From Dehalococcoidia bacterium (GTDB lineage: Bacteria; Chloroflexota; Dehalococcoidia; GIF9; AB-539-J10): a DNA stretch of 64,000 bases. The position numbers and the translations under genes are program-made. The DNA lies in the NCBI GenBank assembly GCA_016930935.1, contig JAFGFT010000041.1, positions 6,075 through 70,074 of the forward strand, in the 5' to 3' direction. Under the pieces are notes generated by a model. It was not told the origin of the DNA, made no database searches, and saw only the letters and a list, made by a program, of their open reading frames with translations. Below are positions 1-64,000 of the stretch, one piece after another; position 1 is the stretch's first letter; each line of letters begins with the position of its first letter.

Positions 1-411
1 CGCCGACTCCAGCGACTGAGGTTCGTCAGTGCCAATCCTCACTTTCTTGGCTGTTTTGAACTCGACCTCGACAGCGTCGAAACCGGACACGTTATACAGC
101 CAGCCATGCGGCGTCAGTCTCGTGCCCCAGCCATAGAAGAAGGGATTTCTTACAGCCCGACTGGATTCGATGTCTCGAAGCCGGTACTGCCGGCGGATGA
201 ACCCCGGTCCGAAACGCACTTCAAGTGTGTCGTCGTTGATGGTGACCGTTAGATTTGAGTACGCGACCATTGCCACAGCGAGCAACACCATGACGCCGAC
301 AGAAATCCACTTCTGGTTGGCGTTCATCATTGCCACGCCAACGATGAAGAGGCCTGCTGCCATTCCGGCCAGCGTCACCCACCCTGTCTGCGTATGTTTG
401 TATGGCACCAC
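1..411 (-). CDS. membrane protein, N-terminal part only (gene continues past the left edge)
   Basis: The minus-strand frame is open from GTG at 411 down to position 1 with no stop. It is absent from the ORF track, probably because no stop lies in the window. GGAGG at 418-422 sits 6 nt upstream. The translation VVPYKHTQTGWVTLAGMAAGLFIVGVAMMNANQKWISVGVMVLLAVAMVAY gives two hydrophobic helices, followed by a beta-rich part (LEVRFGPGFIRRQYRLRDIES...). Family not recognised. Confidence 0.6.
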   Translation of the reverse strand, partial: MVPYKHTQTGWVTLAGMAAGLFIVGVAMMNANQKWISVGVMVLLAVAMVAYSNLTVTINDDTLEVRFGPGFIRRQYRLRDIESSRAVRNPFFYGWGTRLTPHGWLYNVSGFDAVEVEFKTAKKVRIGTDEPQSLESA

Positions 412-634
412 GATGCACCTCCATTCAAGGCGACGTATCATAGGGGCGCTCCGCATCGGAAGTCAATTGGGCAGTGTGATGATGGTCCTCCAGAGTGCCG
501 GGCACTGGTAGCTCACAAGTCCTGATAAGTGCCCATTGAATGATGTATGATGATTGACAGGAGACTCTGGTGGTATTACATGCGTAGTGCCCGGGTTGGC
601 TACCTCTGTTGGCAGTGAAAATTGGAGGTGCAAG

Positions 635-1537
635 ATGGCGAATGAGGAAACAACTCCAGAGAGAATGCAGCTTGCGAAAATCGATGAACTGAACCTGGAC
701 GAATCACAACTGGCGGAACAGCTATACAATAGCGCCGGGCTGAACCCGGTAGTTGATGCAGGACTGAAAGACTACGACAAGCGACTTCAAACGGAAGATA
801 AGATGATTACCAAGGTGTTTGGCCCACGCGGGACAGACATCAAGGGCTATGGTGAGGCTGTGGCCAAGAGAGTTGCTGTAGCTGTCTATGCCCTTCTGAA
901 CAAGCAGTATGGCGGTCAGATGGGCGACCTCAGGTCGTACATCATGGCTCTTGAGGATGAACGCGATCGGGCCAACGCGCGGTACGACGAGTTGATGGGC
1001 AGAGTGGTTGGGACACTGGGCGAGGAATACAAGGATTTGAGGACTGACTCCAACACGTTCATGGAGAAACTGACGACAGTACTTGGTGAAGACGCCAGGC
1101 AGTCAAGGATTGACCAGGCAGCGCTTGCCGAGAGACTGGCCGACATTGATGGGTTGAGAGCAGAAATCAAGATTCTGACACAGGACAAGGAAGGCCTGGG
1201 GGAACGAATAGCCGAGCTGGATTCGAAGACAAACAGCCTGGAATCCGAGAAGGCGGCTCTGGTTGCTGAGATCGCACGCGTGAACGAAGTCCACAAGAGA
1301 CTCAATACAGCGGTAGACACACTTGCGACGACAATCCCTCACCAGGAAATCGGCGACGGGTTGGGCGAGGAGTTGTACAGTTTTGTGCTGAAAGACTCGA
1401 AAGTCCCACACGCGGTCATAGATGGGGTAGGGAAATTCATTGATTTCAAGAAGTACCTGCGAGTGGCAGCCGCACGAGGCGCAGAAGAAGCAACCAGCCA
1501 GTCAGAACAGACGTTGCGTAAAGCACTGAGCGACTAG
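635..1537 (+). CDS. hypothetical coiled-coil protein
   Basis: ORF 554..1537. The in-frame ATG at 635 follows GGAGG (624-628). There is a long charged, Leu-rich helical stretch (LAERLADIDGLRAEIKILTQDKEGLGERIAELDSKTNSLESEKAALVAEIARV). No family recognised. Confidence 0.7.
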   Translation: MANEETTPERMQLAKIDELNLDESQLAEQLYNSAGLNPVVDAGLKDYDKRLQTEDKMITKVFGPRGTDIKGYGEAVAKRVAVAVYALLNKQYGGQMGDLRSYIMALEDERDRANARYDELMGRVVGTLGEEYKDLRTDSNTFMEKLTTVLGEDARQSRIDQAALAERLADIDGLRAEIKILTQDKEGLGERIAELDSKTNSLESEKAALVAEIARVNEVHKRLNTAVDTLATTIPHQEIGDGLGEELYSFVLKDSKVPHAVIDGVGKFIDFKKYLRVAAARGAEEATSQSEQTLRKALSD

Positions 1538-1913
1538 CCGGCATCAGCTTCGATACGCCGCATGCGTAGTGAGAGTCCTCTCGTCACCATCATGCGGATT
1601 GCTGTAGCCTCACTTTTTGCCGGAGGTCTGCTCGAGTACGTCGTGGGCGTCCTTGCAGTGTGAGAATACTGCATAACGTTGAGACACATCGGTCGGATTG
1701 GAAGACACCCGAATTGTCCGGTTTGGATTCGCAGTGTGCATGTTGAGTGTCGGTACCCTGCGAGTACGGCGAGGATTGATTCTCTTGTTCGTTACTTCAG
1801 GGCACTGACAATATGCGTGTTGTACTGGCCGTGTGGGCCGCACAATCTTGCACTGAGCCATGGCATACTGGGCGCTGCAACTCAAAGACAAGTCCTGGGG
1901 AGAAACGCGAATC

Positions 1914-2741
1914 GTGAACGTCAAGAAAGTGTGGGCTGTGTACTTCAGCGCAACTGGAACCACCGAAAAGGTAGTGACAAGGGTCGCAGAAGGCGTCGCC
2001 GATGAACTGGGTGTTGCTTATGAGAGCATTGACTTCACCCTTCCAGCTGCACGAGAGGCTGTCTTGAACTTCTCCGCCGATGACCTCGTAGTGTTTGGTA
2101 CACCCGTCTATGCAGGGCGTGTTCCCAACGTCCTTCTGAAATATCTGGAGACCATTCGGGGAAATGGTGCTGTCGCAGTGCCTGTGGTGGTCTTTGGCAA
2201 CCGAAGTTACGATGATTCCCTCATCGAACTGAGAGATATACTTGAAAAGGACGGCTTCCACACTATTGCCGCGGGGGCGTTCGTTGGTGAGCACTCGTTT
2301 TCATGCGTGCTTGGCAAGGGGAGACCGGATGATGCCGACATGGTCGTTGCATATGACTTCGCCAAGCGAGTGGCCACGAAACTGGGCGCTATCGCTGACT
2401 CCCCGGCGCTATCGCCGGTGACTGTGAAGGGCACTCCGTATCCCTACCGGGGCTACTACCGGCCTCGCGACCCCCAGGGCAATCCCGTTGACATGCGCAA
2501 GATCAGACCACTGACGAGCGACGCATGCAACGACTGCAAGACATGCGTGGAGGTCTGCCCGATGGGGTCCATTAGCTACGACGACGTGCGGGAGTACACC
2601 GGCATCTGCGTCAGGTGCGGCGCCTGCGTCAAGAAGTGCCCGCAACAGGCAAAGTACTACGATGACGAGGCTTACCTGTACCACAAGCGTGAACTGGAGG
2701 AAGGTCTCACCAGAAGAGCAGAACCGGAACTGTTCGTATAG
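1914..2741 (+). CDS. flavodoxin-like domain fused to a 2x[4Fe-4S] ferredoxin domain (EFR1-type)
   Basis: ORF 1860..2741. KKVWAVYFSATGTTEKV is a flavodoxin-type N-terminus. CNDCKTCVEVCP and CVRCGACVKKCP are two CxxCxxCxxxCP motifs. Start placed at GTG 1914 from the family-typical N-terminus; ATG 1860 is possible. Confidence 0.75.
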   Translation: MNVKKVWAVYFSATGTTEKVVTRVAEGVADELGVAYESIDFTLPAAREAVLNFSADDLVVFGTPVYAGRVPNVLLKYLETIRGNGAVAVPVVVFGNRSYDDSLIELRDILEKDGFHTIAAGAFVGEHSFSCVLGKGRPDDADMVVAYDFAKRVATKLGAIADSPALSPVTVKGTPYPYRGYYRPRDPQGNPVDMRKIRPLTSDACNDCKTCVEVCPMGSISYDDVREYTGICVRCGACVKKCPQQAKYYDDEAYLYHKRELEEGLTRRAEPELFV

Positions 2742-2891
2742 TACGTTGCCGTGGGGAAACGCAACACCATGGACACGCCTGACCGTAGGTAGGTCTCTAC
2801 GGCGAGGTGCTACGCTTCCTTTCAACGGACAATCCCGTTTCGACTATTCGAGGAGAGACACCCGCCTTCGGTACCGCGTCCGTCAGGACTA

Positions 2892-3350
2892 TCATGCATG
2901 CGTACGACAGGACAGTGCGGGAACAAGGACCACGGGTACCACAGAGCGGCGCAGAACCTTATCTGCAGTACTGCCCATCAGGACTCTGGTGACCCCAGAC
3001 CTTCCGTGCGAACTCAGGACAATGACATCAACCCCATTGTCGGCAGCATAGTCGAGTATCGCGTCAGCCGCCGGACCCGCTACGGCCGCCGTTGATACTT
3101 TGCTCTGTTGTAGCGCCAGCGATGTCTTCACCTTCTCAAGATACTGCAATGCGCCAGCGACGGCACGTTCCTCCGATTCCTTGATACGCTGGGGGCCCAT
3201 ATAGGCCATCGTTTGCGAGGTGACGGGCTCAATGACGCTCAACAGCACGACGTCCGGTATTCCGCGCGTGGTCGCTATTTCCCTCACGTGTTCGAGAACG
3301 CACTCCGCAAAGCCCGAAGTGTCCAGGGGAACCAGCATCTTCTTGTACAT
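2892..3350 (-). CDS. universal stress protein (UspA family)
   Basis: MYKKMLVPLDTSGFAE...VIVLSSHGRSGVTRVLMGSTADKVLRRSVVPVVLV is a typical Usp fold signature. GAGGAGGG lies upstream of the ATG. Confidence 0.85.
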   Translation of the reverse strand: MYKKMLVPLDTSGFAECVLEHVREIATTRGIPDVVLLSVIEPVTSQTMAYMGPQRIKESEERAVAGALQYLEKVKTSLALQQSKVSTAAVAGPAADAILDYAADNGVDVIVLSSHGRSGVTRVLMGSTADKVLRRSVVPVVLVPALSCRTHA

Positions 3351-3493
3351 ACCATCCCTCCTCAGCAGTGATGAATTCTGCGGACATCACACATACGTTT
3401 CTTCTGTACGGTCGATGAAGAACGCCTTGATGTGCTTTGCCGATGCAGGGTCGACGCACACGTTACCGCCATCCATCATGCCGCCGAAAAATC

Positions 3494-3904
3494 TCAGTGC
3501 CGCAAGCGAGAATACTCAGTTACAGGCAGGCGGAATCCGAAATCGTCGACGGCCTCAACTACGTCCGGCATTAGCTTGTAGAAGGGGAAGAGATGTTCAG
3601 CCTCAGGAACAGGTATCCTGTGAACAAACGACCCATCCACTAGGAACCGCTGTTGTACAACCGGGCACTTTGCCGGTGAAGACGATCCTCTCATTGCATC
3701 TGCGATGACCTCCTGACATCGGTCCTCACAATCTTGAGTGGCGGATTGACTTCTGGTTCCGCATCGCTGCCTGTGACGGCGAACAAAAAGTGCCGGTGCT
3801 ACCGGGCTTGTCGTCGCTCTGGAAGATGTCAACGTTGTAGTCGCTCACCCGGGCGTAGCAGCCCACTGACATTTCTACAATGTCGGCTCCAATAGTGACA
3901 AGCA
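3494..3904 (-). CDS. hypothetical ORF, start and frame uncertain, possibly disrupted
   Basis: The frame is open from ATG 3904 to the stop at 3494; the track lists only 3494..3832. The middle is Arg/Ser-rich and not protein-like, while a second frame reads more naturally (ERYNVDIFQSDDKPGSTGTF). AGGAGG lies 14 nt before ATG 3694, which would give a 66 aa product (MRGSSSPAKCPVVQQRFLVDG...). No family recognised. Confidence 0.25.
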
Positions 3905-4313
3905 TCCTTTCAGCTAGAGTCGACTCATCTCCCTGCGTGGATCCGATCTATCAGCACTATCCAGTTGGCCGTTGCGATGGGCAATTATGCACCTAGCATG
4001 AACGGATGCGACTATTGTACTGATGGTCACAGGCCGTGACAATAGGCTTACCTCATCACACCACCGTCAATTCTTCTTGACGTTAGCAACAACCCTGGTG
4101 TTGTCGTGGGCACCAGGTCAAGCGTGGTCAGGTACGTACACTGGCCATCGACGCGGTTACAAGATGCCACCACTAAGGTGTATGTCCATGACATGGCAAA
4201 GCCGCGTTATCCCGTAACTCCCGGGAAAGAGGACCCAAAAACGCAGATTACGCTAGCCGGTTCGCGCGTGCTTTGCAAGCAGGTACGCTGCAGTAGTGTT
4301 ACGATGCCAGGGC

Positions 4314-5702
4314 TCAGTGTCCCTCCTGTGCGCTCTCCATCTTGCCGCGAATGACATTGGCCAGGTCGTGCAACAGGTCCATAGCCGGGCTGAACGGAGG
4401 CGCGTACGCCAGGTCGAGATTGGCCATGTCGTCAACGGTTCTCTCGGCCGATATGGCGGTCACCAGGACATCAGTGCGTTTGGACACGTCGCCGACGCCA
4501 ACCAGTTGTGCGCCCAGGACCCTGCCGCTCGCCGCATCGGCAACAAGCTTCACCGTACTCTGAAGGGCTCCCGGATAGTAACCGGCGCGGTCCAGCCCTT
4601 TCCCGGAAACCACTATCGGCTGGAAGCCAGCCTTGCGGGCTTCATCCTCGCTGATGCCGACCCTTCCAACGCTGAGATCGAATACCTTCGCAACAGCGGT
4701 GCCAACCACGCCGGGAAACGTGTCCTGCCCACCGGTGATGTTCGTTCCGATAATACGTCCGTGTTTGTTGGCTGTGGAACCCATTGGGACGAATACCTTC
4801 ATTCCCGTAACTCTATGCACGTTCTCGACGCAGTCACCCCCGGCGTAGATATCAGGGTCGCTGGTTTGCAGGAATTCATCGACCACCACCCCGCCGAGCG
4901 CTCCGATTTCAAGTCCTGCGTCCCTCGCGAGTTGACTGTTCGGTCGGAAGCCAAGGGCAAGCAACACGACGTCCGCCTCGATGGTGCTCTTCTCCGTCAC
5001 CACTCTGACTACTTTGCCCTGCCCGTTGCCCTCAAGTCTGATGACGCGCTGTCCTGTGAACAGATGCACGCCTTTGTCCGTCAGTTCTTTTTCGACGATA
5101 GCTGACATATCTTCGTCGAGTAGCCCTGGCAGCACATGCTCAAGAGCCTCGACCACACTCACATCGAGCCCTCGCTGAGAGAATGCCTCGGCACCCTCCA
5201 TGCCGATGAGACCTCCTCCGACCACGACCGCTCTACTGGAGCCGGACGAGGCCAGCGAAGCGATGATTCTGTTGGCATCCGCGATTTTCGTCAGAGTGAA
5301 GACGCCATCGAGATCTCTCCCCTCCAGTGAGGACGGCACCACGGGGACTGCCCCTGTCGCAAGAACCAGCTTGTCGTAGGGAAGGCTTGAGGTCTCTCCA
5401 GTAGCCGTATCTGTCACCTCGACCGTGTGCGCCTTGCGGTCGATGCTGGTGGCCCTGGTCCAGCCAAGTACGTCGATATTCGAGGCCTCCTTGAACTGCT
5501 GCGGCGTCCTGATGAGCAGAGCGTTCTCGCTCTTGATCTGTCCACCGACATAGTAGGGAAGACCACAGGAGCCCTCAGATACGGTGGGGCCTTGTTCCAC
5601 TATCGTGATGTGTGCACCAGGGCTGCGCCGGCGTGCCCTTGCAGCTGTCTTCGGACCGCATGCCATCCCGCCGATAATGACTATGTTCTGCTCAGGGTCC
5701 AT
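4314..5702 (-). CDS. FAD-dependent pyridine nucleotide-disulfide oxidoreductase, CoA-disulfide reductase / NADH oxidase family
   Basis: N-terminal dinucleotide fold NIVIIGGMACGPKTAARA. Single redox Cys context SEGSCGLPYYVGG. Second Rossmann motif RAVVVGGGLIGMEGAEAF. 462 aa, typical for the family. Confidence 0.85.
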   Translation of the reverse strand: MDPEQNIVIIGGMACGPKTAARARRRSPGAHITIVEQGPTVSEGSCGLPYYVGGQIKSENALLIRTPQQFKEASNIDVLGWTRATSIDRKAHTVEVTDTATGETSSLPYDKLVLATGAVPVVPSSLEGRDLDGVFTLTKIADANRIIASLASSGSSRAVVVGGGLIGMEGAEAFSQRGLDVSVVEALEHVLPGLLDEDMSAIVEKELTDKGVHLFTGQRVIRLEGNGQGKVVRVVTEKSTIEADVVLLALGFRPNSQLARDAGLEIGALGGVVVDEFLQTSDPDIYAGGDCVENVHRVTGMKVFVPMGSTANKHGRIIGTNITGGQDTFPGVVGTAVAKVFDLSVGRVGISEDEARKAGFQPIVVSGKGLDRAGYYPGALQSTVKLVADAASGRVLGAQLVGVGDVSKRTDVLVTAISAERTVDDMANLDLAYAPPFSPAMDLLHDLANVIRGKMESAQEGH

Positions 5703-5819
5703 TGTTCACCTCAATCGAGCTCATTGTTGATGGCACACCGGCTTCTTCTTTGCCTCTGCGGATGCGCTCGCAACCAGGAAGAAGCTGGCCTCCCCACTTC
5801 CACCGAACCAATCCTACCG

Positions 5820-5848
5820 ATTCTGACAATCAAGTTTCATAGTGTCAA
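5820..5848 (-). promoter_or_regulatory. candidate sigma70-type promoter for the oxidoreductase gene
   Basis: The minus strand reads TTGACA (5848-5843), a 17 nt spacer, then CAGAAT (5825-5820). It lies about 120 nt upstream of the start at 5702. Confidence 0.35.
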
Positions 5849-5941
5849 TTCGAGGAAGGTTCGCGCATACCATGAGCCGGAAAGCAGGGTCGTCCTGTTG
5901 TCACATGACCACTGCGTCCGTAGGACTTCCTGAGTCATGCT

Positions 5942-6672
5942 GTGCAGGTGTTGGGACTAGCCTTCAAGCCCGCTTCCGGGAACAAAGACGATGCCAGGAT
6001 TGTCGCAGTGCTCGTCGCAGGTGCTATCGGCCACGCCTACGAGCATGAATATGCACGTTCCGGCTATCTTGTTCACTTGGATGAGCTCACTGATGACAGT
6101 CTCAAGCACTCCATGGATACCAGCAACGCGAATCTGGACATGCTGAGGGAGTCAGGGCTGATGTGCACGGCGCAGGCCGTTACGACAGTGGACAGCATCC
6201 GTTGGTGCGCCGACATGGTCGCGACCGTGGCGGATACCGACGTGGTGGTGGAAGTGGTGTCCGGGAGTTTTGAATTGAAACTGAGGCTATGGTGTTCTCT
6301 CGACTCGTTATGTCCAGCGTGCACCGTCTTCGTGAGGCATTCTCACTCGTTCAGGAGTGAGTGCTCGCCTCAGGCGATATAGATAGTGGATTTACCGCGG
6401 CGCTCGGTCCGCGCTGCTCGGCTGCCGGCCCATTTGAGATGATGAATGGAATACGAGTCGACCTCTGGCTGATAGTGCTTTAACACATGCTGCCGACACT
6501 CTCGTCTTCGTTTGAAGCGCATTGCGAAGGTCATAGTCAAGCCCGAGAGGACGATGCCGTAGGGCTCAGGACTGGACGCTTTCGAGACTGCCACGTCGTT
6601 GTCTGCATCCAGAACGGCGTTCGCTCCGACCGTCGCGACAAAGCGGTCTCTGCATCCCTCGCAGGATGGTGA
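5942..6672 (+). pseudogene. decayed 3-hydroxyacyl-CoA (3-hydroxybutyryl-CoA) dehydrogenase gene
   Basis: ORF 5942..6382 aligns by eye with the NAD-binding domain. IVAVLVAGAIGHAYEHEYARSGYLVHLDELTDDSL matches the IAVIGAGxMGxGIAxxxAxxGYxVxLxD pattern with the first Gly lost. DTDVVVEVVSGSFELKLRLWCSLDSLCPACTVFVRHSHS matches DADLVIEAVPExLELKxxLFxxLDxxxxxxxILASNTSS. The colinear remainder appears in another frame with a stop (GPFEMMNGIRVDLWLIVL*, then ORF 6487..6672). Confidence 0.45.
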
Positions 6673-6795
6673 CCAGATTGGAATTGCGCGAACTGCATGC
6701 CTATCTGGATTGAGGATGTTGGACTTGTGCCGGCTTCACAGCTAGCCCCACTATCCCTGCAGTAGTGAAAACGAAGAGATGACGAAACAACTTTG

Positions 6796-6825
6796 CCACG
6801 AGGCGGAGCGCGGTCCGCCTCGTGG
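6796..6825. terminator. GC-rich hairpin, possible bidirectional terminator
   Basis: CCACGAGGCGG-agcgcggt-CCGCCTCGTGG is a perfect 11 bp stem. TGAGATTGTTCTTGT follows on the plus strand and CAAAGTTGTTTCG on the minus strand. It lies about 90 nt downstream of the hydrolase stop. Confidence 0.5.
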
Positions 6826-6913
6826 TGAGATTGTTCTTGTCTGCCCGGAATCCGCGCATTCAGGAGACCCTGTCATCTACAGACTGTGTAGAGAGAGAGG
6901 CCACTCGCATCCA

Positions 6914-7891
6914 TTACGCCGATTGTTTCCTGAGCCATGCCAGAATCGTCTTGAGGGTGTCATCGTCAAGTACTGACTCTGCACCGTTGTAGCCCTCGAT
7001 CGCTGTGGCCCCTGTAAGGTCTTCTCTCGGTCTTGGCTCGTGTTTCAGAACGTGGTTGGCGTGTTGGGGGTAGAAGAAGGACACGTTACTCTTTCCCTGT
7101 GAGGCTTCCTCCAGCGCCCCGCCGTCCAGCTTCCACTCTGTCTGGATGTCCTTCTTGCCGATGACAACCAGCACCGGCACCATGGTCTTTCGCACGTAAT
7201 CAGATGGCCTGAACGACCAGAACTCTCTGGAGAAAGGCTGGTTGACTGGGGCGCTCAGGGCCGCTATCAGGTTATTGGCGAAATCGGGCAGATTGGCGTC
7301 AGGGGCAAACGGCAATCCGTCCTCAAACTTCTTGACCAACGCGTAGTAGCGAGAAACGAGATCATCGCTGTTCGGAATCTTGCTCAATTCAGTTACGACC
7401 TGGTAGTTTGCAACGTCGCTGAGGGCACGCCCCGGCGAACCTGTGAGAACCATGCCTGCGAATGGGAGTACTCCAGAATGAGTCTGATAGTAGAGGGCAT
7501 GCATCGCTCCCTCGCTGCTGGTCAGCGCGAACACATTGCTGGGATCAACGTCAGGGCGGCTGAGGAGGCGCGATACCGCGCCCTGCAGTTCGTCGAAGTG
7601 GCTCTCAAAGCTGATGTGGCCGGAGAGAAGGGCCACATTCTGCTGCGCGCGGGGACCAGAAGCGCGCTTGTCATACCGTATGGTGACGTAGCCGGATGAG
7701 GCCAGTTGTTCTGCGATGAGCCGGCCGCTGCCATTGGTCCCTGGCAGGAGCGGTGATTCCCAGTTCCTGTCAGTGGGACCAGACCCTGCGACCAGCACCA
7801 CGCCCGGATATCTACCTGGATTGTCCGGGGCAGCGATTGTGCAATCAACGATGGTCTGACCGAGTGGAAAAGAGATGTCTTCTGATTTCAA
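6914..7891 (-). CDS. alpha/beta hydrolase
   Basis: VVLVAGSGPTDRNW, the nucleophile elbow context FALTSSEGAMHALYY, and a late HANHVLKHE region. 325 aa. Confidence 0.75.
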   Translation of the reverse strand: MKSEDISFPLGQTIVDCTIAAPDNPGRYPGVVLVAGSGPTDRNWESPLLPGTNGSGRLIAEQLASSGYVTIRYDKRASGPRAQQNVALLSGHISFESHFDELQGAVSRLLSRPDVDPSNVFALTSSEGAMHALYYQTHSGVLPFAGMVLTGSPGRALSDVANYQVVTELSKIPNSDDLVSRYYALVKKFEDGLPFAPDANLPDFANNLIAALSAPVNQPFSREFWSFRPSDYVRKTMVPVLVVIGKKDIQTEWKLDGGALEEASQGKSNVSFFYPQHANHVLKHEPRPREDLTGATAIEGYNGAESVLDDDTLKTILAWLRKQSA

Positions 7892-7960
7892 GAATATGCT
7901 CCTCTTCGATACGTTCAGAAGTCTATACTGATTTGCCCGAATTGGTTGTGCGACGAAGTC

Positions 7961-9253
7961 CTACCCCGCGTGCTCCAGGCAGGCTTTGCTGACCTTCTTT
8001 GCGAGCGCCATGATTGTCAGGATTGGAGGATTGCCAAGAGACCTGGGAAGCAGGGAAGCGTCCGCCACGTAGAGATTGTCGGGGAGGGACGTGCGATGCA
8101 GAGTCTGCGATTCCCGTTCGGTAAGTGGGAGCGTACCCCCCGGGTGGCCGGCATTCAGCGTCCCCAGGAAGATGTCGGTTTCCCTCGTTCCCATCCTGTG
8201 AAGAATGTCCTTGCAGATGTTCACTGCTTCCTCCAGTCGCGCTCTGTCGATGTCCAACAGCGGCTTGCGCACTCCCTTGGGAGATGCACTTCCCGAACTG
8301 GTGTCTGCCAGCTTAATCATGAGGCTGAAGATGTCAGCGGCAGGATACCTCCATGCCGGGTTGAAGAAGAAACTCAAGAAGTCGAAATAGGGCGACATCA
8401 TGAAATGCTCTTGCTGAACCATGAACGGCATCGGTATCTCGCGGTTCTGCATTGCCTTCTCCCATCGAGTGGCTACGCAGAACACAGGGTCTACAAACAG
8501 ACTGTTGTCGCACTCGATTCCTGATTGCTGCAAGACTACGGGAGTACCCAGACCGCCTGCGGCGAGGACGACCAGGTCTGCGTTGAACAGTCGCGTGCGC
8601 CTCCCACTGGTAGCGAGCACGCCGATTGCCCGCCCGTCCTCAATCACCACCTCTCGCACTCTGTGTCCGGAGGCAAGTTCGGCGCCATTCTCAATAGCTT
8701 CGTTAAGGAATTCACGGCTATCCCACTTGGCGCCGTGGGCACACCCCAGTATGCACCTGCCACATTCTACACATCGCACCCGCCGGAGCATTTTGGGGGT
8801 TGGCTGAGGCTCAAGTCCCATCTCCCTGCAGATACTGAAGGCTTCTTGCGTCGGTGTATGCCACGTCGCCTCGTGGTCTGTGTTGATGGGAATTTCCCGT
8901 GCCAGTTCCAGGAATTCCGTGTCCAGATCGATGCCTATCTCGTTCAGTTCCCGATCCTGGCGGCTGGCAGTACCGGTGCTGAGGGTGGTGCTTCCACCAT
9001 GGCAGACTCCCCTGACTATGACCATCCCATCCTGTGTTGCGCGAGTTCTCATAGCGGGAATGAGCCACTCGATTCGTTTCTCATTGGCGAAGAGGCCGGT
9101 GCCTCTCCTGAGTTTCTCATATACGTGAAGGTTACCAGTGAAGGGCTTGAACGCAGTCCCCGCCTCCACCACCGTCACCTGGAACGCGCCCTGCAACTCT
9201 CTGGCGACTGTGGCACCTCCTGCGCCACTTCCCACTACGATGGCCGTCTTCAA
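7961..9253 (-). CDS. GMC-family FAD-dependent oxidoreductase (short form)
   Basis: MKTAIVVGSGAGGATVARELQ dinucleotide fold. CVECGRCILGCAHGAKWDS. C-terminal NLYVADASLLPRSLGNPPILTIMALAKK, a typical GMC C-terminus. The TTG start overlaps the upstream stop (TTGA at 9250-9253). Confidence 0.75.
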   Translation of the reverse strand: MKTAIVVGSGAGGATVARELQGAFQVTVVEAGTAFKPFTGNLHVYEKLRRGTGLFANEKRIEWLIPAMRTRATQDGMVIVRGVCHGGSTTLSTGTASRQDRELNEIGIDLDTEFLELAREIPINTDHEATWHTPTQEAFSICREMGLEPQPTPKMLRRVRCVECGRCILGCAHGAKWDSREFLNEAIENGAELASGHRVREVVIEDGRAIGVLATSGRRTRLFNADLVVLAAGGLGTPVVLQQSGIECDNSLFVDPVFCVATRWEKAMQNREIPMPFMVQQEHFMMSPYFDFLSFFFNPAWRYPAADIFSLMIKLADTSSGSASPKGVRKPLLDIDRARLEEAVNICKDILHRMGTRETDIFLGTLNAGHPGGTLPLTERESQTLHRTSLPDNLYVADASLLPRSLGNPPILTIMALAKKVSKACLEHAG

Positions 9254-9792
9254 TTCAGTTCTCCGTCATTCTGAAGATAGGCACGGCAACACTCGTGCCC
9301 CTCGGTGATGCGCTGCTTGAAGGCGAGGCTGCCGCCTCCGGCAAGCCCTGTCAGCAATCCTTCATCCAGTGATGAAATCAACCTGCACACTTCACTGGAG
9401 TAGTAGGCGCTGAAGAAGCAACGATGTATGAGGATGTTGCCGTCTGGCTTCCCCTCGAAGTCGATTTGCAGCATCTTGTAGATGAGCGAGCCCATCCGCA
9501 TGACGTCTGTAGTGGTGACTTTGAAATCCCTCCTGAACTGCTCTCCCATGTGATAGGCGTTCTGAAACAAGCGGGACTGCACTTCTGCCTGCTTGCCATG
9601 CAGGATGGCGCTGTCTGCCTGTTCCCTGGTGAAGAGGGCATACAGTCTGAGGCATTCAGCGCATGATTTCCCACGGGTGGAAGGCGGTGTCATATGGAAC
9701 GCATCGGCGGTTGCATTGAACAGCATATCCAGCTTCCGCTTCCGAAGAGGCTGAGGAACGTATAGGGATGCCGCTGTCAGCAACAGACCCAC
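9250..9792 (-). CDS. L-2-amino-thiazoline-4-carboxylic acid hydrolase-like (ATC_hydrolase family) protein
   Basis: The C-terminal pattern IHRCFFSAYYSSEVCRLISSLDEGLLTGLAGGGSLAFKQRITEGHECCRAYL resembles, from memory, the family consensus (C...C...D..L..G......l.r..t...G...C). The GTG start overlaps the upstream stop (TAGTG at 9790-9794); a later ATG start is possible. Confidence 0.5.
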   Translation of the reverse strand: MGLLLTAASLYVPQPLRKRKLDMLFNATADAFHMTPPSTRGKSCAECLRLYALFTREQADSAILHGKQAEVQSRLFQNAYHMGEQFRRDFKVTTTDVMRMGSLIYKMLQIDFEGKPDGNILIHRCFFSAYYSSEVCRLISSLDEGLLTGLAGGGSLAFKQRITEGHECCRAYLQNDGELN

Positions 9793-10190
9793 TAGGCTTT
9801 CCTCTGCTTCAGGTACAAGGTCAATACCACCATTCCAATCACCCCATCGACGGCGAAGTTGGCGAGATAGATGAGGTGGTGGGCCTGCAACAGAAAGAAG
9901 GCCAGCGACAGAATAGAAGAAGCCAGCTTTGCATGGACCAGGAGCAACGGGAAATGGCGATTCTCAGGGTGCCTGAACATCAAGAATGCCAGGATGGTGA
10001 CGAGGTACATATACCCCACGCCAAGGATGAGATAGAAACCCCCTCCGATTGCAGGGGATGGTGGCATGCCGGAAGCTAGTGAGAGGCCATTGAAGAATGC
10101 AATCGGTGTGTCCGGGGATATGAGGAAGAGCATTCCGGTAATCGCAAACACCAGCGCCAGGGCAAGGCTGATAGCTCTATACGTTCTCAT
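9792..10190 (-). CDS. hypothetical integral membrane protein (about 4 TM)
   Basis: 132 aa, strongly hydrophobic (LALALVFAITGMLFLI, FYLILGVGYMYLVTILAFLMF, SILSLAFFLL, VIGMVVLTLYL). It starts 10 nt after the radical SAM stop. Confidence 0.7.
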   Translation of the reverse strand: MRTYRAISLALALVFAITGMLFLISPDTPIAFFNGLSLASGMPPSPAIGGGFYLILGVGYMYLVTILAFLMFRHPENRHFPLLLVHAKLASSILSLAFFLLQAHHLIYLANFAVDGVIGMVVLTLYLKQRKA

Positions 10191-10200
10191 GTCTTTTCAA

Positions 10201-11451
10201 TCACTCTCCAGTTGACGTTGCACGAGCGGGGGCTACCTGTGGGGTCCTTGAGCCGTAGTGCAGCGCGTTGAATCTGGAAAGCCCACCGAACTGAACCTCA
10301 TCCAACATCATCAGCGTATCCGCCTTCCCGAGGGTCTTCTTGCCCGCCATATGCTTCTGCAGTAAGCGGTAGTTCTTGTTGATAAAGCATACATCCTCCG
10401 TGGGAAAGTGCTCCCTCATCTCTGCGAAGACTGCAGGGAGGGAATCCGTCTGCACGTTTCCAAGGTTCAGAGGTGTGAAGACACAGGGGCTCACATCTCC
10501 GAATGCGTCGATGTATACCATCTTGTTGCCAGCATTGCACCCAAAGCACTCTTTCCCCTCGAAATGCCCGAGGTAATTGACGGTCATCCCACTTCCGGCA
10601 TTGTGCCGGTTCTGCAACCTGACCAGCTTACGGCGCTGTTCCTCTGTGATGACCAGGTTTTCGCTCCAGAGGGCTTCGATGGAAGGCTTCACTTCACTCA
10701 GCCACGCCTCGTGGACACCGAGCCCTTCAATGAAGTCGAGATATTCCTCCACCTGGTCGTTCTCAATCATCTCGCGCGAAAGAACTGCCGAGACACTGAC
10801 CTGGATTCCACCTGCAGTCCGAAACATGTCGATGGCCTTCAACGCCTCTCGAAAGGCACCGTCGTATCTTCGACCCCGGTCATGCACCTCTTCCCGCCAA
10901 TGATCCAGGCTGACCGAGACGGAGAAAAGGCCTGCCTTCTGTAGCTGTGATGCTTTCTCGAGGGTCAGAGTGCACCCTGTAGTGAAGAGTTTCACGGCGC
11001 AATCACCGCTTGCGCTTTCGACAATCTCGACGATGTCCTTGTTCAACAGCGGTTCGCCTCCCGTGAGGCCAAGCCAGACCATGCCCATGTCCTTCAACTG
11101 CCGGATGGTCTTCAGGATAGTCTCAGTATCCATGGCATGGCCCTGGCGGTTGCGGTTATAGCAGTATTCGCAGCGTTGTGGACAGGCATTGGTGATGCCC
11201 ACCTGGGCATGAGACGGCCCTGTGGTTCTGTCCAGCAGGTGTTCATTGACGAAGCGGGAATAGGCCGCGCTGTTCAGCGGAGGTAGATGAGAGTGAAGAA
11301 TGACGCTGTTACCTATTCGACGGATATGGAACTTGCTCATGTAGCCATTCAGGAACCATAGAATGGAAGGACTGACGTGGAGCATACGGGGATTTGAGCC
11401 CACGATTTCCACCAGGGGCAGGCTATTATGGAGTACGTTCTTTACACTCAT
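10201..11451 (-). CDS. radical SAM enzyme with a C-terminal auxiliary-cluster (twitch / partial SPASM-like) region
   Basis: GITNACPQRCEYCYN is the CxxxCxxC motif and GLTGGEPLL is the SAM-binding GGE motif. C-terminal CFGCNAGNKMVYIDAFGDVSPC. About 115 aa of N-terminal extension precede the cluster motif. Start taken at ATG 11451 (MSVKNVL) with GAAGG upstream; the track start 11544 is a TTG. Confidence 0.8.
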   Translation of the reverse strand: MSVKNVLHNSLPLVEIVGSNPRMLHVSPSILWFLNGYMSKFHIRRIGNSVILHSHLPPLNSAAYSRFVNEHLLDRTTGPSHAQVGITNACPQRCEYCYNRNRQGHAMDTETILKTIRQLKDMGMVWLGLTGGEPLLNKDIVEIVESASGDCAVKLFTTGCTLTLEKASQLQKAGLFSVSVSLDHWREEVHDRGRRYDGAFREALKAIDMFRTAGGIQVSVSAVLSREMIENDQVEEYLDFIEGLGVHEAWLSEVKPSIEALWSENLVITEEQRRKLVRLQNRHNAGSGMTVNYLGHFEGKECFGCNAGNKMVYIDAFGDVSPCVFTPLNLGNVQTDSLPAVFAEMREHFPTEDVCFINKNYRLLQKHMAGKKTLGKADTLMMLDEVQFGGLSRFNALHYGSRTPQVAPARATSTGE

Positions 11452-11540
11452 CCCAGGCACCTTCTTCTGAGAATCACATCGTGATACGCAAATTGTACAG
11501 AATAGAGAACCTCTTGCATCTGTGACAAGGAACACCCTTC

Positions 11541-11840
11541 TCAAGCGCTTATCTGCGCGCTTGTCCTCGCCCGGTGGGCGGCGCGCCGCATTTCACCCTC
11601 AACAAGAGGGCCTTCCTTGTCTGCCACATAGAATGCTTCAGCCGATGCGACCAGAGCATAGCTCCTCTTATGCAGGTTCTAAGCAATCCTGTTCGCCGCG
11701 TGGCCGAAGATTCTGGCCCACTCCACTGTCATTCGCGTGTCAGAGGCAGCTGCGCTGATGGTGTCGTTCCTCGCTCTCGCGAGTTGCTCGGTGTTGCCGT
11801 GCGTGGTGGCATAGACTGTGAGAGCTTTCAGCCCCCCCCT
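11541..11840 (-). pseudogene. flavodoxin gene relic (no start codon, in-frame stop, internal deletion)
   Basis: The minus-strand frame reads LKALTVYATTHGNTEQLARARNDTISAA...RIA*NLHKRSYALVASAEAFYVADKEGPLVEGEMRRAAHRA. The N-terminus resembles MKxLIVYxSxxGNTExxA and the C-terminus resembles flavodoxin. It is only about 95 codons long. The first codon is CTG, directly after a G8 run (C8 at 11832-11839 on the plus strand). Confidence 0.3.
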
Positions 11841-12625
11841 CTACTGTCTGGTTGCCTGGCCTGCCGCAACCTGACCATCAACTGCGCCATGAGGTCGAAT
11901 AGACCTCCCGCCATCTTCTTGACGGGGCCAAGCCTGGTGTCGTGATAGTAGTCAGATTCGAACCAGCCCTTGTCCCTGAAGTGCTGATAGTCACGAAAGT
12001 CATGGTCGATATTCTTAATGCTCGTTCGGCTTAATCGGAACATCATGAGGCTGCCGAAGGAGGGTGGTGGCGTGGCGCGATTCAGTTCCTTGTAGAAGGT
12101 ATCAGCCGCCTTCCGGGTCTTTCGGACAAGTGACTTCTCTTGCTGTTCCGTCATGGGTTCCAGGGTGTTCACGCAACATCCACTGGCTGTACGAAAGCCC
12201 ATGTACCTGGCCGCACTGCACAGGTACTTGACGATGGCGCCACCGCCGAATATGCCCTGGGTGACGATTGCAGTGCACGGCTTCCCAAAGAAGCGGGGGC
12301 GGTGATTGATGAATGCAATGCGGTCCAGCAGGTTCTTCATGCGCGCGGAGACGTGGAATGCGTAGTTCGGTGTGGCAAGGACAACGCCGTCAGAGAGTTC
12401 CATCTTCTGAAGGAGTACGTCCCTGTCGTCTTTCAACGGACAGTACTGTTCCCCTTTGTCGAAACACATCTTGCAGCCCCGGCAGAACTCGAGGTGATAA
12501 TCACTCAGGAATACGTACTCAAAGTCGACCTCACCATGTTGCAGGAGGCCCTTCTCGAATTCCTGTACGGCTCGATACGTACCCCTTCTGGTCTCCGTGC
12601 CGATGAAAGCAGTGACCTTCTTCAA
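11828..12625 (-). CDS. NADPH-dependent FMN reductase / iron-sulfur flavoprotein-like protein
   Basis: KKVTAFIGTETRRGTYRAV...EFCRGCKMCFDKGEQYCPLKDD...SDGVVLATPNYAFHVSARMKNLLDRIAF is typical of the flavodoxin-like FMN reductase family. Start ambiguous: TTG 12625 gives MKKVTAF, and the track start is TTG 12691. Confidence 0.75.
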   Translation of the reverse strand: MKKVTAFIGTETRRGTYRAVQEFEKGLLQHGEVDFEYVFLSDYHLEFCRGCKMCFDKGEQYCPLKDDRDVLLQKMELSDGVVLATPNYAFHVSARMKNLLDRIAFINHRPRFFGKPCTAIVTQGIFGGGAIVKYLCSAARYMGFRTASGCCVNTLEPMTEQQEKSLVRKTRKAADTFYKELNRATPPPSFGSLMMFRLSRTSIKNIDHDFRDYQHFRDKGWFESDYYHDTRLGPVKKMAGGLFDLMAQLMVRLRQARQPDSRGGG

Positions 12626-13052
12626 AGGCGAATCAGTTCCTGTTGATCTCTGTCCTACCAACCCGCGGTGGAGATGGCACGACGTAGGCAACTCCGGTCT
12701 TGCCTGAGTTCAAGGACTTGCCGAACCTGTGCGGTGGCGAGCGCTCTACAATGACACACGATCGGCGTATGCTCCCCTGGTTGTTCCTGCCAAGAGTATT
12801 ACGTCTTCAATTATCGATGTCAACGGGTTTTGAGGAATGCACCTGCCGTGCCTTTGTGCATTACCCTGAGCCTGTGTTCAGTACGGGCTATATTGGAATA
12901 GGGCGTCTCGGTTGCGCCATTGTGAACCACGTGGCCATCGACCTCTGCGTCGACCTGAAGTCGGTGAAGCCCTGAGGTCGGCAGGCGGGGAAAGTGGTAA
13001 TGTGCCCCGGATTGCGGGCGGACCCAGACCGCACAGATCGAACGGCACCGCT

Positions 13053-13079
13053 TTGCAGCGAACCGCCGGACTGTATAAT
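13053..13079 (+). promoter_or_regulatory. candidate promoter for the DUF3795 gene
   Basis: Perfect TATAAT at 13074-13079, about 40 nt upstream of ATG 13119. The -35 is weak (TTGCAG at 13053-13058) and the spacer is only 15 nt. Confidence 0.3.
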
Positions 13080-13118
13080 CCGGTTGAGTCACTATTCGTA
13101 CCGACAGGAGCAGGAAAC

Positions 13119-13526
13119 ATGGCAGTGGGCGTTGAACTCATAGCCCCGTGTGGCATGAATTGCGGCGTGTGTCTGGGATACCTCAGGGACCGCAGAAAGT
13201 GTGCCGGCTGTCACGGACGCGATGCCAACAGTACGGCCTCCCGCGCCAGATGCACTATCGTGAACTGTGCGTTGAGACAGTCAACAGAGTCGGGGTTCTG
13301 CTACGAATGTCCGAAGTACCCGTGCAGACGGCTGAGGGAACTGGACAAGCGCTACAGAACCAAGTACTCAATGAGCATGATTGAGAATCTTGAGTTCATA
13401 CGAGACCACGGTCTTGCGGCCTTTGTGGAGAAGGAGAACGAGCGATGGCGCTGCAGAAAATGTGGCGGCGTCATCTGCGTTCATAGGGGTGGCTGTTTCA
13501 ACTGTGGGGAGAGTCGGACCGACTAG
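13119..13526 (+). CDS. DUF3795 domain protein (Cys-rich)
   Basis: MAVGVELIAPCGMNCGVCLGYLRDRRKCAGCHG...CYECPKYPCRRL...CRKCGG is the characteristic Cys pattern. AGGAGCAGGAAAC precedes the ATG. The track ORF 12912..13526 is over-extended. Confidence 0.8.
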   Translation: MAVGVELIAPCGMNCGVCLGYLRDRRKCAGCHGRDANSTASRARCTIVNCALRQSTESGFCYECPKYPCRRLRELDKRYRTKYSMSMIENLEFIRDHGLAAFVEKENERWRCRKCGGVICVHRGGCFNCGESRTD

Positions 13527-13779
13527 CCGTTATTGTCAGGACGGTGGCCATGTCTTCGACCTTCCGTCGCACATTCCGTTGACGCTCAGACAACGCTTCT
13601 GCACGCAACCAAAGGCAGAAACGCATGCACTTCAGTTGACGTTACGGAGAGATGTCTCCGGTCCATGGACTTCGCTTGCACTGTATCAGAATACACGTGT
13701 GCAGGCCGTCACGATTAGCCGGAAAGCGCACGGTCTTGAAGTGTGAAAGATCATCGGATCGGGCCTCACGTCTCACCCG

Positions 13780-15057
13780 TCAGGTGTTGATCACATCAGC
13801 CCTGTACCGCCTGCTTGCAAGCACGAGAAAGGCGCACACGACTGAAAGTGCCGCAAGCGCCACCCAGACCATGCGATAGTCGAAATGAGTGTCATAGAAC
13901 CAGCCTGCCACCGGCGGTCCAACTATCGCGCCAGCCGCGTTGATGCCCATCATGAGGCCGAAGATGCTGCCGAAATGTCCCCTTCCAAAGTATTCGCTTG
14001 TCAGTGCTGGCCGGAGAGAAGTGGCTCCACCGTAGCCGGCACCAAAGAGGAGAAGGAAGACGTACAGTACCCAGGTGCCGACCATCGGTACCGCCGCGAA
14101 GCAAAGCAGGCCTAGACACATCATGCCGTAGCACAAGACTGCTATTGCTGTTCGACTGGTTCTGTCACCAAGTATTCCAAAACCCAGTCGACCGAGGATG
14201 CTCATGACAGGAATGGCCGTACCGATGGCGCCGGCGTTCACCCGTGCGAATCCGATGCTGTCGAGGTAGGGCATAACGTGAGTGACCACAGTTATGATGG
14301 CTGCAGTGTGGAAAGTGAAAGCGAATGTCAGAAGCCAGAAAGGCCTCGTTCTGATTGCGCGGTGCACATCCATTGGAACTTCGTCCGCAGCCTCGTGTGA
14401 AGGCTGCAAAGCTCCGGGTGTATCTGTCTGGCTCTCAGGTGTGTGGCCGTCCAGCACGTAGCCGTAGTCCTCCGGTTTGTGCCGGAACACCAGCGAGATT
14501 GGCAAAACTACCACGATCGCACCTATAGCCAGGATGTCAAAAGTGGCACGCCAACCGTACTGTGCAATCAGCGCGACCATCATTGGCAACATGAGGCCAC
14601 CGAGTCCGAATCCGGACAGCGCGATGCCTGTTGCCAGACCCAGCCTCGCACGAAACCAGTTGGCAACTCCTGTCACAAGGACGGTGGTCCCGCAGGAACT
14701 CATGCCCACTGCAAGAAGTACAAATGAGCCGTAGAACATGACGAGAGACATGGTGTGTGAGAGCAGGAAGAGTCCACCTGAGATGAAGAGTCCGCCGACG
14801 AATACCACTCGTCGTGGACCCCATCGGTCGACCAGTCTGCCTACTACAGGTTCGAGCAGCCCGGACTCGGCTCCTCTCAGCGATGCCGCGAAGGACACGG
14901 CTGCATAGCTCCAACCGAACTCCAGCACGATTGGTTCGAAGATGGCGGTGAATCCATAGACGACGATGCCGGCAGAATACAATCCAACGAGTACTGATGC
15001 GCCGACTATCCACCAGCCGTAGAAAAGTCGATTACGTATGGCTTTCACAGATGGCAT
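13780..15057 (-). CDS. MFS transporter
   Basis: 425 aa with about 12 TM. N-terminus RLFYGWWIVGASVLVGLYSAGIVVYGF and the loop motif GRLVDRWGPRRVVF (MFS D-R-x-G-R-R type). Confidence 0.85.
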   Translation of the reverse strand: MPSVKAIRNRLFYGWWIVGASVLVGLYSAGIVVYGFTAIFEPIVLEFGWSYAAVSFAASLRGAESGLLEPVVGRLVDRWGPRRVVFVGGLFISGGLFLLSHTMSLVMFYGSFVLLAVGMSSCGTTVLVTGVANWFRARLGLATGIALSGFGLGGLMLPMMVALIAQYGWRATFDILAIGAIVVVLPISLVFRHKPEDYGYVLDGHTPESQTDTPGALQPSHEAADEVPMDVHRAIRTRPFWLLTFAFTFHTAAIITVVTHVMPYLDSIGFARVNAGAIGTAIPVMSILGRLGFGILGDRTSRTAIAVLCYGMMCLGLLCFAAVPMVGTWVLYVFLLLFGAGYGGATSLRPALTSEYFGRGHFGSIFGLMMGINAAGAIVGPPVAGWFYDTHFDYRMVWVALAALSVVCAFLVLASRRYRADVINT

Positions 15058-15495
15058 AAGGGTCTCATCTATCGCATTCGGAGTGTCTCGGTGGAGGTGA
15101 CAACTCGTCGACAGTCATCTGTTCCTCGTGGAATCGGCGCATTCGCACCTTCAGAGCACATGTTTGCAGCAGCATGCACTAGATGAATATTGCACCGGCA
15201 AACAGCTGGGGCAATCCGGATAGCTAGACAGAATCGTACACCATTTGTGCGCAGCGCATGTCAGGCATTCCAAAGTTATCGGCTGTGCCCCGTGCCTACG
15301 GGTTTCAGCCTCACACCACCCTGGGCTGGTGCGGGAACCTATTCACGCAAGATGACCAACGTCCCTGGTGGCGTCCACGGAGGGTGCGCACACAAAAGCA
15401 CGAATGAGTCTGAAGGCCAGACGCGACCGCACACCACAGGTTGTCCCGCAGTGAGTGAAGTACGGCACACCCCCGAATGGAATAAGCCTGGTGCT

Positions 15496-15813
15496 TCAGA
15501 CGTTTGGCTTCGGATCTTCGGTATTCGTTCCACCTTCCTGGATGATGACCCTTCCTTTCGAGGCCGCGTAGCGGAACTGCGCCAGCGCCACATACTCGGG
15601 GTCCTTCATCCACGCCTCGATGTGCGCACGGGAAGGGAACTCCATTATGACCATGCGCTCTTTGAAGGGTTCGCCTTCCAGCGTGACGACCTCTTCTCCC
15701 CTGGTCAGGAAGCGACCACCGTGCCGTTTGACCGTAGGGGGAGTGCCGGCAGTGTACTTGCGATAGGTTTCCGGGTCGTGGATAGTCATGGTCGAAATCA
15801 GATACGTGCTCAT
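15496..15813 (-). CDS. DUF1330 domain protein
   Basis: MSTYLISTMTIHDPETYRKYTAGTPPTVKRHGGRFLTRGEEVVTLEGEPFKERMVIMEFPSRAHIEAWMKDPEYVALAQFR. AGGAGGAG lies upstream of ATG 15813. The track ORF is over-extended. Confidence 0.8.
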   Translation of the reverse strand: MSTYLISTMTIHDPETYRKYTAGTPPTVKRHGGRFLTRGEEVVTLEGEPFKERMVIMEFPSRAHIEAWMKDPEYVALAQFRYAASKGRVIIQEGGTNTEDPKPNV

Positions 15814-16034
15814 CCCTGTCTTCTCCTCCTGTAACAAGATATCGCGAGTCTTCCGAGAAGCTGCGTGTTTCGCGATGCGCACCAGTGTAAGTCGCGGCGA
15901 TGCGTGTGTGCGCCCGCGACTCATTAGCGGCTAGACTAACACACTCATTTGCAGTCACACCTCATGGTTGCGTCCGTCGCAGACAATGCTCACTGCGGAA
16001 ATGAGGACGCCTGCTCATGTTGAAGGATTTGCGA

Positions 16035-16078
16035 AGAACAAAAAGAGAGGCCCCCCACGCTTCGGTGAGAGACCTCTC
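16035..16078 (-). terminator. rho-independent terminator after serC
   Basis: The minus-strand RNA is GAGAGGUC-(18 nt)-GGCCUCUC followed by UUUUUGUUCUU. It begins about 15 nt after the serC stop. Confidence 0.6.
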
Positions 16079-16093
16079 GATACCAGTCCAATA

Positions 16094-17179
16094 TCAGGCG
16101 GACTTCCGGAATCTCTCCATGAAGTCGACTGTCTTCTGTATGTCCTCAAGAGACACTGCGTTGTAGATAGACATACGGATACCACCGACCGACCGGTGGC
16201 CTTTCATTCCGACGAAGCCTTCCTTCTTGCCATCCGCAATGAACTTCGCCTCAAGGTCCTCGTTGGGCAAGCGCATGGTTACGTTCATCCAGCTCCTGCT
16301 GTCCTTCTCCGCAGCGCCTTGATAGAAATCGGAAGCTGCGTCGATTGCACCATACAACAGGTTCTTCTTGGCCTCGTTGAGCTTCTCAACACCCGCCAGA
16401 CCATCCTTGCTCTTGATCCACTCGAGTACCAGTTTCATCATATAGACGGCGAAAACAGGAGGAGTGTTGTAGAGCGACTTGTTGTCCGAGTGGATTTTGT
16501 AGGTGAGCATCCCGGGAAGGTCTTTCCGTGCAGTGGACAGAAAATCATCTCGAATGACCACGAGCGTCACGCCGGCGGGGCCAAGGTTCTTCTGCGCACC
16601 GGCATAGAATAAGGAGAACTTCTTGTAGTCCAGCTGCCGGGAGGCGATATCCGAAGACATGTCGGCCACCAGTGGCACGGTGCCGGTATCGGGGAACTGC
16701 CAGAACTGGGTTCCTTCGATGGTGTTGTTCGTGCAGATATGGAGGTAGGCCGCATCCTGCGGGTACTTGATGTCGCTCATGCTGGGCATACGGCGGTATT
16801 TCTCTTCTTTCGAAGAAAACGCTACGTGTACTTTCGATACAGCCTGACATTCCTTCATGGCCTTGTTGGCGAATGAGCCCGTATCAACGTAGGCGGCCGT
16901 CTGGCCCTCGCCAACGAAGTTCATTGGGATGAGGGCGAATTGGGTGGACGCACCGGCACCAAGGAAAAGCACGTGGTAGTCGTCACTGAGGCCGAATAGT
17001 TCACGCACCAAAGCGATTGTCGCGTCGTTGATGGCCTCAAATTCCTTCGAACGGTGGGAGCTCTCCAGGACGGACAAACCTGTGCCGTGGTAGTCCAGCA
17101 GTTCTGATTGTACGGTCTTCAGAACCTCGAGTGGCAAGGCTGCGGGTCCCGGGTTGAAATTGACGTTTCTTGCTGACAT
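16094..17179 (-). CDS. serC: phosphoserine aminotransferase
   Basis: MSARNVNFNPGPAALPLEVLKTVQSELLDYHGTGLSVLESSHRSKEF is the canonical SerC N-terminus. GAGGAG lies upstream of ATG 17179. The track start 17260 is an in-frame extension. Confidence 0.9.
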   Translation of the reverse strand: MSARNVNFNPGPAALPLEVLKTVQSELLDYHGTGLSVLESSHRSKEFEAINDATIALVRELFGLSDDYHVLFLGAGASTQFALIPMNFVGEGQTAAYVDTGSFANKAMKECQAVSKVHVAFSSKEEKYRRMPSMSDIKYPQDAAYLHICTNNTIEGTQFWQFPDTGTVPLVADMSSDIASRQLDYKKFSLFYAGAQKNLGPAGVTLVVIRDDFLSTARKDLPGMLTYKIHSDNKSLYNTPPVFAVYMMKLVLEWIKSKDGLAGVEKLNEAKKNLLYGAIDAASDFYQGAAEKDSRSWMNVTMRLPNEDLEAKFIADGKKEGFVGMKGHRSVGGIRMSIYNAVSLEDIQKTVDFMERFRKSA

Positions 17180-17630
17180 TTGTGTCTCCTCACACCTATA
17201 TGAATTAGCCCTCGATTCGTTGGATACCATCTGGAGTCGGAATCCTGTCGTCGCAACCATCTTCGGCTTCTGCTTGCCGAGAAGTGCGAGACAAACGATA
17301 GCACATTCCCTGCGTGGTGACTAAGGGAGTTGACCGTTACGACTGTCAAGGTTGTGGACAATCCTCACTGAGACTATTGCCACGCGGTTGCGGAGTACCT
17401 GCGGTACCATTTCCATTGATGGCGGATGAAGCGCTGGTTGTGAGCGACCTTGAAGGTCAGAATAGCACTGGCACTCACACATCACACGTAACGTTGAAAT
17501 GCTCGAGCAGGGAAATCCGCCCGGGGAAACATCACGGGAGAGACAGAGGTTGGCGTACCAGTAGAGTCTCGACAGGTGCTTCCTGACTGAAGATGGGAAG
17601 TACGGACAGTTGCTTTGTTTGGGGGAGACG

Positions 17631-17858
17631 TCAGCGGTCCACCGAAAACGCCCAGACCAGGGCGGCAACCCACCCAATCGCAGTCCAACCGGCCAGTAGG
17701 TTGAGTATGCATATCGACACTCTGTTCTGCTTGTGTCGCATGATGGCGACGATGCCGGGGAGAAAATAGATGAGAACGAGGCACACGACCACCAACCAGA
17801 TGATTCCGATTCCCAGGAGACCCAGGGATTCAAGCATTGATTCCAAGACTGATGCCAC
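17631..17858 (-). CDS. superinfection-immunity (Imm) family small membrane protein
   Basis: YFLPGIVAIMRHKQNRVSICILNLLAGWTAIGWVAALVWAF matches the YFLPxxxAxxRxHxNxxxIxxxNLLLGWTxxGWxxALxWA family signature. Confidence 0.7.
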   Translation of the reverse strand: MASVLESMLESLGLLGIGIIWLVVVCLVLIYFLPGIVAIMRHKQNRVSICILNLLAGWTAIGWVAALVWAFSVDR

Positions 17859-18275
17859 TCTACCCTCCTGTTCCGGGTCGAGAGAAGTCTCAACTATGCG
17901 TCGCGACTCAACGTTTCCTGAAGCACCCCACCTCGTGCTCTGATGCAGTACCGGTGGTGATGCTCTACTGACCTGAAGAACGTGTAACGGTACAATGCCT
18001 CCTCCATGAGTTCAATACCCGGAAGCACGTGTCCCACGATTATTGAAGTTCGGAATTCCATGAGCATCCGTTGATACCGTGATTGACGTCCTCGCGCCAC
18101 TAGCCTTGTTGAAGAGATTTCCTGTAGCATGCGTCAACTTCGTCGGATTGTCGGTTCCGCTTTGCGCAAATGCCCGGGAGTAGATGAATGGGCGATTGAA
18201 CGTGTACTCTGGTACGAAATCTGAGGCTCATGCTTGCTGCATTGAAATCTTCTGCGGATAGAAGGGGGAAAACGG

Positions 18276-20291
18276 ATGCCTACGATGGACTCGAAGACCG
18301 GAACATTGCGTGCTGCGTACAGCAGTGATGAACTGAAGGAAGCTGCCAGTCTCATGCGCGGCTATGCCCTTGTTGCGATAGCAGCGGCAGAATCAGGGCA
18401 TCCAGGCGGAACCCTTTCCATCATGGATGTTGCTGCCGCTCTGTACCTCGATGAAATGAGGCACGACCCGAAGGACGCCTTCTGGTCTGAGCGCGACCGT
18501 GCCTTCTGGTCTGCCGGCCACAAAGCTCCCGCCCTCTATGTGAGCCTGGGAATGGCAGGATACTTCGACATCGAGGAAGTAGTCACACTGCGTAAACTCA
18601 ACTCACCCTTCCCCGGTCATCCGCACTGGCTGAAACTTGACGGAGTGGAGGTGTCGAGCGGTTCCCTCGGACAGGGATTGTCCGTTGCAGTAGGGAGCGC
18701 ACTGGCAGCCCGATTAGACAAGAAAGACTACAGGGCCTACTGCATCATGGGAGATGGTGAACAGCAGGAAGGCCAGGTATGGGAAGCAGCGATGGAGGCC
18801 GGTCACTTCGGACTCGACAACCTCTGCGCCATCATCGACGTCAACCGCCTTCAGATTGACGGATGTGTTGCGGATGTGATGTGCGTAGAACCTCTTGCGG
18901 ACAAGTACCGGTCGTTTGGGTTCGAAGTAATCTCCATAGATGGGCACGATATGGCGCAGATTCTCGGTGCGTTCAAGCAGGCACGGCGGAACAAGGGAAA
19001 GCCCACCGCTATTATTGCGAACACGGTGAAGGGCAAGGGCGTGCGGTATATGGAGGATGTGTACAGTTGGCACGGAAAGGCCCCGAACATGGAACAGCTG
19101 AGCGAAGCGCTTGAGCATGTAGGTGTAGCGGAGAAACTTGATGTTGCGCATCTGCTGAAGAAGGCTGAAGACTACCAGGGCAAGGTGAATGAGTACCTTG
19201 CGGCCAAGGAGCCGAAGTATTCACGCGGCTACTGGTGGAACAGCGGCTCGAACATGAAGGTGACCATGGAGCAGGCCCGCCAGGGATTGGGCAGAATGCT
19301 GGTGAAACACGGGGATGACGATCGCATCGTGGGTCTTGGTGTAGATATTTCGAACTCTATTGGCATCGACCACTTCTATGTGGAGCACCCTGTACGAAAG
19401 GAGCGATGGTTGTCGTTAGGGGTTTCCGAACAGTCGGCGACCTGTGTTGCTGCAGGGCTCGCGAAGGAGGGGAAACTGCCGATATTTGGAACGTACGGCG
19501 TGTTCGCCTCAGGGAGAAACCTGGACCAGATACGGACAACCGTCTGCTACGGCAACCACAACGTGATGATTGTGGGTGCCCATGGAGGGTTGCTCGTAGG
19601 GCCTGACGGGGCTACCCACCAGGCACTCGAGGAACTGTTCTCGATGTGTGGACTCCCCAACATGCATGTTGAGGTGGCGTGCGACGCAGTTGAGAACGAA
19701 CGGGCAGCCGAGCATCTTCTTCTGAAGGTGAACGGCCCGAAATACCTGCGCTTCGCCAAGGAAGCCACTGCTGTGGTGACCAGCGAGTCAACGCCATGGG
19801 TCTTCGGAAAGGCAAATGTCATCCGCTTCCGTGGCGAGAAACCAGCTTTCAAGGACGCCTTTGAACATGTCCTTGCCTCAGACTATAAGGACGAAGGTGA
19901 GCAGGTGGCACTCATTGCCTGTGGACCGGTGGTCGCGGAATCTATGCGTGCCGCGTGGATTCTCAAGGCGGAGCATGACATAGAGGCCAGGGTGCTGAAT
20001 CTCCACACTATGAAACCAATGGATAGGACTGCTGTGGTTCGTGCGGCGATTGAGTGCGGGCTGGTGCTGACGGTAGAGGAACACCAGGTCGGCGGCATGG
20101 GAAATCAGGTCGCTGCAGCCATTCAGACATCTCCCGAGGTCTACGGCACTCCTGTGCGGATGGAAATGATAGGGGTACCGGACAGGTTTGGCGAATCAGG
20201 CTGGCCGTGGGACCTGATGAGAGACTTTGGCCTCACTGCGGAGTACATTGCAGATAGGGCTTGGAAGCTGCACGGCGCCACAGAGAAGTGA
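18276..20291 (+). CDS. tkt: transketolase
   Basis: 671 aa. ThDP-binding region GSLGQGLSVAVGSALAA...YCIMGDGEQQEGQVWEA. The pyrimidine-binding and C-terminal domains are present. GGGGGAAAACGG precedes the ATG. Confidence 0.9.
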   Translation: MPTMDSKTGTLRAAYSSDELKEAASLMRGYALVAIAAAESGHPGGTLSIMDVAAALYLDEMRHDPKDAFWSERDRAFWSAGHKAPALYVSLGMAGYFDIEEVVTLRKLNSPFPGHPHWLKLDGVEVSSGSLGQGLSVAVGSALAARLDKKDYRAYCIMGDGEQQEGQVWEAAMEAGHFGLDNLCAIIDVNRLQIDGCVADVMCVEPLADKYRSFGFEVISIDGHDMAQILGAFKQARRNKGKPTAIIANTVKGKGVRYMEDVYSWHGKAPNMEQLSEALEHVGVAEKLDVAHLLKKAEDYQGKVNEYLAAKEPKYSRGYWWNSGSNMKVTMEQARQGLGRMLVKHGDDDRIVGLGVDISNSIGIDHFYVEHPVRKERWLSLGVSEQSATCVAAGLAKEGKLPIFGTYGVFASGRNLDQIRTTVCYGNHNVMIVGAHGGLLVGPDGATHQALEELFSMCGLPNMHVEVACDAVENERAAEHLLLKVNGPKYLRFAKEATAVVTSESTPWVFGKANVIRFRGEKPAFKDAFEHVLASDYKDEGEQVALIACGPVVAESMRAAWILKAEHDIEARVLNLHTMKPMDRTAVVRAAIECGLVLTVEEHQVGGMGNQVAAAIQTSPEVYGTPVRMEMIGVPDRFGESGWPWDLMRDFGLTAEYIADRAWKLHGATEK

Positions 20292-20456
20292 GACAGCGGT
20301 CGACATGACGAGTTGGTCATATCCCCGGTAGGGTATCCAAGGGTATCGTGTCAGGTTCTGTGCCGATGATAGGGTGCTAAGACGAAAGTAGATTTCCATG
20401 TCTCTCGGCAGCATGCCAATGAGATTCGAGAGGACATCGTCGAAGGACTTCGTAAT

Positions 20457-20870
20457 ATGAAAAGAGCAGTTCACCCTATAGCACTTGTCATTCTGCTGTC
20501 CACCATTTGTAGCGCAGTAATGGGCTGTGCATCTGAAGCTGGCCCAACTGTTGATGAAAGCGCAGTGCGGCAGTATGCCGACCCTGCAACCGAGACGTGC
20601 TTGCAGGGTCTAAGCGACCACGATCTGGCGAAATACACTGAGTACGCGAATGATGACTTCAAGGCGGCAGTGACTCAGGAAATACTCGACGCGACTGGAA
20701 CGCAACTCGACAAGCAACTTGGTGCCTATGAATCAAAGGAGTTCCTGAGAACAGAGGAGATGGACGGGTACGTCATCGTTCACTACAAGGCAGAATACGA
20801 GAAAGGTGAAGCAGGCATTCGCATGGTGTTCGATGCCGACCATCTCATCGCTGGTCAGTGGTTCGAGTGA
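20457..20870 (+). CDS. DUF3887-like lipoprotein
   Basis: Signal peptide with lipobox (LSTICSAVMGC). The mature part (YTEYANDDFKAAVTQEILDATGTQLDKQLGAYESKEFLRTEEMDGYVIVHYKAEYEKG) is typical of DUF3887. Confidence 0.7.
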   Translation: MKRAVHPIALVILLSTICSAVMGCASEAGPTVDESAVRQYADPATETCLQGLSDHDLAKYTEYANDDFKAAVTQEILDATGTQLDKQLGAYESKEFLRTEEMDGYVIVHYKAEYEKGEAGIRMVFDADHLIAGQWFE

Positions 20871-21021
20871 GCGCAAGCGAAACAGAGCAAAACACTTGCG
20901 AAAGCTGCGGGTTCATGCGCTTCACTCATGAGGAATAGTACATGCATATGGAGGTTGTGCGAGCACTGAACCTTCGTAAGTCAGGTCTACGCTGTGATTG
21001 CCAGCTACACCTTGAGAGTGG

Positions 21022-21537
21022 ATGAGGATGATTATCCGCAACGAGACAGCAGATGACATCGACGCAATTGCCGTCCTTGCCGAAGCGGCTTCCGAGGGCC
21101 ATCCTTTCAGCAGACAGACGGAGCAGTTCATAGTTGACGCCTTGCGAACAGCCAACGCGCTGACCATCTCGCTGGTCGCGGATGTCGGGGGCAAGGTGGT
21201 GGGCCATGTAGCCTTCTCCCCGGTGACTATCACTGACGGGAGCGCTGGCTGGTACGGTGTTGGTCCACTCTCCGTATTGCCCGGTCTCCATAGGCAGGGG
21301 GTTGATTCCGCCCTCATGCATGAAGGGCTGTCCCTGCTGAAAGCCACGGTAGCGAAAGGTTGCGCTCTCGTCGGCGATCCAGACCATTATGTGCGGTTTG
21401 GCTTCAAGAGCTATCAAGAGTTAGTTCATGAAGGTATTCCACACGAGTATGTCCTGGTTCTGCTGTTTGGCGACAATAGTCGTCGGGGGACTCTGGTGTT
21501 TCACGAGGGCTTCTCCGCAACCGAATGGCATTGCTAG
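21022..21537 (+). CDS. GNAT family N-acetyltransferase
   Basis: IRNETADDIDAI...VVGHVAFSPVTI...LSVLPGLHRQGVDSALMHEGL is the acetyl-CoA binding Q/RxxGxG/A-type region. Confidence 0.8.
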   Translation: MRMIIRNETADDIDAIAVLAEAASEGHPFSRQTEQFIVDALRTANALTISLVADVGGKVVGHVAFSPVTITDGSAGWYGVGPLSVLPGLHRQGVDSALMHEGLSLLKATVAKGCALVGDPDHYVRFGFKSYQELVHEGIPHEYVLVLLFGDNSRRGTLVFHEGFSATEWHC

Positions 21538-21785
21538 AGCTGCGTTCAGACACGGAAAGCAGATGTTCTGCACAATTCGGGGCACACGGTACTTTTGTGC
21601 CGCCGAACCTGTGAGTGAAGGGATATCCTATGCTGTGGACAGACAGGAGCGAACCTACGGGAACCGGAAGAATCGTCCCGTTGAGCCCTTCTATTCACAT
21701 GAACTCTGCACTGGTCTGCCACGTGACAGTGGAGTAGCATTGATTTCGGGTAGCCGAGCTGTGATGACATTGGGGGAGGGTTTTG

Positions 21786-22331
21786 ATGATGAAGGGCTCG
21801 CAAACCGATGCGGTCAAGGAAGCACGCAGGGCTGAGTTGTTGTGGGATGTCCTCCTTACCATCCTTCTGATACTGTGTTTTCCGTGCAACCCACTGGTGC
21901 TTGCCGGAGTCATAGAAGTGAATGCGGTCCCAGCGCTATTCGTTGCAGGTTGCGTGGTATGGGGATTTGGGATGGTACTGGTCATGGCGCCGATAGTCCT
22001 TTTTCCACGCAGGGGTAGCGTGCCGCGGGGCAGGAGCTTCGTCTACACCACCCGACTAGTGGACACGGGTATCTACGCTATCGTAAGACATCCTCAGTAC
22101 ACGGGCGGTATCTTCGCAGTGTTTTTGACAACAGTGCTGTGGTACCCGCACTGGCTGTTTGCAGTGCTCGGTGCCTGGGGCTCGGTGCTTCTTTACTACA
22201 GTTGCAGGGCTGAGGACCGACGCCTTGTCGCGAAGTTCGGTGACGCCTACAGCAACTACATGAATAGAGTACCCGGCATGAACCTTGCCGCCGGAATCAT
22301 TCGATTGATACAACCAAAGCGATTGAAATAG
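21786..22331 (+). CDS. isoprenylcysteine carboxyl methyltransferase (ICMT/PEMT) family membrane protein
   Basis: LVDTGIYAIVRHPQYTGGIFAVFL...EDRRLVAKFGDAYSNYMNRVPGMN carries the RHPxYxG motif. GGGGGAGGG lies 5 nt before ATG 21786. Confidence 0.8.
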   Translation: MMKGSQTDAVKEARRAELLWDVLLTILLILCFPCNPLVLAGVIEVNAVPALFVAGCVVWGFGMVLVMAPIVLFPRRGSVPRGRSFVYTTRLVDTGIYAIVRHPQYTGGIFAVFLTTVLWYPHWLFAVLGAWGSVLLYYSCRAEDRRLVAKFGDAYSNYMNRVPGMNLAAGIIRLIQPKRLK

Positions 22332-22523
22332 CCCCTCGAGTGGCCGCTCCTGGAGGCCAAACGCCCCTTTCAGTAGGAGGACTTCATCTTCATGGGTTCC
22401 GCGAGACCGCCGTATTGCATTGCATGGTCAGTCCGGAAGCACTTCGCTTGACGGCAAATCCAGGTCATATGGGTTGCGTATCTGGCGAACTTGCCGCTAT
22501 TCTGAACTGAGGAGGGCATGTCC

Positions 22524-22850
22524 ATGAAATGGCTGATTCTTGCACTGGGGATTGCGGCGGAGATTGCGAGTGTGACCTGTATGAAGCTTGCTGAAGGCTT
22601 CTCCAAATGGATTCCCTCAGTACTCACTTTCGTCTTCATGGGCATTGGTGTTGCAGTGATGATCTATGCCTTGAAGCATTTCGACTTGAGTTTTGCATAC
22701 ACCGTATGGGCAGGTCTGGGCATTCTGTGTGTCGCTGTCATCGGCATACTATTCTTCAAAGAGCCGGTGACGGCGCTGAAGATAGTGTCGATTGTCCTCG
22801 TTGTGATTGGAGTAACCGGCCTGAACATCGGAGAAGTGATTCGGCACTAG
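22524..22850 (+). CDS. SMR family multidrug efflux protein (EmrE/Qac-like)
   Basis: MKWLILALGIAAEIASVTCMKLAEGFSK...AYTVWAGLGILCVAVIGILFFKE contains the conserved membrane Glu and the MKxSEGF-type motif. GGAGG (22511-22515) favours ATG 22524 over 22518. Confidence 0.85.
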   Translation: MKWLILALGIAAEIASVTCMKLAEGFSKWIPSVLTFVFMGIGVAVMIYALKHFDLSFAYTVWAGLGILCVAVIGILFFKEPVTALKIVSIVLVVIGVTGLNIGEVIRH

Positions 22851-22958
22851 CACGAGGGCCTGCGCTGTGCGGTACACAGACACTTTGATTGCCTGCGTGT
22901 CGTACCCCTGGGCCCTCGCAGCTTGGGAAACGACTTTGGCAGCTCGGTCCTGAATCGG

Positions 22959-22995
22959 CCGAAAGAACAAAGGGAGGACAACAGGTGTCCTCCCT
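22959..22995 (-). terminator. rho-independent terminator after the M14-like peptidase gene
   Basis: The minus-strand RNA is AGGGAGGACA-ccugu-UGUCCUCCCU followed by UUGUUCUUUCGG. The same hairpin could also stop plus-strand transcripts from the SMR gene. Confidence 0.6.
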
Positions 22996-23057
22996 CTTCG
23001 TCACTACCGATCGACCTTCGTGCGAAGGCTGACGCATAGCATGTTATGTCGTCTTAA

Positions 23058-24380
23058 TCAGTCTCCGTCAGGTGGTGCAATTGCGCCGAATACTTCGTGC
23101 TCAACGGTCACGTGCTGTATGCCCTGCTTCTGCGCACACATCGGAATTGAGACGAAGGTAGAGCAGTCGTCATGGTGAGTCTGGAATGGCGTCTCGTTCC
23201 CTTCCACCGTGACCCTCGTAATCGACTTCTGCCGCATTCGCAGACAAAGCTCGAAATCCAGAGGAGCCTTGTGTCCGAAGTAACCCACCTCTGCAACCGT
23301 CACGTCGCCGCTATCGAGCATGTCCCTGTTGAGGATGCTGAACGAGGCTCTGTCTGCCCATATCTTCTCCCGCGACACCCTTCGTTCTTCCGGATTCTTG
23401 CCGAACGCTCGTACTGAGATTCTGTAGTCGCCAACGAGAAGATTCGTGGGGTAACCAGCTTCCTTCTCCCATGGGAACCTCGAGTTACCCATGTGCAGAA
23501 GAGCTTTGCAGGTAACGAGTCCGCTGGCGCCGAGTCCAGCACGAACGGGTATCGCCCTGTGGTTCATCTCCGTTCCGAACACGAGAGTATGCCACCTCGC
23601 GTATGCGGGTGCGCACGTGTAGTTGGTGTACGTATCCTTTCCTCCTGGATATTCGAAGTCCTCAACAGTATTGTGGATGTGCAGCAGGAACACCTTCTCC
23701 TGCAGAGAACGGTGGGGTTGCTTGCCTCTCGGTTCTCCGAAGTAGTAGTAGCTGAGGTCTTCAAGTGTATGGATCTCATAGGGCCAGCCCTCTGCGGCCG
23801 CAGCCTCTACCATCTTCCGGGCTACGTGCAGATGAATCTGCTCATCCATGGCCCACTTTGTGGTGTTTCCCGGAATTATTACCTCAAGGTCGCCCCTGTC
23901 GAACTTTGAGCCGTCGGACTTGCCCAGGCTGTGATAGTCGAACATCATGTCCGGTGGGAATGCGGAGCATAGCTTTCCCCAGACCCGTTTCTCAAGGTCA
24001 GTTATACCGAACAGCGTGGAGTGAAACTCTTCCAGTACGAATCCTTCAGGATTGGCCACAGGGACGACCACGACGGTCTGCTTGTCCCTTATCTCGCTGG
24101 CATCATTCGTTGCGAGGTAATTGAGGATTTCGGGGACGACAATCCTCGTTCCTCTTTCTTTGCCGTGCCTTCCCATCGTGAGGATGGCATTCTGTTTTTC
24201 AGCGGAGGGTATGGACTTGTTGGTCACAACGACAGCCGGAATCTCCCACTTGCCGTCTTCCGACGGGCCAAGGTCTACTATCTCTGCGATTCCTCGGTTC
24301 TCTTCGACCCAGAACTTCGTCCATGCATAGACTTCTCGTAGACCTTTCTCGCCCATGGGCATATGGTCGAACAACTTCAT
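23058..24380 (-). CDS. M14 (carboxypeptidase)-like metallopeptidase family protein
   Basis: GRHGKERGT carries the HxxE zinc motif, VPVANPEGF resembles the NPDG motif, and FDYHSLG may hold the third zinc His. There is no signal peptide. AAAGGAG lies upstream of ATG 24380; the track start 24548 is over-extended. Confidence 0.6.
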   Translation of the reverse strand: MKLFDHMPMGEKGLREVYAWTKFWVEENRGIAEIVDLGPSEDGKWEIPAVVVTNKSIPSAEKQNAILTMGRHGKERGTRIVVPEILNYLATNDASEIRDKQTVVVVPVANPEGFVLEEFHSTLFGITDLEKRVWGKLCSAFPPDMMFDYHSLGKSDGSKFDRGDLEVIIPGNTTKWAMDEQIHLHVARKMVEAAAAEGWPYEIHTLEDLSYYYFGEPRGKQPHRSLQEKVFLLHIHNTVEDFEYPGGKDTYTNYTCAPAYARWHTLVFGTEMNHRAIPVRAGLGASGLVTCKALLHMGNSRFPWEKEAGYPTNLLVGDYRISVRAFGKNPEERRVSREKIWADRASFSILNRDMLDSGDVTVAEVGYFGHKAPLDFELCLRMRQKSITRVTVEGNETPFQTHHDDCSTFVSIPMCAQKQGIQHVTVEHEVFGAIAPPDGD

Positions 24381-24612
24381 TCTCAAGTACTCCTTTCTCT
24401 GGCATGCGTATAAAGATAATGATACAGGTTCAGCGTGTTGATGCGACAGCGTCGTGGTACTCGATGGCAGGATGGTACCAGTGCGTCTACTGGACGAGTA
24501 TCGCTGGATGGCCTTCAATTCGCGGTAGGGCTCATGCTTGTGAGACAAGCTCGTTGAAGAACAACAGTGGAAGCTTGTGTGGGTGGCGAAGGAACATCAT
24601 AATTGTACTTGA

Positions 24613-25671
24613 ATGGAAACGACACTTCTCGGATTGGACACTGATGAACTGCGCTCCGTCATGAAAGCGGAGGGGGTACCAGCCTACAGGGGAAAGCAGA
24701 TTGCGGAATGGCTCTACCGGAGCGGCGTCCGTAGCTTCGATGAGATGAGCAATGTTCCTGAAGCACTGCGCATACAACTTTCTGGAAAGTATCAACTCGG
24801 TCGTTCCACTGTTCTCGTCGGTCAGCGCAGTAAGGATGGCACAGCGAAACTGCTGCTGGAGCTCAATGATGGGGCAAGAGTGGAAACCGTTGGTTTGCCC
24901 TATCCGGACCGCATGAGCTGTTGCGTGTCCACCCAGGTGGGTTGCCCCATAGGGTGTGTTTTCTGCGCCACCGGAATGGGTGGCTACACCCGCGACCTCA
25001 CTGCGGGAGAGATTGTGGACCAGGTGCTGACTGTCCAGGAAGACATCCGCTTTGAGCGTGGAGAGGCGGACGCTCGCAAGTGCAGAATAGACCACGTGAC
25101 TTTCATGGGCATGGGGGAGCCGTTGCTCAACTACGAGGTGACGGTGAAAGCGATGCGCCTTCTGAACAAGGAAGTTGGCATAGCCGTCAGGCAGTTGACG
25201 GTGAGCACTGTTGGCTTCGTCCCGGGTATCCACAGGCTCGCAGAAGAAGAGATGCAGTGTACCCTCGCTGTCTCTCTCCACGCACCGACTGACGACCTGC
25301 GTCGCCGGCTCATCCCGGGCATGACTGCATGGAGTGTAGCGGAACTCATGAAGACGTGCCGCGAGTACGTACAGAGAACCAGACGGAGAATCACCTTCGA
25401 GTATCTACTACTGGATGGGGTGAACGACGGTGTGGCGGAAGCGGTGGAATTGGCCAGACTACTCCACGGACTGAATTGCCACGTTAACCTGATTCCCTGC
25501 AACATGGTTTCAGGACTGACATTCCGGATGTCTCCGCGAGAGCATATTCAGGCCTTCCGTAATGTTCTTGAGGATGCAGGCATCCAGGTAACACAGCGCA
25601 TGCAACGCGGGTCCGACATCGATGCGGCCTGTGGCCAGCTGCGTCAGCGGGCAGGCGACGCAACACCTTGA
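24613..25671 (+). CDS. rlmN: 23S rRNA (adenine2503-C2)-methyltransferase, radical SAM
   Basis: YRGKQIAEWLY N-terminal motif, CVSTQVGCPIGCVFCATG cluster motif, FMGMGEPLLN, and the late CGQL catalytic Cys. Confidence 0.9.
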   Translation: METTLLGLDTDELRSVMKAEGVPAYRGKQIAEWLYRSGVRSFDEMSNVPEALRIQLSGKYQLGRSTVLVGQRSKDGTAKLLLELNDGARVETVGLPYPDRMSCCVSTQVGCPIGCVFCATGMGGYTRDLTAGEIVDQVLTVQEDIRFERGEADARKCRIDHVTFMGMGEPLLNYEVTVKAMRLLNKEVGIAVRQLTVSTVGFVPGIHRLAEEEMQCTLAVSLHAPTDDLRRRLIPGMTAWSVAELMKTCREYVQRTRRRITFEYLLLDGVNDGVAEAVELARLLHGLNCHVNLIPCNMVSGLTFRMSPREHIQAFRNVLEDAGIQVTQRMQRGSDIDAACGQLRQRAGDATP

Positions 25672-25886
25672 TATGCCAGCCACTGTAACGTGCTGCTGTC
25701 AAACTGCGCCTCTTTCCTTATGCTGCGTGAATCGCTTCCAGCGTTTGGCGGTGATGTAGGAGGGTCCTCACACTGCCAGACTGCCAGGCGAGTCTTTCAT
25801 AGTGTGAATAGGATGCACGTCGGGATACAATATGGCACAGTTCAGAAGACTCGTTCCTGGTCCCTGGTACTTGAGGAGGAATTGTG

Positions 25887-26636
25887 ATGTCTGAGGCATT
25901 TGTAACCGTTGAAAACCTTCACAAGAGCTTCAACGACCACAAGGCTGTGAATGGCGTTACCTTCAGCATTTACAAGGGCGAGATATTCGGACTGCTCGGG
26001 CCAAATGGCGCGGGGAAAACCACGACGATCCGCATCCTTTCAACAATTCTCGACCCTGATAGGGGAGACGTGTCGGTAGGTGGGCATTCGATACGTCACG
26101 AAGATGACGCCATTCGCAGCCTCATCGGAGTATGCCCCCAGGAACTGGCACTCTATCCTGACCTCTCTGCGATGGACAACTTGCTCTTCTTCGGCCGTAT
26201 GGTGGGACTGAACGGCCGGGAGGCCAGGTCTCAGGCCGTTGCCAATCTTGAGGCGATGGGACTAATGGACCGGGCCAAAGGGAAGGTGGACAAGTTCTCC
26301 GGTGGCATGAAGCGACGTATTAACCTCGCCATCGCCCTTATGGGCCATCCCGAACTCCTGTTCCTTGATGAACCTACCGTCGGCATCGACCCTCAGTCGC
26401 GGAATATGATTTACGAGACTATTGACGGGTTGCGCGATGGGGGAATGACCATCCTCTATACCACTCACTATATGGAGGAAGCCGACCGTCTGTGTGACCG
26501 CGTTGCCATTATGGATGGAGGACGCATAGTTGCGCTGGATACTCCGCATGAGCTCAAGAGCAGGATTGGGTCGCCGGAACAAGTGACGCTTGAGGACGTC
26601 TTCTTGAAACTGACTGGCAGGGGCCTTCGCGACTGA
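25887..26636 (+). CDS. ABC transporter ATP-binding protein (ABC-2 type)
   Basis: Walker A GPNGAGKTT, signature FSGGMKRR, Walker B LLFLDEPTVGID. GAGGAGG lies 7 nt before ATG 25887. Confidence 0.9.
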   Translation: MSEAFVTVENLHKSFNDHKAVNGVTFSIYKGEIFGLLGPNGAGKTTTIRILSTILDPDRGDVSVGGHSIRHEDDAIRSLIGVCPQELALYPDLSAMDNLLFFGRMVGLNGREARSQAVANLEAMGLMDRAKGKVDKFSGGMKRRINLAIALMGHPELLFLDEPTVGIDPQSRNMIYETIDGLRDGGMTILYTTHYMEEADRLCDRVAIMDGGRIVALDTPHELKSRIGSPEQVTLEDVFLKLTGRGLRD

Positions 26637-26643
26637 GACTCTC

Positions 26644-27822
26644 ATGAGCAGAATCCTCGCAATCACCATCCGAGAACTGCGCAGCTACCTGCGGGACCGT
26701 GCCGACCTGGCGTTCAGCCTCCTCTTGCCTATAGCCATTTTTGCCCTGATGTACGGTGCCTTCAGTGGACAAACACTCTTCCATGGTACTGCCTACATAG
26801 TCAATGATGACCCAGAAGGTTTGTATTCCCTGCGGCTGATTGAGCGCCTCAGCGAAAAGGAAGGTCTGGAAGTGAGCCTGCTTGGTAGCGACGTGGCGAA
26901 TACCAAGCTGGAGAATTCGGACATACTGTTGGCGGTATACATTCCGGACGGCTTCTCTGCTCAACTGGGCGCTGGATGGCCAACTGAGATTACCTTCAGG
27001 CAAAGGGGCAACGGTGGACTGGAGGGCCAGATAGTGGCCAGCATGGTCCGGTCTGAGGCAGACAGAATCAGTCAGGAGATCCAGATACAAAGGCAAGTTC
27101 AGATCGCTCTGGCGGACAACGTCGTCGGACGTGACCAGATAGAGACCACTGTGCAGAGGCTCATGGAGCGGGAGCGAGAATTACCCATTGTGGAAGTTGA
27201 TGATGCGATACTCGGTGGCGAGACCAGCATGGTGCACCAGTCCCTTCCCGGCATAATCACTATGTTTGTTCTCTTCGCCATAACCATGGGCAGCAGGGTC
27301 ATCGTGGAGGAACGCAGGAAGGGAACACTGGAGCGACTGCTCACTACACGGCTCTCCGTAGGAGAGCTCTACATGGGCAAGTTTCTGGCGAGCACCGCAC
27401 GTGGTTTCCTGCAGACGTCTATTCTCCTAAGCCTGGCCTACATGGTGTTTCAACTGTTCACACCTCTTTCATTCATCATGACGCTGTGTCTCGCGCTTGT
27501 ATTCTCTGCGGCGGCCAGCACCCTCGCGCTGATTATCGCCTCGGTGTCACGCACCGATGACCAAGCCACATGGATCAGTGTCTTCTTCACCATGTCCACA
27601 GTGATGCTGGGTGGGACTTTTTTTGAGATACCGTTAGGTTCGGTGCTCTTCACCATTGGGCGGGCATCCATCAACACCTATGCCAACAGTGCTTTCAAAA
27701 CGATGATGTCCAGCGGTGCCAGTCTGAGCGACGTGACATCGGAGCTAGTGGTATTGGCTGCTGTGGTTGTAGTTGGACTAGTGATTAGCAGGGTTCTCTT
27801 CCGCGCAGTGCCAGGAGGCTGA
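26644..27822 (+). CDS. ABC-2 type transporter permease
   Basis: One N-terminal TM, a large extracytoplasmic loop, then about 5 C-terminal TM. It starts 8 nt after the ATPase stop. Confidence 0.8.
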   Translation: MSRILAITIRELRSYLRDRADLAFSLLLPIAIFALMYGAFSGQTLFHGTAYIVNDDPEGLYSLRLIERLSEKEGLEVSLLGSDVANTKLENSDILLAVYIPDGFSAQLGAGWPTEITFRQRGNGGLEGQIVASMVRSEADRISQEIQIQRQVQIALADNVVGRDQIETTVQRLMERERELPIVEVDDAILGGETSMVHQSLPGIITMFVLFAITMGSRVIVEERRKGTLERLLTTRLSVGELYMGKFLASTARGFLQTSILLSLAYMVFQLFTPLSFIMTLCLALVFSAAASTLALIIASVSRTDDQATWISVFFTMSTVMLGGTFFEIPLGSVLFTIGRASINTYANSAFKTMMSSGASLSDVTSELVVLAAVVVVGLVISRVLFRAVPGG

Positions 27823-27830
27823 TAGCAGGC

Positions 27831-29078
27831 ATGAAGAGTCTCACTCATATATGGCTTATCGCAGCGAAAGAGTTGAAGCTCTTCGTCACGGACCGCATGG
27901 CACTGGGCTTTTTCATCCTCTTCCCTTTTCTATTTGTGGCTCTTTTCAGTGTTGTGCTGGGAGATGTGGGCAGCGACGACGAAAGGATGGAGCTTCACAT
28001 AGTCACACAGGAAGACACAGACGGTCTCAGTCACCATATTGCCAGGGCCCTGGAAACTGACGACGAGGCTGAACTGGATGCAGGTGAACCGGTAATTATC
28101 TGGGATGAAGAATATGACGAAGCCTTTCAGGCAGTGGTCGACGGAAAGTCCGGCGGTTTCCTGGCTTTTCCCGAGGATTTCACGGACGGGATATCGCTGG
28201 GCTACGGCTCCAGCATCGAGGTCGTCAGTGACCCGGATGCCACCTATGACCGAGCCGCACTGAATTCGATAGCAGAGGCCATCGCGGCACAGATAGGCCT
28301 GCAGCAAGTGGTCCGGAGCGCCATCACCGGATTCACGCTTGAAGGATGGCTCGAATCCTCAGGAGACACGGACCGTATTGGGCAGGAGACGCCGACACTG
28401 CTTTCCATGCAAAGAGGCGTCCTCATGAGGCCGACTGTCATAGAGTATGAAGTGGAAGAGGTTGGAGAGGTGGAAGCTGAGGAATCGTCCACCTTCGTCA
28501 TCCCTGGCTACCTGGTCATGTTCGTATTCATGGCGGCTGCTTTTTCTGCGGAAACGATTGTCCGTGAGCGTCAGAACCGGACACTTGAACGGCTGCTTTC
28601 AACATCTGTAAGACGTGCGGCAATCCTTGCAGGGCTGTTCGCTGGTACGGCGACCAAGGGACTGATTCAGATTGCAGTGTTCTGGACTGTGGGGTTGGTG
28701 GTCTTCCGTATGAGCCTCGGAATTTCTCCCTTCGCGGTCGTGCTTCTGTCTGTCCTTATGGTGCTTATGTCTTCTGCTTTTGCCCTGATGCTGGCAACTA
28801 TGGCGCGAACCCAGCGAAGTGCAGGCTCCATAGCCAATGTGGTATCGCTCGTACTGGCGCCACTTGGCGGATGCTGGTGGCCTCTATTTATCACCCCACG
28901 ATGGATGCAGTTCATTGCCAAACTGACCCCTCATGGCTGGGCGACGACCGGGTTCAACAAGCTGTTGGTCTTCGGTTCCGATTTCAGCGCGGCGGTTCCT
29001 GAAATGCTGGCGCTAGTGGGCTTTGCCGTCTTGTTCGGTACTATTGCCGTGTTGCGTTTCCGCACAAGCGCGGTATAG
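27831..29078 (+). CDS. ABC-2 type transporter permease (second subunit)
   Basis: Same architecture as the preceding permease. It starts 9 nt after that gene. Confidence 0.8.
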   Translation: MKSLTHIWLIAAKELKLFVTDRMALGFFILFPFLFVALFSVVLGDVGSDDERMELHIVTQEDTDGLSHHIARALETDDEAELDAGEPVIIWDEEYDEAFQAVVDGKSGGFLAFPEDFTDGISLGYGSSIEVVSDPDATYDRAALNSIAEAIAAQIGLQQVVRSAITGFTLEGWLESSGDTDRIGQETPTLLSMQRGVLMRPTVIEYEVEEVGEVEAEESSTFVIPGYLVMFVFMAAAFSAETIVRERQNRTLERLLSTSVRRAAILAGLFAGTATKGLIQIAVFWTVGLVVFRMSLGISPFAVVLLSVLMVLMSSAFALMLATMARTQRSAGSIANVVSLVLAPLGGCWWPLFITPRWMQFIAKLTPHGWATTGFNKLLVFGSDFSAAVPEMLALVGFAVLFGTIAVLRFRTSAV

Positions 29079-29517
29079 ATTGGTCCACCGACCAATGTGG
29101 CTTCCAGTAAGTCAGGGCTGTGTCGCACGCACTATTGGGACGCGCACGCTCCGTGCATTTCGAGGTCACAAGGAACTGCTGTCGCGAGTTGCGCCAACCA
29201 TCACAACTCTGCGCGTTCACGCGGGAAGGGTATTGGAGTATGATTACGGCTGCTCATGTGGATTCCAGGCTGGATCGAGCGCGCCAATCCGATTCCCATC
29301 GCTGCAGTTCCTTCCAGTCTTGGAGAGTAATGCGAGCTACGGTAGTTCACATCCGTTGTTTGCCTTCCCCCACGCGTGGCTTTCTGCGTTGTCCAGAGGC
29401 GACGTCCTTGTGCTTGCCATGGCGAGGCTGCTACCGCCAGACGCCCCATGTACAGTCTATTGAGGTCTGCCGACTGCAGCACAGGGAATCTGGTTGTGCT
29501 GCCATGTGGTGCAGGGT

Positions 29518-30714
29518 ATGAGAATTCGTCATCTTGACCCGAACGGATGGCTACTAGTCGCTGCCTGTTTCGTCGTCACTCTCTGCATCGGAGAGGTGCT
29601 GTGGTCGTTCGGCGTGTTCTTCAAGTCTCTTGAGACGGAATTCGGCTGGAGTCGCGGACTCACTTCTTCAGGCTATACGGGACTCGTCATCGCCCAGGGC
29701 ATGTCAGCCATCATAGCAGGGAGACTCGCTGACAGGTACAAGCCGCGGCGGGTTCTTCTTGCAAGTGCTTGCATTGCCGGCCCCGCAATCATGGCGTGCA
29801 GTCAAATCACTACGCTGCCACAGTTGCAGCTCCTTCTGATTGTGACAGGCATCGGCGCAGGGGCCACCGTCTCCGTGCCCGTCTCGACCGTGCAGAAGTA
29901 CTTCAGCAACACTGCGCAGAGCAATATCGCGCTCGCGATAGTCGCATCCGGTATCGGAATGGGAGCCCTTGTGTTCGCACCTTTGTTGAATGCCGTGATC
30001 CACGCCTCTGGATGGAGGACCGCATTCATCACCGCTGGCTTGATATTCTCCGCTCTCGTTGGCAGCGCAGCACTGGTACTCAGGCCGACCGGAATGCAAT
30101 TACAGAAGCGCGGGAATCAGAGTGCTGCAGCTAACAGCCGAGTGCGAGACCTGATTATCACTCCGCAGTTCATGGGAGTGACAGGCGTATTCATGGTTGC
30201 CGTCTTCGCATTCCAGACTCTTTCGGTGCACCTGGTGCCATACGCGACTGATATCGGCATCAAGACCGGCGCAGCCGCTGTGGCACTTGGCATGGTAGGA
30301 GGACTCTCAGTGCCCGGCAGGCTTACATCCGGATTATTGTCTCAGAAGCTAGGATGGGGCAAGACGCTCGCTTTTTCGCTCGCAGGGTGCGGGCTGGCAA
30401 TTACGACGCTGCCAGCTATACACACGGAGTGGATGTTGTACTCGTTCGTCGCTTTCTACGGGTTCTGCCATGGTGTGAGAGCGGTGGCAACTTTCGGTAC
30501 CGTGGGGCGCCTGTTTGGTGGACGCTCCCTGGGCGAGTTGACCGGCATTCTCGTCGCGTGCTCAAACTTCGTGGGCGCCTTCGGCCCGTACGTTGCAGGG
30601 CGTGTATTCGACCTTACGGGAAGCTACGGGATAATGTTCACCTCGGTAGGCATCTTGCTCCTGGTGGTAGCACTGGCATCGCTGACGATTCAGTTTGAGA
30701 GTCGGGAAGCGTAG
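29518..30714 (+). CDS. MFS transporter
   Basis: About 12 TM. GRLADRYKPRRVLL loop motif. N-terminus resembles the MFS at 13780..15057 (FGVFFKSLETEFGWSRG). Start ATG 29518; the track start is 29494. Confidence 0.8.
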   Translation: MRIRHLDPNGWLLVAACFVVTLCIGEVLWSFGVFFKSLETEFGWSRGLTSSGYTGLVIAQGMSAIIAGRLADRYKPRRVLLASACIAGPAIMACSQITTLPQLQLLLIVTGIGAGATVSVPVSTVQKYFSNTAQSNIALAIVASGIGMGALVFAPLLNAVIHASGWRTAFITAGLIFSALVGSAALVLRPTGMQLQKRGNQSAAANSRVRDLIITPQFMGVTGVFMVAVFAFQTLSVHLVPYATDIGIKTGAAAVALGMVGGLSVPGRLTSGLLSQKLGWGKTLAFSLAGCGLAITTLPAIHTEWMLYSFVAFYGFCHGVRAVATFGTVGRLFGGRSLGELTGILVACSNFVGAFGPYVAGRVFDLTGSYGIMFTSVGILLLVVALASLTIQFESREA

Positions 30715-30867
30715 TAGCGAAGCGCCTGATGTTGCTCCGGCCAGGTAGCCTTGCTGCGTGTCTGACCGACTCTTTCCCAATGACTGTACGACACTCATGT
30801 CACCATGCAACATCCCGGACTTGCGGTGGACACCGGCGAGCCATCAACTCAGCGCTCTGCTCTGACC

Positions 30868-32259
30868 CTATTCCGCGGGCCCGCTGGGTGAACGCGGCAT
30901 GGCAAGAATTGCGGGAATTGTGGCCACCATCGCAATGGCCAGAACAACAAAGACGACGTGGAATCCCGCTGCGATGGTTCCCGACTGCTCCAGGGTAATC
31001 GTGGCGATGGTGATGCTCACGGCCGCACCGGCCTGGCGGGACATGCCTCGTATTCCGGTGATGGTCGCGATCCGCAAAGGCATCAGCTCTATGCATGCGT
31101 TGTTTGAGGCCGGTGCTGCTATCCCAACCCCTATGCCCATTAATAGCATCAGCAAAGAAAGCGACGTCGTGCTGTTGAGCCCTCGTGTCAAGGTTTCGAG
31201 CTGCGACGGTTCCAGGCTTAGAAGCGCCAGGCTGACAGCCGCAAGCGCAGTGCCGATGATTATCGGCCAGCGGTAGCCCACGCGCATGAGAAGCATACTG
31301 GTTATGAGAGAGGTTGCCATCATTCCGATGGCCCTGGGCACCATGATGATTCCACTCTGCAGATAGGACAGACCGTAGACGTTGATCGCAAAGAGTGGAA
31401 CGAGCGACATGACGCCTATGGCGCCGGCTCCATAGATGATGTTGTAGATGTTGGCCGCGAGGAATGGTGTTGCCTTCAGGATTGCCACATCCACTATCGG
31501 GTCTCTGGTTCTCCCTTCATGGCGCAGGAATACGAGTCCCAGCAGAAACGATGCGAGCAAAAGCACACCTATCAGCACCCACATCTGCGGAGTGTGGGCA
31601 TGACCAACCAGGCTTATGGCACCCATGAGGGACGAGAGACAGCCTGCAATCAATCCCGCGCCGACGAGGTCTATGCCACCCTCTTTTCTGCCACCAGAAG
31701 GCAGCAAGAGAGAGGCGAGCAGGAGGATGAGCAACCCAATGGGAACATTTACCCAGAAGATGGCTCTCCACCCGAATGAATGTATCAACCAACCGCCGAT
31801 AACAGGACCGGCTATCTGCCCGATGGGAAAGATGCTGCTGAAGAGGCCGATGGCGCGCTGCCTTGAGTGTGGAAACGCCTCAGCCACAATGCCCACGGCG
31901 GAAGGAAGGAAACCACCCGCTCCGAGGGCCTGGATCAAGCGAGAGACAATGAGGAGTCCGATATGGGGAGATAACGCGGCGAGTGTTGACCCTACTATGT
32001 AGAGGCCGAGGCACGCCAAGAATGTGCGCTTTCGGCCCACAATATCGCTGACCTTCCCGACTATCGGCATGCTCGCAGTGAGCATCAACTGGAAGATGGC
32101 AATCACCCAACCCACCGTCACGAGGGATACATTGAACGAAGTGCGAATCGCCTCCAGTCCGACAGCGATGGATGTGCCAGCAATTCCGGTCATCAGGAGA
32201 CCCATGCTGACGGTGGCGAAGACAAGATAGCGCGAACTGTTGTTGGGTCTTTCTTTCAT
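30868..32259 (-). CDS. MFS transporter, DHA2/EmrB-like (14 TM type)
   Basis: 463 aa. GKVSDIVGRKRTFL motif A and the length and topology typical of drug:H+ antiporter-2 proteins. Confidence 0.8.
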   Translation of the reverse strand: MKERPNNSSRYLVFATVSMGLLMTGIAGTSIAVGLEAIRTSFNVSLVTVGWVIAIFQLMLTASMPIVGKVSDIVGRKRTFLACLGLYIVGSTLAALSPHIGLLIVSRLIQALGAGGFLPSAVGIVAEAFPHSRQRAIGLFSSIFPIGQIAGPVIGGWLIHSFGWRAIFWVNVPIGLLILLLASLLLPSGGRKEGGIDLVGAGLIAGCLSSLMGAISLVGHAHTPQMWVLIGVLLLASFLLGLVFLRHEGRTRDPIVDVAILKATPFLAANIYNIIYGAGAIGVMSLVPLFAINVYGLSYLQSGIIMVPRAIGMMATSLITSMLLMRVGYRWPIIIGTALAAVSLALLSLEPSQLETLTRGLNSTTSLSLLMLLMGIGVGIAAPASNNACIELMPLRIATITGIRGMSRQAGAAVSITIATITLEQSGTIAAGFHVVFVVLAIAMVATIPAILAMPRSPSGPAE

Positions 32260-32449
32260 TGTGTTCGTGGTTCAATGAACGCCAGGCTCTATCGTACGGC
32301 GATGGTACTTCTTCGGAATCGACATTCTAGACCACGTAACTCGCAATGTCTCTGCGGCGTATGTGCAGGTTGAAATTCGCGGAGAGACGTGTCACATCGT
32401 GATGCTGGCAGACTTCTGTTGCCGTAACGGTGCGGTAGAATATCGGCAT

Positions 32450-33358
32450 ATGAAGGGACCCTGCTGGCGGCCATTATGTCACGTGTTTCAGTGCACAGTG
32501 GTGGTACTGCTCATCCTTCTCGCTTGCGCAGGGTGCTCGGCGCCAGCAGAAGAAGGTTTCGCTATCTATCTAACGAGGAGCGACGTACCTCCCGCACAGA
32601 TGCCAGCATTGAGCCATGTCGAGATTGCCGCAAATTCCGTCATCTCGACGGCCGACATTGTGGCGTACCATGCCGATACGCACGAGATAGACCTCACTAC
32701 GGATGCGTACAACAGAATCTGCAGTCTTCAAGTACCGGTCAACGGCCGGTCATTCATGGTGTGTGTGAATGGACAACCCATGTACTGGGGAGCATTCTGG
32801 GCTCCTATCTCCTCACTTTCATTCACCGGCGTCACTATACTGAAGCCGCTCGGCTCGCATGATTTGAATACGATCAGACTCGACTTGGGCTACCCTTCAG
32901 ATTCCTTCTTCGAGGGTGAGGATCCTAGAGACAACGCGGACGTTCTGGAATCGTTGGAGAGGGCGGGTAGATTGGCGATCCGCAGTCCGGCGACCGGCTA
33001 TGTCGTGGTGCCTCAAGCCTTGAAGGGATACGAACTCTATTCCTGGGTGGAAGGTGACCAATGGCACTTCACATTGATTACTGGCACGAATCGCAACAAG
33101 TCGATTGATGAGGTAACTGCAACCAGCATTGGAGTCAGGGAAGACGGCTTTGTCCAACTGCACATTGTGGGAATTGAGGCACTGAACTCCGTTCTTGGCT
33201 CACTCCCGACCGGCGAGTCCATCGCCTGGTTTGCCGCTCTGCAATGGGATGAAGCATCAGCGGACTATCCAGACATCGAGCTTCCTCCTCCGTCTCTGGT
33301 CGACGCCGTGAAAGCACATGCGGAGGCGCGTGGTTTGATTCTCTACGTGCAAGAGTGA
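32450..33358 (+). CDS. hypothetical secreted protein or lipoprotein
   Basis: MKGPCWRPLCHVFQCTVVVLLILLACAGCSAP is a signal peptide with a lipobox-like Cys. The mature part was not recognised. The track ORF starts at 32363. Confidence 0.6.
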   Translation: MKGPCWRPLCHVFQCTVVVLLILLACAGCSAPAEEGFAIYLTRSDVPPAQMPALSHVEIAANSVISTADIVAYHADTHEIDLTTDAYNRICSLQVPVNGRSFMVCVNGQPMYWGAFWAPISSLSFTGVTILKPLGSHDLNTIRLDLGYPSDSFFEGEDPRDNADVLESLERAGRLAIRSPATGYVVVPQALKGYELYSWVEGDQWHFTLITGTNRNKSIDEVTATSIGVREDGFVQLHIVGIEALNSVLGSLPTGESIAWFAALQWDEASADYPDIELPPPSLVDAVKAHAEARGLILYVQE

Positions 33359-33383
33359 ACCTGGAGGGCAGCGCTCAGCTAGT

Positions 33384-33557
33384 CTACTTGCTGTGCGGAT
33401 GCTTTCTGAGATACAGTCCGATGCCGAATAACAGTATGGCTCCGCCGAGCCACATCCATACAGTTGTGCCGGCGCCCATCAGGCCAGAGAAGAGAAATAC
33501 AGGGAGAAACACCACGGCAAGAATCATCATGATGGTGCCAATCAACGGTCTTCCCAT
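33384..33557 (-). CDS. small membrane protein (57 aa, 2 TM)
   Basis: Not in the ORF track (all listed entries are 60 aa or longer). ATG 33557 lies 11 nt after AGGAG. Translation: MGRPLIGTIMMILAVVFLPVFLFSGLMGAGTTVWMWLGGAILLFGIGLYLRKHPHSK. Confidence 0.45.
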   Translation of the reverse strand: MGRPLIGTIMMILAVVFLPVFLFSGLMGAGTTVWMWLGGAILLFGIGLYLRKHPHSK

Positions 33558-33852
33558 AGCCAGTTGCTCCTATCCTGCCACGCGTTGCTGGAAACACGAT
33601 ACGCGATGCACCGACTTTCTGGCAAGCGCAGTTGTGATTGGCGCTGCGCCGATGAGCCATCCACGTGCGGCATTTTCCCCGTACCATTAGCATCCCTGCA
33701 CCCATGGATACAAGAATGTTGTCACTCACAGCGTTGTTCTCTCTCACCCATGGTGCCCGAGAGGCCATTGAGTGAAGGTTCTCCAATTCGGTCGCCAGAA
33801 CACACAGCAATGGACTGTATAATCAATGTGCTGTCCGAGAGGAGACCATTGA

Positions 33853-34479
33853 ATGTCGATTGAGCTGTGGCTTGCTTTTGTCGCCGCGTCTGCGGTCGTT
33901 CTCATCATCCCGGGACCAACCGTTCTTACCGTCTTGAGCTACTCCATAGCCAATGGACGACGCGCGAGTGCTCCTGTAGTTGCGGGCGTGACACTGGGTG
34001 ATTCAACCGCTCTTTTTGTCTCACTCGTTGGTTTGGGGGCGCTGCTTGCAGCTTCGGCTGCACTTTTCGCTGTCATCAAGCTGGTTGGTGGAGCGTACCT
34101 TCTGTATCTTGGAATCCGCATGTTGCGGGCAGGAATCGCAAGAACAGAATCGGCTGCACGGTCCGTTCCGTACTCCCGGGGGAGACTGTTCTTCAACACA
34201 TATCTCGTTACGGCACTCAACCCGAAGAGCATCATGTTCTTCGTGGCGTTCCTGCCACAGTTCGTCAACTACGCGTCCAACGTGACGCAACAGCTCTGGG
34301 TCCTGGCCATTACCTTCGTGTCCATGGCGACTCTCAACGCAAGTGTGTATTCATTCTTTGCGGCAGCGGCCAACAGATTGCTTGCCTCTTCAAGGGCGCA
34401 GAGAAGGCTCAATCTGGCGGGTGGTTCGTTGCTTTCTGTCGCCGGCGTATGGGCGCTTCTCGCACGGCATACCACGTGA
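33853..34479 (+). CDS. LysE/RhtB family amino-acid exporter
   Basis: WLAFVAASAVVLIIPGPTVLTVLSYSIANGRRA is the typical LysE N-terminus. 208 aa. GAGGAG lies upstream. Confidence 0.85.
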   Translation: MSIELWLAFVAASAVVLIIPGPTVLTVLSYSIANGRRASAPVVAGVTLGDSTALFVSLVGLGALLAASAALFAVIKLVGGAYLLYLGIRMLRAGIARTESAARSVPYSRGRLFFNTYLVTALNPKSIMFFVAFLPQFVNYASNVTQQLWVLAITFVSMATLNASVYSFFAAAANRLLASSRAQRRLNLAGGSLLSVAGVWALLARHTT

Positions 34480-34794
34480 GGTTGTTCGACTGCCGGACGC
34501 AAGTAGCGACGTTTGACTGTCACGTCTTTCCCGCTGCGTTGCACCCTGCACAGCCGCAAGCATGCTCCTCAAGGAAGCAACAAGCCGTGAACAACCACCG
34601 TCATCGTAAGTCCTGAGGCAGGTCGCGGTTCTTGCTGAGGGAATCCTCAATCCAGGTCTAGCCGAACCCTTGCCGACGCAGTCTCACGACGTTATGCAGT
34701 AGCGACGTCTTCTGAGGCCAACCGCGCTGTGGATAGAACGAAAACTCCCGCTGGCTTCACATACCATGGACAAGGATTGCCTGCACGAAGAGCC

Positions 34795-37431
34795 TCATGC
34801 GCCGGTGGAGCCTTCTTCAACACCTTTGGTCTCCAGTGGGGGAGCGTCTTGAGCGGCGGTCGTGAAGGTGAGACTGCCGTCTGCGCCACCCACCATGATC
34901 GTGTCACCATCACGGAAGTTCCCCTGCAGCACCATTACGGCAAGTGGGTCCAGTACAAGACGCTGAATGGTGCGCTTGAGGGGACGCGCTCCGTAGGCGG
35001 GGTCGTACCCCTCTTTCACCAGTATGTCACGGGCAGCATCATCAAGCAGTACGTCGATTCTGCGTTCCGCCAGCCGCTTCTTGAGGGCGGCAAATTGCAG
35101 GTCGACGATACGCCGTATGTCCGCTTCGCTGAGCTGATGGAAGATAGTGACCTCATCGACACGGTTCAAGAACTCCGGTCGGAAGTTCGCCCTGAGGGCA
35201 TCCATCACCCGCTCTTCCATCTCCTCTTCCTGGCCAGCTTGCATATCTACCATCCACTGGCTCCCCAGGTTACTGGTCATGATGAGCACTGTATTCTTGA
35301 ACCCAACGGTCCTGCCCTGGCCATCAGTCAGGCGGCCATCATCCAGGATCTGCAATAACACATTGAACACATCGGGATGAGCCTTCTCGATTTCATCGAG
35401 GAGCACCACAGAATAGGGCTTGCGACGGACTGCCTCGGTGAGTTGTCCCCCTTCTTCGTAGCCAACATATCCTGGGGGTGCGCCGATGAGTCGAGACACT
35501 GTGTGTTTCTCCATGTACTCGGACATGTCCAGCCGTATCATTGAGCGCTCATCGTCGAAGAGGAACTGCGCCAGAGCGCGGGCCAGTTCGGTCTTGCCGA
35601 CACCTGTTGGACCAAGGAAGATGAAGCTGCCAAGGGGGCGATTGGGGTCCTGCAGGCCGGCGCGTGCACGCCGGACGGCGTTTGCCACGGCGCGGATTGC
35701 CTCATCCTGTCCAACGATTCTGTCATGCAGTCGGTCCTCCATCAGCAGAAGTTTCTGTATCTCTCCTTCGAGCAGTCTGCTCATAGGGATGCCGGTCCAC
35801 CTGGCCACCACTTCCGCGATGTCTTCTTCGTCGACCTCTTCCTTGAGCAGTTGCTCACCCTTCGCGGATGAGAGTTGCGTTTCTCTCTGCTTGAGGTCCT
35901 TTTCAAGTTCAACAAGCGTTCCGTACTTGAGTTGTGCGGCGCGCTCCAGATTCCCTGAGCGTTCCGCACGGTCTACATCAGCCCGAACCTGCTCCAATTG
36001 CTCCTTCAGTTGCTGAAGAGACTGTATCTCGTTCTTTTCGCGCTCCCATTGTGCCCGCAGACCACTGGCCTTCTCGCGCAGATTCGCCAATTCCTTCTCC
36101 ATTTGCGCCAGACGGTCGCGGGATGCCTGATCCTTTTCTTTCCTCAGCGCTTCCTTCTCCACCTCCAACTGTGTCAGGCGTCTCTGAACTTCATCCAGCT
36201 CTGCCGGCACGCTATCTATCTCGGTGCGGAGCTTGGCCGCTGCCTCATCCACAAGGTCAATCGCTTTGTCCGGAAGGAATCTGTCGCTGATATACCGATT
36301 GGACAATACTGCCGCGGCCACCATTGCAGAATCCTTAATGCGGACTCCGTGATGTACCTCGTAACGTTCCCTGAGCCCTCTCAGGATGGAGATTGTGTCT
36401 TCCACTGAAGGTTCACCGACCAGCACTGGCTGAAAGCGACGTTCGAGTGCGGCGTCCTTCTCGATGTATTTGCGGTACTCGCTGAGCGTGGTTGCACCGA
36501 TGCAGTGGAGTTCCCCTCTCGCAAGCAACGGCTTCAACATATTGGACGCATCCATCGACCCTTCGGCAGCACCTGCTCCGACCACAGTGTGCAACTCATC
36601 TATGAACAGAATCGTGTTGCCTTGAGACTGCTGGACTTCTTTCAGGACAGCTTTCAGTCTCTCTTCAAATTCTCCCCGGTACTTGGCGCCAGCCACCAGA
36701 GCACCCATGTCGAGCGCAACAATACGCTTGCTCTTCAGTCCCTCAGGAACATCTCCTCGTATGATGCGCTGTGCCAGTCCTTCAGCGATTGCAGTCTTTC
36801 CCACACCCGGCTCCCCCATTAGCACGGGGTTGTTCTTGGTCCTTCGGGAGAGGACCTGGATTGTGCGGCGTATCTCCTCGTCTCGACCGATAACCGGGTC
36901 CAATTTGCCTCTGCGTGCAGCGTCTGTCAGGTCTCGCCCATACTTCTCCAGCGCCTCGTACTTCTCCTCTGGGTTCTGGTCCGTCACGCGCTGGCTCCCA
37001 CGTATACCCGCCAGCACCTCCATGATCCGGTCTTTCGTTATCCCATTCTCACGGAGAAGCACGGCAGCCTTGGCTGCAGATTTGTCCGTCATGGCAAGGA
37101 GAAGATGCTCAGTACTTGTGTACTCGTCTTTGAAGGCAGCCGCCTCCTTCTCGCCAAGGTCAAGTATTCCTTGTAGCGCACGGGACAGGTAGACTTGAGT
37201 TACACCCTGAGCCGTGGGGAATGAATCCAGCATGCTCTGGAGTGGTACGGCGATTGTGCGTGGTGCGAGTCCGAGGTGCTTGAGTATCTGTGGCACAACC
37301 CCAGCCTCTTGCTGCACAAGGGTGAGTAGCAGATGCTCAGGTTCGACTTGAGTATGACGACGTTCTTCAGCCTCGTGCTGGGCTGCAAGCAACGCTTCGC
37401 GGGCCTTCTCTGTAAGCCGGTTGACATCCAT
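34795..37431 (-). CDS. clpB: ATP-dependent chaperone ClpB
   Basis: [18 protein letters not shown] Clp N-domain. Two AAA modules ([20 protein letters not shown]) separated by the long coiled-coil M-domain. Start ATG 37431; the track start 37536 is over-extended. Confidence 0.95.
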
Positions 37432-37786
37432 ATTTCTCTCCTGCAATCCACATTCCGTGGGAGGAATTGTCGTGTGACATTCTAGCAAACAGTACGGCAA
37501 ATCGGTCAGGCATGATTCAAGGCCGTACCGCATCAATTAACGGCGGCCACGGCGCCTGCGGAGTTTCTTATAACGCAGGCGACAGTAGTCACAGCGCGCA
37601 TCGCTGGACATTCGCTCGATTCACACTCGGAGCAGTAACCAATCCGGCGAGAATCCCTGATTTGAAGCATTCATCTCTACGCCGTATGACAGTCGTGCGC
37701 AGTGCGTGCCATGGATTCGATGATATGTTCGCGTTATCATGCTATCTGAATGACACGGAAATGCATCATACACGGGGGAGAGTTCT

Positions 37787-38221
37787 ATGAGCGCAAGATT
37801 GAAGGTTCTGTTCTTGTGTACCGGAAATTCCTGCCGGAGCCAGATGGCGGAGGGGTGGACCCGTCACCTCAAAGATGAATACGTTGAAGCATACTCTGCC
37901 GGCGTCGAGGCAAAATCACTCGATCCGAACGCAGTTGCGGTGATGGCCGAGGTTGGGGTTGATATCTCGGCGCAATATGCCAAACACGTCAGCGAAATAA
38001 TGGACATTCCGTACGACTACGTTGTGACCGTATGCTCACACGCTCGTGAAACCTGCCCGTTCTTTCCGGGAGATGTGAAACGCCTGCACGCGGAGTTCGA
38101 CGACCCTCCTTTTCTCACCAGGAACATGCATGATGGCGAGGAGAAGCTGGAGGTCTACCGTCGAGTCAGGGACGAGATTCGCGTGTTCGTTGAGGGCATG
38201 CCGGGTAATTTGTCACTCTAG
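37787..38221 (+). CDS. arsC: arsenate reductase, thioredoxin-coupled LMW-PTPase type
   Basis: VLFLCTGNSCRSQMAEG is the CX5R P-loop, and VVTVCSHARETCPFFPG holds the downstream Cys pair. Confidence 0.85.
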   Translation: MSARLKVLFLCTGNSCRSQMAEGWTRHLKDEYVEAYSAGVEAKSLDPNAVAVMAEVGVDISAQYAKHVSEIMDIPYDYVVTVCSHARETCPFFPGDVKRLHAEFDDPPFLTRNMHDGEEKLEVYRRVRDEIRVFVEGMPGNLSL

Positions 38222-38270
38222 CAGGGCAGTTGATGTGAGTTCGCGTGCTCGAACGGTCCAGATCGCACAG

Positions 38271-39359
38271 CTACTTGCAGTACAGTGCGTCTGACAGGCG
38301 GCGGGTCAACCTCACTTCATACTCTCCAGTCTGCCTGTTCTGGCGATGGTGAAAAATCCTTCCGCGTATCACCTGTCCGGGAGGAAGTATCCTGACATCC
38401 TCTCTGGCCTTGTGCTCCATGTCCTGAACCGAAATCGTGTGCCAGAGGTTGTCGTACAACGGCATGCTGTGCGGTGAGTACAGCACCTCATCGCTGGATG
38501 CTGCAAGGCGCACCTGGAACGTGTTCAACTGGGAGTTCACCCGGTGGGCAAAGGTACCGTCGGAAATGCAGGTGTTTCCGGGGTCACTGAGACTATGTCG
38601 AGCCCAGTCTTTGATACTGCAGGCGGGAATGTCATGCCATTCGTGGTCTGTGAGCCAGAGACTATGAGGCAGTTCCTGTGCGTAGGCAGTCAGACAGCCA
38701 AGTTTGGCTTCGACCGCGAGAGCGAACCGCATGACGCCGCCTGCCCTGTCAAAGTCAAAGAGAAAGTCCAGGGCCTCTATTCCATCAGCGTCGGCTGTAT
38801 AGGCGCCGGCATCAACCTGGTAGTACGTCATCAGGACGCCAAGAAACTCCGCCAATTCGCGGCCTGCAAACTGCGCCAGCCGCGCAAGCTCAGCGCAGGT
38901 CGATGCACCAGTCACCCTTCCTTTGAGATAGCGACCTATCGGGTCACCGGATACGATGGCGAGAGCCATCGCGATGTCCTCCGGGGGATACTCCATCGTC
39001 TCCAGCAGAAACCGCATCATTTCCACCGTGTAGACATGCTGGTTGCGCTTGTCCCCCGTTTCGTAGATTGCATGGGGTGTACCGATATCGTGAAGCGCCA
39101 GGATAAGACGGAAGAGCCCGTCGTCGATGCCAACCGGGAGGTTCTGCCAGGCGAAGTATCTGTCGTACTGTCTCAGGACCATCATCGTGTGCAGTCTCAG
39201 CGTGTAGCCTTCACGCACGCCTTTGTCCGCTCCGTATTCCCACGGAAAGATAGCAGCCATTGCCGTAACGAGGTCATCTCCTGAGAAGACCCCGTAGGGA
39301 AGGGACAGCTGTGACTTCAGCCGGTCGATGAGTTGTGTAGATAACTGCGGAAATCTCAT
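38271..39359 (-). CDS. hypothetical protein with an HD-like N-terminal domain and an unrecognised C-terminal domain
   Basis: 362 aa. H...HD pattern (LRLHTMMVLRQY ... LILALHDIGTPH). The C-terminal ~120 aa (LWLTDHEWHDIP...RGRIFHHRQNRQTGEYEVRL) were not recognised. Confidence 0.6.
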   Translation of the reverse strand: MRFPQLSTQLIDRLKSQLSLPYGVFSGDDLVTAMAAIFPWEYGADKGVREGYTLRLHTMMVLRQYDRYFAWQNLPVGIDDGLFRLILALHDIGTPHAIYETGDKRNQHVYTVEMMRFLLETMEYPPEDIAMALAIVSGDPIGRYLKGRVTGASTCAELARLAQFAGRELAEFLGVLMTYYQVDAGAYTADADGIEALDFLFDFDRAGGVMRFALAVEAKLGCLTAYAQELPHSLWLTDHEWHDIPACSIKDWARHSLSDPGNTCISDGTFAHRVNSQLNTFQVRLAASSDEVLYSPHSMPLYDNLWHTISVQDMEHKAREDVRILPPGQVIRGRIFHHRQNRQTGEYEVRLTRRLSDALYCK

Positions 39360-39675
39360 GTATGTCTTCCCCGCGCTGCTTCAAAGCCTGAAAGAGTGTA
39401 GCGCAATTCCCTGAACACGTACCTGTATGCACCATCCAAAGGCCTGCAGAGGATGAGACCTAGCGGCACTGCACGCGACACAGTAGGTACCAAGGTGGAT
39501 TTGGCGCTACGGCCATCAGACAGCTGAAGTGTACGTCGCAGAGTCAATACTGTCACGGCTCTCATTACCCGCCGCACTTTGTCGAGAGGGAGAAACAAAG
39601 AATTTATCTTGCCCACGCGGAAGACAATGCCGTAGTACCAGCGAATCCGGTACGATTACGACTGTGGAGGTGACT

Positions 39676-40383
39676 ATGGACGAGGTACTTGAACTGGCAC
39701 GCAGGGAACTGCGTGAGAACGCTGATGAGACGAAAAAGCTGAGCGGCCAGAAGTTCTTCAAGGAAAGCGTCAGACTCTACGGATTGCCGGTTCCTGCAGT
39801 GAATAGAATCGCCAGAGACCATTTCAAATTGATTCGGCAGAGATCCAAGCACGAAATCTTTGCCCTCTGCGAGGATTTATGGCAGTCCGGCTACATGGAA
39901 GAGGCGCTGATTGCATGCACATGGTCGCACTCGGTTCACAAGAGCTATCAGTCAGAGGACATGGACATCTTCGAGAACTGGCTGGACAAGTACGTCAGTA
40001 ACTGGGCTACCTGTGACACGCTGTGCAACCATTCCGTGAGTGACCTCGTTGACATGTATCCGGCGCTCGTTGATGTCCTCAAGAAGTGGGCCAGGTCAGA
40101 GAACCGATGGGTCAGGCGAGGAGCGGCGGTATCACTCATCGTTCCAGCCAAACGCGGCAGGTTTCTTGAGGACGTGTTTCTGATTGCGGATACTCTACTA
40201 TTGGATTCGGATGACCTCGTGCAAAAAGGATACGGATGGATGCTGAAAGAGGCAGCCGAGAACCACCAGCATGAAGTATTCAACTATGTAATGAGGAATA
40301 AATCGGTCATGCCTCGCACCTCCCTGCGATATGCAATCGAGAAGATGCCCGGAGAACTCAAGGCGCGGGCGATGGAAAAGTAA
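39676..40383 (+). CDS. DNA alkylation repair protein (AlkD-like HEAT repeat family)
   Basis: KFFKESVRLYGLPVPAVNRIA ... SENRWVRRGAAVSLIVPAKRG ... GYGWMLKEA. GGAGGTG lies upstream of ATG 39676. Confidence 0.75.
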   Translation: MDEVLELARRELRENADETKKLSGQKFFKESVRLYGLPVPAVNRIARDHFKLIRQRSKHEIFALCEDLWQSGYMEEALIACTWSHSVHKSYQSEDMDIFENWLDKYVSNWATCDTLCNHSVSDLVDMYPALVDVLKKWARSENRWVRRGAAVSLIVPAKRGRFLEDVFLIADTLLLDSDDLVQKGYGWMLKEAAENHQHEVFNYVMRNKSVMPRTSLRYAIEKMPGELKARAMEK

Positions 40384-40639
40384 CCTCCGAACAGGTGTCA
40401 GTCCGAAGAACATCCGTTGGCGATGTTCACTCTGGGCTATCCGGCACCATCCCCAGCGGGCGACGGTTTCGTTGCCGGAGACGTTGCTGCTCGTCAGGGT
40501 GACTGCCAGGCAGAAATGGCACGCAGTCAGGACGCTGTCGGCAGCGGCATTTTCATATCGTGCATTGGACTTCACTCGTCCGCGACCGACTACACTGGTG
40601 TACTATCCAATGCGACTATATAGAAAGGAGGTCACTACA

Positions 40640-40981
40640 ATGGAAAGTCAGCTCGCTCTCTGGGATGAGTACCTGAAATCGAGAGACGTGATTGCCAAGG
40701 CGGCACCGGGGTTGTGGGAAGTCAAGAATGCCCTCACTGAAGAGGTCTACAAAGAGGGGGCGCTGAGCACCAAGGTCAAACGACTGATGGGGCTGGTCGG
40801 AGGACTCCGTGCAGGTTGCACCACGTGCGTTATCGGGCAGACGCAGCTTGCTATTGCGGCTGGCGCCACAAACGAGGAGATTTTTGAGGCCATTGGCGTT
40901 GGAACCGCAATGAGCGGCACCCCTGGCCTCGCAGAAGCAGGCAGAGTATTCGATCTGTTGAAGGAGCTTGGCCGGCTCTAG
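40640..40981 (+). CDS. carboxymuconolactone decarboxylase (AhpD-like) family protein
   Basis: KVKRLMGLVGGLRAGCTTCVIGQTQLAIAAGATNEEIFEAIGV shows the CxxC and the family pattern. AAAGGAGG lies upstream of ATG 40640. Confidence 0.75.
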   Translation: MESQLALWDEYLKSRDVIAKAAPGLWEVKNALTEEVYKEGALSTKVKRLMGLVGGLRAGCTTCVIGQTQLAIAAGATNEEIFEAIGVGTAMSGTPGLAEAGRVFDLLKELGRL

Positions 40982-41018
40982 AGACACTGCTCTCTATCTG
41001 CTGTCAGAGTGTTGCAGG

Positions 41019-41061
41019 ACGGCTGTACGTGCGTCCGTACTTAGGTTGTACGTACAGCCGT
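41019..41061 (+). terminator. long hairpin after the CMD-family gene (possible terminator)
   Basis: ACGGCTGTACGT-(19 nt)-ACGTACAGCCGT is a perfect 12 bp stem. The tail GTAATGCTTCTCT is only moderately T-rich. Confidence 0.35.
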
Positions 41062-41209
41062 GTAATGCTTCTCTGTACGTCCGATTCTTTGGCCCACGAT
41101 TGTACCTGGCAGGTCAATGTAATTGACGCCGACCTGCGGGCATGTCACCACCTCACTGGAGACTGCTGATTCTCACTTACGGGATCTCACACTTCCGTGC
41201 GGCGCCCTC

Positions 41210-41240
41210 TTGACTCTCAAGTAGCTTGAGGGTCCACACT
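41210..41240 (+). promoter_or_regulatory. MerR-type promoter/operator with a 19 bp spacer
   Basis: TTGACT (41210-41215), a 19 nt spacer containing the dyad CTCAAG-tag-CTTGAG (41216-41230), then CACACT (41235-41240). It lies directly upstream of the MerR-family gene. Over-long spacers with a central dyad are the MerR hallmark. Confidence 0.5.
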
Positions 41241-41268
41241 GTATTCAGAATGATCATTCTGAATACAG
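41239..41268. promoter_or_regulatory. perfect 30 bp palindrome between the -10 region and the RBS of the MerR-family gene
   Basis: CTGTATTCAGAATGATCATTCTGAATACAG equals its own reverse complement (checked base by base). It ends 5 nt before the AAGGAG Shine-Dalgarno core (41273-41278) and 13 nt before ATG 41282. Confidence 0.7.
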
Positions 41269-41281
41269 GAAAAGGAGAAGA

Positions 41282-42097
41282 ATGCTCAAGATAGGCGAGT
41301 TCTCCCGTCTGAGCCAGGTTCCTGTCTCCACATTGCGGTACTACGACGAGATCGGCCTGCTCAAGCCGGTGCAGGTAGATGACTTCACGGGGTATCGATA
41401 CTACACAGCGGAGCAGTTCCCAAAGCTCAGCCGCATCACGGTGCTTAAAGACCTGGGATTGTCGCTTACGGAGATAGTGCAACTCACTTCGAACGGCACA
41501 TCGACGGCGGTGTTGCGCGACGCTCTCAATCGAAAGCAGGCCGAGAGTATGCGCGCAATCGAGATAGAAAAGGGCCGACTGCAGCGGCTCGAGGCATGGC
41601 TGGAGAACCTCGCGAGCGGAACGACGATGGAAGAATACGAGGTTACTATCAAGAAGACCGATCCCCAGCAGTTGGTGTGCTTGCGCCGCGTGATGCCCAG
41701 CTACCATTCGGAAGGTGAACTGTGGCGTGAACTGTGCACATACCTGGGTACATTGAAAGGTGTGCAGTATGCAGGACCTGCCATGAACATCTGCCACGAC
41801 AGTGAGTACCGCGAAAAGGATGTCGACATAGAGGTAGCTCTACCCGTCGCAGTCGCTGTTCCAGAGTCAGGCGACATCAAAGTACGCACACTCGATGGTG
41901 AAGAACAGGTTGCAAGCGTGCTCCACAAGGGCCCGTTCGACTCGATTATCAGGGCGTATCAATTTATCGTGGGATGGATAGAACGGAACAACTACCGAAT
42001 GGCGGGTCCGGACCGCGTCCTCTACTTGAACAACCCGGAAGAAGTCGCCCCCGACGAGATAGTGGAGGAATTGCAGATACCCATAGCAAGACCCTGA
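41282..42097 (+). CDS. MerR family transcriptional regulator with a GyrI-like effector-binding domain (BmrR-like)
   Basis: MLKIGEFSRLSQVPVSTLRYYDEIGLLKP...GYRYY is the MerR HTH. A coiled-coil linker follows, then a C-terminal GyrI-like domain of about 150 aa. Confidence 0.85.
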   Translation: MLKIGEFSRLSQVPVSTLRYYDEIGLLKPVQVDDFTGYRYYTAEQFPKLSRITVLKDLGLSLTEIVQLTSNGTSTAVLRDALNRKQAESMRAIEIEKGRLQRLEAWLENLASGTTMEEYEVTIKKTDPQQLVCLRRVMPSYHSEGELWRELCTYLGTLKGVQYAGPAMNICHDSEYREKDVDIEVALPVAVAVPESGDIKVRTLDGEEQVASVLHKGPFDSIIRAYQFIVGWIERNNYRMAGPDRVLYLNNPEEVAPDEIVEELQIPIARP

Positions 42098-42117
42098 ACA
42101 CCAGGCAGGCAAATGAG

Positions 42118-42152
42118 CCCCCTCAGGACGCAGTCGGAGCATGCTGAGGGGG
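42118..42152. terminator. GC-rich hairpin between convergent genes
   Basis: CCCCCTCAG-(17 nt)-CTGAGGGGG is a 9 bp stem that extends with one bulge to GAG/CTC. There is no clear U-tract. Confidence 0.4.
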
Positions 42153-42168
42153 TCTCAGGTCGTGTTCT

Positions 42169-43146
42169 CTACGTAACAATCCGCTGCAACTGTACTTTCC
42201 TGAGTGACGCACAATCAGGGCACCCAAGTGCCGACATGGTGCGGCGCATCTCAGCTCCGAGCAGTTCTACCAGTCGCCTCACGCCGTCGGCCTTGCCTGC
42301 GCCCCACGCAAGCAGGATAGAGTTTCCAAACCCGACTGCCACCGCACCCATGGCGAGGCCTTTCACGATGTCATTCCCGGTCCTGAATCCCGTGTCAACG
42401 TACACCTCAACCCTTGCACCGACCGCTTCGACGATGTGAGGAAGGGCGACAACAGATGGAGTGGCGCAGTCGAGCGATGCTTGTCCATGATTGCTCACTA
42501 CAATAGCTTTGGCGCCATATTCAACCGCTTTCAGCGCATCGTCAACACCAAGCACACCTTTGACTATGAACGGCAATCTGGTATGGGCTATTGCATTGCG
42601 AACCGTCTCTTCACTCTGTGGGGCGAACGTATCATCGAGGTCGACTGAGTCGCCAACGAGACGCCCATGAAAATGGTCGATATCCATCCCCACGGCGACA
42701 CACCCACGGCGCTTCGCATCTTCCAGCTTGCGAAAGATGAGATCAGTGTTGCGGTAGGGCTTCACGATCTTCACAACGGGTACCCCCGTATCCACTGCCC
42801 TCTGCAACTCATCGCTGCCGCCAATGCCAAGAGTGAGCAAAGCCCCGGCAGCCTTGAGTCCACGCGCACACTCAACGAGAGCATCCTCACCAAGTGTCTT
42901 CCACCCACCCATGGGACCACAAAACATGGGTACCTTCACAGGTATTCCAAGAATCTTCGAGCTTGTATCCGCTTCGACCGATGAGAAGAAGCGTGGCGTG
43001 AAGAACAGAGAGTCAAGATATGCCCGGTTGACGCTCAGTGGAGTACCAAGCGCCGCGTCGGGAGGAAGCGGTCTTGCGTAGCCCGCTGCTCTAAGGCCTC
43101 CCACTCCTTTCGCATACAATTGGGAAAGAGCAAGTTGTTCCGGCAT
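42169..43146 (-). CDS. FMN-dependent alpha-hydroxy acid dehydrogenase/oxidase family protein
   Basis: FIVKGVLGVDDALKAVEYGAKAIVVSNHGQASLD...VYVDTGFRTGNDIVKGLAMGAVAVGFG is the TIM-barrel FMN site pattern. GGGAGGTG lies 6 nt before ATG 43146; the track start 43170 is a TTG. Confidence 0.8.
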   Translation of the reverse strand: MPEQLALSQLYAKGVGGLRAAGYARPLPPDAALGTPLSVNRAYLDSLFFTPRFFSSVEADTSSKILGIPVKVPMFCGPMGGWKTLGEDALVECARGLKAAGALLTLGIGGSDELQRAVDTGVPVVKIVKPYRNTDLIFRKLEDAKRRGCVAVGMDIDHFHGRLVGDSVDLDDTFAPQSEETVRNAIAHTRLPFIVKGVLGVDDALKAVEYGAKAIVVSNHGQASLDCATPSVVALPHIVEAVGARVEVYVDTGFRTGNDIVKGLAMGAVAVGFGNSILLAWGAGKADGVRRLVELLGAEMRRTMSALGCPDCASLRKVQLQRIVT

Positions 43147-43327
43147 GGATGCACCTCCCTTGTGCTTCAAGCGCTACCGTTTTTCGCATTCCTTAAGCAT
43201 ACCGCGAACAGACTCTCCGTGTTGACGGGTGACCACCCGTTGTCGTGCCTTCACCAAAATGGAAACGAGAGCTGCTTCGCCCGTCAATGACGGGCTGCAG
43301 GTGTATAGGGCTGGTATCCCTCAGCAC

Positions 43328-43558
43328 TCAAGGACGGCACATCATGCATCTTGACGCCATTCCGCCAACCCTCGTTGCGGCCGTTTGCGTCGACTCCCAG
43401 CCACTGTCACGTGAATTGAAGGGTCCTTCCCACCAGTCCACGGAAACATCAGAGGTGCGTTTCAACGCCTGCCCGAATCTGCACGCACTGCACTTTGACT
43501 TGTGCAGCTGCGCCTTTTTGAGAGAGCTATTGACGTAGACCCAGTACTCAGTAGCCAT
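43328..43558 (-). CDS. small CxxC...CxxC (zinc-ribbon-like) protein, 76 aa
   Basis: MATEYWVYVNSSLKKAQLHKSKCSACRFG...WWEGPFNSRDSG...SRCMMCRP. GGAGG lies 10 nt before ATG 43558. The YWVY...H..C..C...W.GPF...C..C pattern recalls a recurrent small hypothetical family (from memory, unverified). Confidence 0.45.
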   Translation of the reverse strand: MATEYWVYVNSSLKKAQLHKSKCSACRFGQALKRTSDVSVDWWEGPFNSRDSGWESTQTAATRVGGMASRCMMCRP

Positions 43559-44033
43559 GAGACTTCTGCCTCCGGACAGCGCGAATGGCGCAGTCTCCGT
43601 ATTCAGAACCAGGCTATTGTAGACAAACGAGCAGGTGCAGGTCGATGGCCGTGCATCGAATGGACAGCCCATAGGTGCAGCCAAGTACTATTCGCGGCAC
43701 CGACGGTCAAATTGCAGAATGGAACTCCACTTCAGTCGCGGCTGGATTGTTCTCACCCTCATTACTCGGCACACGCTTCACGGCATTCATTCGAAGTCTT
43801 CCACCAACTGTGAAATGGTATTGACATTGAGAAATCTCCTCGTCTACGATGGTCGTATAGGGATGCAGTCTTGACTCCCTGTTTGGGTGGAGTAGGGCAA
43901 TCCGGCTGTTGTCTCTGGCATGGCGATACCAAGCCATGTCCACGTGTTTGCTCAGGCACGTCGTGATTGTAGGGAATCAGCTGGAGCACTCCACTTGTGA
44001 CTGCGTCCGCATTTTTCAGGGAGGAGGGAAGAC

Positions 44034-45164
44034 ATGAGAACAGGAAGTCGTTTCATGTGGGGAGTTGTACTACTCGCTCTTGGTGCGCTTGCGATTGCAG
44101 GTTGTGCACCCGCAGCAAGCCAACCAGCTCCTGGTGGCACAGGTGATGAAGGAACACCTGCAGCACCCGCCGGTGATACCTACAAGATGGACTTGCAGGC
44201 CTGGCCCGGAGGGGGTAGCTACCTTGACGAAATCAAGATGTTTGCTGCGCGTGTGGAAGACATGTCAGCCGGTCGAATCGACGTAACGGTGCATGCCGGA
44301 GGGGAACTCTGCCCAAGTACCGCCGAATTTGACGCCCTTGAGTCAGGCGCCATTGAATGGGGAGCCACCTGCTTCAATTTCAATCTGGGTCGTTTCGGCA
44401 AAGTTGCCGGACTTTTCGGGGCAATGCCTGCCGGACCGAACCCGACGGAATTGTATGCATGGTTGGAAGAGGGCGGAGAGAGAGATCTCATCAATCGATG
44501 CATGGAAATGGCTGACACCGATGTCATCGTGGTTGGCGGGATGCTCCATCTAGCAGGGGCAGAATCATTCGGTTGGTTCAAGGAACCGATTACGAGCCTC
44601 TCTGACTTCAAAGGCATGAAGTATCGATGCATGGGGCTTTACGGTGACGTCGCACAAAAACTGGGAGCAGCGGTTGTGAATTTGCCAGGTGGCGAGATTT
44701 ATCAGGCTTTCGAGCGCGGAGTCATAGATGGCTTCGAGTACTGCACTCCATCCATGGACTACGATGCAGGGTTCGGTGATCTCGACGCCGTCATGCACGA
44801 GCCTGGTCTACAGTCCACTAATGCCATGTGCAGACTGATGGTTCGCCAGAGCACCTGGGATAGCGTACCGAGTGACCTTCGTCCGATAATCGATGCGGCA
44901 TCACGAATGAGCATGATTGACTACGCATGGATTCACATGAAGGACGCGGCGGCGATGATAGCGTTCAAGGACGCCGGAGTTGAGATCGCCCAATTGCCGG
45001 AAGATGTGCAGCAGGAGATATTCAAACTTGTTCAAGATGTGCACGCAGACAACTGTGCCGCGGATCCCTTCTACAAAGAGGTGTACGACGCGCAGCAGGC
45101 CTTCCTGGACAAATACCGCATCGTCGAATACAAGGTTCAGCCATCGTACGAATGGCGCTACTAG
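44034..45164 (+). CDS. TRAP transporter substrate-binding lipoprotein (DctP-type)
   Basis: The lipobox LAIAGC is followed by a Pro/Gly/Ala linker. The mature domain is followed by the DctQ and DctM genes. GGGAGGAGGG lies upstream. Confidence 0.8.
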   Translation: MRTGSRFMWGVVLLALGALAIAGCAPAASQPAPGGTGDEGTPAAPAGDTYKMDLQAWPGGGSYLDEIKMFAARVEDMSAGRIDVTVHAGGELCPSTAEFDALESGAIEWGATCFNFNLGRFGKVAGLFGAMPAGPNPTELYAWLEEGGERDLINRCMEMADTDVIVVGGMLHLAGAESFGWFKEPITSLSDFKGMKYRCMGLYGDVAQKLGAAVVNLPGGEIYQAFERGVIDGFEYCTPSMDYDAGFGDLDAVMHEPGLQSTNAMCRLMVRQSTWDSVPSDLRPIIDAASRMSMIDYAWIHMKDAAAMIAFKDAGVEIAQLPEDVQQEIFKLVQDVHADNCAADPFYKEVYDAQQAFLDKYRIVEYKVQPSYEWRY

Positions 45165-45259
45165 GAACCAGGTAGCCCAAAAGGACCAGGTCGAGGAGTT
45201 TATGGCCACAGGCGGCCTCTTCGAGAGGTCGCCTGTAGGCTATGTTGCTGGAGTCTGAC

Positions 45260-45778
45260 ATGAAGACCCTTGATTCAATCCTGCTGCGAGTCGAGAATCT
45301 CGGAATATGGGTCGGGAAGTTGGCGAGCTGGCTGTTGCCGATTCTTATTCTGTGCATCGTCTACAACGTATTCATGCGGTATGCGCTGAATGCACCAACC
45401 ATATGGTCGTTCGATATCAGCTACATGCTCGGTGGCGCCATGTATCTGCTTGGTCTTGCCTGGGTTCACCAGAAAGACGAGAACGTGCGTGTAGATATCA
45501 TCTCCGCACGCTTTCCTCAAAGAACTCGCACAGTGATCGACCTCGCTCTCAACTTCATTCTGTTCTTTCCCTTTGTCCTGTTCGTATTTCTCACATCGCT
45601 CCGCATCACGATTCACTCGTGGAAAATCCAGGAACTCGCCTCAACAACAATCTTCTATCCACCTTTGTACCCCTTAAGGACAATCATAACCATCGGACTG
45701 TTGCTGTTATTGCTTCAGGGAGTGGTCAACGTGGCTCGCTCGCTCAGACTGCTAATCAAGGGAGCCAACAATGGTTGA
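45260..45778 (+). CDS. TRAP transporter small permease (DctQ-type)
   Basis: 4 TM. WLLPILILCIVYNVFMRYALNAPTIWSFDIS is the typical DctQ N-terminus. GGAG lies 7 nt before ATG 45260; the track start is 45242. Confidence 0.8.
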   Translation: MKTLDSILLRVENLGIWVGKLASWLLPILILCIVYNVFMRYALNAPTIWSFDISYMLGGAMYLLGLAWVHQKDENVRVDIISARFPQRTRTVIDLALNFILFFPFVLFVFLTSLRITIHSWKIQELASTTIFYPPLYPLRTIITIGLLLLLLQGVVNVARSLRLLIKGANNG

Positions 45779-47105
45779 CATGAGTCCAGAGGCCATCACA
45801 CTGCTGATGTTCGGATTGCTGTTGCTTGCTGTACTTCTTGGGTATCCGATGGCTTATGCACTCGCGGGAATTGCGATGGTCGTCAGCCTGTTGTTCTTTT
45901 CTGCGGAACAGACGTTCGCGGTTTTCTACGGACGGATCTTCGGGATAGTCACTAACTACGTCCTTCTGGCCGCGCCGCTCTTCATCTTCATGGGATTGAT
46001 GCTTGAAAAGACCGGCATATCCGACAGACTGTTTGATGCCATCTATCTGTGGACAGGCGGACTCCGAGGAGGGCTGGCAATAGCGACGGTACTGATAGGT
46101 GCCCTACTGGCTGCCTGTGTGGGAATAATAGGAGCTTCTGTCATCATGCTCGGTCTCATCGCCCTGCCCTCAATGTTGAGCCACGGCTACAACAAGGAAC
46201 TGGCATGCGGTGCTGTGTGCGCTGGTGGCACCCTCGGTATCCTCATACCGCCGAGCGTCATGTTGGTCGTATATGGACCGACAGCCAGCATAGGCGTGGG
46301 GAAGCTCTTCATGGCTGCTTTCATGCCTGGTTTCATGCTCGCAGGACTCTATATCGTCTATATTGGCATCGCGAGCTTCATCAAACCAGACCTCGCGCCC
46401 GCAGTGTCCGTTGAGGAACGGGCGGTCCCCTTCGCCCAGAAGTTCACTGCGCTCGTCGTCTCGATGGGTCCCCCTCTGTTTCTTATCCTGGCAGTACTCG
46501 GCACCATCTTCTTCGGCATTGCGCCACCGACGGAAGCAGCCGCAATTGGGGCAGTTGCCGCTGTGCTTCTCGCCGTGGCATACGGGCGCTTCAGCTTCCA
46601 GGCATTCAAGGACGTTACCTACCATTCGCTGAGGATAACCTGCATGGTCATGATAATCGCCATGTGCGCCGCCATGTTTACCAGTACGTTCCTTGGATTG
46701 GGCTGCGGCGACGTGATAATGAACGCGATAGTCGGAATTCCTCTTGGACGGTGGGCAAGCTTCGGCCTGGTAATGTTTATCGTCTTCATCCTCGGGATGT
46801 TCATCGACTGGATAGGAATCATCTTCATAATGGTTCCTATCGTGACCCCTATTGGGGTGGCGCTTGGGTTCGACACGTTGTGGTTCGCGATGATGATAAT
46901 TGTGAACCTGCAGATGTCATTTCTGACGCCTCCCTTCGCTTACGCGCTCTTCTACCTTCGAGGTATCTGCAAGCCAGAGTGGGGAGTAGACACTGGCCAC
47001 ATCGTCAGAGGCGTGATTCCGTTCGTCCTTCTGATAGTCCTTGGACTGTTTCTTTGCATCACCTTCCCACAGATCATTCTGTGGCTTCCTGAACAGATGC
47101 TTTGA
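45771..47105 (+). CDS. TRAP transporter large permease (DctM-type)
   Basis: 444 aa polytopic protein. It overlaps the DctQ stop by 8 nt. AAGGGAG lies 6 nt upstream. Confidence 0.9.
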   Translation: MVDMSPEAITLLMFGLLLLAVLLGYPMAYALAGIAMVVSLLFFSAEQTFAVFYGRIFGIVTNYVLLAAPLFIFMGLMLEKTGISDRLFDAIYLWTGGLRGGLAIATVLIGALLAACVGIIGASVIMLGLIALPSMLSHGYNKELACGAVCAGGTLGILIPPSVMLVVYGPTASIGVGKLFMAAFMPGFMLAGLYIVYIGIASFIKPDLAPAVSVEERAVPFAQKFTALVVSMGPPLFLILAVLGTIFFGIAPPTEAAAIGAVAAVLLAVAYGRFSFQAFKDVTYHSLRITCMVMIIAMCAAMFTSTFLGLGCGDVIMNAIVGIPLGRWASFGLVMFIVFILGMFIDWIGIIFIMVPIVTPIGVALGFDTLWFAMMIIVNLQMSFLTPPFAYALFYLRGICKPEWGVDTGHIVRGVIPFVLLIVLGLFLCITFPQIILWLPEQML

Positions 47106-47154
47106 CACTCTGCCCATACAGACAGTCGTCCACAACAGTGCTAGATAGCCCTGG

Positions 47155-47301
47155 TCAGAAACAGGACGAGTTCTCGCCATACTGCGGGTAGCCGTTTTCA
47201 CCGTATGAGGTCGGTTTCAGCAGACCAATTTTGTCGTAGTAGTGGAGCGTCCTCACGCTCAGCCCAGCAATGTAGGCCAGTCTTTTCCCCGTGTAGATCA
47301 T
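47155..47301 (-). pseudogene. MerR-family HTH relic (48 codons, no Shine-Dalgarno)
   Basis: [48 protein letters not shown] has the MerR N-terminal HTH signature (S.RTL.YYD.IGLLKP) but stops before the dimerisation helix. No RBS lies upstream. Confidence 0.5.
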
Positions 47302-47948
47302 GACGAAGAGAAGGATAAACTATGACGCTGCGTCATCGTCAAGTCGGCAGACGCTGCCGATGTGCACGGGTTTTGCATTCCGACGAAATCGTTGCCAGAC
47401 CATCTGTGCCATGTGCAGTCGACGCCCGTTGCCGACTTATGGCTATCACCCCTCATGAAGACCATCCGGTGCCCCCGCTGTAGTGAACGGGGCGACACTC
47501 TCTCATGAATTGGAAGTCCTGAGGCACATTGAAGGGCTGCGAGAGCTGCACCGTGGAGTTGGCGTGCCCCCATTCACTGTTGGTCCGCGGCTTTGACTTG
47601 CCTAAGTGATTTCGCCGGCCTAGTATGCTATCAGGATTCTCGCCAGGGTTTGAATGGGAGTCGTTTCCGCGGAAGAATGCGCGAGGTCACCATGTCTGGC
47701 AATCCAACCACTCGGATACTCTTCACAACAGCAGTCTGCAGCCAATGTTTATTCGCGATTCATAACTCCGGAGGGGATTCCTGGATGGTGGGAGTGTGAT
47801 CCCGTGGCAATAGTATTCTGAAGGTAGAGGAGGAGCGCATCAGGAGTGCCAATTCGGGGCACCGGCACACTCTCGTAGTCGCGGGTACTCAGATTGCCGA
47901 TGGATTCGTCACATGTAGGGATGGTAGGAATAGCGGAGGTGAAAAGGA

Positions 47949-48437
47949 ATGGGAACGGAACCGGTAGGGACTCAGAAATCAATCACTCATGACGAGGCAA
48001 GGAAGGTGCTGGACGAAGCCTGGGAGCGGTCAACGAAGGCCTACAAAGTTGCCAAGGCAGAGGCGGACGCAGTTTATGAGCAGGCCAAGAAGGTAGCGCC
48101 CGACAAGGATGCGCGGAAACGAGCGGATGAGGCCCACAAGGCAGCGATAGAGGCAGCCAAGAAGGTTCGTGACGCGATTACGAATGAAGCCCAGACGGTG
48201 TTCACCAATGTGTGGACACAGAAAGACAAAGAAGCCCAAGAAGCACTGGCAAAGACGAAAGAGCGCACCGAACTCGCACAGAAGGCCTACAAGGAAGCCA
48301 AAGACCAGGCCGGCATCGACCACAAGGCGGCCAAGAAGAAAGCTGTCGATGCTCAGGCGAGAAAGGATGCCGACGCGGCTCGCAAGGAATCCGAAAAGAA
48401 AGCCAAGGCAGTCTATGACGAAGCCATGAAGCCATAG
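47949..48437 (+). CDS. Lys/Ala/Glu-rich helical repeat protein
   Basis: 162 aa. GGAGGTG lies upstream. There are two ~50 aa repeats (STKAYKVAKAEADAVYEQAKKVAPDKDARKRADEAHKAAIEAAKKVRDA and AQKAYKEAKDQAGIDHKAAKKKAVDAQARKDADAARKESEKKAKAVYDEA). No signal peptide. Confidence 0.65.
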   Translation: MGTEPVGTQKSITHDEARKVLDEAWERSTKAYKVAKAEADAVYEQAKKVAPDKDARKRADEAHKAAIEAAKKVRDAITNEAQTVFTNVWTQKDKEAQEALAKTKERTELAQKAYKEAKDQAGIDHKAAKKKAVDAQARKDADAARKESEKKAKAVYDEAMKP

Positions 48438-48850
48438 CTCCTGCGCGAGTTCTGGACACAGATTCCCCTCGAAACTCGTACTCGATGTGACCTCAAGAGG
48501 GCAAACGTAGCGCGCAGCCATCCAGCTGGATAATGGCGATGGCGGTATTCGCCCGTGCTCTCAGTCGCGCGATTGCCACGGTCGGTCTGGATTGTGCTGT
48601 TCCATTGGCTGGTACGGCAAGGAGTGCCAGTGACTCGTGTGCATGAGTCTCGGAGACCCCATTCCTACGGCTACGAGCTATCGACAGTGCCTGGGTGATG
48701 CACGAGTAATAGTCAATTGCGTAGCCGTGCCACGCAATTGAACTATATGTTGCGCTGCCTTTCGCGCGCTTGACGGCGGAAGGAAGCAAGATTATCCTCG
48801 CTCTACTATGGCGTGGAGTTATCACTCTGTTCGCCTCGAAGGAGTTGCAC

Positions 48851-49417
48851 ATGAAGGCACTTGGCATAGTCGGCAGTCCACGGGTGGACGGCAACAGCGT
48901 ACTCATCACGAACCACGCACTACGGGCAGTGGCCGAGGAGGGCGTGGAGACGGAACTCGTCTCACTCTCAGGCCTCACGCTGCTCCCCTGCACCGCTTGC
49001 ATGGCGTGTGTCGAGGAAGAACGGTGCGTTCTGGAAGACGACCTGATGCCGCTCTACGACAAGATGAAGGCGGCGGACGGCATCATCCTCGCCACGCCGG
49101 TCTACTTCGGCTCTGCTACCGGTCTCATGAAGGTGTTCATGGAGCGGACGGGATACATAGTCAGGAACTGCGGCGGAACATGCAAGGGCAAAGTAGGCGG
49201 GCCGCTGGTGGTGGCGAGGAGAGGAGGCTTGACCTTCACGCTTGCGCAGATGTACTACTGGTTCCAGACACTTGAGTTCTATATGCCCGGCGTCAAACGA
49301 TGGAACATCGCCGTCGGAAAGGAAAAGGGCGATGTCGCCAACGATCAAGAAGGAATGGAAGCCGCCTGGGACCTGGGCAAGGGCATGGCCTACCTGATGA
49401 GGGCGGTGCGCACGTAG
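48851..49417 (+). CDS. NADPH-dependent FMN reductase / iron-sulfur flavoprotein-like protein
   Basis: MKALGIVGSPRVDGNSVLI...LLPCTACMACVEEERCVLEDD...ADGIILATPVYFGSATGLMKVFMER. AAGGAG lies upstream of ATG 48851. Confidence 0.8.
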   Translation: MKALGIVGSPRVDGNSVLITNHALRAVAEEGVETELVSLSGLTLLPCTACMACVEEERCVLEDDLMPLYDKMKAADGIILATPVYFGSATGLMKVFMERTGYIVRNCGGTCKGKVGGPLVVARRGGLTFTLAQMYYWFQTLEFYMPGVKRWNIAVGKEKGDVANDQEGMEAAWDLGKGMAYLMRAVRT

Positions 49418-49551
49418 CCTCTGTACACGCCATCGTCGCAACTGATTCCCATCACTGCAGCCCCGTCTCTGCGCATACAGTTGACCATCGCGGCACGCCC
49501 GTCTGAGCACCTGGAAGGCGACGTTCCGTTTGAGTGGCCTGCCGGAGCAAA

Positions 49552-50667
49552 TCAGGTCTCGCGCTGGAGCATCGTCCGGCGTCCGTTGTACCTCGAAGTG
49601 TCATACTCGGTCACAAGATTGACCAGATGAGGTCCCGCCAGCGCCTGCTGGAATGGGATAGCGGTAACCCGACCGTCCCTGAACGCAACCATCTTGCCGA
49701 AGTCCCTGCCAACAAGCAGGTCTACCGCCGCGATCCCGAAGTACCGTCCCATGCGGCGGTCATAGGCACAGGGCACGCCTCCGCGCTGGAGATGGCTCAA
49801 TATGATGCTTCGTGTCTCGAAGCCAGTCCCCGTATGAATCGCGCTCGCCACGTATTCACCGACTCCACCTAATGTCTGGTGCCCGAAACTGTCCACGAGG
49901 TTGTCGCGCACGAATTCGCCTCCGCCCGAGGGTTTCGCACCTTCTGCCACAATGACGATCTCGTACCGCGCTCCCGAATTCCGTCCCTCCTGAAGCAGTT
50001 CATTGACTCGTGTCATATCGAAGTCGAATTCCGGTATGAGAATGATGTATGCCCCACTGGACTCTCCCCCCTCAAGAGCAAGCCATCCGGCGTGCCTCCC
50101 CATCGTCTCAACGACAAATACCCGCCGATGAGACCCGGCAGTGGTCCGCAGACGGTCGACACACTCCACGACCACGTTCATCGCAGTCTCAAATCCAAGC
50201 GTGTACTCCGTCCCGGGTAAATCTTTGTCGATGGTCTTCGGGATGCCGACCACTGGAACGCCCTCGCCCGAGAGCCTGAGGGCAACACCGAGTGTGTCAT
50301 CACCTCCGATGGCTATGAGCGCATCAAGGCCAAGCCGCTCAATGTTCTGGATAACGGTCTTCGAGACGTCATTCTTCGGGTTGTAGGGATTCGACCTTGA
50401 TGTGCCGAGGTTGGTTCCACCATGTCTGTCCCAGGTACGTACGAGCTCCTCGGTTAAGGGAATCACGTAGTGTGGATCAGAAGAACTAGAAGGATCGAGG
50501 TTCATCAACCCTTCCCAACCGTTGCGAATGCCCAGTACCTGGTAGTGGGTATCCCGTTCAGCGGAAAGCCTGGAATCAAGTGCGGACTTGACCGCCCACT
50601 TCACCGCGGGGTTGATGCCGGCGCAGTCGCCGCCACCAGTAAGAATCCCAATCCTATACGTCTTCAT
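49552..50667 (-). CDS. 6-phosphofructokinase, predicted pyrophosphate-dependent type
   Basis: MKTYRIGILTGGGDCAGINPAV, IGGDDTLGVA, GIPKTIDKDLPGT, MGRHAGWLA. The GGDD and PKTID residues correspond to the positions that distinguish PPi-dependent from ATP-dependent enzymes (GGDG and PGTID in the ATP type). Start ATG 50667. Confidence 0.85.
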   Translation of the reverse strand: MKTYRIGILTGGGDCAGINPAVKWAVKSALDSRLSAERDTHYQVLGIRNGWEGLMNLDPSSSSDPHYVIPLTEELVRTWDRHGGTNLGTSRSNPYNPKNDVSKTVIQNIERLGLDALIAIGGDDTLGVALRLSGEGVPVVGIPKTIDKDLPGTEYTLGFETAMNVVVECVDRLRTTAGSHRRVFVVETMGRHAGWLALEGGESSGAYIILIPEFDFDMTRVNELLQEGRNSGARYEIVIVAEGAKPSGGGEFVRDNLVDSFGHQTLGGVGEYVASAIHTGTGFETRSIILSHLQRGGVPCAYDRRMGRYFGIAAVDLLVGRDFGKMVAFRDGRVTAIPFQQALAGPHLVNLVTEYDTSRYNGRRTMLQRET

Positions 50668-51050
50668 ATTCAAACCCATCCTGTCCACGCACCGCTTTTT
50701 TTTACAGAAGAATACCTCGCGCCGGAAAGGCGTGCCAATCAATGCTACTCACGGGCAGTCGTCCAATCATCAGACTATAAGCGCAATGGCATGTGTACGA
50801 AGCATGGTCACAGCCATTGCGTGATGCACCACGCTACTGGAACCGGACAGCATCACAGGCCGCAAGAGCAGACCGGCGGCCTCTATTCGAAATACAGGAA
50901 GCCGCATGGTGCGTTTTCCCTCTGCTTTCTGAGTTATCAACGACATGGTACAGTGATGCTATTCAGGTTCCAGCATCAGTGCACTCGCGCTGCGGAGCAG
51001 TGTCACGAAGGTACATAGGAAGACTCACCTGACTCGGAGTAATGCAGAAA

Positions 51051-51650
51051 ATGAGGCGTAAACACAGCGAAGTAACCGACATGCAAGAAATCGAGCGTAT
51101 TCTATCCGCAACCAATATCGGAAGAATGGCGACGTCTGGCTCAGATGGGTACCCCTATGTTACGCCGGTGAACTTCGTCTTCCATGAGGGTAACATCTAT
51201 TTTCATTGCGCGCCCCTGGGCGAAAAACTGGACAATGTTGCACGCGACCCGCACGTTTGCTTCGAAGTGGACATCCCGCTTGCGTATCTCGATGCAAGCT
51301 TCGAACCTGACCGTCGTGGCTGCCGACTGCACCAGTTCTATCATTGCGTCATCATACGGGGTGAAGCGTCAATTCTGCCCAACGGTCCCGTTAAGACCGC
51401 AGCTCTCAACGCACTCGTGGCGAAACATGAGCCAGGCGCTGCAATGGAGCCTTTGACTGAAGACTTGCCTGGCTACGCTGGCTGCAACGTCGTTCAGATA
51501 CGACCTGTGACCATGTCGGCCAAGAGCGACCTCCATCAGAACAAGACCCCCGAAGTGTTGCTGTCCCTGGCGCGTCACCTCAAGCGCGGCAGTGAGCCGG
51601 CAGCTCTGGACACCATCAGGGCAATGGGGTTCAATCCGGACGACCTGTGA
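51051..51650 (+). CDS. pyridoxamine 5'-phosphate oxidase family (NimA-like) flavoprotein
   Basis: MRRKHSEVTDMQEIERILSATNIGRMATSGSDGYPYVTPVNFVFHEGNIYFHCAPLGEKL is the family-typical N-terminus. ATG 51042 is an alternative start. Confidence 0.8.
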   Translation: MRRKHSEVTDMQEIERILSATNIGRMATSGSDGYPYVTPVNFVFHEGNIYFHCAPLGEKLDNVARDPHVCFEVDIPLAYLDASFEPDRRGCRLHQFYHCVIIRGEASILPNGPVKTAALNALVAKHEPGAAMEPLTEDLPGYAGCNVVQIRPVTMSAKSDLHQNKTPEVLLSLARHLKRGSEPAALDTIRAMGFNPDDL

Positions 51651-51700
51651 TTATGCTGACTCACTGCGCGTCGCTGTGTGGTCCACTATCGTCCTTGAAC

Positions 51701-51739
51701 ACCCTCACCCCAGCGCCTCGTAGCGCTGGAGGTGAGGGT
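51701..51739. terminator. long GC-rich hairpin between convergent genes
   Basis: ACCCTCACC-CCAGCGC-ctcgta-GCGCTGG-a-GGTGAGGGT gives about 16 bp with one bulge. There is no U-tract on either strand. Confidence 0.45.
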
Positions 51740-51750
51740 ACTCCGCATCC

Positions 51751-52824
51751 CTAGTTGTCAGTGGCGTGGCTGAAGCTCTTCCTCGTTCTATACAGAGTCT
51801 TACAGGCATCGATGATATCCTTCAGTTCGTCTGGGGTGACCATCTGCGGACCATCCACCAGTGCCTCCGCCGGGTTGTAGTGTGATTCAATCATTAATCC
51901 GTCCGCACCCGCTGAGATTGACGCACAACTCATATCGAAGATGAGGTCGCGCCGTCCCGTGGCGTGGCTCGGGTCAACGATGATGGGCAGGTAGGTCTCC
52001 TTGTGCACCACAGGGATTGCCGCAAGGTCAAGCGTGTACCTGGTGTAACTCTTTCCTTTGCCAACTGGTACGATGCCGCGCTCACAGAGGATGATGTCCT
52101 TGTTGCTCTCCGCTGCGATGTACTCGCTGAATGACAGCATTTCCTCGATGCTTGCGCCGAAGTGCCGCTTCAGCAAAACAGGTTTCCCCTGCTGTGCCAC
52201 CTGCACTAGAAGATCCTGGTCATACATGTTCCGGGCGCCGATGTGCATTATGTCCACATACTTCGCCATCATCTCAATCATCGATTCGCCCCTGACCTCG
52301 GTGACTATCGGCATGTCGAACGCGTCACCGGCCTGCTTGAGCCAACTCAGAGCTTCTTCAGCATCCTTCACTCCATTGGAACCCAGACCCTGGAAGGAAT
52401 GGACGGAGCTTCTAGGCTTGAAGATGCCACCCCGTAGTATGTGCGCTCCAGCTTTCTTAACCTCCTCGGCCATGCGCATTATCTGCTGCCTGCTCTCAAC
52501 CGCACACGGTCCGGCGATGATGACAGGCTCACCGTTGCCGATATGGATATCCCCGATCCTTACGGTCTTGTGTGCTCCGGGCTCCGCAAGAAACTTCGCA
52601 TACTCTCTGCCTATGAGCTTGTACGGTGTTTCAACTCTCGCCGCCTCTTTCACTCCCGGTAGCGTGGCCACCTTGTCGAAGTCGAGTAGACGCTCGTCGC
52701 CAACAGGGCCGACAACGGTGAGGTACTCGCCATGAATAACGGCGGCTCTCAGCCCGCTGCCTTCCACCTCGGCAATAACTCTCTGGATGTCCTCTTCAGT
52801 CGCGTCCGTCTTCATGATAATCAC
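51751..52824 (-). CDS. aroF: 3-deoxy-7-phosphoheptulonate (DAHP) synthase, type I-beta with an N-terminal ferredoxin-like regulatory domain
   Basis: VIIMKTDATEEDIQRVIAEVEGSGL...PYKLIGREY...IIAGPCAVESRQQIMRMAEEVKKAGAHILRGGIFKPRSSVHSFQGLG is colinear, from memory, with the Thermotoga-type enzyme. GGAGGA lies 7 nt before GTG 52824; ATG 52839 is an alternative start. Confidence 0.9.
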   Translation of the reverse strand: MIIMKTDATEEDIQRVIAEVEGSGLRAAVIHGEYLTVVGPVGDERLLDFDKVATLPGVKEAARVETPYKLIGREYAKFLAEPGAHKTVRIGDIHIGNGEPVIIAGPCAVESRQQIMRMAEEVKKAGAHILRGGIFKPRSSVHSFQGLGSNGVKDAEEALSWLKQAGDAFDMPIVTEVRGESMIEMMAKYVDIMHIGARNMYDQDLLVQVAQQGKPVLLKRHFGASIEEMLSFSEYIAAESNKDIILCERGIVPVGKGKSYTRYTLDLAAIPVVHKETYLPIIVDPSHATGRRDLIFDMSCASISAGADGLMIESHYNPAEALVDGPQMVTPDELKDIIDACKTLYRTRKSFSHATDN

Positions 52825-52881
52825 TGTGCCATCCTCCATTCTCTATGCTGCCTGCGACCCGTCAGGGCATCCGGTCAGCGC

Positions 52882-52911
52882 AAAAAGAAAAGGACCCTCC
52901 TGGGAGGGTCC
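52882..52911 (-). terminator. rho-independent terminator immediately upstream of aroF (candidate attenuator terminator)
   Basis: The minus-strand RNA is GGACCCUCC-CA-GGAGGGUCC (52911-52892) followed by UUUUCUUUUU (52891-52882). It lies 57 nt upstream of the aroF GTG start at 52824 (42 nt upstream of the alternative ATG at 52839). Confidence 0.65.
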
Positions 52912-52941
52912 TTGTTTCATTCAGGTGATTTCTACGCTACA

Positions 52942-53025
52942 TCACGTTGCAAGACCGCTCCCAGGCGTGCGGGTTGTAAAGCTAAAGAACCACGCAAATG
53001 AGCACTGAACCTGGTAGCTAATCAT
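52942..53025 (-). CDS. candidate aromatic-rich leader peptide (27 aa)
   Basis: ATG 53025 to TGA 52942-52944 gives MISYQVQCSFAWFFSFTTRTPGSGLAT. Five of seven consecutive residues are Phe or Trp. It is followed by alternative antiterminator and terminator pairings. The Shine-Dalgarno is weak (GAAGAGAGAUA). Confidence 0.45.
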   Translation of the reverse strand: MISYQVQCSFAWFFSFTTRTPGSGLAT

Positions 53026-53061
53026 TATCTCTCTTCGTCTCGCACCGATGTGTGAGAGATC

Positions 53062-53090
53062 AGTGTATTGTGGTGCAGCACCACTGTCAA
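53062..53090 (-). promoter_or_regulatory. candidate sigma70-type promoter of the aroF leader
   Basis: The minus strand reads TTGACA (53090-53085), a 17 nt spacer, then TACACT (53067-53062). The predicted start site is about 30 nt before the leader ATG. Confidence 0.45.
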
Positions 53091-53132
53091 GTTCCACGCC
53101 AGCCTGTTCCCCATCTGGGGACTTTGGAGCTG

Positions 53133-54416
53133 CTATCCGGGATTCATGACCCGCCCGACGAATAGAATGGTATCCGTCTCCACATCCCTGATGAGAAAGA
53201 CGAACGGGCGGTCGATGGTCAGAGTCATCGGTTCAGCGGGCATTGCAGTGGCTTCCATCACGACCGCTGTCGCAGCTGCCGCCTCAGTCCCCGCCTCATC
53301 AACCTCCACGAATGCTTTGTGTATCACGTCTGATATGAACAGGTTCCGTCCCCCGTCCATGCCGGAGAAGTCAGCCCTTGATGGGTCGAACGCAGCGTCC
53401 ATGCCGAGTTGCGACAGAGCCTTGCTCAAGCTGAAGCTTGTCTCCATTTTGAAACGGGGCATCGTCAGGCTGAGTTGGGTATTCTGCAAGCCATCGATGG
53501 TGTCTGACACAATCGCATAGTCCAAAGACTGTTCGACGGCACTGAAACGCCCTGACGCCGGCACAACAATGACCATGGACATCTCATATCCGTCATAGGG
53601 CAATTCCACGACATCATAGTCTGGTGCACTCCGGTAACGGAAAGAGTCCGTCTGATGCATCATGGGCACAGTCACCTCACCTCCTTCGAGGAGATGGAAC
53701 ACACCTGGCGCGGTGAAGTCCTTTTCGAACTGGGACGCCCATGCTGCGTTGAAATAGACTGCGTTGGTGAGGACGAGCCGTGTCATCGGATTGATACCGC
53801 CTTCCGGAATCAGGTCTTCGATGCGGTCCTCCGTCTGCTCCTCTACCCAATCGTTGATAGCAAGCCGCGATGGCTCAGGAGCAGCCTCAAAATCAAGCAC
53901 GCGGAGCCCTGCACCGTAATTCATAGCCAATGTGTCGAGATACTCCTCCAGAAAGTTGTAGCCCTTCTGGCCCCAGATGGCATTCACCACATTCAACCGG
54001 AATCCCTCGCCATCCTTGCCCTGGACTCCTTGACCTCGCGTGTTTAGTGTCTGGTCAAGAGCATTGAATGTTGTGTGAAGACGGTCAGACGGTAAGTCAA
54101 AGTGCAGCGTGGAAGCCATCTCTGCTTCCGTATCGCTCTGTGCCCCGGCATACGTCATCGCCAGGGCGAGGGAGATGCTGTACGGAGAATAGAAAACGTT
54201 CTCAGAGCCACCTGCAACTTTGTGATAGAGGTCAAAAGCGAATGCACCGTTGCCTTCGGCAAGCGCGCGTGCGTCGTCTGGTGGCACAGATATGTTTTCG
54301 TCTCTCGGTTCCGCTGAGCGCAACTCATCGGCTGCTGCCCCTGGAAGGGATGGGGTGCACCCCGTCAGACTGGCCACAAGCAGCATGGTGGCAAGAACCA
54401 ACTGTATCGCACGCAT
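53133..54416 (-). CDS. serpin family protein, lipoprotein
   Basis: The reactive-centre-loop hinge FVEVDEAGTEAAAATAVVMEATAMPAEP is followed by IDRPFVFLIRD. N-terminus MRAIQLVLATMLLVASLTGC has a lipobox. GGGAGG lies upstream of ATG 54416. Confidence 0.85.
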   Translation of the reverse strand: MRAIQLVLATMLLVASLTGCTPSLPGAAADELRSAEPRDENISVPPDDARALAEGNGAFAFDLYHKVAGGSENVFYSPYSISLALAMTYAGAQSDTEAEMASTLHFDLPSDRLHTTFNALDQTLNTRGQGVQGKDGEGFRLNVVNAIWGQKGYNFLEEYLDTLAMNYGAGLRVLDFEAAPEPSRLAINDWVEEQTEDRIEDLIPEGGINPMTRLVLTNAVYFNAAWASQFEKDFTAPGVFHLLEGGEVTVPMMHQTDSFRYRSAPDYDVVELPYDGYEMSMVIVVPASGRFSAVEQSLDYAIVSDTIDGLQNTQLSLTMPRFKMETSFSLSKALSQLGMDAAFDPSRADFSGMDGGRNLFISDVIHKAFVEVDEAGTEAAAATAVVMEATAMPAEPMTLTIDRPFVFLIRDVETDTILFVGRVMNPG

Positions 54417-54564
54417 GTTATCGCCTCCCTGCAAGACCGCCGTATTGACATCACGAGTCGGTACCACATCCTCCAATCTACTACCGTCATATACGGAGGC
54501 GTAGGTGGAGTATCACACGGGGAACAGACATGGCTCGAGGCATCCCGATATCAGTAGCCTTGTG

Positions 54565-55359
54565 CTACGCCGTCGGTCCGTATACCCGTCTCCGTATCAC
54601 CTGGATCAGTATCCCGATGCTGACTACTACTATCCCGGCGATGGCGGCAACAAGGACTGCGTATGCCGCAGGGTTGGCCAGCGCCATTCGTTTCAGCGCG
54701 ATGCCCAGCAACGCCCAGTCAACCACGAGAGCGAAGAAAATGTCACGCCGCGTAATCAGCATCGCGATGGCAATCACAACACCCACTACGATGACCGCAA
54801 CAGCCCAGTATTGTTCTTCTATTCCAAAACCGTTCCACCCGACAGACACGAGAAGGGCTGTCACATTGGCAATAGTGGCGATGGTGATCCACCCGAGGTA
54901 AACGCTGAACGGAAGATGGACCAGATACCGTACGGCGCCGGGGACGCTCGACACACCTATGCCAAGGCGCAGATAAATGAAGAGCAGGCTACCGAGCAGG
55001 AGCAACATCAGTCCAAGGGAAAGGGCAAGGAGTTCGTAGTGCCACGCGAATATCCAGCCCATGTTGGCAATACAGGTGAGAAGAAACCACAATCCGATCT
55101 CACCGGTGAAGAATGCGTCGGCGCTGTCTCTCCTGGCAACTGCCAGTTGGTAGACAACGAAGAGTCCCAGAAGCAGGTAGATTAGACCCCAGATTGAGAA
55201 AGTAAGGCCTGCTGGCACAAACAAGTTCTCGTACTTGTCAGAGAGTGCTCCTGTGCTCATTCCGTTGATCGGGAGCGTCACCGCAAGACCGTTGACGACA
55301 ACCGTTCCGAGGAATCCCAGCAGGTTGAGTACCGGAAGCGCATACCTGTTTTCCCTCAT
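54565..55359 (-). CDS. TspO/MBR-related (tryptophan-rich sensory protein-like) membrane protein
   Basis: 264 aa polytopic protein. LPINGMSTGALSDKYENLFVPAGLTFSIWGLIYLLLG matches a motif I recall from proteins annotated this way. Family assignment not verified. Confidence 0.5.
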   Translation of the reverse strand: MRENRYALPVLNLLGFLGTVVVNGLAVTLPINGMSTGALSDKYENLFVPAGLTFSIWGLIYLLLGLFVVYQLAVARRDSADAFFTGEIGLWFLLTCIANMGWIFAWHYELLALSLGLMLLLLGSLLFIYLRLGIGVSSVPGAVRYLVHLPFSVYLGWITIATIANVTALLVSVGWNGFGIEEQYWAVAVIVVGVVIAIAMLITRRDIFFALVVDWALLGIALKRMALANPAAYAVLVAAIAGIVVVSIGILIQVIRRRVYGPTA

Positions 55360-55475
55360 CGAACCTCCACGGGACGGAGGCGCAGACTCCAGACACGCCT
55401 CATCGTCTCAGTTATTCACCACTCTCCGCATCGCCCTGCGCAGCCACAGCGGTCGCAGTACTTCGTAGAGAGCTG

Positions 55476-56252
55476 CTACGCCTGACAACTAAGATACATG
55501 CAGATTGCTCCACATGCCGCGACGTTGAGTGATTCGGCCTTTTGCCGGACTGTCGCTACCCTCAACCTGAAATCGGCCAACCTCAAGAGTCTCGAAGAAA
55601 GGCCCGCGCCCTCATTGCCCAGTGCAAGCACAAGATTCTCCCGACCCAGAAGCGCAGTCGGGTCTGACTCACCTTCCAAGTCTGCGGCGACGAGAAAATA
55701 ACCCTGGCGTTTCAACTCGGCTACGTGTTCCAGATAGCAGGGGGTCCTTCTACTCCATAGCGACAACACTGCGCCTGCTGAAGATTGCACGCACTTGGGC
55801 GAAAGTGGATCTGCACAATTGTCCGATAAGAGGATACCCGAATAGTCAAGGGCCGCTGCAGTACGAATCAGCGTGCCGACATTGCCGGGGTCCTGAACGT
55901 CTTCCAACAACAGGACTCTCCCGCCCACATGTTCCGGCAGTTGGTCTGAATATGTGTCCCTCGGCAGTTCGATGACGGCGATGATACCCTGGGGAGTCCG
56001 GATAGAACTGATGGACTCCATCTGTCTTTCCGTGACGATGCGCACTGGATACTCGTCGAGTCGGTGGGGGGGGTCCGTCGTGGAGACGATTTCAAGCACC
56101 GCGTCCGGGCGGTTGACGGCGATTTGAGTAATGGCACGTTCTCCCTCAACAAGAAACGCCCCAGCCTTCATCCTTCCCTTTCGTGTAGCGAGATTCCTGT
56201 ACCGTTTCATCGACTTCGGTGAATCGGCGTTGCTATCTGACCATTGTGACAA
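55476..56252 (-). CDS. TrmH/SpoU family RNA 2'-O-methyltransferase
   Basis: LLEDVQDPGNVGTLIRTAAA, LALGNEGAGLS and ESLNVAACGAICMY are the SpoU motifs. Start uncertain: TTG 56252 has GGAG 5 nt upstream and gives about 258 aa, while the track start is 56375. Confidence 0.8.
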   Translation of the reverse strand: MSQWSDSNADSPKSMKRYRNLATRKGRMKAGAFLVEGERAITQIAVNRPDAVLEIVSTTDPPHRLDEYPVRIVTERQMESISSIRTPQGIIAVIELPRDTYSDQLPEHVGGRVLLLEDVQDPGNVGTLIRTAAALDYSGILLSDNCADPLSPKCVQSSAGAVLSLWSRRTPCYLEHVAELKRQGYFLVAADLEGESDPTALLGRENLVLALGNEGAGLSSRLLRLADFRLRVATVRQKAESLNVAACGAICMYLSCQA

Positions 56253-56461
56253 TGTGACTCCGTCCTCCCTACTGAAGTGCCGCCTTGGCTTTCTAAAACC
56301 TAATTCTACTCCATCCTGTCGTCGGACGTGTTCAACGGATGGCGGAGCGACGCAGTTAGAAGCCATCGTGACCACCGGACCGGTTTGGCGATCAACACAG
56401 ACCTATGCAGCCACGCAGAGCGCAGCAAGCACAACAAGAAACGGGCACAATCGCCGGTCCT

Positions 56462-58006
56462 CTAGAACTTCTTCGGCCAGTTTGCGAGGCGGTGCTGGCT
56501 CATCCCCTTCGTTTCGGTATCTTTGATTATGTCCAGTACACTGATAAGGTATTTGCGAGTATCGTACGGATTGATGACGTCCTGCAGCCAGTAGGAACCC
56601 GCGGCAGGATACGGCGAGTTGTCCATCATCATCTTCTCGACCAGCGCCTTTCTTTCCTCTGCCGGCACGTTCCCGTAGACAACATCGGCGGCAATCAGCG
56701 GGTCCATGAACCCTATCTCCGCCGTAGGCCACGCGACTATGAAATCGTGCCCGCTTCCACAGCTGCACGAGTTAATCATCGCCTGGCCATAGTTCTTGCG
56801 GACGTTGATAGTAATCTTTGGCACAGTCACCTGTAGCAGGCACTGAATCTGGTTCGTAACGCGTGAGCCAACCCGCTTGAGTTCTGCTTCCTTGCCCGTC
56901 ATGTGGCCGGGTGTGTCATTCATGAAGATGAGCGGAATGTTGTAGGAATCGCACAGGCACATGAAGCTCTGCGATTTCTCCAGCGCATCGGTGTCGGTTG
57001 CTCCCACGTTCACCGCCGGGTTGTGAGCATGAATGCCCACGACACGGCCATCTATCCTCGCAAGGCACGTGATGAGCATCGCGCCGAAGGACGGTTTGAG
57101 TTCCATGTACTCGCCGCCGTCCACGATGCATGCGATTATCTTGTGCATGTCATAGACCCTGGTGCTCTTCTCCGGAAGGAAGTCCAGGATGTGCGACATG
57201 CGCTCCTCGGAACCAGGCGGTACGGGCTTCCCCGCAGGTAACTCATTACAGTTATTCGGCATGTAGTCGAGATAAGCCTTTAGAACCTCGAAACAGTGCT
57301 CCTCGTCATCCGCCACCCGATCGGACATACCCGTCTTCGTGGCATGTATCTCCCAACCACCCATCTCCTCTCCGGTATAGACCTGCCCTATGGCCCTGCC
57401 CAGTGCACGGGGACCGGAGACGGATATCGCGCTGCCCTTGACCTGCACGACGAAGTCGGCAACACAGGCCTGAAAGTCAGCGACGCCATAGCATTCGCCC
57501 ATCGCAGCGAAGAGGTATGGATGCTCGCGGAAGTGGCCGAACTCATGAAGAAGCGTAAACGTTCCGCCGCCACTGAGTTCGAACATTTCTCTGGACCCCT
57601 GACAGTCGGGCATCCGGGCGCCGCCGGCTTCACCGAGGTGGATGTATGGAATACGCCACCTGGAGACTTGTTCCTTGAACTGGGTCAGCTTCCGCAGATT
57701 GATTTTTGCGTTCGTCGACGCGAGGACCGTAAAGTCATTCGCGGAAAGGGCTACTCGCCTGCCTCCGATAGTGCCATAGCCCATTATCAAACCATCTGTG
57801 GGTGTCTTTTCCGCCGCTCCGGGCCATTCTGAATGCGCCAGCAACCCGAACTCAAAGAATGAGCCGGCATCCAACAATCTGTCTATGCGTTCCCTGGCAG
57901 TCAGTCTGCCTCGCTCATGCTGCCTCTGAATTTTGGCTGGCCCTCCCTGGGCCAGGGCTTTTTCTTTTCTATCGGAAAGTTCTTGTAGCTTTTCTTCGAA
58001 ACTCAT
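56462..58006 (-). CDS. acyl-CoA carboxylase carboxyltransferase subunit (propionyl-CoA carboxylase beta / methylmalonyl-CoA decarboxylase alpha family)
   Basis: QHERGRLTARERIDRLLDAGSF, GTIGGRRVALSANDFTVLAST and the paired crotonase-like halves. GAGGAG lies upstream of ATG 58006; the track start 58372 is over-extended. Confidence 0.85.
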   Translation of the reverse strand: MSFEEKLQELSDRKEKALAQGGPAKIQRQHERGRLTARERIDRLLDAGSFFEFGLLAHSEWPGAAEKTPTDGLIMGYGTIGGRRVALSANDFTVLASTNAKINLRKLTQFKEQVSRWRIPYIHLGEAGGARMPDCQGSREMFELSGGGTFTLLHEFGHFREHPYLFAAMGECYGVADFQACVADFVVQVKGSAISVSGPRALGRAIGQVYTGEEMGGWEIHATKTGMSDRVADDEEHCFEVLKAYLDYMPNNCNELPAGKPVPPGSEERMSHILDFLPEKSTRVYDMHKIIACIVDGGEYMELKPSFGAMLITCLARIDGRVVGIHAHNPAVNVGATDTDALEKSQSFMCLCDSYNIPLIFMNDTPGHMTGKEAELKRVGSRVTNQIQCLLQVTVPKITINVRKNYGQAMINSCSCGSGHDFIVAWPTAEIGFMDPLIAADVVYGNVPAEERKALVEKMMMDNSPYPAAGSYWLQDVINPYDTRKYLISVLDIIKDTETKGMSQHRLANWPKKF

Positions 58007-58295
58007 TCTTGGACTCCTCTCAGCAGGGTTGTGAGCGACTTGCCGCCACGCATACGTTACAGGTTTCGCCTTGTCTGGCTCAAGCGTCGTATGTGTACAA
58101 TTGCCTTTGCGCACACGCGTCCCGTCCCCAGTGCGCGAAGATGTCAACACACCGTCGTTTGTGCCTGTGGTTTGCAGAAGAACAACACTGCTCACGCGCA
58201 AATGACGCAACACATTGACTAGTCCGGCACGGACAGATGAGAAGCACCGTACTCCAGCGTCACTGCCTGGCATGTCAGACTGAAGCTGGATAGCG

Positions 58296-60743
58296 CTAAT
58301 AGGCTGGTGTGCGGACAGCATCGGCACTATCCTGCCAGAAGGGAAGCCAGCAAAGAGCCAGCAACTGCACATGTATGTCCTTCTTCAGCGGGCGAATAGA
58401 CTTCCGCTCGAAGGGTTCGTTCGTTGAATCGAATTCGGCTGCAAGTTGCTCTTTATCGCTTCCAAAGTCTGCTTCCAGTTGAGCGAGTTTCTCCTTGAGG
58501 GCTTCGAGCGATTCCTTGGCCCTCTCGATATCCTGTTTCTCCTTCCGGCTACGGCTCGCTCCACGAGCTGCCGTCGTCATCCTCCCGATAGATGAGCGTC
58601 CCCCACCCAGGAAAGAGCCCAGAAGGCCCGCACCAAGAGAAATGGCCGTTTGCATCTTCTGTTGTTTCTCCTGGTCTTGCTCTCGCTCCACAGCCTGTTC
58701 CGCCTTCAGAATCCTGTCCTGAAGACTTGACATCCTCTTGTCGTATTTCTCCCGTAATCGTTCAGTCTCCTCATCGCGCTTCTCTCGGCCGAACTGCACA
58801 ACGCGAAGCCGAAAATCTCTCTCCGACTCACCAGGCTTGGAGACCTGCTTCATCTTCGGACTGTAGAGTACCTCCGCAGTCTGGCTACGATACATCCACG
58901 TGGTCGCCTCTCGCTTCCACGCAACGTAGTTCCTGGCGCTACTCGCTGCGGGCGGGACAGCCGCAAACAACGCCCCCGGTATGGGCTCCTTCTCCATCTC
59001 TTCCACAGGTAAGTCCAGTAGGACGGAACGAGACCAGTCCACGGAGAGCGGACCGTCGATAGGCTCCACAATCGAAGTCAGGTCGCGCTCAAGTTGCACG
59101 CCGGACCTGCGGTCCACGAAAACGAGTTGCGCGGCAGCGAGTATCACAGGTTGATACCAAAGCTTCGCAGCTTTCGGCAGTCCCCTGACGGGGGCGAAGT
59201 ACTCGGGGACGGAAGGCGGAAGAACCGGCCTTACCACACCGGTGGATTCTGCGGATCGGGAGAAAGTCGTATGCGACAAGGGAGAACGGGAGTCGACGAC
59301 GCGCTCGAGCGGTTGTTGCGCTCGCAATTCTGATGTCAACCTCTTGATCTGTGTTCGAGTCATTGGTCCACGCAGGTATGACATCGCCCAACGTGACTCG
59401 AATACCTGCGTGGCTTCTTGATGCACATTGTGAAGCAAGAAGATGCGGCTTCCAAGGCCGGAGATAAGTCGTTCCGTATTGGGGCGGCTGAAGCCCGTAC
59501 CTGCCGCCGTGGAGGCACCCTCAAGCCCTTGGATAACCCGCGCTTTGTCTCTCTCGGTCTGCAACCGGCCGATAAACCACGTCCCCGTATTGGCAAGACC
59601 CTTGTAGTCCAGATCAACCGGATTCTGTGTACTCAGCACTACCCCGAGGCCATGGGCGCGCGCTTGTTTGAGGAGCGTGAGTAGAGGCTTCTTGGATGGC
59701 GGATTCTCTACAGGGGGAAAGAAACCGTAGATTTCGTCCATGTATAGAATCGCCCGCAGGCTGGTGGTACCCGACTGGGATCTGACCCACCCGACTATCT
59801 CATTCAGGAGCAGCGAGACGAAGAACATACGCTCCGCTTCGCTGAGGTGGGCAATTGAGACTATGGCCATTCGCGGTTTTCCGGCTGGCGTATAGAGCAT
59901 GCTGCCAATGTCGAGCGGCTGGCCCTCCTGCCACTGCCTGAATCCAGGAGCTGCCAGCAGGTTGTTGAGGGCGATGGCCAGGCTGAATCTATCCTTTGCA
60001 GGAAAGAAAGACTCAAGGTTCATTACACCGATATGTTCCATGGGCGGAGACTGAATCTGCTGGATCAGAGAACTCATGTCCATGGTCTGGCCCTCCTGCC
60101 AGGACCGCATCAGCAGGTGACTGAGCAGGATATGTTCCCGACTTCTCACAGGGTCAGCCATGATTCCCATAAGCGCGAGCAGGCTTGTGACTGTAGTCCC
60201 GACGCGGTCGCCAAGCAGTTCAGCGTCATCGATAACCGCCTGCGCAGGCGCCTCGAAGGATTTCAAGACAGATACAGGGACACCGGCAGTACTCCCGGGT
60301 GTGTACACAACGCAGTCAGTTGACTCTCGAAGCCGTCTAATGCGGGCACCGTCCTGCCCCCACTTGGCAAGCCCGTTGGTCCACAGTTCGGATTGCGTCT
60401 TCGCAAACTCGGTGGTTGACAGACCTTTGCGGCGCGCGTCATCTTCATTCACCCACGGAAGGAAATCGTCGGGGCCCAGTTCTGGAAAAGTCAGCATGAG
60501 ATTAGGCATGTCGCCCTTCGGGTCAATGACTATTGCGGGAATACCGTCAATCGCCGCTTCTTCCAGAAGGTCTATGCACAGACCTGTCTTGCCGCTCCCT
60601 GTCATTCCCACGCACACTGCATGCGTGGTGAGGTCCTTGGATTTGTATAGGAGGAGCCCGTCCGTCGGTTGTCTCTTCACTACGTCGTATTCGCGCCCGA
60701 GGTAGAAAACACCGAGTTTCTCGAAGTCAGGTAGCTGCTCCAT
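58296..60743 (-). CDS. HerA/FtsK-superfamily P-loop ATPase (DUF87/DUF853-like) with a long C-terminal extension
   Basis: 815 aa. Walker A VGMTGSGKTG at about aa 46. Walker B LRAILYMDEIYGFFPP. VVLSTQNPVDLDYKG. The C-terminal ~340 aa contain a beta-rich part, coiled coils and a Gly-rich hydrophobic segment (ISLGAGLLGSFLGGGRSS). GGAGG lies 9 nt before ATG 60743. Confidence 0.8.
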   Translation of the reverse strand: MEQLPDFEKLGVFYLGREYDVVKRQPTDGLLLYKSKDLTTHAVCVGMTGSGKTGLCIDLLEEAAIDGIPAIVIDPKGDMPNLMLTFPELGPDDFLPWVNEDDARRKGLSTTEFAKTQSELWTNGLAKWGQDGARIRRLRESTDCVVYTPGSTAGVPVSVLKSFEAPAQAVIDDAELLGDRVGTTVTSLLALMGIMADPVRSREHILLSHLLMRSWQEGQTMDMSSLIQQIQSPPMEHIGVMNLESFFPAKDRFSLAIALNNLLAAPGFRQWQEGQPLDIGSMLYTPAGKPRMAIVSIAHLSEAERMFFVSLLLNEIVGWVRSQSGTTSLRAILYMDEIYGFFPPVENPPSKKPLLTLLKQARAHGLGVVLSTQNPVDLDYKGLANTGTWFIGRLQTERDKARVIQGLEGASTAAGTGFSRPNTERLISGLGSRIFLLHNVHQEATQVFESRWAMSYLRGPMTRTQIKRLTSELRAQQPLERVVDSRSPLSHTTFSRSAESTGVVRPVLPPSVPEYFAPVRGLPKAAKLWYQPVILAAAQLVFVDRRSGVQLERDLTSIVEPIDGPLSVDWSRSVLLDLPVEEMEKEPIPGALFAAVPPAASSARNYVAWKREATTWMYRSQTAEVLYSPKMKQVSKPGESERDFRLRVVQFGREKRDEETERLREKYDKRMSSLQDRILKAEQAVEREQDQEKQQKMQTAISLGAGLLGSFLGGGRSSIGRMTTAARGASRSRKEKQDIERAKESLEALKEKLAQLEADFGSDKEQLAAEFDSTNEPFERKSIRPLKKDIHVQLLALCWLPFWQDSADAVRTPAY

Positions 60744-60980
60744 GATTCTATCCTCCCGTCTCAGGTCAGTGCCGTACTAACCCTATATCACGATACCCGA
60801 AACGTCTGGCACATGCCACTGCCTGCTGGCTATCGTCTGAACCATCTGTATGCGTACCAAGTATTGGAGCCTGGCCTTGATACATTCGCACGCTCCAATA
60901 GCAGTGGATTTGCAGGCCCACAAGAATCTCAACGAGACGCGCACTACGCACAGGCCGACCAGGCCGAGATACGTAGCGGT

Positions 60981-61028
60981 TGTCAGAAGACACAAACGGC
61001 CCCAACTAGTAATCGCGTCGGGGCCGTT
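60981..61028 (-). terminator. terminator after the Yip1-family gene
   Basis: The minus-strand RNA is AACGGCCCC-(16 nt)-GGGGCCGUU followed by UGUGUCUUCUG. Confidence 0.45.
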
Positions 61029-61070
61029 CCATATCAGGTCAATCAGTAGTGCTGTTCGTATCCGTGAGAT

Positions 61071-61622
61071 TTACATCGGCAGAGGTACGGTGCCAATGCC
61101 AAGCAGGCCCAGGACTATCATCAGGGCCATGTAGACCAGCCAACCGATGACGACCGTGACAACGGCACGTCCGGTGGAGAAGTCGAGGGCAGCGCGCACG
61201 CCGATGATGCCCGCAATCAATATCCACACCCACGCGACAATAGATATGATCCAGCCGACACCAGGGATGAACGCGAGTAACCTGAAGATACCGGGTGAAT
61301 TGGCGAAACCTATCGTCCGCATCACTTCCCCCCAGTCCGACTGCGTCCGCTTGCCCTTCATGATCTTCGCACCGATGATGTACACGACCAGTGCCCACAG
61401 CAGCCAGCCCACCAGTGCCAGCACAAGCGTCCACACCGCTGCCAACAGGCCTCCTGACGTCAACGTCGACAGACCAGCGCCAATTGCCGTTGCGATGGCG
61501 ACAATGACGATTACAAGTCCTGCTTGAACGTTTGCCGACTTGTCGGCCTCAACCTCCTCATAGAGCGCCGACTGCAGTTTGATTGCCCTCCACATTCGGC
61601 TTACCAATCCACCAGACGCCAT
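61071..61622 (-). CDS. Yip1-domain membrane protein
   Basis: The N-terminus RMWRAIKLQSALYEEVEADKSANVQAGLVIVIV is followed by 5 TM. GGAGGTG lies upstream of ATG 61622. Confidence 0.7.
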   Translation of the reverse strand: MASGGLVSRMWRAIKLQSALYEEVEADKSANVQAGLVIVIVAIATAIGAGLSTLTSGGLLAAVWTLVLALVGWLLWALVVYIIGAKIMKGKRTQSDWGEVMRTIGFANSPGIFRLLAFIPGVGWIISIVAWVWILIAGIIGVRAALDFSTGRAVVTVVIGWLVYMALMIVLGLLGIGTVPLPM

Positions 61623-62147
61623 GGTCACACCTCCTACAACAAGATGTTTTCGATAGTACATCTGGAGACTATGGCACACAAGATGAATTCACTCGTACGT
61701 TCACTGGTTTGAAGGTGGCTGCTGGTTCATTGTGGCATCGACGGCCTCACCGCATCAGGTCTTGCGACAAGGCACTCTCCCCTTCGTGTGAGACTACCCC
61801 AGTCTCCCAACCTTCTGGACTGCCTTCGAGATTGACGCCTATTGCGCGGTCCGTCGAAAGATCACCATGGTTGGACTTTCACATGAGCTGCATCGACACG
61901 GTGTCATTCATTGACGATGGATAGTGGCAGATATTCCGAACACGTACCTTTCTACCGAAGGCCAGGCCGCACCATGGTGCCACAATATGGCATTCCTTGA
62001 CCGCGAGTTTGCCCGGGGAATCCCCGCGCATATGGCAACACTCCGCGATGTGACGCCCCTATTTCCACACTATCCCAGCATCTTTCAGTACAGCTCAAGG
62101 CACCAGCACAGCTTCTTCTCCCGCACGAGGTGTGCTACATTTGACCC

Positions 62148-62993
62148 GTGACCGTTCGCATTGTGACTGATAGCACGTGTGACCTCTCGCCTGCGGTGGT
62201 GAAGGAACTCGGCATAACTGTTGTCCCCCTCCACGTGTACTTCGGCCATGAGGAATTCGAAGACGGAGTAACCATTTCGACGGACGATTTCTACGACAGG
62301 CTCACGGCTCATGGAGCCCATCTCCCGAGGACTTCCGCTCCTTCTTCAGGCACATTCAAGACCACGTATGAGGCACTTGCAGCCGAGACTGACCAGATAG
62401 CCTCCATCCATGTGTCTGCGCAATTGAGTGCGACCTACAACTCCGCGCTGGTCGCCATGGAAAGCACGACCACACCATACCGTCTGGAAGTTATCGATAG
62501 CACGAACGTGTCTCTCGGACTTGGACTGCTTGTGGTGGAGGCGGCGCGTATGGCAAGAAACGGCGCTGGTCTCGACGACATCAGAGCGATGATCCAGTCT
62601 GAGGCACCACGCACCCGTCTCTTTGGGGCGCTGGGCACCCTTGAGTATCTTCACAGGGGTGGTCGAATCGGAAGAACCGCCGCCTTTCTTGGCTCAATGC
62701 TGCATGTGAAGCCCATCATTTGTCTCAAGGACGGGGCCGCACATCCAATCGAGCGCGTCCGCGGTCGGTCACGCGCAATCCAGAGGATGTGTCAGCTCAT
62801 TCTCGACCACGCGCCGATTTCCCGCCTTGTTGTCGGACATACCACAGATGAGGCTGGCATGGAATCGTTGGCTGCATTTATCTCAGAACGCTTCCCTGAC
62901 CTCCAGATTCAGAGGGCGCGCTGCGGGCCCACCCTTGGTACATACTTTGGGCCGGGCGCCTTCGGTGTGGCCCTTGTTAGAGCAACCGACTAG
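62148..62993 (+). CDS. DegV family fatty-acid-binding protein
   Basis: VRIVTDSTCDLSPAVVKELGITVVPLHVYFGHEEFEDGV is the canonical DegV N-terminus. GTG start. Confidence 0.9.
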   Translation: MTVRIVTDSTCDLSPAVVKELGITVVPLHVYFGHEEFEDGVTISTDDFYDRLTAHGAHLPRTSAPSSGTFKTTYEALAAETDQIASIHVSAQLSATYNSALVAMESTTTPYRLEVIDSTNVSLGLGLLVVEAARMARNGAGLDDIRAMIQSEAPRTRLFGALGTLEYLHRGGRIGRTAAFLGSMLHVKPIICLKDGAAHPIERVRGRSRAIQRMCQLILDHAPISRLVVGHTTDEAGMESLAAFISERFPDLQIQRARCGPTLGTYFGPGAFGVALVRATD

Positions 62994-63128
62994 TTTGCTT
63001 CGCCGAGAACTACACCTTCCAGACTGCATTGCCGATGGTCGCATCGCTCAGTATGAAGCCGGGCGCTTTTACAGGAAGTACGGGCGCCAGATACAATGCC
63101 AGCAGTCAGAGCGTAGGAGTATAAACAC

Positions 63129-63908
63129 ATGGACCTTACACGCTTCAATGAAAGCCTCTCAACCTATGTGCGACCGATAACGTCTCCGGTGGCAATCAAG
63201 ATGGTAGCCAAAGAGGCTGAGATTCCTGAGAAAGCTCGGATGCCGAAACGTGATTTCGGCGTTACCATGCCCGTCTGCCAGGGTCTCGCGCTGGCACGCC
63301 GACACGGGATGATTGTGGCAATGGGAAAGGAAGACATGCTGTGCCCCCTTGGAGCTGTGGCGATGGGGTTCTACCCTCCGAAGACCAAGTTCATGGATGC
63401 AACCTTCGGAATCCCCTTCTGGGTGCGGACGCAGAAGGATGCCGCGAATTTGCTGGATGGTATGGCTCGATTTGATGAAGGACGATACAGCGCCATTGTG
63501 GCCGCCCCTATTGGACGTGCGGCCTTTGACCCTGATGTCCTCATTGTCTACGGAAACCCCGCTCAAATGACGAGGCTCGTCCAAGCGGCGGTATATGTGA
63601 CTGGCGAGGCCATCGTGTCCAGGAGTACCGGTGGTCTCGCATGCGCTGAGCAGACTGCCCACGCCATGCAGACCAGCCAGTTCCAGTTCGTTCTGGCAGG
63701 TGGGGGCGACAGGGCTCTCGCATTAACACAAGACGACGAAACGTCCTTTGCGGTGCCCGTAGCCCTCGCCGATGCGTTGTCAGACGCACTCCAAGCAACT
63801 CACAAGCAAGGAGCCAGGTATCCGACCAGATCGTATCTGACGTATGGAGCGACCATGCCCCGGAACTTCGGGCAGTTGATGGAATACCTGCAGGAAGACG
63901 AGGAATAA
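63129..63908 (+). CDS. DUF169 domain protein
   Basis: VAIKMV...MPVCQGLALARRHGMIVAMGKEDMLCPLG...LIVYGNPAQMTRLVQA is the typical DUF169 pattern. Confidence 0.75.
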   Translation: MDLTRFNESLSTYVRPITSPVAIKMVAKEAEIPEKARMPKRDFGVTMPVCQGLALARRHGMIVAMGKEDMLCPLGAVAMGFYPPKTKFMDATFGIPFWVRTQKDAANLLDGMARFDEGRYSAIVAAPIGRAAFDPDVLIVYGNPAQMTRLVQAAVYVTGEAIVSRSTGGLACAEQTAHAMQTSQFQFVLAGGGDRALALTQDDETSFAVPVALADALSDALQATHKQGARYPTRSYLTYGATMPRNFGQLMEYLQEDEE

Positions 63909-64000
63909 GGTCTACGAATGGGCCTTTCTGCGACTGGCTGATGAACAGAGGGTCAGCATCTACGCAGGATAGAAAGCGAAGGTGACGTATCCCTCACCAT

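Follow-up and report, generated by a model that had tools for sequence, protein, structure and literature searches.

In Corynebacterium glutamicum, the leader peptide aroR, a short open reading frame (ORF) containing Phe-Tyr-Phe, lies upstream of the gene for DAHP synthase (3-deoxy-7-phosphoheptulonate synthase), aroF (Mentz et al. 2013, PMC4046766). The work of Neshat et al. (2014), as PMC11802643 recounts it, has aroF transcription rising when ribosomes stall under Phe limitation. In Acholeplasma, uORFC-13-1, an upstream ORF predicted by the Breaker laboratory, places its Phe codon or codons against an intrinsic terminator ahead of aroF and has been proposed to sense how fast Phe is incorporated; its 24 representatives, with at least one Phe codon, come only from Acholeplasma and environmental sequences (PMC8632094). 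The pheA leader (pheL) and the trp, his, thr, leu and ilv attenuators have in common with the leader described below a four-segment logic, with the difference that pheL regulates a terminal-branch gene whereas the present leader would regulate DAHP synthase, in the common pathway. In Firmicutes, RNA control of amino acid genes is usually exerted by T-box leaders, which have also been reported for some Chloroflexi. They too act from the 5′ leader of the gene concerned and report tRNA charging through a choice between terminator and antiterminator, but they do so with a specifier stem and a T-box sequence; our leader has neither, and the sensing that we propose is the decoding of an ORF.

Here we describe a leader upstream of aroF in the window, the 64-kb stretch of DNA that was analysed, which comes from a MAG of an uncultured member of the Dehalococcoidia (Chloroflexota). 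We consider this element, with a probability of about 0.88, to be a ribosome-mediated (leader-peptide) transcription attenuator controlling aroF. An earlier note on this DNA had proposed four-segment attenuation of the DAHP synthase gene from five elements (a promoter-like site, an aromatic-rich mini-ORF, a terminator hairpin and two alternative pairings). All five were found at the positions given for them (Table 1), and conservation, covariation, geometry and folding energetics support the proposal. The likeness to aroR-aroF of C. glutamicum, which lies in the regulated step and the logic, is a functional analogy. The actinobacterial leader has three aromatic codons and has been tested experimentally, whereas the chloroflexotal one has aromatic residues at five of seven positions and is known from sequence. 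uORFC-13-1 is likewise a prediction, but it is defined by at least one Phe codon, while the dehalococcoidial leaders carry a mixed run of Phe, Tyr and Trp codons; the Rfam scan of the window leader gave no match to a motif of that type. Given these precedents in C. glutamicum and Acholeplasma, the element is best seen as a further case of a known mechanism. The literature that we searched held nothing relevant on leader peptides, attenuation or DAHP synthase control in Dehalococcoidia or Chloroflexi. Classical ribosome-coupled attenuation very probably operates in Chloroflexota, which would imply that transcription and translation are coupled there. Almost nothing is known of gene regulation in Dehalococcoidia, which are abundant subsurface and dechlorinating bacteria and for the most part uncultured; the leaders provide them with a strongly supported cis-regulatory RNA family of at least 75 loci, outside Rfam 15.

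The aroF product is identical to MBN1856586.1, and the GTG codon listed in Table 1 is the start used in that GenBank record. It matches Pfam families PF00793 (1.6e-72) and PF18152 (2.8e-16), the latter being an N-terminal ferredoxin-like regulatory domain, so that the regulatory domain named in the earlier note is borne out. We take the enzyme to be of the Thermotoga type with a ferredoxin-like N-terminal domain; the leader-controlled DAHP synthase of C. glutamicum is of a different subtype. The pathway to the amino acids whose codons fill the leader begins with the DAHP synthase step. Because the next gene is convergent, aroF is monocistronic in the window, and no second DAHP synthase paralogue was found in the 64 kb. 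Upstream, on the same strand, lies a serpin gene with its stop at 53133.

Table 1. Features of the aroF leader region, from the promoter-like site to the gene; positions are those of the window.
Feature	Position	Strand	Description
Promoter-like site, sigma-70 type	53062..53090	-	TTGACA (53090-53085), 17-nt spacer, TACACT (53067-53062)
Putative leader peptide ORF	52942..53025	-	MISYQVQCSFAWFFSFTTRTPGSGLAT; ATG 53025, UGA 52944-52942; 27 codons plus stop
Segment 1	53010..53018	-	GCUACCAGG, codons 3-5; 5′ strand of helix 1:2; from minimum-energy fold
Regulatory codon run	52978..52998	-	Codons 10-16, UUU GCG UGG UUC UUU AGC UUU (FAWFFSF)
Segment 2	52951..52965	-	CCUGGGAGCGGUCUU, codons 21-25; pairs with segment 1 or segment 3
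Terminator hairpin	52913-52890	-	AAGGACCCUC-CCAG-GAGGGUCCUU; 10-bp GC-rich stem, 4-nt loop; from terminator scan
Segment 3	52899..52913	-	AAGGACCCUCCCAGG; terminator 5′ arm plus loop; pairs with segment 2 or segment 4
Segment 4 and U tract	52882..52899	-	GAGGGUCCUU (52899-52890) plus UUUUCUUUUU; intrinsic terminator with segment 3
aroF Shine-Dalgarno sequence	52837-52832	-	GGAGGA, 7 nt before GTG
aroF (DAHP synthase)	51751..52824	-	357 aa; GTG start at 52824; from ORF map

The leader was compared across 75 related DAHP synthase loci with enough upstream DNA, at 64 to 92% protein identity; of 7,844 DAHP synthase protein matches at E of 1e-60 or lower, the best 120 were MAG or unnamed proteins, none of them labelled as coming from the cultured Dehalococcoides or Dehalogenimonas. 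The mini-ORF of the window, in which codons 10, 12, 13, 14 and 16 specify Phe or Trp (five of seven residues), proved to be kept upstream of both orthologues and paralogues. An ATG-initiated mini-ORF with at least four Phe, Trp or Tyr residues in seven, 18 to 35 codons long, was present at the same position in 72 of the 75 loci, compared with 3.3% of dinucleotide shuffles (0.33% reached five of seven or more), and an opposite-strand control gave such an ORF in none of the 75. The three exceptions are accounted for: one lies at a contig end, one carries an FFF run and one starts with GTG, and the aromatic mini-ORF is conserved in effectively all 75 loci. Among close relatives, the positions of the codon run are aromatic in 86 to 100% of cases while the second codon position varies between U, A and G (F, Y and W), such that the class is kept and the nucleotides and exact residues differ. 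One Trp codon is nearly always present, the remainder is a mixture of Phe and Tyr codons, and relatives reach seven aromatic residues of seven. The family as a whole would therefore sense all three end products of the pathway, and in mixing three amino acids its codon run resembles those of the multivalent thr and ilv leaders.

The RNA pairings were examined in a MAFFT alignment built without structure. The earlier note had paired CCUGGGAGCGGUC (52965-52953), now seen as part of segment 2, with the terminator arm and loop. Both this pairing and its mutual exclusion with the terminator stand, but the length given, 8 + 4 (12 bp), does not: helix 2:3 consists of 8 bp, a bulged C and a further 6 bp (14 bp, -22.6 kcal/mol). 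In the alignment, 89.2% of helix 2:3 cells are paired, against at most 66.5% in slid registers, and double-change cells number 68 against 25.3 in shuffles (as many in 0 of 500), statistics that, like those for covariation in the other helices, are inflated to some degree by relatedness among the loci. The antiterminator is found in nearly all loci (mean z of -3.5), and in 62 of 75 it was beaten by no more than 2 of 200 shuffles. Segments 2 and 3 also match locus by locus, as cognate pairs have a mean energy of -20.5 kcal/mol compared with -17.0 kcal/mol for swapped pairs, and 0 of 10,000 permutations were as good.

The hairpin and U tract noted ahead of aroF make up a terminator of -18.1 kcal/mol, which recurs in 75 of 76 leaders. 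Helix 3:4 is paired in 87.3% of cells in the same alignment, with compensatory changes in 8 of its 10 pairs. Helix 1:2 is more mixed. Segment 1 pairs with segment 2 at 8 of 9 positions, as first reported, in a hairpin of -20.4 kcal/mol; 71.8% of its cells are paired compared with at most 59.4% in slid registers, and an RNAalifold consensus of 22 relatives recovers helix 1:2 and the terminator independently, but family-wide the helix reaches significance in no more than about half of the loci (36 of 74). Compensatory changes, for which the earlier note had suggested aligning relatives, occur in all three helices, 1:2 included. The window itself carries a three-way change of its own: segment 1 has A (CCAGG), segment 2 has U and the terminator loop has A, and the corresponding bases are G, C and G in every one of the 21 close relatives. 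Compared with enterobacterial leaders, the arrangement differs in that segment 1 precedes the regulatory codons, which helix 1:2 therefore encloses, and in that no Shine-Dalgarno sequence is present.

Folding of the segment pairs under constraint, the check first proposed, gave the predicted switch when the ribosome footprint was removed and only the RNA 3′ of it was folded. (Forcing the footprint to be single-stranded instead allowed helices to form around the ribosome, an unphysical result, and this treatment was replaced.) With a ribosome at F10 to F16, helix 2:3 is the minimum-energy fold even when segment 4 is present (-26.7 to -30.2 kcal/mol); once the ribosome has reached codon 21 or beyond, including the stop, the terminator alone remains. 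Without translation, the complete leader adopts helices 1:2 and 3:4 (-62.1 kcal/mol, z = -2.5 versus shuffles). Up to segment 3, before segment 4 has been made, the equilibrium fold of untranslated RNA slightly prefers 2:3, and termination of untranslated transcripts would therefore depend on co-transcriptional folding kinetics. In the window, 12 nt separate segment 2 from the last aromatic codon and 6 nt separate it from the stop; in most loci, the segment starts 12 to 25 nt past that codon, and it usually ends 3 to 8 nt before the stop. Because of the former spacing, a stalled ribosome would leave segment 2 free.

On this basis, we propose the following course of events. When charged Phe-tRNA and Trp-tRNA are plentiful, the ribosome would pass the aromatic codons and move onto segment 2 and the stop codon, covering segment 2; segments 3 and 4 would then fold as the terminator, and RNA polymerase would halt at about 52882, the end of the U tract UUUUCUUUUU, before reaching aroF. 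When either charged tRNA is scarce, the ribosome would be expected to stall in the FAWFFSF run. As it would then sit inside the 1:2 loop, helix 1:2 would be blocked, and the exposed segment 2 would pair with segment 3 once that is transcribed, so that no terminator would form and aroF would be transcribed. Transcripts that are not translated would form 1:2 and 3:4 and terminate. Read-through into aroF is thus predicted to answer to the supply of aromatic amino acids.

The step on which this scheme turns is translation of the leader, and here the caveat entered at the outset, a weak Shine-Dalgarno sequence, was correct. None was found beyond background at the leader ORF, in the window or in the family, where the mean energy is -2.85 kcal/mol, compared with -2.60 kcal/mol at random positions and -9.8 kcal/mol for the DAHP synthase genes. 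It is the conserved ATG, frame, aromatic codons and stop position that point to a translated leader ORF, and how such ORFs are initiated, in genomes with otherwise strong GGAGG sites, is a question that the family raises. The same deficiency lends something to the view that the switch is real but set by uncharged tRNA in the manner of a T-box, by a small molecule acting on a riboswitch or by an RNA-binding protein, with the mini-ORF incidental, as does the fact that nucleotide conservation is highest in segments 2, 3 and 4. We nevertheless regard such a switch as improbable. Neither a T-box (RF00230) nor any riboswitch family was found when positions 52600-53400 were scanned against Rfam 15 at E up to 10 or 20 relatives at the gathering score, and both were rejected as identities on that account. 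What the scan at E up to 10 did return were a sub-threshold Phe_leader match and terminator-driven sRNA matches. The Phe_leader model (RF01859) aligned over its full length at 24.4 bits (E = 0.13), and as the gathering score is 55, the window leader is not a member; the 20 relatives gave no hit at that score either. Moreover, effectively all of the 75 loci retain the ATG, frame, stop position and aromatic run, and the distance between the aromatic codons and segment 2 fits a ribosome footprint. That the aromatic class is kept while the nucleotides differ argues for selection on decoding and not on a ligand pocket.

If the ORF is decoded, its product might matter in its own right. The mini-ORF would then encode a small peptide, hydrophobic or aromatic, that is functional in itself, the hairpin would end its transcript, and aroF would have a separate promoter, a possibility that we rate a little lower still. 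The ORF is indeed conserved, and its C-terminal TPGSG motif is kept among close relatives. Family-wide, however, it is not the peptide sequence but the aromatic composition alone that is conserved, and the TPGSG codons coincide with segment 2, which is kept at all three codon positions, wobble included, and which must therefore be constrained as RNA; a functional peptide would leave the covariation of helix 2:3 without a role. Nor does the promoter evidence favor a separate aroF transcript. A consensus scan found no promoter-like site between the hairpin and aroF, a gap of just 32 to 106 nt across the family. The promoter-like site upstream of the leader, which had been picked out at the start, matches the consensus at 10 of 12 positions, is the sole site of its kind in the 3.2 kb scanned, and has a counterpart (CTTGACA-N17/18-TACACT or TACAAT) at the equivalent position in each of the 22 close relatives. 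Transcription is predicted to start near 53055, ~30 nt upstream of the leader ORF. The spacer of this promoter contains a perfect inverted repeat, GTGGTGC-T-GCACCAC, which was considered as a repressor operator and rejected; it is missing from all 21 close relatives and for that reason is probably due to chance.

A role mainly in translational coupling or re-initiation at aroF, instead of in termination control, is one proposed for many bacterial leader genes (PMC4833913), but it fits this leader poorly and we give it less weight again. The leader stop and the aroF start downstream of it are 118 nt apart and are separated by a strong terminator, and aroF has its own strong Shine-Dalgarno sequence (family mean, -9.8 kcal/mol), which the terminator leaves unsequestered. 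Finally, although the hairpin does stand downstream of the serpin stop on the same strand, the idea of a spurious intergenic ORF next to what is simply the serpin terminator is already refuted by the comparative data, as a serpin gene is directly upstream only in the window and two other loci (L007 and L024), a conserved promoter separates serpin and leader, 38 of 60 loci have a divergent ORF as their nearest upstream neighbor (the leader goes with DAHP synthase and not with the upstream gene), chance is excluded by the shuffle and opposite-strand statistics, and the range of protein identities excludes assembly duplicates of one sequence.

With attenuation by a translating ribosome as the preferred reading, the composition of the leaders may say something about the enzymes behind them. 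Among the loci are two paralogues, one with Phe-rich and the other with Tyr-rich leaders, and the window's copy belongs to the Phe-rich clade. One tentative interpretation, to which we give slightly less than even odds, is that DAHP synthase was duplicated in the Dehalococcoidales lineage and that the leaders were then re-tuned, with the window's clade derepressed mainly by lack of Phe or Trp and the other mainly by lack of Tyr, through translated leader ORFs lacking a Shine-Dalgarno sequence. If so, a split of isozymes achieved by leader codon composition alone would parallel that of AroG, AroF and AroH in Escherichia coli, and this would be the first class-wide case of multivalent (Phe, Tyr and Trp) classical attenuation in Chloroflexota. 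The leader codons would offer a sequence-only readout of the amino acids to which each DAHP synthase isozyme answers, and gene calls that extend across the terminator would be corrected with knowledge of the family.

The combination of features is also rare outside these leaders. Within the 64 kb, no mini-ORF other than the aroF leader combines at least five aromatic residues in seven with a downstream terminator. When 906 kb of related DNA beyond the DAHP synthase leaders was screened equally strictly, a single false positive came up. A Trp-rich mini-ORF with a hairpin (L035:1859), considered as a further candidate, was dismissed as a false positive, as it lies out of frame inside a gene for a 383-aa transporter. 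As a separate observation on the leader ORFs, stop codons occur in all three frames at the leader end in 24 of 76 loci, compared with 10.9 in shuffles.

Between the serpin gene and aroF, the earlier note had placed a promoter, a mini-ORF and a hairpin, and we found all three in the sequence exactly as described.

Features of the aroF leader in the window
Feature	Position	Strand	Basis or remark
Intergenic leader region	serpin stop 53133 to aroF GTG 52824	(-)	sequence reading
Promoter-like TTGACA-17-TACACT	53090-53062	(-)	sole such site in 3.2 kb scanned
Leader ORF, 27 codons, encoding MISYQVQCSFAWFFSFTTRTPGSGLAT	ATG 53025 to UGA 52944-52942	(-)	ORF map
Hairpin AAGGACCCUC-CCAG-GAGGGUCCUU, then UUUUCUUUUU	52913-52890 (hairpin)	(-)	terminator scan
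Strong Shine-Dalgarno GGAGGA	7 nt 5' of GTG 52824	(-)	sequence reading

To trace these elements in relatives, the DAHP synthase (DAHPS) protein was used as a query against 185,579 species genomes, yielding 80 loci (L001 to L080), all from Dehalococcoidia or Chloroflexota MAGs, with 64-92% protein identity. At least 260 nt of upstream sequence was available for 75 loci, 72 of which carry a mini-ORF that starts with ATG ~165-265 nt 5' of the DAHPS start, spans 18-35 codons and has at least four Phe, Trp or Tyr residues in a 7-residue window. The three exceptions are explained: the contig end cuts inside a WFYSYYF run in L023, L024 has FFF, and L068 uses a GTG start. In dinucleotide shuffles, at least 4/7 aromatic residues occurred in 3.3% and at least 5/7 in 0.33%; the opposite strand never exceeded 3/7. 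In 75 of 76 leaders, the mini-ORF is followed by an intrinsic terminator ahead of DAHPS, with median gaps of 31 nt from the leader stop and 51 nt to the gene. Only L080:2550-3000 (plus strand) has an aromatic leader ORF (MLAYFASPRLYFAYFTFTGRTRSAWGTLVWRCS) but no terminator under the criteria used; its termination signal could be degenerate or different. The promoter, as CTTGACA-N17/18-TACACT or TACAAT, is kept ~30 nt 5' of the leader ATG in 22/22 close relatives.

Under strict leader criteria, 906 kb of DNA from related loci yielded one false positive, and the 64-kb window nothing besides the aroF leader. A Trp-rich mini-ORF followed by a hairpin and T tract (L035:1859-2021, plus strand; MSLPIRRLIWLWYAWFKDWPGR) was rejected as a second leader; this false positive lies out of frame within a 383-aa transporter gene.

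The earlier note had proposed that four segments pair alternatively, as 1:2 (anti-antiterminator), 2:3 (antiterminator) and 3:4 (terminator), and that relatives be aligned for the mini-ORF found above and for compensatory changes. At each locus, we looked 3' of the aromatic run, as far as the terminator, for the strand that pairs best with the terminator 5' arm and loop. The resulting 2:3 duplex is stable almost everywhere (mean z, -3.5), with at most 2/200 shuffles better in 62/75 loci; in most loci segment 2 starts 12-25 nt 3' of the last aromatic codon, and it usually ends 3-8 nt 5' of the leader stop. Pairing segment 2 with its own segment 3 gains 3.5 kcal/mol over swapped partners, and 0/10,000 permutations were as good. 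When all 75 leaders were aligned with MAFFT, using no structural information, double changes exceeded those in shuffles for every helix: 68 versus 25.3 for 2:3 (0/500 shuffles as high; 89.2% of cells paired versus 66.5% in the best slid register), 74 versus 35.8 for 3:4 (87.3% versus 74.9%), where 8/10 pairs change on both sides, and 62 versus 28.5 for 1:2 (71.8% versus 59.4%). In the window, a three-way change has put A into segment 1 (CCAGG), U into segment 2 (CCUGG) and A into the terminator loop (CCCAGG); 21/21 close relatives have G, C and G there. The 1:2 pairing held in the window, where the predicted fold of the untranslated leader combines helix 1:2 with the terminator (-62.1 kcal/mol; z = -2.5 versus dinucleotide shuffles), and in the close group, where RNAalifold recovered the same structure independently, but it is less universal across the family, being significant in only 36/74 loci.

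Codons 10, 12, 13, 14 and 16, within the run FAWFFSF (52998-52978, minus strand), are aromatic in 86-100% of close-group sequences, with only 36-50% identity at the second position, codon 14 excepted; F, Y and W therefore interchange. Codons 20-24 (TPGSG, corresponding to segment 2) are 86-100% identical in the same group, wobble positions included. The run is thus selected for decoding and the C-terminal part for pairing; family-wide, the leader peptides have nothing in common except the aromatic run. All 76 leaders contain Phe, 74 contain Tyr and 67 contain Trp, with exactly one Trp in 53.

We then folded only the RNA lying 3' of the ribosome footprint. With the A site at F10, W12, F13, F14 or F16, segment 2 is free and the minimum free energy fold is a 14-bp antiterminator (-22.6 kcal/mol), even when segment 4 is included (-26.7 to -30.2 kcal/mol), whereas once the ribosome is at codon 21 or beyond, or at the stop, the terminator is the only structure left (hairpin alone, -18.1 kcal/mol). 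Stalling on Phe or Trp codons would thereby lead to antitermination and aroF transcription, and smooth translation, or none, to termination. This outcome bears out the four-segment logic and makes classical attenuation, as in the trp, pheA, his and thr leaders, the best explanation. The analysis demonstrates the sequence elements of this proposed attenuator together with their conservation, covariation, geometry and energetics; from them we infer leader translation, ribosome stalling and a physiological response. In untranslated RNA that ends with segment 3, the equilibrium favors 2:3, so that basal termination would depend on folding kinetics. The caveat of a weak Shine-Dalgarno sequence, raised in the earlier note, is correct: none above background was found 5' of the leader ORFs (window 53026-53045, minus strand; equivalent positions in L001-L078), the family-wide complementarity being -2.85 kcal/mol, compared with -2.60 at random sites and -9.8 at DAHPS genes.

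Ten MAGs each carry two DAHPS paralogues (L001/L011, L002/L012, L003/L020, L004/L008, L006/L015, L007/L019, L009/L016, L010/L021, L024/L014 and L005/L022), which form two clades in a neighbor-joining tree. Leaders of clade A, which includes the window, are Phe rich (mean F 3.9, W 0.9, Y 1.0), whereas those of clade B are Tyr rich (mean F 3.0, W 1.0, Y 3.9; Mann-Whitney p = 6e-5 for Tyr counts), a difference that may reflect isozyme-specific attenuation. Leaders of more distant lineages are Tyr rich, plus Phe and one Trp, and together with the clade contrast this suggests, as a hypothesis, that the ancestral leader sensed all three aromatic amino acids and specialized after duplication.

Precedents for a DAHP synthase gene under leader-peptide control are the Corynebacterium glutamicum aroF leader (Phe-Tyr-Phe), predicted from RNA-seq (PMC4046766) and, according to the summary in PMC11802643, reported by Neshat et al. 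(2014) to respond to Phe limitation, and uORFC-13-1, a motif predicted 5' of aroF in Acholeplasma (PMC8632094). Our literature search found no such leader described in Dehalococcoidia or Chloroflexi. In Rfam 15, the window leader matches Phe_leader over its full length at 24.4 bits, below the gathering score of 55, and is by score not a member; it matched no T-box or riboswitch, and 20 relatives matched no family at its gathering score. The Dehalococcoidia leader therefore adds a well-supported case to a known type of regulator, its notable point being the paralogue-specific codon tuning.

The element goes with DAHPS and not with the upstream gene: only the window, L007 and L024 have the serpin gene immediately 5', and in 38/60 loci the nearest ORF upstream is divergent. 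The aroF product is identical to MBN1856586.1 (Dehalococcoidia MAG), whose annotation also starts at this GTG. It matches the Pfam domains DAHP_synth_1 and ferredoxin-like DAHP_snth_FXD, the latter agreeing with the N-terminal regulatory domain claimed for it.

Some minor observations remain. A perfect, operator-like inverted repeat, GTGGTGC-T-GCACCAC, sits inside the promoter spacer (window 53068-53084, minus strand); absent from 21/21 close relatives, it was rejected as an operator and is probably due to chance. At the leader end (window 52932-52944, minus strand; UGAUGUAGCGUAG), each of the three frames has a stop inside a 19-nt stretch, as in 24/76 loci versus 10.9 +/- 2.9 in shuffles; these may catch ribosomes frameshifting on hungry aromatic codons or reflect shared ancestry. 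A hydrophobic, membrane-like 264-aa ORF (window 54565-55359, minus strand) had no Pfam match at E values up to 0.001. Within the 90%-identity protein cluster of the DAHPS at window 51751-52824 (minus strand), several JGI and ENA gene calls are 389 aa long, exceeding the 357-aa form by 32 codons; their starts would fall in or upstream of the terminator and are therefore probably miscalled.
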